Source: an uncultured Chloroflexia bacterium (lineage in GTDB: Bacteria > Chloroflexota > Limnocylindria > Limnocylindrales > CSP1-4). From it: 64,000 nucleotides of DNA. Under the pieces are notes generated by a model, which did not search any database, was not told the DNA's origin, and worked only from the letters and a program-made list of their open reading frames with translations. The first letter of the stretch is position 1. The number at the start of each line of letters is the position of its first letter. This document shows positions 1 to 64,000 of the stretch, in pieces. The stretch covers positions 352,001 through 416,000 of the forward strand of contig CAWHXD010000008.1 in NCBI GenBank assembly GCA_963833225.1, written 5' to 3'. The position numbers were made by a program, and so were the translations under genes.

Positions 1-2917
<2,917 letters not shown>

Positions 2918-3007
2918 GGCGATCAGCATAGGCCGTCGGCCGCCTCGAACGCCGCCCATCTGTCGCCGGCGCCACGCCCCGCCCGCCAACAGCGTAGATT
3001 GCGCCCC

Positions 3008-3469
3008 ATGGACAAGAACGCGCTGCTCCGTGACATCCGCACCGGTCATGCCTCGATCGCGACCGCCCTGGCGGCCCTCGACGACGAGGCGCTGCTGGAC
3101 CCCGCGCCGGGAATGGAAGGCTGGACCCGCAAGGACGTGGTCGCCCACATCGAGTGGTGGCACGAGCACACCTCCAACGTGATCGAGGGCACCCGGACCG
3201 GGGTCGACCCGTACCCGGGCGACGACGAGTCGTGGGATACCGACGCCTGGAACGCCCTGATCCTGGCCGAGAACCGCGAGCGAACGGCAGCCGACGTGCG
3301 AACCGGCGAGGCGGCCTCGTTCACGCGACTGGTCGGGCTGGTCGAGGGCGTGGCCGAGGACGAGCTGTTCCGCGATGACTTCCAGCCGTGGCTGGATGGC
3401 ACGCTTGCGCAGACGGTGATCTCGGACTCCGTCGAGCACTACCCGGAGCACATCCCGCACCTCAGCTGA
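3008..3469 (+). CDS. DinB-superfamily four-helix bundle protein (ClbS/DfsB or maleylpyruvate isomerase N-terminal like)
   Basis: WTRKDVVAHI, WNA..AENR and C-terminal EHYPEH His motifs. ATG 3008 lies 7 nt after TAGATT. Confidence 0.8.
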   Translation: MDKNALLRDIRTGHASIATALAALDDEALLDPAPGMEGWTRKDVVAHIEWWHEHTSNVIEGTRTGVDPYPGDDESWDTDAWNALILAENRERTAADVRTGEAASFTRLVGLVEGVAEDELFRDDFQPWLDGTLAQTVISDSVEHYPEHIPHLS

Positions 3470-3494
3470 CGCGGGCCGTCGCGCGACCGGTCCC

Positions 3495-3554
3495 CGACGG
3501 CCGGGGCTCGGGTCCCTTTCGACGGCCGGGGCTCGTGAGCCCCTCGACGGCCGG
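3495..3554. repeat. Three short direct repeats of cgacggccgg(ggctcg)
   Basis: Copies start at about 3495, 3520 and 3545. The first two share 16 nt. Confidence 0.7.
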
Positions 3555-3559
3555 TTTCG

Positions 3560-3701
3560 TGCCACAGAGTCAGAGGACGACTACTCGTCCCGTGGAGCGG
3601 CCGGATCGTCCGATTCGGCGCCTGTTCGTGTCAGGTAGTCGCGAGTCACAGGCGATGGCGCCAGCTTCACGGACCATCAGTCGTCCTCTGACTTGCTGGC
3701 A
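3560..3701. repeat. Long nested inverted-repeat element (MITE-like or structured RNA)
   Basis: Perfect 15-bp inverted repeat agtcagaggacgact (3568-3582) / agtcgtcctctgact (3679-3693), with inner stems cgtggagc/gcttcacg and cgcctgt/acaggcg. Confidence 0.75.
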
Positions 3702-3772
3702 GCGGTCGCCGCGGAATGGGCGTGCCAAGGCGCCCGGAAACCTGTCACGGCGCAGCCGGCGCCACCTCCGAG

Positions 3773-6541
3773 CTACCCGAGCAACTCCAGGTTCGCGAGC
3801 GAGGCGAGCATCGTCTTGCGGCCCACCTGCGGATCCTTGAAGGCGACGTGGACCTCCTCGTCGTCGCGGGTCAGCTTGGACGTGATCACGATCCCGTCGC
3901 CCCACCGCGCGTGTCGCACGCGATCCCCGTCCCGGTAGCGCCGCTCGCCGGGGACGATGGGCCGGGCAGGCACGACGCCCCGCTCCCGGGGCCCCGGGCC
4001 GGATCGGATCGAGACGCCCTCGACCGCGTCGTCCGTCGCTGGCTCATCCCAGGGCAGGATCCCCGGCGCCTGTCGCCCAAGCGAGCCGGACCGCGCGCCG
4101 GCGGCGAACGCATCGCGCTTCGCGCCCAGGTCCCGCGTCGGCCGGAAGGCCTCGCCAGGTGCCGGCGCTCCCGGTCGCCCGCTCCCTTGCCGGTATGCGC
4201 CACCGCCGGCGCGGATCCCGGCACCCAGCCGCGACCCCCGCTCGCGGAACACGACGTCCGGGTCCAGGTCCGCGCCAAGGTCGCCGCCACCACGCAGCTG
4301 CGGGCCAACCATCAGCTCCTGGGGGATCTCGAGCAGGAACCGGCTCGGGATCGACATCCCCCCGCCGCCCCAGGTCGCGCGGCGCCACGCGTGCGACAGG
4401 AACAGCCGCCGCTTGGCGCGGGTGATGCCCACGTAGGCGAGCCGCCGCTCCTCCTCGAGCTCCTTCTCATCGTCGAGCGCCCGGTTGTGCGGGAACACGC
4501 CCTCCTCGAGACCCCCGATGAACACCACCGGGAACTCCAGGCCCTTCGCGGCGTGGAGCGTGATCAGCGTGACCGCGTCCTTCTCGCCCTCGTAGGAATC
4601 CTGGTCCGCGACCAGCGCGGTCTCCTCGAGCAGCCGGTCCAGCGCGTCTTCCGGCGCCAGGTCGTCGTAGCGGGTGGTCACGGCACGCAGCTCGAGCAGG
4701 TTCGCCCAGCGATCCTCGCCCTCCTCGGAGCCATCGGCGAGCATCGCGCGGTAGCCCGACTGCTCCAGGACCTCGTCGAGCAGCTCGGGGAGCGGCAGCA
4801 CCCCGATCCGCCGCCGCAGCCGGGCGACCAGCGCGAAGAACTCGCCGATCGCTGTCCTCGCGCGGCTGGTCAGCGCCTCGACCTCGCCCCTGCCCGCGGC
4901 CTCGATCGCCGCGTACATCGAGTTCTCGTGCTTGTCTGCCCAGCGCCGCAGCCCCTCGAGGCTCTTGTCCCCGATGCCGCGTGCCGGAACGTTGATCACC
5001 CGCTCGTAGCTGACGGCGTCGGTGTCTGACCTCAGGACCCGCAGGTATGCCAGTGCGTCCTTGACCTCGCGCCGCTGGTAGAAGCGCGTGCCGCCGACGA
5101 GCTGGTAGCGGATCCCGTAGCGCAGGAACGCCTCCTCGATCGCGCGGGACTGGGAGTTCATCCGGTACATCACCGCCAGGTCCCGAGGACGGAAGCGGGT
5201 CGACTCGTCGTCGTCGGCCCGGCGCGTCAGCCACGACGACCGGCCCGTCGCGCCCACCAGCCCCTCGACCTGGCGCGCGATCCACTCCGCCTCCTCCTCC
5301 TCGTTGAAGGCCTCGAAGCGCTGGATCGGCACCCCGCCCTGGTTCTGCGTCCAGAGCTTCTTGTCGGTGCGCCGCTCGTTGCGCGAGACCACCGCGTGGG
5401 CCGCGTCGAGGATCAGCTGCGTCGAGCGGTAGTTCTGCTCCAGCTTGACGACGGTCACCTCGGGGTAGTCGCGCTCGAAGTCGAGGATGTTCTGGATATT
5501 CGCGCCGCGCCAGCCGTAGATCGACTGGTCGTCGTCGCCCACCACGCACAGGTTCCGGTTGGCTGCCGCGAGCGCCTTGACCCACAGGTACTGCGGCCGG
5601 TTCGTGTCCTGGTACTCGTCGACGTGGAGATACAGCCAGCGCTGCTGGTACCTCGCCAGCACGTCCGGCGCCTGCTCGAACAGCTCCACCGCGCGCAGCA
5701 GCAGGTCGTCGAAGTCGAGCCCGCCGACCTCGCGCAGCCGCTCCTCGTAGCGGGCGGCCAGCCGCGCGATGACCCGCTCCCGGTGGTTGACCGCGTTCTG
5801 GGCCAGGAACGTCGCGTCGAGCATGTCGTTCTTGGCGCGGCTGATGGCGCCCAGGATCGCCGCCGGCCGGAACTCGCCCGTTGCCGGCAGGTCCTGCTCG
5901 GCCAGGATCCGCTTCATCAGCTGCTGCTGGTCGTCGGTGTCGTAGATGACGAAGCGGCGGTCGATGCCGATCGCCTCCCCGTCCCGCCGGAGGACGCGAG
6001 CGCAGAGCGCGTGGAACGTGCCCGCCTCGACATCCCGGCCGGCATCGCCGGTGAGCGCGGCGATCCGCTCGCGGAGCTCGCCGGCGGCCCGGTTGGTGAA
6101 CGTGACCGCGAGGATCCGCCGGGGCTGCACCGCCTTGACGCCGATCAGGTACGCGATCCGGTGGGCGACGACCCGCGTCTTGCCAGAGCCCGCGCCGGCA
6201 AGGATCAGGAGCGGGCCGTCGGTGGTCGTGACGGCCCGCGCCTGCTCGGCGTTGAGGTGGCTGGTGATCTCCTGCGCGCGCGCTTCGCGTCGGGCCGCGA
6301 GCGCGGCGGCGATCTCCTCGGGCGCCAGCGCCGGGCTCGCGGACACATCGGGCTCGGGCGGGAGGTCCCGCATCCAGTCGGGTTCCGCGGGAGGCACCCC
6401 GGACGGTGACCCCTCGTCGGTCACCGACGTGCCACCGGGCACCGCGCCGGCCTCGGGTTCGAGCCAGGTGCCCTGCGCCGATGGCGCCTCGCGTCGGGTA
6501 CGGCGACGCTTCGGCGGCTCGCCTGCAGGGGTGGGACTCAC
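3773..6541 (-). CDS. pcrA: ATP-dependent DNA helicase PcrA/UvrD
   Basis: AGAGSGKT, TFTNRAA, VDEYQDTN, GDDDQSIYGWRGA, QNYRST, HAAKGLEF, EERRLAYVGITRA and a C-terminal Tudor-like GDRVRH..WGDG. Confidence 0.96.
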   Translation of the reverse strand: MSPTPAGEPPKRRRTRREAPSAQGTWLEPEAGAVPGGTSVTDEGSPSGVPPAEPDWMRDLPPEPDVSASPALAPEEIAAALAARREARAQEITSHLNAEQARAVTTTDGPLLILAGAGSGKTRVVAHRIAYLIGVKAVQPRRILAVTFTNRAAGELRERIAALTGDAGRDVEAGTFHALCARVLRRDGEAIGIDRRFVIYDTDDQQQLMKRILAEQDLPATGEFRPAAILGAISRAKNDMLDATFLAQNAVNHRERVIARLAARYEERLREVGGLDFDDLLLRAVELFEQAPDVLARYQQRWLYLHVDEYQDTNRPQYLWVKALAAANRNLCVVGDDDQSIYGWRGANIQNILDFERDYPEVTVVKLEQNYRSTQLILDAAHAVVSRNERRTDKKLWTQNQGGVPIQRFEAFNEEEEAEWIARQVEGLVGATGRSSWLTRRADDDESTRFRPRDLAVMYRMNSQSRAIEEAFLRYGIRYQLVGGTRFYQRREVKDALAYLRVLRSDTDAVSYERVINVPARGIGDKSLEGLRRWADKHENSMYAAIEAAGRGEVEALTSRARTAIGEFFALVARLRRRIGVLPLPELLDEVLEQSGYRAMLADGSEEGEDRWANLLELRAVTTRYDDLAPEDALDRLLEETALVADQDSYEGEKDAVTLITLHAAKGLEFPVVFIGGLEEGVFPHNRALDDEKELEEERRLAYVGITRAKRRLFLSHAWRRATWGGGGMSIPSRFLLEIPQELMVGPQLRGGGDLGADLDPDVVFRERGSRLGAGIRAGGGAYRQGSGRPGAPAPGEAFRPTRDLGAKRDAFAAGARSGSLGRQAPGILPWDEPATDDAVEGVSIRSGPGPRERGVVPARPIVPGERRYRDGDRVRHARWGDGIVITSKLTRDDEEVHVAFKDPQVGRKTMLASLANLELLG

Positions 6542-6599
6542 CCCACCATTCTAGGGTGCGTCCGGGTGGGGACCCGTGCGCGCAGCACGGACGCCGGGA

Positions 6600-7076
6600 T
6601 CACGCCTGCGGCTGGCCCCAGCCCGACGGCGGCACCGGCGGCTGGCCGCTCCCCGGGCCCGGTGACGGCGCGGGCTGCGCCGGGTACCCCGCCGGGTAGG
6701 CGTACCCGCCGGGCGTTCCGTATCCACCTGGGGCGCCGTATCCGGGCATCGGCCCATCAAACGTGACGTCGACCTGGAGGCCACCGATCCGCCCGGCGAC
6801 GAAGTTGTAGATGGCCACCATGATCGCCGTGATGATCCAGCCGATCACCGCGTAGATCAGCCCGCCGATCACGGCGAAGATCAGGACGCCGACCACGCCC
6901 GCCCCGAGGATCGCGCCCATCCCGCTCCCGCCGTACTGGGTCCCGGCCACGCTGACCAGCAGCGTGAATGGCAGGAAGAACACGAGGCTGAATACCAGCG
7001 TGATCACGAGATACAGTGCGGCGGCGATGTTCGCCGTCCGAACGATGTCGAAACGGCGGATCGTGACCCGGTTCAT
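6600..7076 (-). CDS. DUF3566-like membrane protein with Pro/Gly-rich tail
   Basis: N-terminal TIRRFD, two long hydrophobic segments and YNFVAGRIGGLQV. GGGAGG RBS upstream. Confidence 0.75.
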   Translation of the reverse strand: MNRVTIRRFDIVRTANIAAALYLVITLVFSLVFFLPFTLLVSVAGTQYGGSGMGAILGAGVVGVLIFAVIGGLIYAVIGWIITAIMVAIYNFVAGRIGGLQVDVTFDGPMPGYGAPGGYGTPGGYAYPAGYPAQPAPSPGPGSGQPPVPPSGWGQPQA

Positions 7077-7241
7077 CCCTGTCCTCCCTGCGTGATGGTT
7101 CTCGGGGCGAGTCTACCGACCCGGTCCGCATGCTGGCTCGCGCAACAGCCGCCAGGCAGCGGCGCTTCCCGCCGTTCATCATTGCCGAGATCGCAGAGCC
7201 CCGCGACGCCCCGCCATCTCCACCAGGACAGGAGTCACCGC

Positions 7242-7640
7242 GTGAGCGACATCGTCGTTCCCGAGAAGCTGAGCATCATGGCCGCGAGGGCCGCAGCCTC
7301 GGCCGGTGCGGGAGCCGAGTACGCCGACGGCTACGTCAAAGGCATGGTGGACGCCGCCGACGTCTTCGAGGACGTCCTCGCCGCCGCCCGCGCCGAGGCC
7401 CTCAAGCAGACGCTCGCCAGGGCAATCCACGAGCAGACCGCTGCGATCATCGACGCCCTCACCGCGCCCCAACCGGACCGCACGACCACCGCCACGCTGG
7501 ACGCCACAGCCGCCCTCGTCGAAGCGCTCACCGCGGCTGCCGCGGCTGTGACCACGGCCATCGCCGCGCCACGGGTCACCACCGTCACCCGGCACGACCG
7601 GGAAGGCCGCCTCTTGAGCGCTATCCATGAGACGACCTGA
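7242..7640 (+). CDS. Hypothetical Ala/Thr-rich protein (132 aa)
   Basis: AGGAG RBS before GTG 7242, GC3-rich codons, fills the gap between the DUF3566 gene and the groEL terminator. No recognisable family. Confidence 0.65.
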   Translation: MSDIVVPEKLSIMAARAAASAGAGAEYADGYVKGMVDAADVFEDVLAAARAEALKQTLARAIHEQTAAIIDALTAPQPDRTTTATLDATAALVEALTAAAAAVTTAIAAPRVTTVTRHDREGRLLSAIHETT

Positions 7641-7715
7641 TGCGGGTCGGACCCGAGCCGCCAGCTCGCGGCAGGGCGATCGGGGTCGTCCCCCGGTCGC
7701 AGGCCAGGTAGCCAC

Positions 7716-7750
7716 AGAGGCGGGCATCCCCGTTGGGGACACCCGCCTCT
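7716..7750. terminator. Stem-loop between convergent genes (probable groEL terminator)
   Basis: agaggcggg-ca-tcccc-gtt-gggga-ca-cccgcctct hairpin. Confidence 0.75.
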
Positions 7751-7800
7751 GAGCGTGTTTCCGTGCGTGCGTCCGACCAGCGCGGACGCGTCCTGTGCGA

Positions 7801-9453
<1,653 letters not shown>

Positions 9454-9543
9454 TCAGGGTGGTGGGCGACGCCAGCGGGTGAGTCGCCGTTCGCGCTCCG
9501 AGCGCCGAGGCGACGCTCCCGCGAGCCATCGGCGCGAGGATCG

Positions 9544-9852
9544 TCAGTCCTCGACGATGGCGAGGATGTCCTTCTCGCTGACGATGAGGAGCTCCTCGGC
9601 GTCAACCTTGAACTCGGTCCCGGCGTACTTGGCGTACAGGACCTTCTGGCCGACCGAGACGTCCATCGCGCTGCGCGAGCCGTCATCGAGGACCTTGCCG
9701 GGGCCGACGGACAGGATCTCGCCCTCCTGGGGCTTCTCCTTCGCGGTATCCGGCAAGACGATCCCCGACTTCGTCATCTCCTCACGGGGCGTGGGCTTGA
9801 TGACGACGCGATCGCCAAGCGGGCGAAGCTTCGTCGAAGAGGCATTGGCCAA
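9544..9852 (-). CDS. groS: Co-chaperonin GroES
   Basis: [34 protein letters not shown] 9852 preceded by AGGAGG. Confidence 0.97.
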
Positions 9853-10061
9853 GGTTCGTTTCCTCCTGTGGCGACCGGGCACGGCCGCCAATGGCCGGGT
9901 TGGCTGGCTCCGGAACGATCGGGCGCGATACCCGCCCACGACTGTCCGGTGATCCTCCTGGTGAGCGCCGCGCCGACGGCTGCGACGCGGGGCCGGGTGT
10001 CGCGGCGGACGGTTCTATGTCCGGTTGCCCGACACCCTGCAAGATCGCGTCTCGCTCGGGT

Positions 10062-10088
10062 TTGGCACTCTCACGTTGAGAGTGCCAA
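10062..10088. promoter_or_regulatory. CIRCE operator (HrcA binding site)
   Basis: TTGGCACTC-N9-GAGTGCCAA, a symmetric variant of TTAGCACTC-N9-GAGTGCTAA, upstream of groES. Confidence 0.93.
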
Positions 10089-10089
10089 C

Positions 10090-10119
10090 AAAGTACCGGA
10101 GGCTGCCGGGTGTTGTCAA
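10090..10119 (-). promoter_or_regulatory. Sigma70-type promoter of groESL
   Basis: TTGACA (10119-10114), 18-nt spacer, TACTTT (10095-10090), directly abutting CIRCE. Confidence 0.8.
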
Positions 10120-10146
10120 CCTGCGGGGCGAAGATCGGCCCTGGTG

Positions 10147-10961
10147 TCAGCGCGCCAGCGATCGCGGGAACGTGACGTCGTAGGCGGCCACGAGATCGTC
10201 GCCCAGGGACTCGACGGGAACGCCCCGCTGCTCCGCGACCCAGCGCGCGGTGATCACCACGTGCTCGGGGGCGTTCCGGCCGCGCGGCGCTCCTGGCGGC
10301 GACAGGAACGGCGAGTCCGTCTCCAGCAGCAGCCGCTCGGCAGGGACCATCGACGCGACCTCCGCCGATGCCTCCTCGCCGCGCCGGAACACCAGGCCGC
10401 CGAACGCGATCGCGAGGCCCATCGACAGCATCTCCTCGGCGTAGTCCACCGGTCCCGAGAAGCTGTGCACGACCGCGGGCGGACGATCGCCGAAGGCGTC
10501 GCGGGCGGCTGCGGCGTCGAACCCCGCCGCTCGCAGCTCCGCGACCAGCGCGTCCTGCGCGTCGCGCTCGCCGGCCCGGGACCGGCAGTGGAGGATCGCG
10601 GGCTTGCCCGTCGCGAGCGCCAGCGCGAGGTTCCGGCGCAGGTTCGCCAGCTGCGCCTCCCACGGCGAGAACATGCGGTCCGAGTCGAGCCCCGTCTCCC
10701 GATCGCGACGACCCGCTCGTCGCGCCCAGGCCTCGACCAGCCCAACCCGCCTCGTCGACCCTGGCGGCATCGTGGGTGGATCCCGACGCAGCATCGAGCC
10801 AGGCCGGCTGCCACCACCTCCAGCGCCCGCTCCGAGGAGCGGACGTTCCAGCCTGGGACCAGGAGCCGCTCGAGCCCGGCCGCACGTGCCGTCGAGCACG
10901 GGTCGAGGTCGTCGTCGAACCGGTCGGCGTTGACGTGGCCGTGGGAGTCGATCAGGCGCAT
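10147..10961 (-). CDS. tatD: TatD family nuclease (several frameshifts, probably sequencing errors)
   Basis: IDSHGH, VGIHP, (E)TGLD, ILHCR, VHSFSG and LLETDSPFLSP are spread over three frames. Confidence 0.88.
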
Positions 10962-11002
10962 CGGTCGTCGCCGGGCCGAGGCTCGTGGCGCGAAGCCGGT
11001 GG

Positions 11003-11362
11003 TCAGCCGGCGTCCCGGACGGGGACTGCCAGGCCAACCTCGGTGCCCTCGCTGTCACGAACGACCGCGAAGCGACCGAACCCGCCGCCGATGTCCGCGG
11101 CTGCTCGATCACGGTGCCGCCGTTGGCCTCCGCGGCCGCGCAGCCCTCCTCCAGCGAGTCCACCGTGATGTAGATGCGGAGCTGGCGAGCGATGGTCTCC
11201 CGCGCTTGCCGATGGCGCCACCGTGGCGCGCCTCGGTCTGGAACAGGAGTCGCCTCCATCCGGGCTGCTCGCCGAACTCCCAGCCGGCCACGGCGGCGTA
11301 GAACCGCTGGCCCGCTCCGGGTCATCCGCGGAGCTCGACGTGGGTGATCTCGCCCTGGGCAT
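11003..11362 (-). CDS. VOC/glyoxalase family protein (frameshifted, probably sequencing errors)
   Basis: Pieces EITHVE, DDPERA, FYAAVAGWEF, IYITVDSLEE, AEANGGTVI and GRFAVVRDSEGTEVGL. AAGGAGG RBS before ATG 11362. End is approximate. Confidence 0.78.
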   Translation of the reverse strand: MPRARSPTSSSADDPERASGSTPPWPAGSSASSPDGGDSCSRPRRATVAPSASAGDHRSPAPHLHHGGLAGGGLRGRGGQRRHRDRAAADIGGGFGRFAVVRDSEGTEVGLAVPVRDAG

Positions 11363-11403
11363 CGCAGCCTCCTTCGTGCATCGGGTCCGCAACCGTACGA
11401 CGA

Positions 11404-13058
11404 TCAGGTGGCGTCTGCCTCGACCGCCTCGATCTCGATCCGCGGGAACAGCGGCGTCGGCGTGTCCGTCACGCGTCCCTCGCCGGTCGCCGCGCCCCAC
11501 GCGAGGAGCTCAAGCACGTCCGGGCCGCCGTTGCCGTCCGGGCCGTAGCTCCAGTCGTGGCCAAGCTGCTCGAGGATCCGCGGCGCCATGGATGGCATGA
11601 ACGGCGCCACCGCCGTGCCCACCAGCCGGCACGTCTCGACGAGATCACCGAGCACGGCCCGCAACCGGGCTGCGGCCGCCTCGTCGCCGGCCTTGGCCTG
11701 CTTGTTGAGCGTCCACGGCTGCTCGGCATCGACCGTCTTGTTGGCGCCCCCGACGAACTCCCACAGCTCCGCGAGCGCATCGTGGAGCAGGTGGCCGTCC
11801 AGCTTCTCGCGGTACAGGCGGAGCGTGTCCGCCCAGCCCTCCGCGAGCGGCGAGTCCCCCGCCGGCCGCGGTGCCGGCCGCTCGCCGCCGAGGTAGCGGT
11901 TGACCATCGACACGGTGCGGTTGACGAGGTTGCCGAAGTCGTTGGCGAGGTCCGCGTTGTAGCGCCGGACGAACGAGTCCCAGGACACCTCGGTGTCCCG
12001 GTCGAAGGCGACCTCGCGCAGGGTCACGTAGCGCGCGCCATCCGCGCCGAACGCCGCCGACCACGTCGTGCGGGTCGAGGAAGTTGCCGCGGCTCTTGCT
12101 CATCCGCTCGCCGCGCCTGGACCAGGAGCCAGCCGTGGACCCAGACATGCGCGGGGGCGTCGATGCCGGCCGACCACAGCATGGCCGGCCAGTAGATGGT
12201 GTGGAACCGGGCGATGTCCTTGCCGATGACGTGCAGGTCGGCCGGCCACCAGCGCTGGAACGCGTCCAGGTCGTCCGGGAACCCGGCACCGGTGATGTAG
12301 TTGATCAGCGCGTCGTACCAGACGTAGATCGTGCCGGCCTCCGGGTCCCAGGACCCGTCCTCGCGCTGGGCGGTCTGCCCGTCCTCGCCGATCGGGAACG
12401 GGATGCCCCAGGTGGCGCCGGCGCGGCTGATCGAGAAGTCCTCCAGGCCCTGGCGGATGAAGCCCAGCATCTCGTTGCGCCGGTAGTCGGGCTGGACGAA
12501 CTCGGGGTCGCGCCTCGAAGTAGTCGCAGCAGCCGCTGCTGGTAGTTGGACAGGCGGAAGAACCAGTTGCGCTCCGAGAGCCACTGGAGCGGGACGCCCG
12601 GGTGGTTGGGGCACTGCATCCCGGTCGCCGTCTCGTGGAGGTCCGACGGCGCCTTGAAGCCCTCGGACGGGCAGTACCAGCCCTCGTACGTGCCGAGGTA
12701 GATGTCGCCGTTGTCGTAGGCGCGGCGCACCATCTCCTGGGCCGAGCGGTAGTGGTCCGGGTCCGTGGTCCGGATGAACCGGTCGGGGCTGATCAGCAGC
12801 GCGTCCTCGGCCGCCTTGAACAGCGCCACCTTCTCGTCGACGAACTCGCGCGGGGTCTGGCCGAGCGCCTCGGCCGACTGGGCGATGTTGACGCTGTGCT
12901 CGTCGGTGCCGGTCAGGAACCGGGTCTCGTGGCCCTGCATCCGGTGCCAGCGGGCGATGACGTCGGCGCCGATGACCTCGTACACGCGTGTGGAGGCCGG
13001 GCGCGTTGTTCGCGTACGCGATCGCGGTCGTGAGGTAGTAGCGCGGGCGGTCGGACAT
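11404..13058 (-). CDS. metG: Methionine--tRNA ligase (frameshifted, probably sequencing errors)
   Basis: YYLTTAIAY, FLTGTDEH, FIRTTD, YEGWYC, IYVWYDALINY, IGKDI.RFH.IYWP, HGW, RMSKSRGN and NADLANDFGNLVNR across about four frame changes. Confidence 0.92.
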
Positions 13059-13190
13059 GGCCCGGCGATGGTAGCAGCGCAGCGATCGGCGGCGGAAGGC
13101 GAAGCACGGGAAGGCCGGCACCGCGGCCGGACGACCGGTCCTCCGATTGGGCTTGTCGACCTGGAGTCCCAGTGGGACAGCGAAGCGCGC

Positions 13191-13238
13191 GGGCGGTGGC
13201 GAGGCGGGTGGGCGGTGGCGAGGCGGGTCGGCGGTGCC
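13191..13238. repeat. 19-nt tandem repeat gggcggtggcgaggcgggt, two copies plus a partial third
   Basis: Copies at 13191-13209 and 13210-13228, then cggcggtgcc. Confidence 0.75.
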
Positions 13239-13272
13239 TACCGCCGGACCTGCCGCCGGCGAACCCTCCATC

Positions 13273-13445
13273 CTTGACGGTCCGTCACGGTTCTGGGCCT
13301 CAAGCGACCTCCCTGGGCGCGGAGACGGCGCCACGGCCCCGTTTCTCGCCCCAGCGTCAAGATCGGGCCGCGAACCACGGGGTCGCCTCCGCTTCGACCC
13401 CAAAACCCTGACCCACAGGCAGGGCCGGGTCGGGACGCCGTCAAG
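13273..13445. repeat. Nested imperfect inverted-repeat element between purH and metG
   Basis: cttgacgg/ccgtcaag, gtcacggttctggg/cccaaaaccctgac and ctgggcgcggagacgg/ccgtttctcgccccag are concentric. Confidence 0.6.
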
Positions 13446-13507
13446 TCGGATTCGGAACTGGTCGCCGACGACGGGCCCGGCCCCGCGACCCGAGGCGCGG
13501 GCTGGTG

Positions 13508-15763
13508 CTAGTGCCGGAAGTGCCGCTTCCCAGTCACGAGCATCGCGGCGCCGGCGTCCTCGACCATCCGCAGGACCTCGGCGTCGCGCACCGAGCCGCC
13601 GGGCTGGACGATCGCGGTGACCCCGGCCTCGAGCAGCACGGCCGGCCCGTCGGCGAACGGGAAGAAGGCATCCGAGGCGGCCACCGCACCCGTGGCCCCG
13701 GCCTCGCCCTGGAACTGGCGAGCCTTGTCCACGGCGCCACGGCAGGCATCCACGCGGCTCACCTGGCCGGAGCCGAGACCCACGACCATGCCGTCGCGGA
13801 CCAGGAGGATGGCGTTGGACACCACGCCGCGGCACAGGCGCCAGGCGAGATCGAGGTCCCGGCGCTCCTGCTCGGTGGGTTGCCGGGACGTGGTGCACAC
13901 CCACTCGGCGGGGTCGTCCGGGAGGGTGTCCGGGGCCGTGACCAGGACGCTGCCTCCGGTCGTGCGGATCGAACCCAGGAAGTCCACGGCCGTGGCCGAA
14001 GGTCGCGATCCCGTGGGGTCGAGCGACGGGTCCACCACCAGCCGCAGGTTCGGCTTGGTGGCCAGGACCTCGCGGGCCCCCGCGTCGAATGCCGGGGCCA
14101 CGACGACCTCGAGGAAGATCGAGACCAGCCGCTCCGCCAGCGCCTGGTCCACGGTGCCGGTGATCGAGACGACGCCCCCGTATGCCGACACGGGATCACC
14201 GGCCAGCGCCGCATCCCACGCCTCGAGCAGGGTCGGGCGCTCGGCGGCGCCGCACGGGTTGGTGTGCTTCATGACCACGACCGCCGGACCCCGCATCAGC
14301 CGCCCGAGCGCGGCGGCAGCCGAGGCGTCGAGCACGTTGTTGTACGAGAGCGGCTTGCCCTGGAGCGGCGGCTCGCCGGTCACGAATGGCCCCTCGCCGG
14401 CGCGCGGCTCGCGGTCGGTGCGCCGGTAGCGGGCGGCGGGCTGGTGGGGGTTCTCGCCGTAGCGCAGGGTCTCGACCTTGTCCATCGAGATCGTGAGCAC
14501 CGGCGGGTAGGGATCCTCCGCCCCGGGCAGGCCGGGCTCCGCGGGCAGCTCGACGCCGGCGTCGTGCATCCGGCACGGCAGCTCCGCGGCGATCCGGGCA
14601 TCGTAGGCCGCGGTGTGCCGGAACGCCTCGACCGCGAGAGCGGACCGCAGGCCGAGCGGGATGGCGCCGTCGTGCTCGTCGAGCGCCGCGAGGATCGACT
14701 CGTAGCGTGCCGGCGAGGTCACGATCGCCACGCTCGCATGGTTCTTGGCGGCGGCGCGGACCATCGATGGTCCGCCGATGTCGATCTCCTCCACGAGCTC
14801 GTCGAACGAGATCCCGGGCCTGCGGGCGGCGTCCGCGAACGGGTACAGGTTGACCACGACCAGGTCGAACGGGGCGATGCCGGCGGCGAGGAGCGCCTGC
14901 CGGTGGTCCGCGCGCCGGCGGTCCGCCAGGAGCCCACCGTGGACCCGCGGGTGGAGCGTCTTGACCCGCCCGTCGAGCATCTCCGGGAAGCCCGTGACCG
15001 CGGCGACGTCCGTGACCGGGAGGCCGGCCTCGCGCAGGGCCCGCGCCGTGCCGCCGGTCGACACCAGCTCCCAGCCACGCGCCACCAGGCCGCGGCCGAG
15101 CTCCGCCAACCCGGACTTGTCGGATACGGACAACAGCGCCCGGCGCGGCACCGGTGTCGAGGCGTCGGCGACCGCGGGGTCAAAGGTGGCGCGCCGGGCG
15201 CCGTCGGCCACGCTCAGCGCGCCGGCAAGCAGCGAGGCCACCGCCGCCGGGAGCAGCCGGTGCTCGACGGGGTGGATGCGGGCGAGCAGCGTCTCCTCGG
15301 TGTCGTCGGGCAGGACCGGCACTGCCTCCTGGGCCACGATCGGCCCGCCGTCGAGCGTCGCGTCCACCAGGAGCACGGTCACGCCGGTCACCGCCACGCC
15401 GGCGGCGAGAGCATCGCGAGCCCCGTGGAGTCCCGGGAACGACGGCAACAGCGACGGGTGCACGTTGAGGATCCGCCCGCCGAACCGGGAGAGCACCGCC
15501 GGGCCGACCAGGCGCAGGTACCCCGCCAGGACCACGACATCCGGCTCCACCGCCGCCAGCGTGTCCGCGAGCGGCGCATCATCGCCGCCGGGAAGGAGGA
15601 TCGTGTCGATGCCCTGCTCGGCGGCCCACTCGAGCCCCGGGCATGGACGATCGGCGAACACGAGCACCACCTCGCCCCCGAGGACACCGCGCTCGGCCGC
15701 CGCGACCAGCGCGCGAAGGTTCGACCCGGTGCCAGACACCCCGACCGCGATCCGACCGCTCAC
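13508..15763 (-). CDS. purH: Fused PurN (GAR transformylase) + PurH (IMP cyclohydrolase/AICAR transformylase)
   Basis: N-terminal SGTGSNL, LAGYLR, NVHPSLLPSFPG, LDGGPI. Then RALLSVSDK, STGGTA, GRVKTLHP, IDIGG, LRYGENPHQ, KHTNPCG, ASDAFFPF, QPGGS, RHFRH in one open frame. Confidence 0.95.
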   Translation of the reverse strand: MSGRIAVGVSGTGSNLRALVAAAERGVLGGEVVLVFADRPCPGLEWAAEQGIDTILLPGGDDAPLADTLAAVEPDVVVLAGYLRLVGPAVLSRFGGRILNVHPSLLPSFPGLHGARDALAAGVAVTGVTVLLVDATLDGGPIVAQEAVPVLPDDTEETLLARIHPVEHRLLPAAVASLLAGALSVADGARRATFDPAVADASTPVPRRALLSVSDKSGLAELGRGLVARGWELVSTGGTARALREAGLPVTDVAAVTGFPEMLDGRVKTLHPRVHGGLLADRRRADHRQALLAAGIAPFDLVVVNLYPFADAARRPGISFDELVEEIDIGGPSMVRAAAKNHASVAIVTSPARYESILAALDEHDGAIPLGLRSALAVEAFRHTAAYDARIAAELPCRMHDAGVELPAEPGLPGAEDPYPPVLTISMDKVETLRYGENPHQPAARYRRTDREPRAGEGPFVTGEPPLQGKPLSYNNVLDASAAAALGRLMRGPAVVVMKHTNPCGAAERPTLLEAWDAALAGDPVSAYGGVVSITGTVDQALAERLVSIFLEVVVAPAFDAGAREVLATKPNLRLVVDPSLDPTGSRPSATAVDFLGSIRTTGGSVLVTAPDTLPDDPAEWVCTTSRQPTEQERRDLDLAWRLCRGVVSNAILLVRDGMVVGLGSGQVSRVDACRGAVDKARQFQGEAGATGAVAASDAFFPFADGPAVLLEAGVTAIVQPGGSVRDAEVLRMVEDAGAAMLVTGKRHFRH

Positions 15764-16890
15764 TGCGCGAGTCCCTCCTCCACGTACCGCCCGCCGATCG
15801 CTGCGGCCTCGACGACCTCACCCACGACCCATGCCGGCACCCCACGGGCCAGTGCCAGCTCCACGGTCCGCGCCGCGGCCTCCGCGGGGACCACCAGCAC
15901 CATGCCCAGACCCCCGTTGAATGTCGCGCGCAGCTCCGCCTCGCCGATGGACCCGAGACCCCCGAGCACGCGCATGACCGACGGCAGCGGCCACGTCGAC
16001 GGATCGACCCGCGCCCCCAAACCCTCGGGCAGCGCCCGCGGCACGTTGCCCGGCAGCCCGCCGCCCGTGATGTGGGCCATCCCGCGCAGCTCGTGCCCGG
16101 CCCCCTCGAGGTCCGCCCGGATCGTGAGCAGGTCCCGCGCGTAGATGCGCGTCGGCGTCAGCAGCACGTCACCCAGGGTGGCGTCCACGAGCCCGGGCTC
16201 GGCGATGAGCTCGAACCCCGACAGCGAGCAGCCAAGGACGCGACAGGCGAGCCCGCCGTACGGCACGTCGAGGTCCAGCCGGTGGTCCCGGACGAGCGCC
16301 CTGACCAGCGAGTAGCCGTTCGCGTGGAGCCCGCTCGACGCCAGCCCCACGATCGCGTCGCCGGCGCGGGCCGCGGTCCCGTCGAGCAGGCGCGAGCGCT
16401 CCCCCACCCCGATGCAGAAGCCCGCGAGGTCGAACGCGTCGGGCTCCATGAGCCCGGGGTGCTCCGCGGTCTCGCCGCCGGTGAGCGCGGCGCCGGCCTG
16501 CCGGCAGCCATCGGCGATGCCGCTCACGAGGGCCGCCACCCGCTCGGGGACCAGCCGCCCGATCGCGATGTAGTCGAGGAACGCCAGCGGCTCCGCCCCG
16601 CTGCAGGCGACATCGTCCGCACACATGGCCACGAGGTCGATCCCGATCGTGTCCAGCCGGCCCAGCGCCTGTGCGATCGCGGTCTTGGTGCCCACGCCGT
16701 CCGTGGACGAGACGATCACGGGTTCCCGGTACCCGGCCGGGATCGCCACCGCGGACCCGAACCCGCCGAGCCCGCCGAGCACCTCCGGCCGTCGGGTGCC
16801 GGCCACGGACGCGCGCATCAGCTCCACCGCGCGCTCGCCCGCGCCCACGTCGACGCCGGACCGGGCGTAGGCCTGCCGGGTGTCGTTCAT
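15760..16890 (-). CDS. purM: AIR synthetase
   Basis: Y..SGVD, TDGVGTK, GIDLVAM, GGETAEHPG, SSGLHANGYSL, HITGGG, TFNGG. Confidence 0.96.
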   Translation of the reverse strand: MNDTRQAYARSGVDVGAGERAVELMRASVAGTRRPEVLGGLGGFGSAVAIPAGYREPVIVSSTDGVGTKTAIAQALGRLDTIGIDLVAMCADDVACSGAEPLAFLDYIAIGRLVPERVAALVSGIADGCRQAGAALTGGETAEHPGLMEPDAFDLAGFCIGVGERSRLLDGTAARAGDAIVGLASSGLHANGYSLVRALVRDHRLDLDVPYGGLACRVLGCSLSGFELIAEPGLVDATLGDVLLTPTRIYARDLLTIRADLEGAGHELRGMAHITGGGLPGNVPRALPEGLGARVDPSTWPLPSVMRVLGGLGSIGEAELRATFNGGLGMVLVVPAEAAARTVELALARGVPAWVVGEVVEAAAIGGRYVEEGLAQ

Positions 16891-18329
16891 GACGCGGGCG
16901 CCACCATCTCGAGCATGAGCTTCCGCTCCGACGCGTCGTAGGGCACCGGCTCCGGGTAGTTGCCGTCGAAGCACGCGAAGCAGAACCGGTCGTATGGGAG
17001 GTCAAGCGCCGCGAGCACGCCCGGCACCGAGAGGTAGCCCAGCGAGTCCGCGCCGATGAACTCCCGGATCTCCTCCACCGACAGCCGGGCGGCGATCAGC
17101 TCGGTCTCGATCGCCGTGTCGATCCCGTAGAAGCAGGGGTGGTAGATCGGCGGGGCGCTGATCCGGACGTGGACCTCGGCCGCCCCGGCACGGCGCAGCA
17201 GCCCCACGATCTGCTTGGTCGTGGTGCCACGCACGATCGAATCGTCCACCACGATCAGCTTCTGGTCGCGGACGACCTCCCGCAGCGGGCTGAGCTTGAC
17301 GTTGACGCCACGCTGGCGCATCGCCTGCGACGGCTGGATGAAGGTCCGCCCCGAGTAGCGGTTGCGGACCAGGCCTTCCCGGTACGGGATCCCGGAGGCC
17401 TCCGCGAACCCGGCCGCCGCGGGGGCGCCGGTGTCGGGGACGGGCATCACGAGGTCGGCTGCGACCGGATGCTCGGCGGCCAGCCGCATGCCCATGTGGC
17501 GGCGCGCCTCGTACAGGTTCACGCCCTCCATGTACGAGTCGGGGCGGGCAAAGTAGATGAGCTCGAACACGCACAGCGCGGGGGTTGCCGCCGCGTACCG
17601 GACGCTCACCGGGTCGCGGCCCGGCTCCAGGACCACGATCTCGCCGGGCTCCACGTCGCGCACGAACTCGGCGCCGATGATGTCGAGCGCGGTGGTCTCC
17701 GAGGCGAGGATCCAGCCGCCGGTGTCGTCGCCCCACAGCCCGGGCTCGGCGTCGCCGGGCAGCGACAGGCGGCCGAGGACCAGCGGCCGGAACCCATGGG
17801 GATCCCGGACGCCGATGACGCGCTTCGCGTCCAGGATGACGAGGCTGAACGCGCCGCGGACCCGGGGCAGCACGCGGCGCAGCGCATCGACGGTGTCATC
17901 GGCCGGCTCGTCCGCGAGGAGCGCCGTCAGCAGCTCCGTGTCCGTGCTGGCGGGCAGCCGGCCGCGCCCGCCCTGGAGCTGGTCCAGGAGCTCGCGGGTG
18001 TTGACGAGATTGCCGTTGTGCCCGATGGCGAGCGCCCGGCGGGGTCCCAGCCGGAGCGTGGGCTGGGCGTTCTCCCAGACCGTGGAGCCGGTCGTGGAGT
18101 ACCGGCAGTGGGCAACCGCGAGGTCGCCGGCCAGCGACGGGATCCGGCGCTCGTCAAGAACCTGGCCCACCATCCCCAGGTCCTTGTAGATCATCAGGTG
18201 GGTGCCGTCGGAGACGCCGACGCCCGCGGACTCCTGCCCGCGGTGCTGGAGCGCGAACAGCGCGGTCGCCGCGACGGCCGCGGCCTCGTGGCCCCGGTTG
18301 GGCAGGACGACGCCGACGACGCCGCACAT
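16887..18329 (-). CDS. purF: Amidophosphoribosyltransferase
   Basis: MCG N-terminal Cys, LQHRGQESAG, HNGNL, CVFELIYFARPDS, VDDSIVRGTT, CFYGID, CFAC. Confidence 0.98.
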   Translation of the reverse strand: MCGVVGVVLPNRGHEAAAVAATALFALQHRGQESAGVGVSDGTHLMIYKDLGMVGQVLDERRIPSLAGDLAVAHCRYSTTGSTVWENAQPTLRLGPRRALAIGHNGNLVNTRELLDQLQGGRGRLPASTDTELLTALLADEPADDTVDALRRVLPRVRGAFSLVILDAKRVIGVRDPHGFRPLVLGRLSLPGDAEPGLWGDDTGGWILASETTALDIIGAEFVRDVEPGEIVVLEPGRDPVSVRYAAATPALCVFELIYFARPDSYMEGVNLYEARRHMGMRLAAEHPVAADLVMPVPDTGAPAAAGFAEASGIPYREGLVRNRYSGRTFIQPSQAMRQRGVNVKLSPLREVVRDQKLIVVDDSIVRGTTTKQIVGLLRRAGAAEVHVRISAPPIYHPCFYGIDTAIETELIAARLSVEEIREFIGADSLGYLSVPGVLAALDLPYDRFCFACFDGNYPEPVPYDASERKLMLEMVAPAS

Positions 18330-20721
18330 CAGCCGGCAACCTCCGCACCCGGCAGCGCGACGTCGGCAAGGTGGCTGGTCTCGCCATCACCCGCCCACCC
18401 GAGCGCCCGCGACAGGCCGTGCTCCCAGGCGTGGCGCAGGTCGGCGACCGGCACGTCGATGGCGTCCGCGATCCGGCTCCCCCGTTCCTCGGCCGCCCCG
18501 GTGGCCCCCTCGCCGGCGAGGTCGATCTGGAAGCGGTCGCCGCCCGTCGTGCCCAGCGAGGCGACCGGGAGGCGGTAGCTGACCGCCAGCTGCTCAAAGA
18601 TGCCGGCATGCGCGGGCAGCACCTCGCACAGGATCCGCGACGGGCTCTCCCCGAACAAGGCCACCGCGGGCGAGTCCCCCACCGGCAGCCGCAGCCGCGC
18701 CCCGCGTCCGCCCCAGATGCACATCTCGGCCAGGGCCACGGCCAGCCCGCCGCCCGACACGTCCTGGCAGCTGGCCACGAGCCCGCGATCGATCGCCTCT
18801 CGGATGAACGCCTGGAGGGCCCGCTCGCGCTCGAGGTCGAGGGCCGGCGGGCGGTCCTCGAGCGAGGCGCCGGCGAGACGCTCGTACTCGGATCCGCCCA
18901 GGCCGGGAACTGGCTCGCCGACGAGCAGCAGCGCGGCACCGTCGGCGGTGAGGGCCGGCCCGGTCCGCTTGGCCACGTCGCTGAGCAGGCCCACGATCCC
19001 GATCTCGGGCGTCGGTGCGATCGACGATCCGGGAGCCTCGTTGTAGAGGGAGACGTTGCCGCCCGTGACCGGCAGGCCCAGGGCCCGGCAGGCATCGCCG
19101 AGGCCGCGGACGCCCTCCGCGAGCTGCCAGAAGGCTTCCGGGCGGGTCGGGTCGCCGTAGTTGAGGCAGTTGGTGACGCCCAGTGGCCGCGCGCCCGTGA
19201 TGGACACGTTGCGGGCCGCCTCGGCGACCGACATGGCCGCCCCCAGCCAGGGGTCGAACTGGCCCACCGGGGCGTTGCCGTCGGTGGTCGCCACCAGCGC
19301 CTTCCTGGTGCCCTTGATCCGCAGCACGGCCGCGCCGCGCCCGGGAGCGGCCACCGTGTTCGACTGCACGTTGGAGTCGTACTGCTCGTAGACCGGCCGG
19401 CGGGAGCCCAGGTTCGCGGAGCCCAGCAGGGCCGTCAGCACGGCGGCCGGGTCCTGGCCACGGAGCCGCAGGCTGTCCACGGGCTCCGCGGGCGCGCCGG
19501 GAGCGGGCGCCGAGCGGCGACGGGCGGGTGGGCGCGACTCGCGGTCGAACACGATGGCCTCGCTGGCCAGGGCACGGGCCGGCATGCGGGCAAGCTCGAT
19601 CGCGCCGGCCACGGGCCGTCCGTCGGCGTCGAGGGCCCCCGAGCCGTCGGGCGCCGTGAGGACGACGATGTCCGGCTGCTCGGTCACCCGCCCGATGATC
19701 GCGACCGGGAGATCCCACCGTTCGCAGACGGCCCGCACGGCCTCCCAGCGGGCCGGCTCGACGATGGCGACCATCCGCTCCTGGGACTCGCTGATCATGA
19801 CCTCGAACGGCTCCAGCCCGGGCTCGCGGCGCGGGATCGCGTCCAGGTCCACCAGGATCCCGGTCCCGCCGCGGTCCGCGGTCTCGCCGGTGGCGCAGGT
19901 GATGCCCGCCGCGCCGAGGTCCTGGATGCTGACCACGAGCGCCTTCGCGATCAGCTCCAGGCGTGGCCTCGATCAGGAGCTTCTCCGCGAACGGGTCGCC
20001 GACCTGGACGCTCGGGGCGCTTGGACGGGTCGCTGTCGCCGAACGTCGCGCTCGCGAGCACCGATGCCCCGCCGATGCCGTCCCGGCCGGTGGCGCTCCC
20101 GTAGAGGACCACGAGGTTGCCCGGGCCGTCGGCGCGAGGCGTGGGTGAGCATCCCGTCCTCGAGCAGCCCGATGGCCATCACGTTGACCAGCGGGTTGCC
20201 CTGGTACGAGGGGTCGAACACGAGCTCGCCGCCGACGGTCGGCACGCCGACGCAGTTGCCGTAGCCGCCCACCCCGCGCACCACGCCGTCGACCAGGTGC
20301 CGTGTCCGCGGGTCGGACGGGTCACCGAAGCGGAGCGCGTCGAGGACCGCGATCGGGCGCGCGCCCATGGCGAAGATGTCGCGCAGGATGCCGCCGACGC
20401 CGGTCGCCGCGCCCTGGTACGGCTCCACGGCCGAGGGGTGGTTGTGGCTCTCGATCTTGAACGCGACCGCGAGCCCGTCGCCGATCGCGATGACGCCGGC
20501 CTGCTCGCCGATGCCCGCGACGACGTCCTCGCCCTTGGTGGGCAGGGTCCGGAGCAGCGGTCGGGAGCTCTTGTACGAGCAGTGCTCGCTCCACATCACG
20601 CGAGAACATCGCGAGCTCGAGGTCGTTGGGCTCGCGGCCGTCGAGCTTCTCGCGGATCGCCTCGAGCTCCACGTCGGTGAGCCCGAGCGACCCGGTGCAG
20701 CGGGGCGGCGCCGGCGGTCAT
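18329..20721 (-). CDS. purL: FGAM synthase subunit PurL (frameshifted, probably sequencing errors)
   Basis: [65 protein letters not shown] over several frames. Confidence 0.93.
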
Positions 20722-21487
20722 GCCGCGCCTCCGACGGTCGCGGGCACCGGTCGCGTGCCGGTGATCCGGCCCGTGCTCGCCCACTCCTCGGCGCTGACCA
20801 CCAGCGAGCGGATGATCCCCAGGCCGTCGTCGGAGCCGAGGATCGCCTCGACCGCGCGTCTCGGGATGGGGCATCAACCCGGCGACGTTGCCGGCCGCGT
20901 TCCGAACCCCGGCGATGCCGCGCAGCGAGCCGTTCGGGTTGCCGGCGTCGTCGGGGCCGGCCACCGAGCCGTCGGGGTTGGCATACCGCCACAGCACCCC
21001 GCCGTCGGCCTCGAGGGCATCGAGCGTCGGCTCGTCGGCGTAGTAGCAGCCCTCGCCGTGGGCGACCGGCATCCGCAGCGGGCGGCGCTCCCCGATCTCG
21101 CGGGTGAACGGCGAGTCGAGATGCTCGGGCATGAGCGTCACCTGGCGGCACACGAACCGCAGGCCGCGGTTGCGCATCAGCGACGCCGGGCACCAGGTGC
21201 GCCTCCGCGAGGACCTGGAAGCCGTTGCAGATCCCGAGGACGGGCCCGCCGCGCGCGGCGAACTCGGCCACGGCCCGCATCACGGGCGAGAAGCGAGCGA
21301 TGACGCCGGCGCGCAGGTAGTCCCCGTAGGCGAAGCCGCCCGGGATCAGGATGCCGGCGACGCCCGCCAGGTCGACGGATTCGTGCCACAGGATCCGCGG
21401 CTCGGCGCCCGCCACCGTCAGGGCGTTGACCGCGTCGATGTCGCGGTTCGAGCCCGGGAACAGGACGATGCCGACGCGAGCCGTCAC
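20718..21487 (-). CDS. purQ: FGAM synthase glutaminase subunit PurQ (two frameshifts)
   Basis: [41 protein letters not shown]. Confidence 0.93.
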
Positions 21488-21782
21488 CCGCCGGACCCCG
21501 CCATCGCGGGCGCGGCACCCTCGCCCAGGGTCTCACGCCGTACTGCTCCATCAGCGGGTTGGACAGGAGCTCGCCGGCGAGACGGTCCACGATCGCGCGC
21601 GCGGCGGCCTCGTCGGCAGCGGTCACGGACAGCTCGACGCGGCGGCCCACGCGGACGCCGGACACGCCGGCGATCCCGAGGTGCGGGAGGCTGCGCTCCA
21701 CGGCCTTGCCCTGGGGATCCAGGATCCCCGGCTTGGGGGTGACGTTGACCGCGAAACGCCAGGTGCGGTTGTGCTCGCTCAT
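21484..21782 (-). CDS. purS: FGAM synthase subunit PurS (frameshift near the 3' end)
   Basis: [27 protein letters not shown]. Confidence 0.93.
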
Positions 21783-22696
21783 CGGGCGATGACATCCTCC
21801 GACAGGTAGCGGGCGAAGCTCGCCCCGGTGATCCGCTCAAAGGCCTCGACGTAGCGAGCGCGGGTGCCCGCGACCACGTCGTCCGGGAGGTCCGGCCCCG
21901 GCGCCGTCTTGCCCCACGGCTGCTGCTCCAGCCAGTCGCGGACGAACTGCTTGTCGTGGCTCGCCTGGGCGCGCCCCGGCTCCCAGGCCGCCGACTCCCA
22001 GAAGCGGGACGAATCCGGGGTGAGGATCTCGTCGACCAGGATCACCTCGCCCGAGGGCAGGACGCCGAACTCGAACTTGGTGTCGGCGAGGGTGATCCCG
22101 GCCCGCTCGCAGACGGCCGCCCCGTGCGCGTACAGCGCGAGGCTGGCGTCACGGACGCGTGCGGCCCGGTCGGGACCCACGAGCGCCACCACGTCCGCGA
22201 AGGAGATGTTCTCGTCGTGCTGGCCCGACGGCGCCTTGAACGCCGGGGTGAACACCGGCTCCGGGAGCCGGTCCGACTCGCGCAGCCCCGATGGCATGGC
22301 GATCCCGCACACGGAGCCGGTTGCCCGGTAGTCCTTCCAGCCGGAGCCGCTCAGGTATCCGCGCACCACGCACTCGACCGGGAGCACCTCGGCCAGCCGG
22401 CCCAGCATCATCCGTCCGCGGAGCTCGTCGAGGAGCGCGGGCTCGCCCCGGGTCACCTCCATGGGCACATCGGCCGGGTCTGTTGAGAGGAGGTGGTTGG
22501 GAACGATCGAGGCCGTCTCGGCGAACCAGAAGCGCGACAGGCCGGTGAGCACGCGGCCCTTGTCCGGGATGGCGGTGGGCAGCACCACGTCGAACGCCGA
22601 CAGCCGGTCCGAGGCGACCAGCAGCAGCCGGTCCTCCCCCACCCGGTACAGGTCGCGGACCTTGCCGGACCGGACGAACGCGTCAGACGACAGCAT
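21779..22696 (-). CDS. purC: SAICAR synthetase
   Basis: GKVRDLY, SDRLSAFD, ECVVRGYLSGSG, ADTKFEFG, DEILTPDSSRFW, DKQFVRDW. Confidence 0.97.
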   Translation of the reverse strand: MLSSDAFVRSGKVRDLYRVGEDRLLLVASDRLSAFDVVLPTAIPDKGRVLTGLSRFWFAETASIVPNHLLSTDPADVPMEVTRGEPALLDELRGRMMLGRLAEVLPVECVVRGYLSGSGWKDYRATGSVCGIAMPSGLRESDRLPEPVFTPAFKAPSGQHDENISFADVVALVGPDRAARVRDASLALYAHGAAVCERAGITLADTKFEFGVLPSGEVILVDEILTPDSSRFWESAAWEPGRAQASHDKQFVRDWLEQQPWGKTAPGPDLPDDVVAGTRARYVEAFERITGASFARYLSEDVIAR

Positions 22697-24051
22697 CGGA
22701 TCCCTCCCCTGGCGGCCTCGTGGCCACCGGCGTGCGCCTCTCGATCGCGGCCTCGAGCCCGTCGAGCCGGGCGATGATCTCGGGGACGTGGCGCAGGACC
22801 GCCTCGTCGTCGAAGCAGGCGTCGAGATCGGCGAGGGGCAGCTTTGCCGCGACCGTGGGATCGGTGGCCAGCAGGCCCTTGAGCGGCACCCGTTCGTCCG
22901 CGGCCCGGAGGGCGTTGCGCTGGACGATCGCGTACGCGTCCTCTCGCGACAGGCCGGCCGTCTCGACCAGCGCGAGCAGCACCCGGGACGAGGCGTGGAG
23001 GCCATGACCGCGCTCGATGTTCTCGCGCATCCGCTCCGGCCGGACCACCAGCCCCCCGACCAGGCCGACCGACTTCGCGAGCATGTAGTCGAGCAGGATC
23101 GTCGCGTCGGGCAGGATGACCCGCTCCGCGGAGCTGTGGCTGATGTCGCGCTCGTGCCACAGCGGCTGGTTCTCGAACGCGGTCCCCGCGTAGCCGCGGA
23201 GCAGACGGGCAAGACCCGCGATCCGCTCCGACAGGATCGGGTTGCGCTTGTGGGGCATCGCGGACGAGCCCTTCTGGCCGCGCTTGAACGGCTCCATGAC
23301 CTCCGCGATCTCGGTGTGCTGGAGGTTGCGGACCTCGGTCGCGAGGCGCTCCAGGCTGCCGCCGAGGATCGCGATGGCGGCCAGGAAGGCGGCGTGCCGA
23401 TCGCGCTGGACGATCTGGGTGCTGACGGGATCGGCGCGCAGCCCGAGATCCGCGAGGACCTCGGCCTCGAGATCCGGACCCAGGTGGCTGTACGTCCCCA
23501 CCGGGCCGCTGATCTTGCCGGTGGCGATCTCCGACGTCGCGGCTGCCAGCCGTTCCCGGCCGCGAGCCACCTCGAACGCCCAGCCGGCGCACTTGAGGCC
23601 GAACGTCGTGGGCTCCGCGTGGACGCTGTGGGTGCGACCCATCATCACCGTCCGCGCCTCTGCCCGGGCACGGGCGATGAGCGCGGCCGTCAGCCGGTCC
23701 GCGCCGGCGAGCAGCCGCTCGCCGGCGGCGCGGAGCTGGAGGGCGAGGGCGGTGTCGACCACGTCGCTGCTGGTGAGCCCGAGGTGGAGGAACCGTCCCT
23801 CGGGGCCGACGGTCTCCGCGACCTGGCTCACGAAGGCGATCACGTCGTGATCCGTGGTTCGCTCGATCTCGGCGATGCGTTCCACGTCCACGCGCGCGCG
23901 CGCCTCGATCCCCTCGAGCGCGGTCGCCGGGACGAGGCCGCGGCTGACCTGGGCCCGGCAGACGGCGATCTCGACCTCGAGCATGCCGCTCGAACCGGGC
24001 CTCGTCGGACCACAGGGCGCCCATCTCGGGAAGGGTGTAGCGCCGGATCAT
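22683..24051 (-). CDS. purB: Adenylosuccinate lyase (one frameshift near the 5' end)
   Basis: [10 protein letters not shown], then HDVIAF, GLTSSD, GRTHSVHAEPTTFG, GSSAMPHKRNP, WHERDISHSS. Confidence 0.95.
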
Positions 24052-25401
24052 CGTGCGGCTCCCGCGGCGGCGACGGCGGCCCCGGCCGGCAGGTCGCGGG
24101 CGATGTCACGACGGCGCTGCATGCCGTCCCAGCGCACGGCGTCGGCGGCGCGCTCGGCCGCTGCCCGTGCCGCCGGCAGATCGACGCCCAGGGCCGTCAG
24201 CGCGAGCACGCGGCCGCCGTTGGTCCCAAAGCCGCCCTCGGGACGTTGCCGCGCAGCCGTGCCCGCGTGGAACACGAGCGCCCCGGCGGCCACGGCGTCC
24301 TCGATGCCCTCGATCGGATCGCCACGGCGCGGGTCGCCCGGATAGCCGTGCGCGGCGAGGACGACCGTCACGGCGGCCTCCGGGCGGACCGGGAGCCGCG
24401 ATCGGCGCGTCGGCGGGCAGGGCGCCCGCCGCCGCGGCTGCCAGGAGCGGCGCGAGATCGGCGTCGAGGCGCGGCAGGATCGCCTGGGCCTCGGGATCGC
24501 CGAGCCGGACGTTGGTCTCGAGGAGCACGGGGCCGGTCGGGGTCAGCATCAGGCCCGCGTACAGGAAGCCCCGGAACGGCGTGCCCCGACGCGCCAGCTC
24601 GGCGAGGATCGGCAGGTGGACGGTCCGGAGCAACCCGTCCACCGCGCCGTCGTCGAGATCGGGCAGCGGCGAGTAGGCGCCCATCCCGCCCGTGTTGGGA
24701 CCGGCGTCCCCGTCGCACAGGCGCTTGTGGTCGCGCGCCGCCGGGAGCGCGATCGCGCGGGTGCCGTCGCAGATCGCGATCACGCTGGCCTCGCGCCCCT
24801 CGAGCCGCTCCTCGATCACGAGCGCCGGCGCGCCTGGCTCCCGGCCCACGAGGAACGACGGCATCGAGCTCCAGCGCCTGTGCGGTCGAGTCGGTGACGA
24901 TGACGCCCTTGCCCGCCGCGAGGCCGTCCGCCTTGAGCACGGCCAGCGCTCCGTCCGCGGCGAGCTCCGCGATGAACGCGGCCGCCTCAGCCTGCTGCCC
25001 GCCACCGAGCGCCCGCGACCGGGCCATCCGCACGCCCGCGGCCTCCGCCACGTCGTGGCAGAACGCCTTGCGACGTCTCCATCCGGGCGGCGGCTCGCAC
25101 CGGGCCGAAGACCGGCGATCCCGGCCGCGACGAGCGCGTCCGCCACGCCGACGCCCAGCGGCGCCTCGGGCCCCACGACCACGAGGTCCACGGCCTCGGT
25201 CCGTGCGAGGGCCACGACCGCGGGCGGGTCGAGCGGGTCGACGGGCACGCACCGGACGCCCGGCTGCCGGCCGATCCCCGCGCTGCCGGGTGCCGCCACG
25301 ACCTCCCGGACGCCCGCCTCGCGCGCGAGCTTCCACGCGAGGGCGTGCTCGCGGCCGCCGCCACCGAGGACGAGGATGCGGGCCGGGACGGGGAGGGTCA
25401 C
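24048..25401 (-). CDS. purD: Phosphoribosylamine--glycine ligase (frameshifted)
   Basis: [66 protein letters not shown] over several frames. Confidence 0.93.
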
Positions 25402-25418
25402 GCTGCGTCCTTCGATCG

Positions 25419-26728
25419 TCAGGCCGGCAGGGTTGGCCGGTGCCGCATCGGGCGCCAGGCACGTTCGATGGTCTGGGTTCGTTCGGGTCCGACCGAGACG
25501 AACACGATCGGCACCCCCGCGTGGTCCTCGAGCGCCGTCACGTAGCGGCGAGCCGCCTCGGGCAGGCCGGCCAGCGACCGGATGTCGTGGATCGGCTCCT
25601 CCCAGCCCTCGAAGTCCTCGTAGATCGGCACCGCGCGCGAGAGCGCCGAGCCCGACGAAGGCCACGTCTCCACCCGCTGGCCGTCGATCGTCATAGGCCA
25701 CGCACAGCTTGATCGTCTCGATCCCCGACAGGATGTCGAGCTTGTTGAGCACGATCGCGGAGTTCGAGTTGACCGCGACCGCGTAGCGCAGCGGGACGGT
25801 GTCGAACCAGCCCACCCGGCGGGGCCGTCCGGTGACGGTGCCGAACTCGCGGCCCCGGTCCGCGATCCCGCGGCCAACCTCGTCGACCAGCTCCGTGGGG
25901 AACGGGCCGGACCCGACGCGGGTCGCGTAGGCCTTCATCACCCCAATGATCTCGTCGACCTGGAGCGGCCCGATGCCGCCGCCGGTGCAGGCACCGCCGG
26001 CCACGGGGTTGGAGCTGGTGACGAACGGGTAGCTGCCGTGATCGAGGTCCAGCAGCGTGCCCTGGGCACCCTCGAGCAGCACGTGGTCGCCACGCCGCGA
26101 GCGCGTCCTGGACAAGCCACGTGGAGTCGTCGAGATGGGGGCGCAGGCGCTCGCCCCAGGCCAGGCCCTGCTGGACCAGCGGCTCGACCTCGAACGTGTC
26201 CACGCCCATGTTCGCGAGCAGCAGGTTCTTGTCGACGAGGGCGCGGGTGATCCGCTCGCGGAGCACGGGCTCGTCGCACAGGTCCTCCATCCGGAGGCCG
26301 AGTCGCCAGGCGCGGTCGCCGTAGGTTGGCCCGATGCCGCGTCCGGTGGTGCCCACCTTGGCGCCGGCGAGGCGGCTCTCGTTGCCTTTGTCGAGCGCGA
26401 CGTGGTACGGCATGATCACGTGCGCGCTGCGGCTGACGCGAACCTTGGACACGTCGACGCCCTTGGCGGCCAGCATGTCCAGCTCACGGATCAGGGTCGC
26501 CGGGTTGACCACGACCCCGTTGCCGATGACCGACGTGATGTGCGGGTAGAGCACGCCCGACGGGCACAGCTGGAGCTTGACCGTCTCGTCTCCGACCACG
26601 ACCGTGTGGCCCGCGTTGTCGCCTCCCTGGTAGCGGACCACCATCGCGGTCTGCTCGGCAAGGAAGTCGGTCGTCTTCCCCTTGCCCTCATCGCCCCACT
26701 GGAGGCCGACGATCACGGTCGCGGGCAT
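25419..26728 (-). CDS. purA: Adenylosuccinate synthetase (two frameshifts)
   Basis: [76 protein letters not shown]. Confidence 0.95.
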
Positions 26729-26739
26729 CGCACATCTCC

Positions 26740-26772
26740 GGAAACAAACCGACCCCGGCATCTGCCGGGGTC
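26740..26772 (-). terminator. Terminator-like hairpin in the purA 5' leader (possible attenuator)
   Basis: GACCCCGGCA-GA-TGCCGGGGTC followed by GGTTTGTTT, ending just before the purA RBS. Confidence 0.65.
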
Positions 26773-26843
26773 ACAGGTAGACATCTCCCGCGAGTGCCCG
26801 CCGCGGGACCGGCGGGCCGGGGTCTCGAAGGTGGGAGGCCGCC

Positions 26844-26876
26844 TCACGGGACGGACACCACGCCTTCCTCGAGCAA
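26844..26876 (-). CDS. Putative 10-aa leader peptide MLEEGVVSVP upstream of purA
   Basis: GGAGGAG (26890-26884), 7-nt spacer, TTG...TGA, downstream of a TATACT -10 at 26935-26930. Confidence 0.35.
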   Translation of the reverse strand: MLEEGVVSVP

Positions 26877-27021
26877 CGGCGTTCTCCTCCATCGCGGGGC
26901 CGGCTGGGACCGGCCTCGAGGACCGGCCGAGTATACGCGACGGTCCCCCGCCCCGGGGCCCAAATCCGGGTTGCGGATCGGGTACGGTGGGGCAACGAGG
27001 GCGGTTTCGCCCGCAGAACCG

Positions 27022-28269
27022 CTACCCGGCCTGCCCGGCCGCGGGGGCGGCAGCTGGCGCCTGCATCCCGATGCTGCGCAGGGACGGCACGAACAGGACG
27101 CTGCCCAGGATCACGGCGCTGTTGAGGATCGCGGCGATCACGAGCGTCTCGCCCGTCCCGATGACCGCCGCGATCGGGCCGATCACCGCGTACCCGATCG
27201 GATTGAGCGCCACCGAGCCCAGCCAGTCGAAGGAGCTGATCCGCGACAGCAGGTGACCGGGCACGTTGAGCTGGAGCGCGGTGATCCAGAGCATGTTCCC
27301 GAGCGCAAAGCCCAAGCCGACGGCGAAGCTGACGGCCGCGATCGCGAACAGCGGGAGCGGGACGGCCAGCGCCACCAGCAGCAGACCCGCGGGCAGCACC
27401 AGGAGCTGGCAGACGACGAGCGGCCGCTTGACCCGCACACGCAGCGCGAACATGCCCCCGACCACCGCCCCGGCCAATTCGATGGCGAGGATCGTGCCCC
27501 AGGCCGCGGCCCCACCCAGGGCCTCCTTCGCGACCAGCGGCCCGAGCACGAGCAGGGCGGGAAAGTACGTGAGCTGGAACAGCCCGAACGCGCCGATCAC
27601 CGCCACCGCCCAGCGGCGGGCGACGAACTCCCGCCAGCCCTCACGGAGGTCACTGACGATCGACAGGGACGCGACCCGCGCCGTGGGCGCCAGGCGCATC
27701 GAGGCCGTGAACACGGCGGACGCGAAGAAGGTCAGGGCGTCGATGGCGATCGCGAGGGCGGGGCCACCGGCTGCCACGACCAGCGCCCCGGTGGCGGGAC
27801 CCGCGATCGACGTCACGCTGTATGAGAGCTGGACGACCGCGTTCGCCTCCTGGAGACGCGCGTCGCTCACGGCCTCCCGGATCAGGCCGATGGTCGCCGG
27901 TCGCGAGAACGCGGCGGCGACGCCGAACACGGTCTGCAGGATGGCGACGTTCCACACGTCGGCCAGGCCGGAGACGAGCAGCAGCGCGGTGACGACCTGC
28001 GCTCCCCCCTTTACGAGGTCGCTGCCGACGAGGATCGTCCGTCGCGGAAGGCGGTCGGCGAACACCCCGCCGAGCAGCACGAAGATGACCATCGGCAGCT
28101 CTCGAGCGAGCAGCACGATCCCCAGGTCGATGGCCCCGCCGAACCCCAGCACCGCGAACGCGAGCGCCACCGTCGCCATGCCCGAGCCGAGGCCGCTGAC
28201 GGTGACGGCGACCAGGTACCGGGCGACGCTCAGCTCACGAAGGACGGCCAGCGAGGCAGGGAGTCGCAC
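27022..28269 (-). CDS. MFS transporter (MFS_3/DHA3-like)
   Basis: About 12 hydrophobic segments, GGVFADRLPRR motif A, LQEANA, GPA.G, LLSRISS. Confidence 0.9.
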   Translation of the reverse strand: MRLPASLAVLRELSVARYLVAVTVSGLGSGMATVALAFAVLGFGGAIDLGIVLLARELPMVIFVLLGGVFADRLPRRTILVGSDLVKGGAQVVTALLLVSGLADVWNVAILQTVFGVAAAFSRPATIGLIREAVSDARLQEANAVVQLSYSVTSIAGPATGALVVAAGGPALAIAIDALTFFASAVFTASMRLAPTARVASLSIVSDLREGWREFVARRWAVAVIGAFGLFQLTYFPALLVLGPLVAKEALGGAAAWGTILAIELAGAVVGGMFALRVRVKRPLVVCQLLVLPAGLLLVALAVPLPLFAIAAVSFAVGLGFALGNMLWITALQLNVPGHLLSRISSFDWLGSVALNPIGYAVIGPIAAVIGTGETLVIAAILNSAVILGSVLFVPSLRSIGMQAPAAAPAAGQAG

Positions 28270-28523
28270 GCTCCGAGTCTACGGGGAGTTGAGCCCCCGT
28301 TGAGCGCTGCGTAAGCGTCCGCCAAGCGGCGGCCGCTAGGGTTCGGTTCCCGTCGAACCAGCCGGCCCCGCCGACCCGTCGGCCCGCCCGGAGCCCCGAA
28401 TCGCTGGGGCCGGCACCCCCCCCGCCCGCCGGACGTCGATGCCCGCCGCACGCAGGATCGGCCGCAGACCAGCGCGCCCCCGAAGGGCACGTGCGGACCG
28501 ATCGGAAGGAGACACGCAGCGCG

Positions 28524-29021
28524 ATGAACAGGGTCCTCCTCACCGGTCGCCTCACGCGCGACCCAGAGCTCCGCACCACCGCCGGCGGCAAGGCGGTGGC
28601 CCAGTTCTCCATCGCCTCCCACGAGTTCGTGGCCGGGAAGGAGAAACCGGAGTTCCACAACATCGTGACCTGGGATCGCCTCGCCGAGACGTGCGGGCGC
28701 TACCTGGGCAAGGGCCAGCAGGTCGCCGTCGAGGGCCGCCTCCAGACCCGTACCTGGGACGACGAGGCCGGCAAGCGCCACTGGAAGACGGAGATCGTGG
28801 CTTCCGGCGTCGAGATGCTCTCGGGGCGGGGCCGCAAGGACTACCGGGCCGAGACGGCGGCGCAGGCGCTCGAGGCGCAGGCGGAGGCCGCCGGTGTCGC
28901 ACCCGACGCCACGGAGCCGATGGCCGACGACAGCGGGTTCTCCGTCGCCGCCGGCGACGACGAGGACGGGGAGGAGGACGAGCTCCTCGAGGAGGCCGTC
29001 GCGGAGAGCGTCGCGGCCTGA
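28524..29021 (+). CDS. ssb: Single-stranded DNA-binding protein
   Basis: MNRVLLTGRLTRDPELR, FHNIVTW..LAE, YLGKG..V.VEGRLQTRTW. AAGGAG RBS. Acidic tail. Confidence 0.93.
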   Translation: MNRVLLTGRLTRDPELRTTAGGKAVAQFSIASHEFVAGKEKPEFHNIVTWDRLAETCGRYLGKGQQVAVEGRLQTRTWDDEAGKRHWKTEIVASGVEMLSGRGRKDYRAETAAQALEAQAEAAGVAPDATEPMADDSGFSVAAGDDEDGEEDELLEEAVAESVAA

Positions 29022-29078
29022 CCCCCCCTTCCCCCCGGCGGTGGCGCGGTCTCCCCCTGCGTCGCCGCCGGTCACCCG

Positions 29079-30212
29079 TCAGAGCGGCGGGATCGGCAGC
29101 CGGAGCTCGAAGAAGGAGACGGCGATGATCACGTAGACGAGCACGAGGAGCGCACCCTCGAGCCAGTTGGATTCCCCGTCGAGGGCCACGAGCGCGCTGA
29201 TCCCCACCGCGGCCGCCACGCCAGCGATCTCGAGCGGCTGGAAGACGAGGTCCATCGGCTGCCCGACCACCACGCCCAGCAGCACCAGCACCGGCGCCAC
29301 GAACAGCGCGACCTGGAGGGACGAGCCGAAGCTGACCGCGAGCGCGAACTCCATCTTGTTCTTGACCGCGAGCTGCACCGCGACCAGGTGCTCGGCGAGG
29401 TTCCCGATGGTCGGAATGAGGATCACCCCCACGAACAGCTCAGACAGCCCGAACTGCTCGATGAACGGCTCGATCGACCCGACCAGGATCTCGGACAGCA
29501 GGGCGAGGATGGCCGCGGTGACCAGGAGCACGACGGTGGCGGTGCGCATCGTCCATGCCGGCCCTCCATGACCCTCGCTGGCCTCGTGCCCGCCGAGCGT
29601 GCGATCGGGGTTGGTGAACTGCCACACGAGCGACAGGCCGTAGCCCACGATCAGCACGAGGGCCACCAGCACGGACTCCTCGACCCGCACGCCCTCCGAC
29701 TCGAGGCCGCTGGCCGCGAACACGCCGGGGATGAACAGCCCGACGGCCGCGAGGACCAGCAGCGCCGCGTTCGACCCCGCGATCTTGGGGCTGAACGACT
29801 GGAGTCCGTTCCGGAGCCCGCCGGCGAGCATCGCGGCACCCAGCACGAGCAGCAGGTTGCCGATGATCGAGCCCGTGATCGAGGCCTTGACGACATCGAT
29901 CAGCCCGGCCTGCAGCGCGAAGAAGGCGATGATCAGCTCCGCGATGTTGCCGAACGTCGCGTTGAGGATTCCGCCCACCTGCGGTCCGGTCAGGGCGCCC
30001 AGCCGCTCCGTGCACAGCCCGATGACCCACGCGAGGCCCAGGATGGCGACGGCCGAGACGACGAAGACCACGGCGCCCTGGACGTGGAGCACGAGGTCGA
30101 GCCCGGCGGCCACCACGGCCAGGAAGAAGGTCGCCACGAGCGCCATCCTCGCCGCCGGTGACAGGGCACCGAGGACCGGGATCGACGAGCGGGAAGCGGC
30201 GGCGTCCGACAT
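29079..30212 (-). CDS. Ca2+/H+ antiporter (CaCA family, CAX type)
   Basis: LNATFGNIAEL, GSIIGNLLLVLG, IGNLAEH, GSSLQVALF, DGESNWLEG. Confidence 0.94.
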   Translation of the reverse strand: MSDAAASRSSIPVLGALSPAARMALVATFFLAVVAAGLDLVLHVQGAVVFVVSAVAILGLAWVIGLCTERLGALTGPQVGGILNATFGNIAELIIAFFALQAGLIDVVKASITGSIIGNLLLVLGAAMLAGGLRNGLQSFSPKIAGSNAALLVLAAVGLFIPGVFAASGLESEGVRVEESVLVALVLIVGYGLSLVWQFTNPDRTLGGHEASEGHGGPAWTMRTATVVLLVTAAILALLSEILVGSIEPFIEQFGLSELFVGVILIPTIGNLAEHLVAVQLAVKNKMEFALAVSFGSSLQVALFVAPVLVLLGVVVGQPMDLVFQPLEIAGVAAAVGISALVALDGESNWLEGALLVLVYVIIAVSFFELRLPIPPL

Positions 30213-30252
30213 GACCGCCATCCTATCGGGCGACGAGCGCCCGGGGCGGCGA

Positions 30253-31053
30253 TCAGCGCCCCGGCGTGGGTCCCCCGGGCGGCACCGCTGAGACCCGCTC
30301 CGCGAACGGCATCGGCTTCCCGTCGGCTCCCCGGTCCCAGGAGGCGACCTGGAGGAGCGTCGCCACGGCCACCTGCTGCAGGCGTGCCTGTGCGGCCGGC
30401 GTGTCATCCGCGGCCAGGAACCCGACGCGGAGCCCGTGGACCGTCCCCCCGACCAGCATCACGGCGGGCGAGGCGTGGACGAGGCTCGCGCCCGACTCGT
30501 GGATCGCCGTCTCGATCCCCGCTGCCCGCGTCGAGCGACGTGGCGGCGCCCCGACGCGGGCATCGAGCGTGGCGTCCACGTCCGCGACCACACCGTGGAG
30601 CAGGCGGGCGGCCGACCCGCGAACGGCGGCGACCGCCGCGAGCGTGACCTCGATGTCCGGGACGGCCGGGAACCCCTCGCGGGCATAGCCGTGGCTCGCG
30701 GCATCCGCGCGGAAGGCGCCCTCGGCCACGAGGATCCCGTCACCGGGCTCGAGCGGCTCCCGCGTCGCCCCCAGCCCAATCAGCGTCCGCGCGCCAAGGA
30801 CCGCGAGCTCCTCCACCGCGATCGCCGTGCTCGCGGAGCCCGTTCCGGTCGAGCAGACGGTGAGCCGGGTGTCGTCGACCCGGCCCGTCCACAGCTGGAA
30901 CGCGTAGTGGTCGGCGACGAGCCGCGCGTCAGCCCATGTCGCGGCGATCGCGCCGGCCTCCTCGCGTGACGGCGTGAGCACCACGTACGGCGCGATGTCG
31001 TCCGGGCCGGCGTCGCCGCCAAACCCCCGGTGGACGAACTCCCGTTCCGTCAT
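30253..31053 (-). CDS. Degenerate uridine phosphorylase-like (NP-I fold) protein
   Basis: CSTGTGSASTAIAVEEL..LGA, GDGILVAEGAFRAD..S, FPAVPD. Lacks PGDxxR, RxGT and EME. Confidence 0.75.
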   Translation of the reverse strand: MTEREFVHRGFGGDAGPDDIAPYVVLTPSREEAGAIAATWADARLVADHYAFQLWTGRVDDTRLTVCSTGTGSASTAIAVEELAVLGARTLIGLGATREPLEPGDGILVAEGAFRADAASHGYAREGFPAVPDIEVTLAAVAAVRGSAARLLHGVVADVDATLDARVGAPPRRSTRAAGIETAIHESGASLVHASPAVMLVGGTVHGLRVGFLAADDTPAAQARLQQVAVATLLQVASWDRGADGKPMPFAERVSAVPPGGPTPGR

Positions 31054-32846
31054 CGGCCACTCCCTCGCCCGGGCTGCCAGGTCGTGCGGCCGCCAACGTC
31101 CCACGCGGCGAGGATGCGCACCGCGCGCAGCGCGACCTCGATCGCCCGCGGCTCGCCGATGGGGTTGTAGCGCCCGGTCGAGCGGTCGTCCACGACGACG
31201 TTCATCCGCCCCGCCCGCCAGCCGCGGAGCCGGGCCACGGTGAACAGGGTCGCCGTCTCGGTGTCCCAGTCGAGGACGCCCACCGCGCGCAGCTCGTCCT
31301 CGATGCCCGCCATCGACGCCGAGACGAACCCCCCGAACCCCGGGATCCCCTCGCCGGCGTAGAACGACGAGGACGTCCCCCCGACGCCCACGTGCACCGG
31401 GGCCCTCTCTGCCTGCGCGGCCGCGACGAGCGCCGCGGTCACCCAGGTGTCCGCCACCGCCGGATAGGCGGGGTCGATGAACACGTCGCTGGTCCCGTCC
31501 ATCCGCACGGCCCCGCTCGCGACCACCAGGTCCCCGGTCCCGATCCGCTCCTGCAGCGCGCCCGTGACCCCGACCCGGATGAACGTCGTGGCGCCGCGGC
31601 TGCCCAGGGCATCGACCACCAGGCTCACGCCATGCCCCCCGATGCCCGTCGAGCAGGCCGCGACCGGGATCCCGTCGAGGGTCCCGGCGACGAGCAGGAA
31701 GTCCCGCTCGCGCGCGAGCGTGCGCGTGCCTGCGAGGCACTCCCCGAACCGCCCGACGCGGTGCTCGCTGCCGGGCACCAGCACGTACGCGGGCAACGGG
31801 CCATCGAGGCCCGCGAACAGGCCGCCCCGCACGCGGCGGGCGTGGGACGTCGGCCCGGCGGGGGTGGACCCGTCGGCCAGCAGGGCGTCGACATCGGCGG
31901 CGGCGAACGTGCCGCCCTGCGACCCCGGCGTCCGGCACGCGAGCGCACCGGCCGCGGCGCCCCGTCTGGCAGCCGTGAGCACCGGCTCTCCGCGGGCGAG
32001 GCCGAGGAGCATCGCCGCGACGTACGCGTCGCCCGCCGCAAGCGTGTCCACGACATCGACCGGGATGGCTGCCACGCGGGCCTGTCCGTCGGGGGTCGCC
32101 ACGAGCGAGCCATCAGCCCCGCACTTGAGGACGACGACCCCCGGCCCGAGCGCGAGCAGCGCGTCGACGGCTGCTGCGTCCTGGGTCTCGCCGGTCAGCG
32201 CCGTCGCCTCGGCACGGTTGGCGAACGCGATGTCGGCACGTGCGAACAGCGAGCGCAGGTAGCCGGGATCCGCGAGGCTCGATGGGACTGCGGCGTCCAC
32301 GGAGACGAGACAGCCCGCCGCCCGCGCCAGCCGCACGGCCTCGTCCACCACACGCTGGCTGCCCGCGGAGTGATGCGCGTAGCCGTCCACGTGGAACCAG
32401 GTCGCCTCCGCGAACGGGACCCCCGGTCCCAGGTCGGTATCGGAGAAGCGGAGCGCCGGGTCCAGCTGCTCCAGCGCGACCCAGTCACCGGCGGGGTCGC
32501 TGAGGAGCACGAGGAGATCGGCGTCGCGACCCGGACGGACGGCCACGGCACCGGTGTCCACGCCCGCGTCGGCGAGATGAGCCAGGGCGGCCCGCGAGCG
32601 CGGCCCGTCCCCCGTGATGGCGAGGATGGCGGACCGGCCGCCCAGGCGCGCCGCGTAGGCCGCGACGTTCGCCGCGCCACCGCCGGTGCTCGACGCGAGG
32701 GAGCGGATGGGGATGGAGCCCTGCCCGCCGGCCGCCGGATGCCGCTCGACGTGGATGACCTGCTCGGCAAGAAAGCTGCCCATCGCGAGGATGTCGAGGC
32801 GCCGCGGCTCCCTGCCATCCGGGAGGCTCCAGGCCACGCCGGTCAT
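31050..32846 (-). CDS. Fusion of PfkB/ribokinase-family kinase and uridine phosphorylase-like domain
   Basis: N half: GGGAANVA, ANRAEA, KCGADG, VDTLAAGDAY. C half: VPGSEHRV, STGIGG, FIRVGVTGALQ, GAVRMDGTS, YPAVAD, SFYAGE, DTETATL. Confidence 0.88.
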   Translation of the reverse strand: MTGVAWSLPDGREPRRLDILAMGSFLAEQVIHVERHPAAGGQGSIPIRSLASSTGGGAANVAAYAARLGGRSAILAITGDGPRSRAALAHLADAGVDTGAVAVRPGRDADLLVLLSDPAGDWVALEQLDPALRFSDTDLGPGVPFAEATWFHVDGYAHHSAGSQRVVDEAVRLARAAGCLVSVDAAVPSSLADPGYLRSLFARADIAFANRAEATALTGETQDAAAVDALLALGPGVVVLKCGADGSLVATPDGQARVAAIPVDVVDTLAAGDAYVAAMLLGLARGEPVLTAARRGAAAGALACRTPGSQGGTFAAADVDALLADGSTPAGPTSHARRVRGGLFAGLDGPLPAYVLVPGSEHRVGRFGECLAGTRTLARERDFLLVAGTLDGIPVAACSTGIGGHGVSLVVDALGSRGATTFIRVGVTGALQERIGTGDLVVASGAVRMDGTSDVFIDPAYPAVADTWVTAALVAAAQAERAPVHVGVGGTSSSFYAGEGIPGFGGFVSASMAGIEDELRAVGVLDWDTETATLFTVARLRGWRAGRMNVVVDDRSTGRYNPIGEPRAIEVALRAVRILAAWDVGGRTTWQPGRGSGR

Positions 32847-33757
32847 TCGGGCGGCGGGGGCGGCGTGGCTCCCGCAACGTACAGGGACCGCCGCGCGAGA
32901 CCTGTCTCCCGCGCGACCCGGCGGGCCGCCTCACCCCGGGCCACGCCCTCGCCGACAAGGACGTCGACCCGCGCCCGGGCGGCCGCGAGCGCGTCCTCGC
33001 GAGCGTCCATCTCCCCCTCGAGGCTCCCGCGGCCGCGCCCCCAGCCGACGACGAGGACCACCTCGCCCCTGGCGGGGATCGTGCCATCCTGCGCCGCGCG
33101 CACCAGCTCGCCGAGCGAGCCACGCAGGATCTGCTCGTGGAGCTTGGTGAGCTCTCGGCAGACGGCGCCCGGACGGTCATCGCCGCAGGCCGCGGCCAAA
33201 TCGACGAGCGTGGCCGCGACCCTGTTGGGCCCCTCGAACAGCACGCAGCCCCGCGTGTCCCCGGCGATGGCCGCCAGGCGCTCGTGGCGCTCCCGGCCAC
33301 TGCGCGGCAGGAACCCCTCGAACGACCAGCGTGGCCCCGCGATCCCCGCCGCCGCGACCGCCGCGAGCACGGACGATGCCCCCGGCACGGCCATCACCCG
33401 CCCGCCGGCCGCCGCCCACGCCGCGACCAGCCCCTCGCCGGGATCCGAGATGGCCGGGGTGCCAGCATCGGTGACGAGCGCGAGGTCCGCGCCGGACGCG
33501 AGATGGGCGAGCAGCTCGTCCTCCCGCCCGGGAGCGCTCTGTGCGTGGTAGCTCGTGGTGGGGGTCGTGATCTGGTAGCGGTCGAGGAGCCGGCGGGTGA
33601 CCCGTGTGTCCTCGGCGGCGATGAGGGGTACGGCGCGCAGCACGTCGAGCGCCCGGTGGGTGACGTCCCCGAGGTTCCCGATCGGCGTGGCGACGATGAA
33701 CAGCGTCCCGCCGGCCCCGCCCGGCTGGTCGGCTCGGCCGGTGCTGACCGCGCTCAC
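32843..33757 (-). CDS. rsmI: 16S rRNA (cytidine1402-2'-O)-methyltransferase
   Basis: LFIVATPIGNLGD, AAEDTR, TDAGTPAISDPG, FEGFLP, CRELTKLHE, RGEVVLVV. Confidence 0.96.
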   Translation of the reverse strand: MSAVSTGRADQPGGAGGTLFIVATPIGNLGDVTHRALDVLRAVPLIAAEDTRVTRRLLDRYQITTPTTSYHAQSAPGREDELLAHLASGADLALVTDAGTPAISDPGEGLVAAWAAAGGRVMAVPGASSVLAAVAAAGIAGPRWSFEGFLPRSGRERHERLAAIAGDTRGCVLFEGPNRVAATLVDLAAACGDDRPGAVCRELTKLHEQILRGSLGELVRAAQDGTIPARGEVVLVVGWGRGRGSLEGEMDAREDALAAARARVDVLVGEGVARGEAARRVARETGLARRSLYVAGATPPPPPE

Positions 33758-34659
33758 TCGCGGAACGCCGAGCCGGGCCGACGGCGCGGGTACAGGTAGT
33801 CGACGCCGGCCGTGCGCGGACCGAGCTTCGCGATGGGCGGCACCTGGCGCTTGAACTCGGACGTGGCGACCATCCGGTCGACGCGCTCCACCATTGCCCG
33901 GTCGAACCCGAGCGCGACCACCTCGTCGATCGAGCGTCGCTTGTCGATCCGCCAGAACAGCAGGCGATCGAGCTCCGGGTATGAGAAGCCGGCCTCGCTC
34001 TCGTCCGTCTGGCCCGGCCACAGGTCCGCGGATGGCGCCTTGCGGATGATGGCCTCCGGCACCCCGATGGCCGCCGAGAGCTGCCTGACCTGGCTCTTGT
34101 ACAGGTCGCCGATGGGGTTGAACGCGCACGCGGAATCGCCGAACAGGGTCGTATAGCCGATCAGCGACTCGGTCTTGTTGCCCGTCCCGACAACCAGCCC
34201 ACGCCACGTCACGGACCGGTCGTACAGCACGGCCATCCGCATCCGTGCCATGAAATTGCCCCGGCGCAGCGGCGCCGCGTCCAGCGCCCCGGTTCCGCCC
34301 TCGCCCGCGGACGCGTCGCGCCCGAAGTAGCCGTCCACCATCCCGGTGATCTCGACCACCTCCCCCGCGCAGCCGAGGTCCGCCACGACCGCCTCCGCGT
34401 CCCCGCGCGAGGCAGGCGACGAGGTCCGGTAGGGCATCATCACGCACAGCACCCGGTCCGCTCCGATCGCCTCGGCGGTCAGGTACGCGACCAGCGCCGA
34501 ATCGATCCCGCCCGACAGCCCCAGGACGGCGTTGTTGAACCCGGCCTGCCGCAGCTGGCCGCGGATGAACGCGGCGATGGCCTGGCGGGCGATGTCGGTG
34601 TCGATCGCGAGCTCGTCGGGCAGCTCGAACAGGGCCTCGCCGGCACCCGGCCGGCTCAC
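33754..34659 (-). CDS. nadE: NAD+ synthetase, synthetase subunit
   Basis: GLSGGIDS, GNFMARMRM, GTGNKTE..IGY.TLFGD, PIGDLYK, KAPSADLWPGQTDE. Confidence 0.96.
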   Translation of the reverse strand: MSRPGAGEALFELPDELAIDTDIARQAIAAFIRGQLRQAGFNNAVLGLSGGIDSALVAYLTAEAIGADRVLCVMMPYRTSSPASRGDAEAVVADLGCAGEVVEITGMVDGYFGRDASAGEGGTGALDAAPLRRGNFMARMRMAVLYDRSVTWRGLVVGTGNKTESLIGYTTLFGDSACAFNPIGDLYKSQVRQLSAAIGVPEAIIRKAPSADLWPGQTDESEAGFSYPELDRLLFWRIDKRRSIDEVVALGFDRAMVERVDRMVATSEFKRQVPPIAKLGPRTAGVDYLYPRRRPGSAFRE

Positions 34660-35582
34660 CGGTCCGCCGCCACGTCGAAGCCCGGCTCGGACCCGTCCTC
34701 CGCCGTCGCATCGGCGCTCAGGCCGGCACGCTCCGAGATCAGGCGCCGCCACTCGCGTGCGACCAGCTCCGGCCGCTCGTCGCGCAGCAGCGGCAGCGCG
34801 ATCCGCTCCCGGCGAACCTCCGCGAGGTCCACGTCGACGCAGAACAGCCCCTCCTCGAACATCGGCGCACCGAAGATCGGCGCGCCGGTCGGGCCGATCA
34901 CCTCGGAGCCGCCCCAGAACGACAGGCTCTCGTCCACGCCGACCCGGTTGCAGAACACCACGAACGAGGTCGTCAGCTGCGCGTACGTGCGCATCAGCCC
35001 GCGCCATGAGCCGGCCGTCCCGAGGCCCACCTCGTGGACCCGGGCGAGGTCCCGCCCCGGCGAGGAGGAGACGTTGACCAGGATCTGGGCGCCGTCGAGC
35101 GCCAGGAGCTGCGGGGTGGCCAGGTGCCAGAAGTCCTCGCAGACCGCCAGCCCGATCCCGACACCCAGGCGCGACGGCGCCGCCCGGACCGTGTTGCCCG
35201 GGGCGAAGAACCGGCGCTCGTCGAACAGGCCGTACGTGGGCAGGTGGATCTTGCGGTGGACGTGGCGCACCTCCCCGCCCTCGAGCAGGGCCACCGAGAT
35301 GAACAGGCGGTGGTCCGCCGATTCCTCCACGAACGACACGACCGCCGACAGGTCCCGGGTGGCCTCGGCGAGGGACATGAGGCGAGGATCGTCGAGCCGC
35401 ATCGCCACCTCGGCCGCGAGGTCCTGGAGCAGGTACCCGGTGAGGCCGAGCTCCGGGAACACGACCAGCCCCGCGCCTTCGGCGCGCGCCTCGCCGATGA
35501 GCTCGTGATGGCGCTCGAGATTGGCATCGAGGTCCCCGAGCCGCGGGGCGATCTGGGCGAGAGCGATGCGGAGGGGCTGCAC
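34656..35582 (-). CDS. Carbon-nitrogen hydrolase, likely glutaminase subunit of a split NAD+ synthetase
   Basis: Glu-Lys-Cys triad in FPELGLTGY, HRKIHLPTYGLFDERRFF and VCEDFW. Stop overlaps the nadE GTG. Confidence 0.9.
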   Translation of the reverse strand: MQPLRIALAQIAPRLGDLDANLERHHELIGEARAEGAGLVVFPELGLTGYLLQDLAAEVAMRLDDPRLMSLAEATRDLSAVVSFVEESADHRLFISVALLEGGEVRHVHRKIHLPTYGLFDERRFFAPGNTVRAAPSRLGVGIGLAVCEDFWHLATPQLLALDGAQILVNVSSSPGRDLARVHEVGLGTAGSWRGLMRTYAQLTTSFVVFCNRVGVDESLSFWGGSEVIGPTGAPIFGAPMFEEGLFCVDVDLAEVRRERIALPLLRDERPELVAREWRRLISERAGLSADATAEDGSEPGFDVAADR

Positions 35583-35676
35583 GCCGATGAGTCTAGGTCC
35601 CCGGGGCCGATCCGCGCCGCCAGCTTTGCTAGGCTGGCGAGACTTCTCCTCTCATCCGCGGGAGCCGCCACCCGAC

Positions 35677-37458
35677 ATGCCCCGCCCTGTTCGCAACCGG
35701 TCGCTCCCGGGCGCCACGCGGATCACGCCGTTCGCGCGGCCGCTCGCGTCCATGGCGCTGCTGCTCGCGTCGTGTGCGCTCCTGCTCGCGTCATGTGCGC
35801 CGGGTCCGCCGGTGACGGTGGCGCCGTCGGGCGCAATCCACGGCCCCTCGGCAACCGACGTCGCCCCGATCGAGGAGGTCCCGTTCACGCCCGCCGCGTG
35901 GCCCGAGTCCGGCTCGGCGTGTGGGCTCCGAGGCTATGCCGGGCTGCTGGGACGGATCGAGACGCTCAACGCCCGGACGATCCGGTTCACGCTGTGCCAG
36001 CCGGACGGGGCCTTCCCTGCCCGGATCGCGCATCCGGCGCTCGGGATCCTGGACACCGCCGCGATCGAGCGGCTGGCCTCGGACCCCGAGTCCAGCCGCT
36101 CGCTTGCCGGAACCGGCCCCTACCGCATCGACCGCTGGGACTCCAGCGATGCCGTCATCCTTGTTCGCGCCGGAGAGAAGGCCGCAGCCATCTCCCGCGC
36201 TCCGACGGTGATCCTTCGCTGGGCGGCGGACGCGGCACGGCGGACCGATGCCCTCCAGGCGGCGTCCGTGGACGGCATCGATGCCCCGGGCCCGCTGGAC
36301 CTCGAGCGGATCGCGACCTTGCCCGAGATCGCCGTTGCCCCCAGGGCCGGGATCTCGACCGCCTATCTTGGGTTCGGGACGGGCCCGGCGTTCGACGACC
36401 CCCACGTGCGCCGCGCGATCGCCGGGGCATTGGACCGTGCGGCGCTCGCCGGTGCGGCATTCCCGCCCGGATCCGCCGTCCCGACGCACGTCGTGCCGTG
36501 CGTGATCGACGGAGCCTGTACGGGCGAGCCCTGGTTCGCCTTCAACGCGCCTGCCGCGGCAGCGACGCTCGCGGCGTCGTCGTTCGACCTGGCCTCGACC
36601 TACCCTCTCCACATTCCCGACCGGGCCATCCCCGGGCTGCCGGACCCGGCGGCCGCCGCTGCGGACATCCAGGCGCAGCTCGCGGCCAACCTCGGGCTGA
36701 CGGTCACGATCGATGTCCTCGACGCCGGGGTGTTCAACGAGGCCGTCGCGAGCGGCGAGCTCGACGGGCTCTACCTCGCGGGGATCGCGTCGGACGTGCC
36801 GGATCCCGGGGCGTTCCTCGTACCGCTGTTCGGGGACGGGGTCGCAGGCGTGCCCGCGTCCCGGGTGGACGGTGTCCGGGACGCGCTCGCGAAAGCGGCC
36901 GCCACCGACGACCCGGCGGTGCGGACCGCGGCGTTCGGACGAGCCAACGACGCGATCCGTGCGGCGGTCCCGCTGGTCCCGCTGGTCAACCCCGGTTCGG
37001 TGGCCGCCTTCCGGGCGGATGTCACCGGTGTCGTGACGTCACCGCTGGGGATGGATCCGCTCGGGGCCTTCACCCCGGGTGATCGCCACCAGCTCGTGTT
37101 CATGCAGGCCACGGAACCCAACGGCGCGTGGTGTGGGGACCAGGGCTCGGCCGACGCGTTCCGGCTGTGTGCGCTCGTGTCGGCGGGTCTCTATGGCATG
37201 GAACCGGGCACCCTCACGGTCGAGCCGCGACTCGCCGCTCGCTGCTCCCCCGGCGAGGACACGACCACCTGGACCTGCACCCTCCGGCGCGGGCTGACCT
37301 TCACCGATGGGACCGGGCTCGACGCCGGCGATGTGCTGGCCACCTACGTCGCGGCATGGGATGCGGGGAGCCCGCTTCGTGCCGCGCGCCCGGGAGGCGA
37401 CGGCGGCGTCATTGCCGGGCTGCTCGGCGTCCTGCCGGTCGGCTGGGACCAGCCCTGA
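35677..37458 (+). CDS. Family-5 ABC solute-binding lipoprotein, circularly permuted
   Basis: Lipobox LLASC. TIRFTL..P, GTGPY and FDD..VRRAIA.ALDR occur early; P.LA...WTCTLRRGLTFTDGT.LDAGDV occurs at the C terminus. Start uncertain. Confidence 0.85.
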   Translation: MPRPVRNRSLPGATRITPFARPLASMALLLASCALLLASCAPGPPVTVAPSGAIHGPSATDVAPIEEVPFTPAAWPESGSACGLRGYAGLLGRIETLNARTIRFTLCQPDGAFPARIAHPALGILDTAAIERLASDPESSRSLAGTGPYRIDRWDSSDAVILVRAGEKAAAISRAPTVILRWAADAARRTDALQAASVDGIDAPGPLDLERIATLPEIAVAPRAGISTAYLGFGTGPAFDDPHVRRAIAGALDRAALAGAAFPPGSAVPTHVVPCVIDGACTGEPWFAFNAPAAAATLAASSFDLASTYPLHIPDRAIPGLPDPAAAAADIQAQLAANLGLTVTIDVLDAGVFNEAVASGELDGLYLAGIASDVPDPGAFLVPLFGDGVAGVPASRVDGVRDALAKAAATDDPAVRTAAFGRANDAIRAAVPLVPLVNPGSVAAFRADVTGVVTSPLGMDPLGAFTPGDRHQLVFMQATEPNGAWCGDQGSADAFRLCALVSAGLYGMEPGTLTVEPRLAARCSPGEDTTTWTCTLRRGLTFTDGTGLDAGDVLATYVAAWDAGSPLRAARPGGDGGVIAGLLGVLPVGWDQP

Positions 37459-37502
37459 AGGAACCGTTCCGCGGTCGGCGGTGTCGGCGCGCCGGACCCG
37501 GC

Positions 37503-38570
37503 TCAGATGACCGGCGTGATCCCGGCCGGCTCCGTCACCGGCGGGACGGGCGCCCGCGCTCCTGCCGGAGGGGTCTCAACCGGGAAGTGGCAGGCGACCT
37601 TGTGGCCGGGTGCGAGCTCGACGAGCGGCGGCACCTCGACGCTGCAGCGCTCCTGGGCCTGGAAGCACCGGGTCCGGAACACGCAGCCGCTCGGCGGATC
37701 GATGGGGCTCGGCAGGTCGCCCTGGAGCATGATCCGCGCCCGCTCCCGCTGGCGCTCGGGGTCCGGGATCGGCACCGCCGAGAGCAGCGAATGGGTGTAC
37801 GGGTGGAGCGGGTGCTGGTAGATGACTTTCCGGTCCGCCGTTTCGACGATGTGGCCGAGGTACATGACCGCGACCCGGTGGGAGATCTGGCGGACGACCG
37901 CGAGGTCGTGGGCCACGAACAGGTACCCGACCTGGTATTCGTGCTGGAGATCCTTGAGCAGGTTGAGGATCTGGGCCTGGATCGAGACGTCGAGCGCCGA
38001 GACGGGCTCGTCACACACGATCAGCTTCGGACGCAGCGCGATCGCCCGGGCGATCCCGATCCGCTGGCGCTGGCCGCCCGAGAACTCGTTGGGATAGCGG
38101 TTGAAATGCTCCGGGTTGAGGCCGACACGCTCCATCAGCTCCTGGACCGCGGACCGGATGCCGCCGTCGGGCGTCACGCCCTGGATCTGGAACGGCGCGG
38201 AGATGATCCCGCCCACCGTGTGGCGCGGGTTCAGGGCGCTGTACGGATCCTGGAAGATCATCTGCGCCTTGCGACGCACCGGTACCAGCTGCTTGGACGT
38301 GAGGCCGGTCACCTCCTGGCCATCGATCTCGACCTTGCCGCTCGTCGGTCGCACGAGCATCAGGATCGAGCGAGCCGCCGTTGTCTTGCCAGAACCGCTC
38401 TCACCCACGAGCCCGAGCGTCTCGCCGGCATTCAGGGTGAAGTCAACGCCGTCGACGGCCTTCACGTGACCGACGGTCCGGCGGATCAGCCCCCGCGAGC
38501 GGACAGGGAAGTAGGTCCGAAGGTCGGAGACGCGGAGGATCTCCTTCGCCCCGTTCGTATCGCTCGTCAC
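37503..38570 (-). CDS. oppF: Oligopeptide/dipeptide ABC ATPase
   Basis: GESGSGKT, FQDPYSALNP, YPNEFSGGQRQR, CDEPVSALDVS, PLHPYT, GC.F..RC. Confidence 0.92.
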   Translation of the reverse strand: MTSDTNGAKEILRVSDLRTYFPVRSRGLIRRTVGHVKAVDGVDFTLNAGETLGLVGESGSGKTTAARSILMLVRPTSGKVEIDGQEVTGLTSKQLVPVRRKAQMIFQDPYSALNPRHTVGGIISAPFQIQGVTPDGGIRSAVQELMERVGLNPEHFNRYPNEFSGGQRQRIGIARAIALRPKLIVCDEPVSALDVSIQAQILNLLKDLQHEYQVGYLFVAHDLAVVRQISHRVAVMYLGHIVETADRKVIYQHPLHPYTHSLLSAVPIPDPERQRERARIMLQGDLPSPIDPPSGCVFRTRCFQAQERCSVEVPPLVELAPGHKVACHFPVETPPAGARAPVPPVTEPAGITPVI

Positions 38571-39646
38571 TCGGAGGCTCCGGCAAGGAGATTGAAGACA
38601 TCGCGCGAGATCTGCTGGCGCTCCTCGGCCGGCAGGTGGCAGCGAACGAGGTGGCCCGGGGCGGTCGCCAGGATCTCGGGTCGATCCGTCAGGCACGCCC
38701 CGCTGGTGACCCTGCTCGAATAGGTGCACCGGGGCTGGAACACGCAGCCGGGCGGCAGGTTGATCGGCGACGGCGGGTTGCCCGGGATCGGGTCCAGCCG
38801 CTCAGGCAGGACGCGATCCATCCGGGGGATCGATGACAGGAGCCCCAGCGTGTAGGGCATCTCCGGGTGGGCGTAGAGCGTGGGGGTGGGGGCGACTTCG
38901 ACGATCCGGCCGCCGTACATCACGGCGACATGGTCGGCGACGTCCGCCACGATGCCCAGATCGTGGGTGATCAGGATGACCGTGATCCCAAACTCGTCCT
39001 GGATGCTGTTGATCAACTCCAGGATCTGCGCCTGGACCGTGACGTCGAGAGCCGTCGTCGGCTCATCCGCGATCAGCAGCGCAGGCGAGTTGATCAGGGC
39101 CATCGCGATCATCACACGCTGCCGCATGCCACCTGACAGCTGGTGCGGATAGTCGTCCACGCGCCGCTCCACGGCCGAGATCCCGACCCGTCGCAGCATG
39201 TCGATCGTCTCGCGCCTTGCCGCCACCTTGCCGATCGAACGATGAGCCGAGATCGCCTCCATGATCTGATCGCCGATCCGGTAGAACGGATGGAGGCTGG
39301 ACATCGGGTCCTGGAAGATCATCGCGATCTGCGAGCCGCGCAGCGCCTGGACGTCTTCCGACGGCATCTTGACGAGCTCCTCGCCGTCCAGCCAGATCTC
39401 GCCCGTCAGCGTGGCCGTCCGCCGATCGATCAACCCCATGATGGCCTGCGCGGTGACGCTCTTGCCGGAGCCCGACTCGCCGACGATCGCGAGGGTCTTC
39501 CCCCGCTCGATGCCCAGCGAGACGCCATCGACGGCAACGACGACCCCGTCCTCGGTCTTGAACGAGACCGCGAGGTCATGAACGGAGAGGAAGGGCCTCT
39601 CGTCCGGTTGCTGGGTCGGATTGCGCGGCCGGCCGTCTCCGCTCAT
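38567..39646 (-). CDS. oppD: Oligopeptide/dipeptide ABC ATPase
   Basis: [45 protein letters not shown]. Confidence 0.92.
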
Positions 39647-40635
39647 GCGACCCGGACTCGCGGATCGAGCACGCCGTACAGCAGGTCGACGATGAGGTTC
39701 ATCACGATGATGAAGAAGCCGCTGACGAGCGTGATCCCCGTGATCACCGGCAGGTCCGCCTGGACAACCGAGCGAACGGCAAGGACCCCCATGCCAGGCA
39801 GGCTGAAGATGCTCTCGGTGATGATGGCGCCGCCCATCAGGTAGGCGATGTCGATGCCGGCGGCGGTCACGATCGGGGTCAGGCCGGCCCGCAACGCGTG
39901 CTTGACGACGACGACCCGCTCCGGCAGGCCCTTGGCCCGAGCCGTACGGACGTAGTCCTCACCAAAGGTCTCGAGCACCTGGTTCCTGGTCAGGCGGACG
40001 TAGAACGCCGCGTTGAGGACGGCGATGACGATCCACGGCAGGATCATCGTCTGCACGAACTGCACCGGGTTGTCGAACGGGGACACGAATCTCGGGAACG
40101 GCAGCCAGTGCCACTCGAGGACCACGAAGAAGATCAGGACGAGGCCGATGAAGAACGACGGCATCGAGTAGCCGAACAGGGCGACCGTCATCAGGGTCCG
40201 ATCCTCCCAGCGGCCACGCCGGAGGGCGGCCACGATCCCGCCGAACACGCCGACCGAGATCCAGAGGAGGAAGCCGCCCATCGCCAGCCAGAACGTGACG
40301 GGCAGCGCCCGCTTGATCAGGTCGAGCACCTCGGCGTGCTGGAGGAACGAGTATCCCAGGCACGGTGCCGAGCAGATGATCGGCGCCGGCGAGTCAGCCG
40401 CGTAGGTGCGACCGAAGAAGATGCCGCCGACGAAGTTGAGGTACTGCTGGTAGAGAGGCAGGTCGAAGCCGAGCCGGTGCCGGTTCGCCTCCAGGAGCTC
40501 CGGCGTGCACAACTTGCCGCACGTGAGCCGCGCCGGATCGAACGGCAGCATGTTGAACAGGATGAAGACCACCGCGGTCAGCAGGATCAGGAGGAGGAAC
40601 ATCAACGAAAGTCGACGCACCGCGTATCCGGCTAC
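39643..40635 (-). CDS. oppB: Oligopeptide ABC permease, OppB type (start codon ambiguous)
   Basis: PFDPA, LGFDLPLYQQY, LGYSF, EDYVRTARAKGL, KHALR, ITESIFSLPGMG, DPRVR. Confidence 0.9.
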   Translation of the reverse strand, partial: VAGYAVRRLSLMFLLLILLTAVVFILFNMLPFDPARLTCGKLCTPELLEANRHRLGFDLPLYQQYLNFVGGIFFGRTYAADSPAPIICSAPCLGYSFLQHAEVLDLIKRALPVTFWLAMGGFLLWISVGVFGGIVAALRRGRWEDRTLMTVALFGYSMPSFFIGLVLIFFVVLEWHWLPFPRFVSPFDNPVQFVQTMILPWIVIAVLNAAFYVRLTRNQVLETFGEDYVRTARAKGLPERVVVVKHALRAGLTPIVTAAGIDIAYLMGGAIITESIFSLPGMGVLAVRSVVQADLPVITGITLVSGFFIIVMNLIVDLLYGVLDPRVRVA

Positions 40636-40669
40636 TGGAAGATCCTCCTGTCTGACTCGGTGGGATGGT

Positions 40670-40701
40670 CACTGGGGGAGCGGCATGCCGCTCCCCCAGT
40701 G
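40670..40701. terminator. Perfect 32-bp palindrome between oppA and oppB (mRNA-stabilising or partial terminator hairpin)
   Basis: cactgggggagcggcatgccgctcccccagtg equals its own reverse complement. Confidence 0.75.
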
Positions 40702-40730
40702 CGCCCAGGTTTCCTGCAGAGGAGACCTGG

Positions 40731-42569
40731 CTACTGAGCCATCGCATAGACCTGGGCGTAGTCCCACGAGCCGTAGGGCGCCCAGCGATACAGGCCACCC
40801 ACCTGGGTGCCCGCGATGGTCTGCGTGAGGCCGAACAGGGTCGGGATCGCGTAGACCTGCTGCATCGCTTCCTTGTTCAGATCCTGCCACTTGATGGCCT
40901 GATCCGGCCGATTGGTGTCGGACAGGGCCGTGTCGACCTTGGCGACCCACGCGGGATCGTCGACGCGCGAGAGATCGAAGCCGCCGTTCGGGGTGAACAG
41001 GGGCGGGATGATGGTCGAGGCGTTCGGCCAGTCGGGGCCCCAGCCGGAGCTGCCGAACTCGTTCGCACGGGCGTCATCGAAGACGGTTCCGTAGTAGCCG
41101 GACGTGATCGGGTTGAGGTTGATCGTGAAGCCGGCCGCCTGGAGCGAGCTCTGGATGATCGCCGCAGACTTGTCACTGACCGGGCTCGACGAGTAGTCGT
41201 AGGTCAGCGTCGGCGCCGCTTCGCCCGACTGGGAGATGAGCTGCTTCGCGAACTCCGGGTCGCCGCCCGCCGGGACGGCCTGACCGAAGAGATCGGTGGC
41301 CCAGCCGGTCGGGGCATAGTCCGAGCCCAGGTTCGGCTTGATGACGCCATCGCCGAGCACGCCGGCGAAGTCGCCGCCTGCGTTCTTGAGGATGGACGCG
41401 CGGTCGAGCGCAACCGCCATCGCCTGCCGGATCTTGACGTTTTGCACCTTGTCGACCCGGACCCAGAGGTAGCTGGAGTAGGGGTCGAAGAAGCTGAACG
41501 CGCGGCCGGCGTAGTCGGCTGCGGCGGTGTTCGGGTCGGTGAAGATCGTGTTGAAGTTTTCCGGCTGGATGTTGCCGTACTGGAGGGCATAGACGTCGTC
41601 ACCGGACGGCTGCATGAGCCGCTGGTCGACGACCGTCGGGTCGAGGCCGAAGAGGACCTCCCACTTGTCCGGGTACGCGCCGCGGTAGCCACCGTCGGCG
41701 GCCGAGGACCAGTACGGGTTCCGCACGAGCACGAGCGAGCCGCCGTTGCCCGGCGTGTTGCTCTCGATCATGTACGGGCCGTCCGACCACGGCATCGTGG
41801 TGTAGGTCTCGCCGGTGTCGACGCCCGGGTGATCGGTCGGGTTCGGGACGGCTTCCATGCCGAGGGTCACGGCGTAGTTGAAGTCACCAATGCCCCTGTT
41901 GAGGTTGAAGGTGATCTCGTTGCCGTTGCACTGGACCGCCTTGTCGAACAGCGCCTGCTGCTCCGGGGTGGCCTTGTACGGGCCGGGATAGGCACTGCCG
42001 TTATCGGCAGCCGAGTCAGCCGGGATGTCCAGGTACACGATCGCGTACGTCGGGCCGTCGGTGATGACGTCCGTCGCGAACGTCCGCGAGATGCCGTAGG
42101 CGTAGTCCTCGCACTTGACTGCCGAGCCGTCCTGCCACTTGAGGCCGTCACGCAGGGTGAACTTCCACTGCGTGGCGTCGGCATTGGCGGTCCCCGTGTC
42201 GGTCGCGGCGTCCGCAACGAGCGTGGACGCCGTCGCATCATCCGGTGAGTACACGTAGGAGGTCAGCGCCTGGGTGATCGTGGCGTTGAAGAACGCCATG
42301 TCCTCGCCGGTGTAGGCGCGCTGGGGATCGATGTCCTGGAAGTGGTCGGCGCCCCGCGTCGCCGTGGTCATCAGCAGGTAGAGGGTTCCACCCGTCTGGG
42401 GGCCTCCAGCTGGAGTGGACGGGGGGGCGCTCTGCTCAACTGGCGTTGATCCGGCGGGGGTGCTGGCAGCCTGGCTCGGACTCGGGGTCGTGCTGGACCC
42501 GCATGCCGCAACCACCAGCCCGGCGGCAGCTAACAAGCTGACCGCACGCCGCAGGTTCGGTCCTGTCAT
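40731..42569 (-). CDS. oppA: Oligopeptide ABC solute-binding lipoprotein (family 5)
   Basis: Lipobox VAAC, DPQRAY, WKFTLRDGLKWQDG, GPY, IRQAMAVALDR, WGPDWP. GAGGAG RBS before ATG 42569. Confidence 0.92.
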   Translation of the reverse strand: MTGPNLRRAVSLLAAAGLVVAACGSSTTPSPSQAASTPAGSTPVEQSAPPSTPAGGPQTGGTLYLLMTTATRGADHFQDIDPQRAYTGEDMAFFNATITQALTSYVYSPDDATASTLVADAATDTGTANADATQWKFTLRDGLKWQDGSAVKCEDYAYGISRTFATDVITDGPTYAIVYLDIPADSAADNGSAYPGPYKATPEQQALFDKAVQCNGNEITFNLNRGIGDFNYAVTLGMEAVPNPTDHPGVDTGETYTTMPWSDGPYMIESNTPGNGGSLVLVRNPYWSSAADGGYRGAYPDKWEVLFGLDPTVVDQRLMQPSGDDVYALQYGNIQPENFNTIFTDPNTAAADYAGRAFSFFDPYSSYLWVRVDKVQNVKIRQAMAVALDRASILKNAGGDFAGVLGDGVIKPNLGSDYAPTGWATDLFGQAVPAGGDPEFAKQLISQSGEAAPTLTYDYSSSPVSDKSAAIIQSSLQAAGFTINLNPITSGYYGTVFDDARANEFGSSGWGPDWPNASTIIPPLFTPNGGFDLSRVDDPAWVAKVDTALSDTNRPDQAIKWQDLNKEAMQQVYAIPTLFGLTQTIAGTQVGGLYRWAPYGSWDYAQVYAMAQ

Positions 42570-42689
42570 TGGTTCTCCTCTAACGATGCTCCAGGCTGAT
42601 CCCGAAGCAGACTGTACGGCAGTGTACACGCAGCCAATGGCATGGCGTCTATTCCGCGCGTCCGCCGCGTTGCCGTCGGTTGTCCCGAC

Positions 42690-43622
<933 letters not shown>

Positions 43623-43674
43623 GGCCGGGAGAATAGCAGACGGGCCCGGCGCCGTTGATGACTGCCGTGCGCCG

Positions 43675-45174
43675 TCAGTCCGGGCAGGGCGTCTGGGCGC
43701 CCGCCAACCCCTTCCAGTGCAGGTTGGGCTGACGCGCCGCAGTCGCCTCATCGAGCCGCCGGACCGGCGCCGAATGCGGGGCGCCCTTGACCAGCTCCGG
43801 GTCCGACTCGGCTTCGCGGGCGATCTCGATCAGGGCGTCAGCGAAGGCATCGAGCGTCTCCAGCGACTCGGTCTCGGTGGGCTCGATCAGCATCGCTTCG
43901 TCGACGTTGAGCGGGAAGTAGATCGTCGGCGGGTGGTAGCCCTTGTCGATCAAGCGCTTCGCGATGTCCAGCGTGCGCACCCCGGTCCGGTGCTTGAGGT
44001 CCGACGCCGAGGCCACGAACTCGTGCTTGCACGCCCGCTGGAAGGGCACGTCGTAGGTGCCCTGGAGCCGGTGCTTGAGGTAGTTCGCCGCGAGGACGGC
44101 ATCGTCGCTCACCTCGCGCAGGCCGGATCCGCCGTGGGCACGGATGTAGGCGTACGCCCGCACCAGCACGCCGGTGCTGCCGAAGAAGCTGCGCATGCGG
44201 CCGATGGTGGTCGGGCGCTCGCCGGCCCGTTCCAGCCGGAAGGTCCCGTCCTCCTCGCGCCGTACGCGGGGAGCCGGCAGGAACGGCTCCAGGACCTTGC
44301 GCACGCCGACCGGACCCGCGCCGGGCCCTCCCCCACCGTGGGGCGTGCTGAACGTCTTGTGGGTGTTGAAGTGCATGACGTCGAACCCGGCGGCGCCGGG
44401 CCGGAACCGGCCCATGATCGCGTTGAGGTTCGCGCCGTCCATGTAGGCGAGGGCTCCCGCCTCGTGCGTCGCGTCGAGCAGCTCGCCGATCCGGTGCTCG
44501 AACAGGCCGAGCGTGGACGGGTTGGTGATCATGATCGCGGCCGTCCGCGGACCCAGGGCCGCTCGGAAGGCGTCGATGTCCACGCTCCCGTCGGCGGCCG
44601 ACGGGATGGTGACCGTGCGGAACCCGGCCATCGTGGCCGTGGCCGGATTGGTGCCGTGGCTGGAATCCGGGACGAGGACCTCGTTGCGATCCGTGTCGCC
44701 ACGCGAGCGGTGGTAGGCGCGGATCATGAGGATCCCGGTCAGCTCGCCGTGGGCGCCGGCCGCCGGCTGGAGCGTCACCGCGTCCATGCCGCTGATCTCG
44801 GCCAGCATGCCCTCCAGCTCCCACAGCATCGCAAGCGTGCCCTGGGCGGTCGCGTCGGGCGCGAGCGGGTGGAGGTCCGCGAACCCCGGCAGGCGGGCCG
44901 CCCACTCGTTGAGCTTGGGGTTGTACTTCATCGTGCACGAGCCCAGGGGGTAGAAGCCCGTGTCCACCGAGTAGTTGAGCTGGGACAGGTTGACGAAGTG
45001 CCGCACCACCTCGGGCTCCGCGAGCTCGGGGAGCGCGGCCGGCTCCTGGCGCAGGGCGGCGGATGGGATCCGGTCCAGGGCGTCATTGGGCGGGTGCGGG
45101 ATCTTGCCCCCGCCGCGTCCCGGGGCGCTGCGCTCGAAGATCGTGGGCTGCAGCCGCTCGCCGACGACGCTCAT
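43675..45174 (-). CDS. gcvPB: Glycine dehydrogenase subunit 2
   Basis: [53 protein letters not shown] (PLP Lys), EPTETES. Confidence 0.97.
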
Positions 45175-46559
45175 CGTGTTCCTCCCGCCACGGCGGCGTC
45201 GCCAAGCTCATCGGCGAGCGCCGCGGCGAATTGGGCGATCTCGTCGCTGGTCGTGACCTCGGTGGCGCACACCAGCAGGCCATCCGCGAGGGTCGGCTCG
45301 TCCGGCAGTAGGTCCGCCGTGGGGATCCCCGCGAGGACCCCGCGGTCGAGCAGTCGGGCATGCACCGCGCGGGCATCCGGGACGCGGACCACCAGCTCGT
45401 TGAGGTAGGCGCCGGCATGGATCCGCGGTGCCCCGGCCGCCTCGAGCGCCGCTGCCAGCTCCGCGGCGCGTGCCGCGCCGGTCGCCGCGACATCGCGCAG
45501 CCCGTGCGGCCCGATGGTCGACAGGTACACGGACGCCGCCAGCGCCAGCAGCGCCTGGTTGGTGCAGATGTTGCTAGCCGCCTTCTCGCGCCGGATGTCC
45601 TGTTCGCGGGCGCGCATCGTCATCACGAACGCGCGCTTCCCGTCCAGGTCCGCCGTCATGCCCACGAGCCGACCCGGGATCTGGCGAACGAGGGCATCCG
45701 TGCAGGAGACGATCCCCAGGTACGGCCCGCCGTAGGCGAGCGGGATCCCCAGAGGCTGCCCCTCTCCGGCCGCGATATCGGCACCGTACGCCGCGGGCGG
45801 CGCGAGCACCGCCAGGCTCACGGGCTCGATGACCGACACGAACAGCGCGCCCGCGCCATGGGCCAGGCGCCCGATCTCCGGCATGTCCTCGAGCAGGCCC
45901 AGGACATTGGGCTGGGCCGCCACCACGCCAGCCACGGGCCGGTCGGTCTCGCCCAGCAGGCGCGCGAGCGCGTCGAGGTCCGTGGTGCCCGCGAGCGGGC
46001 CGCCCGAGACGAGCGGGACCTCGTCCACGCTGAGGCCGGCGCCCTCGGCGTACGTGTCCAGGGTGGCACGGTAGTGGGGATGGACCCCGCGGGAGATGAG
46101 GATCCGCTCGCGCCGGGTCGCCCGGCAGGTCATGAGCGCGGCCTCGGCCGTGGCTGCTCCCCCGTCGTAGTGCGACGCGGAGACCACGTCGAGACCCGTG
46201 AGCGCCGCGAGGAGGCTCTGGTACTCGTAGATGCTCTGGAGCGTGCCCTGGCTGACCTCGGGCTGGTACGGCGTGTAGGCCGTGTACCACTCGCCGCGGA
46301 GCAGCATCTGGTCCACGACCGCCGGCGTCCAGTGGCGGTAGGCGCCGGCGCCCAGGAAGGACGCAAGCCCCGTGCGGTTGCGGGCCGCCAGCGCCTGGAG
46401 GCGCGCCGTCAGGAGGAGCTCCGGCTCGGGATCGTCGAGCGCGAGGGGGCCGGACCGGAGGGCTTCGGGGATGTCCTCGAACAGGTCGTCCACCGAGTCG
46501 ACGCCGATCGCCTCGAGCATCTTCGCTCGATCATCGGCCGCATGCGGGCCGTAGGGCAT
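45171..46559 (-). CDS. gcvPA: Glycine dehydrogenase subunit 1
   Basis: [53 protein letters not shown]. Confidence 0.97.
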
Positions 46560-46562
46560 CGG

Positions 46563-46943
46563 TCAGGCCCCGGCGACGAGCTGCTCGTAGGCCGCCGCGT
46601 CGAGCAGGCTGTCGACCTGCGCCGGATCGGCGAGCCGCACGCGGAGCATCCAGCCCTCGCCGTAGGGATCCGAGTTCACCAGCTCCGGGGCGCCGGAGAG
46701 GGCATCGTTCGCCCCGGTGACCTCGCCGGCGACCGGTGCGAACAGGTCGCTGACGGCCTTGACCGATTCGACGACGCCAAACGTCGCGTGCTGGTCGAGC
46801 GCCCTGCCTGCGGCCGGCAGCTCGACGAACACGATGTCGCCCAGCTGGTCAGCGGCGAACTGGGTGATGCCCACGACGGCCTCGTCGCCGTCGACGCGGA
46901 CCCACTCGTGATCCTTGGTGTAGCGCAGGTCGCCGGGGACCAT
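46563..46943 (-). CDS. gcvH: Glycine cleavage system H protein
   Basis: YTKDHEW, GITQFA..QLGD, ESVKA (lipoyl Lys), [10 protein letters not shown]. Confidence 0.98.
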
Positions 46944-47039
46944 GGGGCTCCTCCGATCTGGGGCGCTCGGCCTCTCGGCCGGGCACGGGCGCGATGGGAT
47001 AACCGTTGAATGGTGGCGTGCCGGGCGCAGGGCCTGACG

Positions 47040-48155
47040 TCAGGTGGATCGCCTGTAGAACGGCAGCGGGACCACCTCGGCGGCGACGCGGGAACCGCGG
47101 ATCTCCACGTCCAGCATCGTACCGGGTTCGGCGTGCCGGGGGGCGACATACGCCATGGCGATGGCCGTTCCCAGCGTCGGCGACATCGTTCCGGAGGTGA
47201 CCACACCGGTGGGGCCGTCGGCATCGAGCACGGGGTAGCCATGGCGGGCGATCCCGCGTCCACGCAGGACGAGGCCGACGAGGCTTCGCCTGGGACCCGC
47301 GGCCGCCGCCTTCTCGAGCGCCGCGCGGCCCGTAAAGTCGCCGGACTTGGACAGCTTGACGACCCGGCCGAGGCCCGCCTCGAAGGGCATCGTGTCCCGG
47401 TCGAGCTCGTTGCCGTAGAGCGGCATCCCGGCCTCAAGGCGCAGCGTGTCGCGCGCCCCGAGCCCCACCGGAACCAGGCCAAGATCCCGTCCTGCGGCGA
47501 GCACGGCGTCCCACGCCTCCCCGACCCAGTCCACGTCCACGAACAGCTCAAAGCCGTCCTCACCGGTGTAGCCGGTGCGCGCCACCTGGGCCGGGATCCC
47601 GGCGACGCTCCCATCCGCGATGCCGTAGTAGCGGATCGATGCCAGGTCGATGTCGGCCAGCGGCTGGAGGATCTCGAGCGACCGTGGTCCCTGGACCGCG
47701 ACCAGGCCCGTCGACAGGCTCTGGTCGTCGAGGATTGCGTTGAACCCCGCGAGGCGCTCGGCGAGCGCATCGGAGACCGTCCTGGCATTGGAGGCGTTGG
47801 CGACGACCAGGAACCGGTCCTCGGCGCAGCGGTACACGATCAGGTCGTCGAGGATCCCGCCGTCGGGGGCGCAGATCATCGAGTACTGGGCCCGACCGAC
47901 GGCGAGGGCCGGCGGGTCCGTGATGAGCGCGGCTGCGAGGGCCTTGCCGGCCTCCGGCCCGGTGACGACCAGCTCGCCCATGTGCGACAGGTCGAACAGC
48001 CCGGCGTTGGAGCGCACCGCCCGGTGCTCGTCGAGGATCCCGGCGTACTGGATCGGCATCAGCCACCCGGCGAACTCCACGATCTTGGCGCCCAGCGCTT
48101 CGTGGCGGTCCAGGAGCGGCGACGGAACCGGGGCATGCGCGCTGACATCGGTCAT
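47040..48155 (-). CDS. gcvT: Glycine cleavage system aminomethyltransferase
   Basis: FAGW.MP.QY, FDLSHMG, RTGYTGEDGFE, GLGARDTLRLEAG.PLYG.E. Confidence 0.97.
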   Translation of the reverse strand: MTDVSAHAPVPSPLLDRHEALGAKIVEFAGWLMPIQYAGILDEHRAVRSNAGLFDLSHMGELVVTGPEAGKALAAALITDPPALAVGRAQYSMICAPDGGILDDLIVYRCAEDRFLVVANASNARTVSDALAERLAGFNAILDDQSLSTGLVAVQGPRSLEILQPLADIDLASIRYYGIADGSVAGIPAQVARTGYTGEDGFELFVDVDWVGEAWDAVLAAGRDLGLVPVGLGARDTLRLEAGMPLYGNELDRDTMPFEAGLGRVVKLSKSGDFTGRAALEKAAAAGPRRSLVGLVLRGRGIARHGYPVLDADGPTGVVTSGTMSPTLGTAIAMAYVAPRHAEPGTMLDVEIRGSRVAAEVVPLPFYRRST

Positions 48156-48631
48156 GGAGCGGATCCCCCCGGATCGTGCACGACCGGAAACGAGCCATCC
48201 GTCGCGACGACGGCGGCGCGCGCCGTGAGGGCTCGCTCCGTCTCGAAGGTGAGGAGCGTCGCCGCCTCGTCGAACCCGATCCAGCGGACCTCGTCGAACT
48301 CGTGGTCGTGGCGCCCCAGGTCCCCGCCCGTCGGAACCATGAGGAAGTAGTGCACCGTCTTGTTGATCCGGGTGCGGCGCTGGACGAAGCTGTACTCGAT
48401 GCTGTCGAAGGGACGGATGATCCGCACCGCGAGACCCGTCTCCTCGCGGACCTCGCGCAGCGCCGTCTCCTCCCTCGTCTCGCCGGGGTGGGGCGTGCCC
48501 TTTGGCAGGGTCCAGGTCATCCCGTCACCTGCGCGACTGCGGCGGCCGACCACGAGCTGGGGGGCTCCCCTGTCGAAGCGGATGACGATGCCACCGGCAG
48601 AGGTGGCGACGGCCTGCTTCAGGCGCGCCAC
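48152..48631 (-). CDS. NUDIX hydrolase
   Basis: SAGGIV, WTLPKG and the Nudix box GETREETALREVREETGL, KTVHYFLM. Stop overlaps the gcvT ATG. Confidence 0.9.
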   Translation of the reverse strand: MARLKQAVATSAGGIVIRFDRGAPQLVVGRRSRAGDGMTWTLPKGTPHPGETREETALREVREETGLAVRIIRPFDSIEYSFVQRRTRINKTVHYFLMVPTGGDLGRHDHEFDEVRWIGFDEAATLLTFETERALTARAAVVATDGSFPVVHDPGGSAP

Positions 48632-48936
48632 GCCGGCGCCAGCGACGAGCGTCGTGGGCCGCCGCCACGGCCCGAGCTCGTCCACGACATCGCGGCGGCG
48701 GGCCGCGGGCGCCCATCGGCGACCGATCGCGTCGGCGCGACGACCATCGCCCGCCACGGAGCATGGAGCGCCGTCAGCGGACCGACATCGGGACGACGCA
48801 GCACCGTGCGCCGGCTGGACGCTGCCGTGAAGGCGGGGCCGGAATGCAATCCGAGGCGCCGCTCCCGGGCCCGGGTCGTGGGATGGACGAAGCTCGCGGG
48901 CCACGCCGCATACCGGGCCACGATGCTGTGCTGCAT
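48619..48936 (-). CDS. Hypothetical basic protein (MQHSIVARYAAW..., 105 aa)
   Basis: ATG 6 nt after TACGAT. Fills the gap between the DUF2520 and NUDIX genes and overlaps the NUDIX start by 13 nt. Confidence 0.5.
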   Translation of the reverse strand: MQHSIVARYAAWPASFVHPTTRARERRLGLHSGPAFTAASSRRTVLRRPDVGPLTALHAPWRAMVVAPTRSVADGRPRPAAAMSWTSSGRGGGPRRSSLAPAWRA

Positions 48937-48953
48937 GCGCGCATCGTACCGCG

Positions 48954-50028
48954 TCACGGGTCCGCTGCAAGTGCGGCGAGGAGGCGTGCGCCAGCTTCCG
49001 GTGCCAGCGTGCCCCGCGCTTCCGCGACGGCGACGGAGCGCTCCATCAGCGCGCGGTAGACCGGCAGTGCGTCGGGCGCTCCGGCGGCCAGCGCGGCGCG
49101 ATGGGCGGCGATCGTCCCGGCATCGCCGCGTGTGGCCGGTCCGGTCAGCGCTGCGGCTACACCGAGCGCCCGCGCGTTGGCGACGGTCTGCTCGAGCAGC
49201 GGCAGGTAGATCCGGAGGGCGCCCGCCTCGTCGAGCCCGATCACGGCCGCGATCTCCCGGATCGTGTCCAGGAGCGCGGTCACGCCGCCCGCGGCGAGCA
49301 CGGCCGCCGCGTGGTAGGCGGCCTTGGAGCCTGCCGCGAGGCGCACAGGTTGGCCACCGATCGCCTCGGCCATCTCGGCCAGGTGGGCGGCGAGCTCGTC
49401 GTCTCCCTCGATCGCGATCGTCGCACCGTGCGAGAGCCGCGAGGGCCCGGTCGAGATCCGCGAAGGCGACCAGCGGGTGGAAGGCGCCCGCCTGGGTCCC
49501 GGCGGCCAGCGCGGGGGCCAGCACCTCGGCGCCGAGCAGCCCGCTGGTGTGCACGATGGCCTGGCCCGCATACAACCGCAGCGAGGCGGCGAGCGGTGCC
49601 ACGGCATCGTCGGGCACTGCGAGGATGACCAGCTCGACGTCGTCCACGAGCGCGGGGGCCTCGGTGAAGGCGCGGACGGCGTTGCCCACGTGCGCCCGGA
49701 ACCGCTCGCGCCGGCCGGCGTCACGCGACGCGACGGCGCCAACCGGCCAGCCGGCCCGGGCCAGCGCGACGCCGAGCGCCAGCCCCACGGCCCCCGCGCC
49801 GACGATTCCGACGACGGGCCGCTCGCCGGGCGCCGCGTGATGTCGGGCGGGTGCGGTCTCGGTCGAGGCCGGCCGCAGCATCAGGGGGGTGGCGCCGTGG
49901 CGGCTCGTCCGCACGGGATCGAGGTCGATGCCCTCGGCCTCCAGCTCGGCCAGCCGGCCGGCATCCTCCTCCGCGCGGCGCTGGGCACGCTCGCGCAGCA
50001 GCTCCTCGCCGCGCTCCCAGGCTTTCAC
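48954..50028 (-). CDS. Rossmann-like + DUF2520 protein (PanG-like oxidoreductase), one frameshift near 49440
   Basis: GIVGAGAVG, ILAVPDDA, VHTSG, FHPL, then KAAYHAAA and ALTGP..RGDAGTI..H in the next frame. Start uncertain. Confidence 0.85.
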
Positions 50029-50145
50029 CGGTCGCGGCCGGGACCGGGGGTGCAGTCCGCGCGGTACACTTCCACGCGACGAGTGTAGCGAGCGGTTCGA
50101 GGGCGCACCCTCATCGCCCGGTCCCCACCCCTTGGAGATCAGCGC

Positions 50146-52821
<2,676 letters not shown>

Positions 52822-52873
52822 CGACGCCATCCCGAGACGCCCGGTCCCGGCCGCTCGGCCAGGTCGAATCGAT

Positions 52874-52902
52874 GAGGCCCCCTGTCGATGACAGGGGGCC
52901 TC
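52874..52902. terminator. Terminator hairpin after acnA
   Basis: gaggccccctgtc-gat-gacagggggcctc, a perfect 13-bp stem followed by gttgcgtt. Confidence 0.8.
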
Positions 52903-53065
52903 GTTGCGTTGACCGGTGCCTCGCGGCTCGGGGAGGAGAAGAACCGGGCGGTGAGGCGCGCGCTCGTCCAGTCCGACGGGCGGTCGCAGGCGCGTGTGAC
53001 GCGTCCCTGGGCACCTCGCAGCAATGCGAACGGCGGAGCCGCCGGCCCGCCGTGAGAGGTCGAGG

Positions 53066-53142
<77 letters not shown>

Positions 53143-53191
53143 GAATCCCCGAAGGGACTCGCATTCTAGCGCGCGCGCCCGGCCCCGCGCA

Positions 53192-53464
53192 TCAGGGCGC
53201 GAGACCCGGCCACCGTGCCCGGAGACGTTCCGGTGTCAGGCCGTCGACGGCGATCCGCTTCAACCGGCCGGTGGCACCGGCGGCCAGCCGGACGTTGGTC
53301 CTCGGGACATCCAGCTCGCCGGCCAGCAGGCGCACCAGCGCCGCGTTCGCGGCGCCCTCCACCGGCGCCGCCGCCACCCGGACGCGGAGGACGCCGTCGA
53401 CCACCCCTTCGATCCGGTCGGCGCCGCCGCGAGGCGTCAGGCGGACGGTGAAGCGTGCCTCCAT
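53192..53464 (-). CDS. yggU: DUF167/YggU family protein
   Basis: VRLTPRG, LRVRVAAAPVEGAAN, GATGRLK. Confidence 0.88.
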   Translation of the reverse strand: MEARFTVRLTPRGGADRIEGVVDGVLRVRVAAAPVEGAANAALVRLLAGELDVPRTNVRLAAGATGRLKRIAVDGLTPERLRARWPGLAP

Positions 53465-53468
53465 GCGG

Positions 53469-53714
53469 TCAGCGCAGCAGGGTCCGCCAGATGACCCCCA
53501 GCACGACGAGGACCAGGAGGGCCGAGAAGTCGAACATCCCGGCCGGGGGCAGCAGCCGGCGCACCGGGGCGAGCAACGGTTCCGTGGTCTGGATCAGCAT
53601 CCGCGACAGGCCCGACGAGCCCGACGGGTCGAACCAGCTGAACAGCACGCGGCCGAAGACGAGCACCCACAGCAGGAACACGAGGATGCCGGCGAACAGG
53701 GCGATGAAGTCCAC
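53469..53714 (-). CDS. yggT: YggT family membrane protein
   Basis: RVLFSWF, TEPLLAPVRRLLP, FDFS. Confidence 0.9.
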   Translation of the reverse strand: MDFIALFAGILVFLLWVLVFGRVLFSWFDPSGSSGLSRMLIQTTEPLLAPVRRLLPPAGMFDFSALLVLVVLGVIWRTLLR

Positions 53715-53756
53715 GGGGCGAGTCTAGCAACGAATGCCGGCGTGGCCGTGGCGCGC

Positions 53757-54488
53757 TCAACCGGCCCTGGGCGCTCGCTCCCCGAACAGCGCCCGGCCGA
53801 CGCGCACGATCGTGGCGCCCTCCTCGACCGCGATCCCGTAGTCGTCCGACATGCCCATCGACAGCTCGGGCCCCAGCCGTGGCCAGCGGGCACGCACTCG
53901 CTCCGAGAGCTCGCGCAAGGCCACGAACGTCGCTCGTGCCTCCGCGGGCGTGGCCACGAAGCGCCCGATCGTCATCAGCCCGCGGATCTCGAGCGCCCCG
54001 AGGCGGTCGAGCGCCTCGGCCGCCGGCTCCAGCGCGTCGGGCTGGAACCCCGCCTTGGCCGGGTCCCGGTCCACGTTGACCTCGAGCAGCACCGGCAGCG
54101 GGCGACCCGCCCGCAGCTCGCCGGCCAGGCCCGAGAGGCGGGTCGCAAGCTCGATCGTGTGCACGGATTCGACGACATCGAACAGCTCAACCGCGCGGCG
54201 CGCCTTGTTCGACTGGAGCGGACCGATGAGGTGCCACAGGGCGCCGGTCACGGTGGGGATCTTGGCCGCGCCTTCCTGGACCCGGTTCTCGCCCAGGACG
54301 GTCAGGCCCGCGGCCACGGCGGCCCGGACCCGCGCCGCAGGCACCGTCTTGGACACCGCGACGAGCGTCACGCTGGCGAGGTCACGTCCGGTCCGGGCGG
54401 CTGCGTCCGCGATCTGACCGAGCACGGCCTCCCGGGCGCGTCGGAACCCCTCGACCTCGTCCGGATCGAGGGGCTCGGCGGGTTCCAT
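53757..54488 (-). CDS. yggS: PLP homeostasis protein (YggS/PLPBP)
   Basis: LVAVSKT, GENRVQE, WHLIGPLQSNK, GLMTI, LSMGMSDDY, GATIVRVGRALFG. Confidence 0.95.
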   Translation of the reverse strand: MEPAEPLDPDEVEGFRRAREAVLGQIADAAARTGRDLASVTLVAVSKTVPAARVRAAVAAGLTVLGENRVQEGAAKIPTVTGALWHLIGPLQSNKARRAVELFDVVESVHTIELATRLSGLAGELRAGRPLPVLLEVNVDRDPAKAGFQPDALEPAAEALDRLGALEIRGLMTIGRFVATPAEARATFVALRELSERVRARWPRLGPELSMGMSDDYGIAVEEGATIVRVGRALFGERAPRAG

Positions 54489-54518
54489 GTGGCTGCGGCC
54501 CGCGTGCGCGGGCAGTCG

Positions 54519-55754
54519 CTAGCGGCGCCGGAGGAAGCTCGGGATCTCGAGGTCGTCCGCGTCGTATGCCGCGGCCTTCCGGGCCGGGGGCTCGCCAACG
54601 GACCGCTCCGGGCGAACCGGGACCGCCACCTCGTCGCCCCTCGTGTCGCGAACACGCGGCACGTCCGGGTCGACGACCTCGGTGCGCTGGCGCTCGAGCT
54701 CCTCGAGGAAGTCACGGGCCGGCGGGGCACCGGGGGCCGGCTGGGCGCCATGCGCGGAGCCCGTGCGCTCGCTGGCCGCGGTGCGGGTGGTCTCGCCGCG
54801 GCGCCGGGCGTCGAACCCGGTCGCGATCACGGTGATCATCACCTCTTCCCCAAGCCGCTCGTTGAAGCTGGCCCCGAAGATGATGTTGGCCTCGGGGTCG
54901 GCGGCGGCGCGGATCTCCTCGGCCGCCTCGGTGACCTCCCACAGGGTGAGATTGGCCGAGCCGGTGATGTTGAACAGGATTCCCTGCGCGCCCGAGATGT
55001 TGACCTCGAGCAGCGGGCTCGCCACCGCCTGGCGGGCGGCTTCGAGGGCCCGGTTCTCGCCCTCGGCCCGACCGATGCCCATGAGCGCGGACCCGGCGTC
55101 CTTCATGATCGTGCGCACGTCGGCGAAGTCGAGGTTGATCAGCCCGGGCACGGTGATGATGTCGCTGATGCCCGCGACACCCTGGCGGAGGACGTCATCC
55201 ACCACCCGGAAGGCGTCGACGATCGACGTGTTCTTCTGCACGACGTCCCGGAGTCGGTCGTTGGGGATGGTGATCAGCGTGTCGACCTTTGCCTTGAGCT
55301 CCTCGGCCGCCTTCTCCGCGATCAGCTTGCGGCGGCTGCCCTCGAACGAGAACGGCTTGGTGACGACCCCGATCGTCAGCGCCCCGGCCTCCTTGGCGAT
55401 CTCGGCAACGACCGGAGCCGCGCCGGATCCCGTGCCGCCGCCCAGACCGGCGGTGATGAACACCATGTCCGAGTCGGTCAGGGCATCCGCGATCTTGTCG
55501 CGATCCTCCTCCGCCGCGCGGGCGCCGATCGTGGCGTCTCCGCCGGCCCCGAGGCCACGCGTGATCTTGTCGCCGATGCGGATCTTGTGCGGCGCGTCCG
55601 ACTGGAGGAGCGCCTGGGCATCGGTGTTGCAGGCGATGAACTCCACGCCCATCATCTCGGCCCGGATCATCCGATTGACGGCATTGCTGCCGCCGCCACC
55701 CACGCCGATGACGCGGATCAGGGCGAAGTTCTCGGAGTCGGATCGCAGCGGCAT
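54519..55754 (-). CDS. ftsZ: Cell division protein FtsZ
   Basis: [34 protein letters not shown]-terminal EIPSFLRRR. Confidence 0.99.
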
Positions 55755-55889
55755 CGGCGCTCTCCCGGGGTTGCAGCGGCTGGCGCGGGGGTGGATCGGG
55801 GTTGACGGTCTGTCAGTGCAGGACCCGCAGTATACCCGCGTGGTCCGGCATCGGATCACCCCAGTTTCGGAGCCGGTGCGCGGGCGCGC

Positions 55890-56303
55890 CTACCCGGCGA
55901 GAAACGACAGTCGAACCCGCCGGCTGGCGTTGTCCTCGTTGGGGTCGAGCAGCGTGATCGACTGCCACTGACCCAGCGCGAGCCCCCCGCCGATCACGGG
56001 CACCGAGAGCGACGGCGAGGCGAGCAGCGGCAGCACGTGGTCGGCCCCGTGCCCCGCCGAGCCGTGGCGATGGCGCCACCGGTCGTCGCGCGGCAGCAGG
56101 CGGTCCAGCGCGGCCAGCGCATCGTCATCGGAGCCCGCCCCGAGCTCCACCACGACCAGGCCTGCCGTGGCGTGCGGGATGAACACGTGGAGCAGCCCGT
56201 CGCCCCCCTCGGACGCCTCGGCCACGAACCGCGCGCAGGCGGGCGTGAGATCGGTGAAGCCGCGGGCGCTGCCCGTCCTGACCTCGAGGACGACGCTGCG
56301 CAC
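55890..56303 (-). CDS. YjbQ/UPF0047 family protein
   Basis: PHATAGL, RHRHGS.GHG.DH, LALGQWQSI.L.D. Confidence 0.88.
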   Translation of the reverse strand: MRSVVLEVRTGSARGFTDLTPACARFVAEASEGGDGLLHVFIPHATAGLVVVELGAGSDDDALAALDRLLPRDDRWRHRHGSAGHGADHVLPLLASPSLSVPVIGGGLALGQWQSITLLDPNEDNASRRVRLSFLAG

Positions 56304-56306
56304 GGG

Positions 56307-57536
56307 CTACGGGAAGATCGAGCGGATCGCGCTCCGGATCCGGCTCAGCCCGCCACCGCCGGGGGCCGACTCGTAGTGCATCGGGTCATCCAGGGCGATC
56401 TGGGTCGCGCCCCAGCGCAACAGGCCAACGGCCGTGGAGTACGACGGGTCCTGGATCGTGTCCACGAGCCCGCTGATCCCCGACGGACCCGAGACGCGCA
56501 CGGGCATCTGGAGCACGTCGCGACCCAGCTCCGCGGTCCCGGAGAGCTGCGAGGCGCCGCCGGTGAGGATGATCCCGGCGGGCAGCATGCCGTGCCCGCT
56601 GCGCGCCATCTCGGAGCGGAGCAGCTCGAACGTCTCGCGCATCCGTGCCTCGATGATCCGGCACAGCTCCTCGCGGCTGACCGTCCGCCCCGCCTCCTCG
56701 CCCAGCACGGACACGCTGATGTGCTCGTCCTCGATCTCGCGCAGGTCGCACGTGCCGTGGCGGACCTTGAGCTCCTCGGCCACCTGGAGGGTCGTCTTCA
56801 CGCCGATCGCGACGTCGTTGGTCACGTTGTTGCCGCCGACCGGCAGGACGGCCGTGTGGAACGGCGAGCCATCGGCGAACAGGGTGAGGTCGATAGTGCC
56901 GGCCCCGATGTCGGCGACCGCGACGCCCAGCTCCTTCTCGGTCTCGGTCACGACAGCTTCGGCCGAGGCGAGGCCGTTGACCACCAGCTCGTCGATCTTG
57001 ACCCCCGCGAGCTGCACGCACTTGGTCAGGTTCTGGACCGCGGTGGCGGACGCGGAGACGATGTGCGCCTCGACCTCCAGCCGGAGCGCGCTCATGCCCA
57101 GGGGGTCCTTCACGCCCTCCTGGCCGTCGACGGTGAACCCCCGGCGCTCGACGTGGAGCACGTCTCGGTTGGACGGGATGGAGACGGCCCGCGCCACCTC
57201 GATGGCCCGGCTGATGTCCTCGCGGGTGACCTCGCGGTGGTGCGCCGTGACGGCGACCTGGCCCGTGGAGTTGAGGCTCTCGACGTGCTGGCCGCCGACG
57301 CCCACGAACGCCCGGTCGATCTTCCACCCGGACAGCCGCTCCGCGCGCTCGACGGCGTCCGCGATCGAGCGGACGGACTGGTCGATGTTGACGACGACGG
57401 CCTTGCGCAACCCGGTCGAGGGCACGGTGCCATGACCCATGATCGTGAGGCGACCATCCCGGCTGACCTCGCCGATCAGCGCGCAGACCTTCGACGTGCC
57501 GACGTCGATGCCGACAAGGACCGCTTCCCGTTCCAC
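56307..57536 (-). CDS. ftsA: Cell division protein FtsA
   Basis: GIDVGTSKV, VKDPLGM, EKELGV..ADIGAGT, VGGNNVTND, LTGGASQL, YSTAVGL. Confidence 0.97.
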   Translation of the reverse strand: MEREAVLVGIDVGTSKVCALIGEVSRDGRLTIMGHGTVPSTGLRKAVVVNIDQSVRSIADAVERAERLSGWKIDRAFVGVGGQHVESLNSTGQVAVTAHHREVTREDISRAIEVARAVSIPSNRDVLHVERRGFTVDGQEGVKDPLGMSALRLEVEAHIVSASATAVQNLTKCVQLAGVKIDELVVNGLASAEAVVTETEKELGVAVADIGAGTIDLTLFADGSPFHTAVLPVGGNNVTNDVAIGVKTTLQVAEELKVRHGTCDLREIEDEHISVSVLGEEAGRTVSREELCRIIEARMRETFELLRSEMARSGHGMLPAGIILTGGASQLSGTAELGRDVLQMPVRVSGPSGISGLVDTIQDPSYSTAVGLLRWGATQIALDDPMHYESAPGGGGLSRIRSAIRSIFP

Positions 57537-57562
57537 CTGCCTGTCGTCCCTCGCTGTCGGTG

Positions 57563-57886
57563 CTAGATGAAGTGGCGCCGGATCAGCGCGACGTTGTTGA
57601 AGATCCGGAACCCGAAGTTGATGAGGGCGACGAGGTAGAGGTCAAGGCTCAGCCGGTCGCCGATGAACGTCAGCAGCACCGCCACGATCGCATTCGTGAG
57701 GAAGCCACTGATGAATACGCGATTGTCGTAGACGCCGTCGAGCTCAGCTCGAACGGCTCCGAGGACCGAGTCGAGGGCCGCGAGGATCGCGACCGCCGAG
57801 TAGCGGGAGAACTCGAAGTTGACATTGACGTTGAGCAGGAGCCCGGCCGCGATTCCGATGAGCAGTCCCACGATGGGCAGGAGCAA
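57563..57886 (-). CDS. sbp: Small basic protein (DUF1290)
   Basis: YSAVAILAALDSVLG..RA, FISGF..N, GDRL..DLY, RIFNN...IRR. Typical dcw position. Confidence 0.88.
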   Translation of the reverse strand: MLLPIVGLLIGIAAGLLLNVNVNFEFSRYSAVAILAALDSVLGAVRAELDGVYDNRVFISGFLTNAIVAVLLTFIGDRLSLDLYLVALINFGFRIFNNVALIRRHFI

Positions 57887-57977
57887 GGGCGGGCAGCCTC
57901 CGTCCGGATGAACGTCTCCCTAACGATACCCGACCCTCGCGGGCAGGGACCCGCCGCCGGGGCGGAGCGGCGACGGC

Positions 57978-58913
57978 TCATGGGTTCGGCGTGGGCTTGG
58001 GAGCCGAGGTGGCGTCCGGCGTTGGCCTCGCCGACTCCTCGACCGGGATGATCGTGCCACTCCGGTCATCCGCGAGGATCACCCGGGCGACGCTCGTCTC
58101 ACGACCCGCCAGGATGCTGCGCAGGAGGCGGACCTGGCCCTGGATCAGATCGGTCGTGCGCAGGGTGGGCGTGTAGAAGCCGAACACGGCCGTCCAGGAG
58201 GCGGGTCGGGTCCGCATCGTGAACCCGTCGGTGTCATCGACCCGGAGCACCAGCGATCGCGCCCCGCTGCCGACGTCGGCTGGATGCAGCGAAGCGAGCC
58301 GGAGGGCCGCATCGAGATCGACTTCGTCCAGGGTGGACCCGACGTCGGACCACATCGAGGCGAACCGCGCGTCGTCGATGACCGGCAGGTCGGCAGCCGC
58401 AGCGGGCGGATCGGCCGGCAGCTTCGCGAACAGGAGACCCTCGGCATCGACGAGGAACCGGCGCTCGCCCAACCTCCAGACCATGAGCGCTTCGCGCTCG
58501 CTGACGACCACCCGGACCTCGTCGGGAAGCGCGACCGAGACGGTCGCCTGGCGGACGGCGGGGATGGTGGTCAGAGCCTGCTCCAGCAGCCCGGTGCGGA
58601 GGGTGAACACGTTGCTGTCCGGGGGGATCGCGAGCCGCTCGAGGATCCGCTCCTCGCTGGTCCAGGTGGTCCCGGTGACCGTCGTGCGGTGGGTGGCGAA
58701 CGCATCGGACGACGCGAGCCCGTAGGTCGCAGCGACGCCGGCCAGGATCGCGAGCAGGGCGCCCGCCCGGGTGGGAGTGATCCCGGCCGACGCCCGCCGG
58801 ACCGGCTTCGTCCGGCGGACGGCCCCACCCGGGCGCGCGCCGGGCCGAAGCGCAGACGGCCGGAGCGGGCGAACGGCCGGACCCTGGCGACCCCGGCCGC
58901 GATTCACCGGCAT
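57978..58913 (-). CDS. ftsQ: Cell division protein FtsQ/DivIB
   Basis: Basic N terminus, single TM, POTRA-like segment ending P.V..ATV...LPD.V.V.V.ER, LVDAEG. dcw position. Confidence 0.82.
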   Translation of the reverse strand: MPVNRGRGRQGPAVRPLRPSALRPGARPGGAVRRTKPVRRASAGITPTRAGALLAILAGVAATYGLASSDAFATHRTTVTGTTWTSEERILERLAIPPDSNVFTLRTGLLEQALTTIPAVRQATVSVALPDEVRVVVSEREALMVWRLGERRFLVDAEGLLFAKLPADPPAAAADLPVIDDARFASMWSDVGSTLDEVDLDAALRLASLHPADVGSGARSLVLRVDDTDGFTMRTRPASWTAVFGFYTPTLRTTDLIQGQVRLLRSILAGRETSVARVILADDRSGTIIPVEESARPTPDATSAPKPTPNP

Positions 58914-58920
58914 GCGAGGA

Positions 58921-60066
58921 TCACCGGGGCAGGTCCGCGGCCGTGAGACGGTGCCGGACGCGGGACCGGTCGCGACTCAGCGCGAGGTCGATCACCCGCC
59001 GGCACACGGCCGCGAAGTCGTAGCCGCCCTGCGCGCACAGGACCGGGAACAGGCTGATGGGCGTGAACCCCGGGATCGTGTTGATCTCGGACACGACCAG
59101 CGTCTCGCCCGCGAGCAGGAAGTCGATCCGCGCGAACCCCTCGGCGCCGATGGCGCGATAGGTATCCCGGGCGAGCTTGTGGATGGCCGTCCGCTGGGCC
59201 GGCGACACCTCGGCCGTCGCGGTGGTGTTGGACATGCCGGGCGTGTACTTCGCCTGGTAGTCGTAGAACTCGTGACCGGACATGATCTCGCCGGGACCGT
59301 ACAGCTCGATCTCGGCCGGCTCGTTGCCGAGGACGGAGACCTCGAGGTCACGGGCGCCGGCGAGATAGCGCTCGACGATGGCCAGGTCGTCGTACCGGAA
59401 CGCCTCGTCGACCGCCGGCCCGCGCTCGCCCGCCGTGTGGGCGATCGTCATCCCGACCGAGCTGCCAAGGCGCGCCGGCTTGACCATCAGGCGCGCATCG
59501 CCGCCCGCGGCCGCGAACGCCTCGAGCTCGGCGAGGACCGCTTCGCGGTCGGCCAGCCAGCGGGCCGCCCGCACCTCGACCCAGTCGGTCACCGGCAGCC
59601 CGATGCCGCGTGCCAGCCGCTTGAACAGCGCCTTGTCCATCCCCACGGCGCTGGCCATGACCCCGGACCCCGTGTAGGCGAGCCCGGCGGCCTCGCACAG
59701 CGCCTGGGCCGTTCCGTCCTCGCCAAACGGACCATGGAGGGCCAGGAACACGACCGGTCTTGCCGTCCGTTCCGTGAGCTGCTCCAGCGCCTTGCCGGCC
59801 GGGAACGGCCCAATGCCCCCCAGGACCGGCGGGTCGTCGTAGTCGGCCGGAGGGCGCCCGTCGCGCCGGTGGCCGTCGGGAAGCCGCCACCACGCGCCGT
59901 CGAGGTCGATCAGCCACGTCTCCACGGGATAGCCGGACGCAGCCAGGGCATCGGCGATCGCCGACCCGGACACGATCGAGACGTCATGCTCGGCCGAAGG
60001 ACCGCCAAGGAGGACGGCGACCGGCGTCAGCGCGGGGTCGTGGGCGAGCGGCGGCACCGGCATCAT
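58921..60066 (-). CDS. ddl: D-alanine--D-alanine ligase
   Basis: GGPSAEHDVS, LHGPFGEDG, MDK, VKPA..GSSVG, FYDYQAKY, EINTIPGFT..S. Confidence 0.97.
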   Translation of the reverse strand: MMPVPPLAHDPALTPVAVLLGGPSAEHDVSIVSGSAIADALAASGYPVETWLIDLDGAWWRLPDGHRRDGRPPADYDDPPVLGGIGPFPAGKALEQLTERTARPVVFLALHGPFGEDGTAQALCEAAGLAYTGSGVMASAVGMDKALFKRLARGIGLPVTDWVEVRAARWLADREAVLAELEAFAAAGGDARLMVKPARLGSSVGMTIAHTAGERGPAVDEAFRYDDLAIVERYLAGARDLEVSVLGNEPAEIELYGPGEIMSGHEFYDYQAKYTPGMSNTTATAEVSPAQRTAIHKLARDTYRAIGAEGFARIDFLLAGETLVVSEINTIPGFTPISLFPVLCAQGGYDFAAVCRRVIDLALSRDRSRVRHRLTAADLPR

Positions 60067-61040
60067 GCTGACTCCCGCGGTTCGGTTGTGGCCGTGGGCC
60101 AGTCGCCCACGAACTCGACCTCGAAGGCGAGCTCGATCCCGTGACGGGCGAGCACCTCCGCGCGGACGTGCTCGGCAACCCGGCGCACGTCGGCGGCCGT
60201 CCCACGAGCGTCGTTGACGATGAAGTTGGCGTGCTTCTCGGACACGACAGCCCCGCCGACACGGTAGCCCTTGAGGCCGGCGGCGTCGATCAGCCGTCCG
60301 GCGGCGTCACCGGGCGGGTTCCGGAACACGGATCCCGCGGAAGGGATCCCCAGCGGCTGGTGCTCGCGGCGCCAGCGCCGGATGTCGTCGAGACGGGCCT
60401 TGATCTGGGCCGGGTCCGCGGATCGGAGGCTGAACACGGCCGCGATCACGATCTCCCCGGGTCCCTCGGGTGACGGGCCGGCCGCCTTGAACCGGCTGTG
60501 CCGGTAGGCGAACCCAAGCTCGTCGGTCGGCAGCACCCGTTCCGAGCCGTCGGCGAACAGGACCGTGGCGGACTCGAGGACCGACGCCGTCTCCGAACCG
60601 TGGGCACCGGCGTTCGACCAGACCGCGCCCCCGACCGTCCCGGGGATGGCGAGCCCGTACTCGAGCCCGGTCAGGCCCGCCTGCTGGGTCTCGGTCGCGG
60701 CCCGTGCCATGGGGACCCCCGCGTCCGCGAGATAGCGATCCCCGTCCAGGCGCGATCCCTCGGCCCGGGCCTGGATGACCAGGCCGCGGAACCCGCCGTC
60801 CCCGACGACCAGGTTGCTGCCGCGTCCGAGGAGGAGGAACGGGATGCCGCGTGCCCGCGCGAACCTGATCAGCCCCCGCAGCTCGAACGCGTTGTGGGCG
60901 ACCGCGAACAGGTCGGCCGGCCCGCCGACGCGCATCGTGGTGTGGCGGGCCAGGCGCTCGTCGCGCACCGTCTTGACGCCCAGGCGGCGCTGGATCTCGG
61001 TGCCGGTCCGCAGGGCGTCGAACGTCGTGTCGTCGCTCAC
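60063..61040 (-). CDS. murB: UDP-N-acetylmuramate dehydrogenase
   Basis: HTTMRVGGPA, LGRGSNL, IPGTVGGA...NAGA, FAYRHS, PSAGSVFRNP, KHANFIVN. Confidence 0.96.
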   Translation of the reverse strand: MSDDTTFDALRTGTEIQRRLGVKTVRDERLARHTTMRVGGPADLFAVAHNAFELRGLIRFARARGIPFLLLGRGSNLVVGDGGFRGLVIQARAEGSRLDGDRYLADAGVPMARAATETQQAGLTGLEYGLAIPGTVGGAVWSNAGAHGSETASVLESATVLFADGSERVLPTDELGFAYRHSRFKAAGPSPEGPGEIVIAAVFSLRSADPAQIKARLDDIRRWRREHQPLGIPSAGSVFRNPPGDAAGRLIDAAGLKGYRVGGAVVSEKHANFIVNDARGTAADVRRVAEHVRAEVLARHGIELAFEVEFVGDWPTATTEPRESA

Positions 61041-62188
61041 CGGTGGGGACCTCGGGCCGTGGCCTCGACCTCGACGGCATCGGGGAGCGGCCCCCGGCCG
61101 GCCACGGCCAGCACGAGGTCGGCGACCGCGGCCGCGGCACCCGGACGGGCGAGATCGCGGGCGGCGGCCGACATCGAGGCATGACGCGCCGGGTCGGCGA
61201 GCAGCCCCGCCACGTCCACCAGCCGATCCGCGTCGAGGTCGTCGTCCTCGACGATGACCGCGGCACCCGCCTCGGCGAATGACTCGGCGTTGAGGCGCTG
61301 GTGGCCTGCGGCGTGCGGGTACGGGACGATGGCCATCGGCAGGGCGAACGCCGCGGCTTCGGCCAGGGTGGAGGCTCCGGCGCGGCCGACCGCCAGGTCC
61401 GCCGCGGCCAGGGCCGCCGTCATCTCGTCGCCGTGGAGGAACGGGAAAGGCCGGTAGCGGTCCCGCAGGTCCGGCGGCAGCGCCTCGCGGGCGGCCAGCG
61501 CCGCCGGGTATCCGTCGTCGCCCGTCACGTGGACCACCCGGATCCGCTCCACCAGGCGCGGGAGCGCGCCGGCCACGGCGTCGTTGATGCGGCGCACGGC
61601 CTGCGACCCGCCGAACACGAGCAGGATCCGCTCGCCGGGGCGCCCGCCAACCTGTTCGCGAGCCTCGTCGGGGTCCACCGTGTCGAGCGCGCGGATGGGC
61701 GTCCCGGTCATGTACGTCCGCGGCTGGCCGAGCGTCGCCCCCGTCGCCGGGTGGCTCACCGTGACGACCGTCGCCAGCCGCGCGACCAGGCGCACGCTGC
61801 GCCCGGGGACCACGTTGCCGTCCCACAGCACGCTCGGGATCCGGAGGATGGCGGCCGCGAGCAGGACCGGGATCGCCACGTAGCCGCCGGTCGTGAAGAT
61901 CGCCGCCGGGCGACGCGCGAGCAGCAGGACCAGCGCCTGCGGGAGGGAGAACCCGAGGCGAATCGGATCGAGGACCAGGTGGATGTCGCGGTCGGCGGAG
62001 CGCAGCGAGCGCAGGAACAGCCGGCGCAGCGGGATGCCGGCCCCCGGGACGATGTCCCGCTCGAGGCCCCGGTGCCCGCCGACCCAGGCGAGCTCAGGCG
62101 CGCCGGATCGGGCGCGGAGCGACCGGGCGACGGCGAGAGCCGGGTAGATGTGACCGCCCGTCCCCCCGCCCGCGATCAGCAGGCGCAT
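61037..62188 (-). CDS. murG: Lipid II GlcNAc transferase
   Basis: GGGTGGHIYP, TGGYV, TGTPIR, FGGSQ, RAGAST, HQRLNA. Confidence 0.97.
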   Translation of the reverse strand: MRLLIAGGGTGGHIYPALAVARSLRARSGAPELAWVGGHRGLERDIVPGAGIPLRRLFLRSLRSADRDIHLVLDPIRLGFSLPQALVLLLARRPAAIFTTGGYVAIPVLLAAAILRIPSVLWDGNVVPGRSVRLVARLATVVTVSHPATGATLGQPRTYMTGTPIRALDTVDPDEAREQVGGRPGERILLVFGGSQAVRRINDAVAGALPRLVERIRVVHVTGDDGYPAALAAREALPPDLRDRYRPFPFLHGDEMTAALAAADLAVGRAGASTLAEAAAFALPMAIVPYPHAAGHQRLNAESFAEAGAAVIVEDDDLDADRLVDVAGLLADPARHASMSAAARDLARPGAAAAVADLVLAVAGRGPLPDAVEVEATARGPHR

Positions 62189-63374
62189 CGTTCCACGTTC
62201 CTTTCTCGACCGTCTCGCGCGAGATCGACAGCAGGATGCCGATGGCGGCGAAGCTGATGATGAGGCTCGAGCCGCCCGCGGACACGAACGGCAGCGGAAT
62301 GCCGGTGACCGGGAACAGGCCCACCACCACCCCGATGTTGATGAACGCCTGGAGGCAGATCCAGGCCGTGATGCCCGCCGCGAGCATGGCGCCGAACGTG
62401 TCGGGCGCGCCCAGCGAGGTGCGGATTCCGAGATACCCGATCGCCAGGAACAGGACGATCACGAGCCCGCCCCCAACGAGTCCGAACTCCTCGCCCACGA
62501 TCGCGAAGATGAAGTCGTTGAAGGCGTTGGGCAGGAACAGGCCGCCCGCCAGACGGCTCTCGCCCAGCCCGGCGCCGAAGATGCCGCCCAGGGCCAGCGC
62601 GTAGTAGCCCTGGATGCTGTGGAACCCGAGATGGGCCTGGTCGACCCACGGGTTCAGCCAGACAGAGATCCGGTCCACCTGGTAGTCATGGAACTGCAGG
62701 TACAGCCAGGCGGCAGGCACCGCCGCCGCGACCATTCCCGCAAGGTGCCAAAGGTTCGCGCCGGCCACGAAGAACACGGTGAACGCGGTGAGCCCGAGCA
62801 CGGACGACGTCCCCAGGTCGGGCTCGAGCAGCACCAGGACCACCACCGGGGCCGCGATGACCAGGAACGGCAGCGTCCCGCTGAGCACCCCGTGGACTGC
62901 GGTCCCGCGCTTGGCGAACCAGTAGGCGAGGTACACGACCAGCGCGAGCTTCATGAACTCGGCGGGGTGGACGGCCGGCAGGGGCCCGAGCTTGATCCAG
63001 CGCGCCGAACCTCCGACCACGATGTTGATGTCGGGGATGAACACCAGCAGCAGCCCGACGACGCCCGCGATGAACAGGGGCACGGACGCCACCCGAAGCC
63101 AGCGGTAGTCGACCCGCATCATCACCACCATGGCCACCAGCCCAAGCGCCGCCCACTGGATCTGCGGGCCGACGATCGCGAACGTGTTGTTGGCGCTCGA
63201 CAGGTAGGCCTTGATCGCCGAGGAGCTGTAGACCATCAGGATGCCGATCGCCGCGAGGGCGACGGTCGCGACGAGGATCCCGTACTCGGGCTCGTGGCGC
63301 TCGCGCTGGAGCGTGTTGGCGCGGGTGCGGTCCCGGGCGGGGACCCGGACGGCCGTGAGGGGCACGGTGCTCAT
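62094..63374 (-). CDS. ftsW: SEDS peptidoglycan polymerase FtsW
   Basis: MVYSSS, GSARWI, PAEFMK, EPDLGT, DFIFAIVGEEFG, PVTGIPLPFVSAGGSS. Confidence 0.96.
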   Translation of the reverse strand: MSTVPLTAVRVPARDRTRANTLQRERHEPEYGILVATVALAAIGILMVYSSSAIKAYLSSANNTFAIVGPQIQWAALGLVAMVVMMRVDYRWLRVASVPLFIAGVVGLLLVFIPDINIVVGGSARWIKLGPLPAVHPAEFMKLALVVYLAYWFAKRGTAVHGVLSGTLPFLVIAAPVVVLVLLEPDLGTSSVLGLTAFTVFFVAGANLWHLAGMVAAAVPAAWLYLQFHDYQVDRISVWLNPWVDQAHLGFHSIQGYYALALGGIFGAGLGESRLAGGLFLPNAFNDFIFAIVGEEFGLVGGGLVIVLFLAIGYLGIRTSLGAPDTFGAMLAAGITAWICLQAFINIGVVVGLFPVTGIPLPFVSAGGSSLIISFAAIGILLSISRETVEKGTWNDAPADRGRGDGRSHLPGSRRRPVAPRPIRRA

Positions 63375-64000
63375 GCGGATCTCCCGTCGCCTGGCTGGGT
63401 CGGGCGGCGCGCCGAGGCGAGGCGGCCGACGGAGTCGATGAACGCGCGACCACGGGCCGCGTAATCCTCGTACATGTCGAACGATGCGGCAGCGGGGCTC
63501 AACACGACCGTCGCCAGCGCCCCGTCGGGCGCCTCGCCCAGGGCGAGGTGCGCGAAGGCGTCCGCGGCGACGACCGCTTCATCCATGGTCGCCGCACGGG
63601 CCGTGCGGGCGAGCCCGGCCGCCTGGAACAGCCGCTCCAGCGTGGGCCCACTCTCCCCGATCAGCACGGCGGCGAAGGCGGTCCCGCCCACGACCGACGC
63701 GAGCTGGCCCAGGTCCACGCCCTTGTCCCGTCCGCCGGCGATCAGCACGACCGGCGCGGGGAAGGCCCGCAGGGCGGCGATCACCGCGTCGGGCTGGGTG
63801 CCCTGGGAGTCGTTGACGAAGCGGACGTCGTCAACGAGCCCGACCGGCTGGAGACGGTGCTCCACGCCCCCAAAGCCCGCAGCCGCATTCCGGATCGCGT
63901 CGGGGGCGATCCCGAACAGGAGCCCCACGGCCACCGCGGCCAGTGCGTTGGACACGTTGTGCGCCCCGGGAATGCCGAGCTCGTCGACCGGCATGACCCC
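63371..64000 (-). CDS. murD: UDP-MurNAc-L-Ala--D-glutamate ligase (5' part outside the window)
   Basis: GAHNVSNA, GVEHRL, NDSQGT, LIAGGRDK, LSPAAASFD.Y..Y..RG. Confidence 0.93.
   Translation of the reverse strand, partial: GVMPVDELGIPGAHNVSNALAAVAVGLLFGIAPDAIRNAAAGFGGVEHRLQPVGLVDDVRFVNDSQGTQPDAVIAALRAFPAPVVLIAGGRDKGVDLGQLASVVGGTAFAAVLIGESGPTLERLFQAAGLARTARAATMDEAVVAADAFAHLALGEAPDGALATVVLSPAAASFDMYEDYAARGRAFIDSVGRLASARRPTQPGDGRSA

Follow-up and report, generated by a model that had tools for sequence, protein, structure and literature searches.

Organisation of the locus

Two adjacent genes lie on the minus strand of the window, that is, the whole 64,000-nucleotide stretch of DNA that was analysed. 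The first (31050..32846, minus strand) encodes 598 amino acids plus a stop codon, and its open reading frame, translation and Pfam matches describe a PfkB kinase, a linker and a phosphorylase domain of the NP-I type joined in one polypeptide. The second (30253..31053, minus strand) encodes a paralog of that phosphorylase domain, termed B, with 266 amino acids plus a stop codon, which is recognized by PF01048 and predicted to be non-catalytic. Within the fusion protein the kinase domain (K) occupies residues 19-311 (31914..32792, minus strand; PF00294, 147.7 bits against a cut-off of 25.8). It is followed by an inter-domain linker at residues 312-353 (31788..31913, minus strand), and by the catalytic NP-I domain (A) at residues 354-598 (31053..31787, minus strand), which was also aligned to solved uridine phosphorylases. 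PF01048 (PNP_UDP_1) covers residues 354-553 of A with 99.4 bits against a cut-off of 25.1. The initial annotation had described a single 598-residue frame joining a ribokinase-family kinase to a phosphorylase domain and had proposed these HMM searches; both domains were found in the fusion, and PNP_UDP_1 in B, all above cut-off.

The overlap between the fusion stop and the ATG of the second gene, also described there, is a four-base ATGA (31050..31053, minus strand; context gccgATGAcgg, in which TGA is the fusion stop). It occurs in all four of the loci that carry the pair (the window, L013, L014 and L093), which points to translational coupling of the fusion and B. A further ATGA (32843..32846, minus strand), given for context only, joins the stop of an upstream TP_methylase (RsmI-like) gene (Pfam TP_methylase, 95.7 bits) to the start of the fusion.

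The assembly has frame breaks elsewhere, with purA in three frames against an intact copy in L013, and on this ground the fusion might be an indel error of an error-prone assembly and the second gene a pseudogene. Such an origin is exceedingly improbable and, as far as the present data reach, already refuted. Five full-length fused homologs were found besides the window protein (63-86% identity), and the six proteins, from different sources, are all in frame across the junction; G013 holds an uninterrupted copy that is 84% identical. A public contig crosses the fusion junction (31555-32060) with 17 substitutions and zero gaps, and public contigs also cross the ATGA overlap of the fusion and B without gaps. 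These contigs came from four of 15 sequencing runs, all 15 with small shares (at most 0.17), and were used solely for junction crossing. The selection on B and its 24 intact homologs, described below, likewise count against decay.

The catalytic phosphorylase domain

On the uridine phosphorylase models A scored below cut-off (TIGR01718, 191.1 against 280.3; NF008383, 163.7 against 262). It carries the motifs VPGSEHR (357-363), CSTGIGG (398-404), RVGVTG (424-429) and YPAV (461-464). In the numbering of E. coli Udp, taken from the 1k3f row of the alignment (query 354-557 against chain 21-225), R363, R381 and R424 correspond to R30, R48 and R91; R30, R91, F162 and E198 are kept in A, together with R223 in the fused lineage. 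The base-pocket motif reads FYAGEG (495-500) against FYPGQE in Udp (FYAGEGI against FYPGQER), and DWDTET (526-531) stands against NYEMES. Compared with solved uridine phosphorylases, the motif claims made initially for the fused domain and its partner were accurate. The FYAGEGI and WDTET changes are present as claimed; they are not peculiar to the fusion, since FYAGEG and DWDTET are invariant in 50/50 A sequences and are hallmarks of the whole stand-alone A clade. The Udp Q166 position is E in 46 of these 50 sequences. Q166 and R168, the uracil ligands of Udp, are replaced by E and I in A, and the base released is probably not uracil.

The phosphate ligands of Udp are R30, R91 and T94, plus R48 of the neighbouring subunit; some of these roles are described in PMC2664818. 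Two of the four, R48 and T94, are changed across the whole A clade: T94 is Val in 49/50 A sequences, and at position 48 the clade has Tyr (counts below) and the window A Arg. These replacements favour a classical salvage without any bisphosphate, in which A, with or without B, would cleave nucleosides either by phosphorolysis at a modified phosphate site or by hydrolysis, the kinase would act on free ribose or on the nucleoside O5', and the fusion would just fix the stoichiometry of two salvage enzymes. Set against this are R30 and R91, invariant in 50/50 A sequences as expected of a phosphorylase, and overall classical salvage is judged unlikely.

The linker contains SHARRVRGG (334-342), what is left, in degenerate form, of the N-terminal His motif of A-type proteins; it aligns with IHERMGG in the stand-alone A. 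It is weakly conserved among the six fusions (dN/dS 0.27-0.50); the A domain has a dN/dS of 0.17-0.30.

The degenerate paralog

PF01048 matches B over residues 23-157 only (33.3 bits against a cut-off of 25.1), and scores on the uridine phosphorylase models are 97.6 against 280.3 (TIGR01718) and 85.4 against 262 (NF008383). B has TPSREE, GLGATR and VHASPA where A has VPGSEHR, CSTGIGG and RVGVTG. It retains AVEELA and an N-terminal His motif, REFVHRGFGG (residues 4-13; 31015..31044, minus strand), the first of two putative trans elements. This motif is the best-conserved stretch of B: R4, F6, V7, H8, R9, F11, G12 and G13 are invariant in 25 close B homologs, and H8, F11 and G12 in 34/34 B sequences. 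The second putative element is the DHY hairpin (residues 48-50; 30904..30912, minus strand) at the Udp H47/R48 position, where Y50 is present in 34/34 B sequences and H49 in 22/22 of the fused lineage.

The 24 homologs of B share 49-91% identity with it, and dN/dS against three orthologs was 0.255, 0.352 and 0.388. These values indicate purifying selection and no decay of the pseudogene kind that had been named as a possible refutation. The predicted model of B (pLDDT 90) is closest among solved folds to uridine phosphorylases (TM 0.69-0.71 over about 245 columns), and the ESM Atlas returned generic PNP_UDP_1 clusters only (score 0.90). With its catalytic residues gone and its sequence conserved, B has the character of a pseudo-enzyme.

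Complementary loss in the two copies

Each subunit of a hexameric NP-I enzyme borrows two elements from its neighbour to complete its active site: the N-terminal His segment and the hairpin residue at Udp position 48. Conservation of these lent elements and of each subunit's own pocket was tabulated for 40 wide-family A, 10 fused-lineage A, 12 wide-family B and 22 fused-lineage B sequences. The trans His is present in 39/40 wide-family A and 34/34 B sequences, and in 5/10 of the fused-lineage A. His at the Udp H47 position was found in 39/40 wide-family A, 0/10 fused-lineage A and 22/22 fused-lineage B, and Tyr at the R48 position in 34/40, 0/10 and, for all B, 34/34. At their trans positions the fused-lineage A sequences have His in 5/10, Arg in 5/10 and Gly in 4/10. 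For the pocket itself, R30 and R91 are kept in 50/50 A, in 8/12 wide-family B (each residue) and in 0/22 fused-lineage B; F162 in 50/50 A and 0/34 B; and E198 in 50/50 A, 11/12 wide-family B and 0/22 fused-lineage B.

By these residues, A of the fused lineage has let the elements it would lend decay and kept its own pocket, and B has lost its own pocket and kept the elements it would lend. The pattern arose once, in a single clade, and does not amount to 22 separate events. The trans elements of A would have stayed conserved if A paired with itself, and their decay in the lineage supports A/B pairing. The window A has the canonical Udp residues at two trans positions, His335 (in SHARRVRGG) and Arg381, so that an A-A pair could still be competent in this protein; the argument from decay is accordingly drawn from the fused lineage and not from the window sequence by itself.

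From these observations we infer that A and B form an obligate hetero-oligomer in which each A/B pair has a single working active site, B lending its N-terminal His and hairpin to the pocket of A. That such a hetero-oligomer exists, with B non-catalytic, is considered probable. An eroded paralog giving its His in trans had been proposed in the initial annotation; complementary loss, selection on B, the ATGA in 4/4 loci and the joint presence of both copies (below) favour it, and the possible homo-oligomer of the window A qualifies it.

Alternatively, A could be a homo-oligomer like an ordinary uridine phosphorylase, and B a separate protein outside the active site of A, with a role of its own such as sensing a ligand or regulating either the kinase or A. 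His335 and Arg381 are in keeping with this arrangement, as is the retention of R30, R91 and E198 by most wide-family B proteins, which may bind a sugar phosphate alone. It agrees poorly with the unconstrained trans positions of fused-lineage A, the same positions being invariant in B, with the N-terminal His motif being the most conserved stretch of B, and with the strict co-occurrence and ATGA coupling of the two copies. Overall, a self-sufficient A beside an independent B is rather unlikely.

Predicted complex of A and B

Complex prediction for the A domain with B gave a score of 0.67, against 0.00 for the best of three controls; the mark passed here is reached by 116/157 solved complexes and 2/215 mismatched pairs, and is rough in this case as our own alignments were used. 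Runs agreed in at least 95% of contacts, with a partner pLDDT of at least 89. The pass may reflect likeness only, given that homo-oligomers of uridine phosphorylase are among the solved structures. The predicted interface is centred on A 123-133 (YPAV) and B 123-131 (FPAV), and B residues 1-20 and 48-52 lie outside the list of confident contacts. In E. coli Udp the FPAV-type surface builds the hexamer ring (PMC2664818) and is not the dimer interface at which active sites are shared. The prediction therefore bears on the ring surface and not on trans-completion, and the placement of the contact away from the catalytic interface is a further point for a homo-oligomeric A. For the hetero-oligomer, the retention of this ring surface in both copies makes an A3B3 ring of alternating subunits likely.

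Relatives and evolution of the operon

The gene order K-A-B was found in 18 further loci, mostly of Chloroflexota, some being duplicates of each other. In the tree a single clade unites A and B (SH-aLRT 98), with the window A in the A clade (94) and the window B in the B clade (80); the stems of the fused lineage are long (0.78 and 1.54). The A/B duplication is older than the fusion, and the fused pair is a derived form of the K-A-B operon. An unrelated NP-I subtype, P0274, is also fused to PfkB.

The survey of co-occurrence that had been suggested showed A and B jointly present in 4/4 module loci and jointly missing from 5/5 loci of the same genus, where the flanking genes abut. A link to NAD metabolism was considered and rejected: CN_hydrolase, NAD_synthase and TP_methylase keep the same order in the five same-genus loci that lack the module, so that these neighbours do no more than show where the module was inserted.

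Upstream of K-A-B in L019, L022 and L024 there are ABC transporters of the BMP/PnrA nucleoside type. The initial suggestion of a non-standard or pyridine nucleoside as substrate is not indicated, the altered base-pocket motifs belonging to a broad clade found beside these transporters. IF-2B genes lie downstream in L103, L019 and L106, that is, in only 3/18 K-A-B loci, and their best NCBIfam model is ribose-1,5-bisphosphate isomerase, at 131.9-162.5 bits and below the cut-off of 314.1. The IF-2B genes of three other K-A-B genomes were considered as evidence for ribose-1,5-bisphosphate and set aside, their neighbours resembling the methionine-salvage setting of MtnA. Among these neighbours is one NP-II pyrimidine phosphorylase. 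Further neighbours, named by eye, are presumably APRT, a PfkB adenosine-kinase-like gene and SAH hydrolase.

The kinase and the ribose-salvage route

A DTxGAGD motif with the catalytic Asp and an NxxE motif are typical of PfkB kinases. The window kinase carries GGGAANV (55-61), NRAE (210-213) and DTLAAGD (267-273); across 18 K-family sequences D273 and G272 do not vary, and conservation is at least 90% for N210 and E213. With its GAGD-type Asp273 and with N210 and E213 kept, the kinase looks active, and its pairwise dN/dS against orthologs is 0.11-0.25. The conserved K residues show no clear basic cluster that could bind a phosphorylated substrate.

Ribokinase binds ribose through the Asn of GSxNxD and the Lys of GGKGANQA. 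In the alignment to the solved ribokinase 6znx, lnmD stands against flaE and GGKGANQA against GGGAANVA, so that the Asn and Lys positions are L26 and G57 in the window kinase. Judged by these positions it is no ribokinase, which weighs against classical salvage. The model scores lean the other way, for the kinase reaches the same level on the ribokinase RbsK model (TIGR02152, 87.7 bits against a cut-off of 299.65) as on the haloarchaeal ribose-1-phosphate (R1P) kinase model (88.0 bits against a cut-off of 330); on the latter, the K proteins from related operons reach 81.7-96.1 bits. Classical salvage also gains from one published R1P kinase that takes cytidine and uridine as well (PMC9700705).

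In the source genome, which is 86% complete, phosphopentomutase (deoB) and RuBisCO_large had zero matches; among five other K-A-B genomes deoB was above cut-off in just one. The lack of a deoB match in this incomplete genome is a point for the R1P-kinase scheme and against ordinary salvage, in which deoB would pass ribose-1-phosphate on. The two IF-2B genes of the source genome score as MtnA (339.9 bits) and MtnA-like (229.9 bits), neither being of the ribose-1,5-bisphosphate (R15P) isomerase type. With no match to RuBisCO or to such an isomerase, the fate of ribose-1,5-bisphosphate is not evident in the source genome, and this, with the rarity of IF-2B neighbours, again favours classical salvage. 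As to a downstream route through RuBP phosphatase and Ru1P aldolase, the genome has five matches to class II aldolase, none linked to the module, and the best PhnN match reached 67.2 bits, below the cut-off of 156.

In another conceivable route the kinase would make a nucleoside 5'-monophosphate, from which A/B, as a nucleotide phosphorylase, would free ribose-1,5-bisphosphate, the Arg beside the trans His binding the 5'-phosphate. No NP-I enzyme is known to have nucleotide phosphorylase activity giving ribose-1,5-bisphosphate. The route accords with the clade-specific Arg after the trans His (VHR in 22/22 fused-lineage B, IHER in the wide-family A consensus), with the IF-2B neighbours in three loci and with SLOG cluster 4 genes, a nucleotide-linked family, in L103 and L023. 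It is nevertheless very unlikely, as the Arg is not invariant in wide-family B and the BMP-type transporters suggest nucleosides rather than nucleotides.

The preferred reading is one enzyme assembly from two genes, in which K is fused to the catalytic A, a subunit from a Chloroflexota-centred clade of uridine-phosphorylase-like NP-I enzymes, and B would be the pseudo-enzyme subunit. A/B would convert nucleoside and phosphate to base and ribose-1-phosphate, and K would convert ribose-1-phosphate and ATP to ribose-1,5-bisphosphate. This two-step scheme, the most likely one, matches the haloarchaeal Urdpase1/ATP-R1P-kinase pair. It is very likely that the kinase works in the same ribose-salvage route as A/B; ribose-1-phosphate as its substrate is the leading, and tentative, guess. 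As the best explanation of the locus as a whole, an A/B hetero-oligomer tethered to a ribose-salvage kinase has about an even chance of being right.

Comparison with known systems

PMC9700705 (2022) describes haloarchaeal operons in which an R15P isomerase and a PfkB ATP-R1P kinase are encoded with a 'uridine phosphorylase' homolog whose preferred substrate is guanosine, and ten haloarchaea with the phosphorylase and kinase but without the isomerase. These operons provide a precedent for the ribose-salvage context initially proposed for the kinase. In both systems a uridine-phosphorylase-like NP-I is genetically coupled to a PfkB kinase, and that the haloarchaeal homolog, as described there, does not prefer uridine is counted as a further likeness; some relatives of the present module also have a downstream IF-2B gene whose best model is the R15P isomerase. 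Unlike the haloarchaeal pair, the window kinase and phosphorylase form one polypeptide with an extra dead subunit in a bacterial host, the kinase scores 88 bits against the cut-off of 330, and the source genome shows no gene of the R15P isomerase type.

As summarised in PMC9700705, the pentose bisphosphate pathway of Thermococcus kodakarensis uses an ADP-dependent R1P kinase (TK2029). There too a nucleoside phosphorylase is followed by a ribokinase-family R1P kinase, a role that is putative for K. The T. kodakarensis enzymes are separate, unlinked homo-oligomers and the downstream steps depend on RuBisCO, for which the source genome has no match.

NP-I phosphorylases (PNP, Udp and MTAP) are classic homo-oligomers and are widely used in nucleoside-analogue biocatalysis. 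A and B share the fold and the FPAV-type ring surface of E. coli Udp, and A keeps R30, R91, F162 and E198. Udp is a homo-hexamer with six active sites, and A differs from it in having E/I for Q166/R168 and Val for T94, with Tyr at position 48 in the clade.

A dead paralog kept as a needed partner is known from the trypanosomatid 'prozymes' of AdoMetDC and deoxyhypusine synthase (PMC5201418, PMC3663545). Prozymes are eukaryotic, have other folds and reportedly act as allosteric partners; B would be an active-site donor, a role deduced here from sequence.

Significance

A literature search turned up no description of a nucleoside phosphorylase built as a heteromer, of PfkB fused to uridine phosphorylase or of a K-A-B operon in Chloroflexota, an absence that is not proof of novelty. 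In its fullest form the proposal is that of a first hetero-oligomeric NP-I, an alternating A3B3 ring with a dead subunit whose only function is to donate its N-terminal His and a hairpin Tyr, the live subunit being tethered to an R1P kinase so that ribose leaves as ribose-1,5-bisphosphate, a bacterial entry into pentose-bisphosphate metabolism bypassing phosphopentomutase; that all of these parts hold together is rather unlikely. K is a candidate for the bacterial ribose-1-phosphate kinase suspected by Sato et al. (PMC9700705). Should the kinase prove an ordinary ribose or nucleoside kinase, the question of the heteromer would be unaffected. The K-A-B operon represents an uncharacterised nucleoside-catabolic module in Chloroflexota, an abundant and mostly uncultured group, and the A/B pair, if the proposal is true, would illustrate cleanly how complementary loss can turn a homomer into an obligate heteromer.

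Domain organisation of the gene pair

The open reading frame at 31050–32846 (minus strand) encodes a single protein of 598 aa. Pfam searches placed a PfkB kinase domain (K) at residues 19–311 (147.7 bits) and a PNP_UDP_1 phosphorylase domain of the NP-I family (A) at residues 354–553 (99.4 bits), recovering by HMM the kinase–phosphorylase fusion proposed in the initial annotation. Its stop codon sits within ...gccgATGAcgg..., and the same four bases supply the ATG of the next gene, a degenerate phosphorylase paralog (B; 266 aa, minus strand, from this overlap to 30253), confirming the proposed stop/start overlap. The match of B to PNP_UDP_1 is weak and covers its N-terminal half alone (33.3 bits, Pfam); a uridine phosphorylase model gives 97.6 bits. 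Earlier statements about which motifs of the E. coli uridine phosphorylase (Udp) each protein keeps or has lost were all borne out by alignment to solved uridine phosphorylases and motif look-up.

Integrity of the fusion

Frame breaks are present in the window assembly: purA (24100–26800, minus strand) lies in three frames, compared with one open frame in the ortholog at L013, another fused locus, and the adjoining purD-like ORF appears by eye to alternate between sense and nonsense stretches. Indel errors in the assembly, and not genuine pseudogenes, are the probable cause, and other ORFs in the window may therefore be similarly broken. The K–A fusion itself is not an artefact. Five more fused proteins (583–621 aa) were found in several sources, the copy in genome G013 is stop-free at 84% identity, and a 506-base public contig spans 31555–32060 with 17 substitutions and zero gaps, thus crossing the domain junction. 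The stop/start overlap is likewise gapless in two other public contigs.

One further genome carries the kinase–A–B locus as frame-shifted pieces (P0008 and P0024). The 'kinase' piece (409 aa) contains garbled stretches, and in the other (331 aa) the end of A is joined to B; a faulty assembly or decay of this copy would account for them.

Maintenance and inheritance of B

Nei–Gojobori dN/dS against the fused loci L013, L014 and L093 (dS being near saturation in the two distant pairs) was 0.110, 0.251 and 0.166 for the kinase, 0.172, 0.303 and 0.280 for the A domain, and 0.255, 0.352 and 0.388 for B. The ATGA overlap occurs in all four loci, counting that of the window. The B gene has been retained together with A; the pseudogene-like decay considered earlier is not what its ratios of 0.255–0.388 describe.

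In five same-genus loci lacking the module (L188, L190, L191, L192 and L193), ssb or a Na_Ca_ex antiporter gene comes immediately after the TP_methylase gene; no downstream marker was found in a sixth, L189. As the flanking genes abut in these loci, the 2.6-kb module is a clean presence/absence unit, and the adjoining NAD synthase genes simply mark its insertion site. NAD synthase is encoded at 33754–35582 (minus strand) by two slightly overlapping genes, CN_hydrolase and NAD_synthase, split likewise in L013, L014 and L093. A second presence/absence difference at this spot is the Na_Ca_ex (CAX-type) antiporter gene (29079–30200, minus strand), which separates B from ssb in the window, has the same placement in G004 and G024, and is absent from that position in G013, G008, G006 and G042.

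Distribution and ancestry

The fused form is rare. It was found in two of 25 genomes of the genus (the window's own genome, G000, and G013) and in none of the 16 same-order genomes searched. Contigs representing one genome per species yielded two fused loci, L014 and L013 (the latter being the one already counted in G013), and a metagenome set one more (L093). Among the best 150 HMMER matches in 1.84 billion representatives, P0006 was the only full-length fused protein.

Close relatives also occur as three separate genes: kinase-only P0009 and stand-alone A P0067 come from contigs listed at equal length, as do P0011 with P0040 and P0070 with P0039. Stand-alone proteins with 46–57% identity to A are numerous. 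Searches with K, A and B (tblastn) over every retrieved locus recovered the three genes in that order on one strand in 18 further loci (L015–L024, L094, L095, L097, L099, L100, L103, L105 and L106; some are mutual duplicates), at identities of 32–48% for K, 46–57% for A and 30–36% for B. Most of these loci are titled as Anaerolineales or as further Chloroflexota; Marinacidobacterales and Rhodospirillaceae are each represented by one record.

In a quick-method tree of 57 sequences (SH-aLRT support only; two mis-called N-termini trimmed), A and B together form one clade (98) that excludes the remaining uridine-phosphorylase-like proteins. Within it, A of the window falls in a clade of A proteins (94) and B of the window in a clade of B proteins (80), indicating that the A/B duplication predates the fusion. 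Long stems, of 0.78 and 1.54 changes per column, lead to the two groups of fused-lineage sequences. Since split A proteins are nested among fused ones, either fusion or fission took place more than once or some of the split proteins are fragmentary calls.

Other NP-I fusions appeared in the search of representatives: P0274 (622 aa) joins PfkB to a PNP_UDP_1 domain of a different, DeoD-like subtype and is an independent kinase–phosphorylase fusion, whereas PNP_UDP_1 is joined to a HAD_2 hydrolase in P0311 (479 aa) and to PPK2 in P0270 (336 aa). Elsewhere on the window's contig, beyond the window itself (G000:C8:139251-140772), sits another tandem pair of uridine-phosphorylase-like genes, both with canonical PGDPGR and NREY motifs, which are mutual sisters outside the A/B clade. 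Similar tandem pairs occur in G013 and G002, where a PfkB gene lies roughly 5 kb from the pair.

Complementary loss of active-site residues

Active-site residues were tabulated for 84 realigned sequences (40 wide-family A and 12 wide-family B; 10 fused-lineage A and 22 fused-lineage B) at known Udp positions mapped through the alignment to 1k3f, with residue roles taken in part from PMC2664818. The elements that act in trans, being donated to the neighbouring subunit's active site, have decayed in fused-lineage A and been kept in B. The N-terminal His is present in 39/40 wide-family A, 5/10 fused-lineage A and 34/34 B, and the F-G following it is invariant in B (34/34) and degenerate in fused-lineage A. 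His at the H47 position is found in 39/40 wide-family A, none of the 10 fused-lineage A and all 22 fused-lineage B; Tyr at R48 in 34/40, 0/10 (R in five, G in four, D in one) and 34/34 B. The own-pocket residues follow the opposite course: R30 and R91 are retained in 50/50 A, 8/12 wide-family B and 0/22 fused-lineage B, E198 in 50/50, 11/12 and 0/22, and F162 in 50/50 A and 0/34 B. The presence of R30, R91 and E198 in most wide-family B suggests that sugar-phosphate binding may persist there.

A pattern of this kind would be expected of A and B meeting at the interface that shares the active site, and not of A paired with itself. Once B's pocket was fully dead, the elements lent to it by A would be free to drift, and those lent by B to A's pocket would stay frozen. 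The hetero-oligomer suggested in the initial annotation gains from this complementarity; against it, the window's own A retains His335 and Arg381 at the two trans positions, and the pattern amounts to one event in one clade.

The A/B clade as a whole has Tyr at R48 and Val at T94, so that two of four phosphate ligands are changed, and the base pocket of A has E and G/I at Q166 and R168. R223 is absent from wide-family A and present in 9/10 fused-lineage A.

Predicted structure

The model of B is confident (pLDDT 90, pTM 0.89), and among solved structures uridine phosphorylases match it best (TM 0.69–0.71 over about 245 columns). The complex of the A domain with B scored 0.67, the best of three controls 0.00; the mark applied is reached by 116/157 solved complexes and 2/215 mismatched pairs, counts that are approximate here since custom alignments were used. 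Runs agreed in at least 95% of contacts, with partner pLDDT of at least 89. Since homo-oligomeric uridine phosphorylases have been solved, the pass may reflect likeness to them.

Confident contacts are symmetric and centred on A 123–133 (YPAV) and B 123–131 (FPAV), together with both C-terminal tails. This stretch is the hexamer-ring surface of E. coli Udp, whose K+ site (Glu49) Roosild et al. (PMC2664818) assign to the dimer interface. The modelled contact is therefore the ring interface and not the catalytic one. An A3B3 ring of alternating subunits would fit this model, and B may complete A's active site in trans.

Kinase role and operon context

NP-I phosphorylases and PfkB kinases are already known together in nucleoside catabolism; the K–A/B subunit design is unprecedented in the literature searched. 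Full-text searches, judged from listings and the opening lines of abstracts, returned no heteromeric NP-I phosphorylase, no PfkB–uridine phosphorylase fusion and no description of the K–A–B operon, although such absence is not proof. The nearest known system, reported by Sato et al. 2022 (PMC9700705), is that of haloarchaeal operons in which a ribose-1,5-bisphosphate isomerase and a PfkB-family, ATP-using ribose-1-phosphate (R1P) kinase accompany a 'uridine phosphorylase' homolog preferring guanosine; ten species there have phosphorylase and kinase without the isomerase, and R1P kinases are considered perhaps more widespread in Bacteria than known.

K has the catalytic motifs and lacks the ribokinase Asn and Lys. 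It reaches no equivalog cut-off, scoring best with IolC-type (110.4 bits), R1P kinase (88.0) and ribokinase (87.7) models. Neither deoB nor RuBisCO was matched in G000 (86% complete); of the two IF-2B genes in this genome, one scores as MtnA and the other as MtnA-like. The deoB profile was above cut-off in one of five other K–A–B genomes.

Operon context was read from Pfam and NCBIfam profile searches. Genes for a BMP/PnrA-type substrate-binding protein and ABC transporter lie upstream in L022 and L024, and an ATPase and permease of the same type in L019. Both L103 and L023 contain SLOG cluster 4 genes. Two IF-2B genes lie downstream of B in L103 and in L106, and one in L019; those of L103 and L019 fit ribose-1,5-bisphosphate isomerase best (131.9–162.5 bits, under the cut-off of 314.1). 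Taken with the haloarchaeal precedent, the kinase motifs and scores and the genome searches, this context makes a putative R1P kinase the most economical reading of K, and one we advance tentatively.

A doubled cassette was observed at L103:526-9746, L019:3102-9813 and L100:145-4577, opening with a second K, A2 and a very divergent B2. SLOG cluster 4 and K come next, then a small cupin gene ahead of A, B and the IF-2B genes. L103 continues with a gene of the pseudouridine-5'-phosphate glycosidase type (Indigoidine_A) and one for a LacI regulator. Low-GC Anaerolineales-type loci (L015, L016, L021, L095 and L105) have a fixed order of ROK (opposite strand), SIS-domain protein, second PfkB (IolC-like, 140 bits), K, A and B, adjoining what appear by eye to be suf iron-sulfur assembly genes; the SIS protein and the additional kinase may supply the K–A–B pathway or draw from it. 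In marine Anaerolineales loci, SIS and a second PfkB instead stand ahead of K, A and B.
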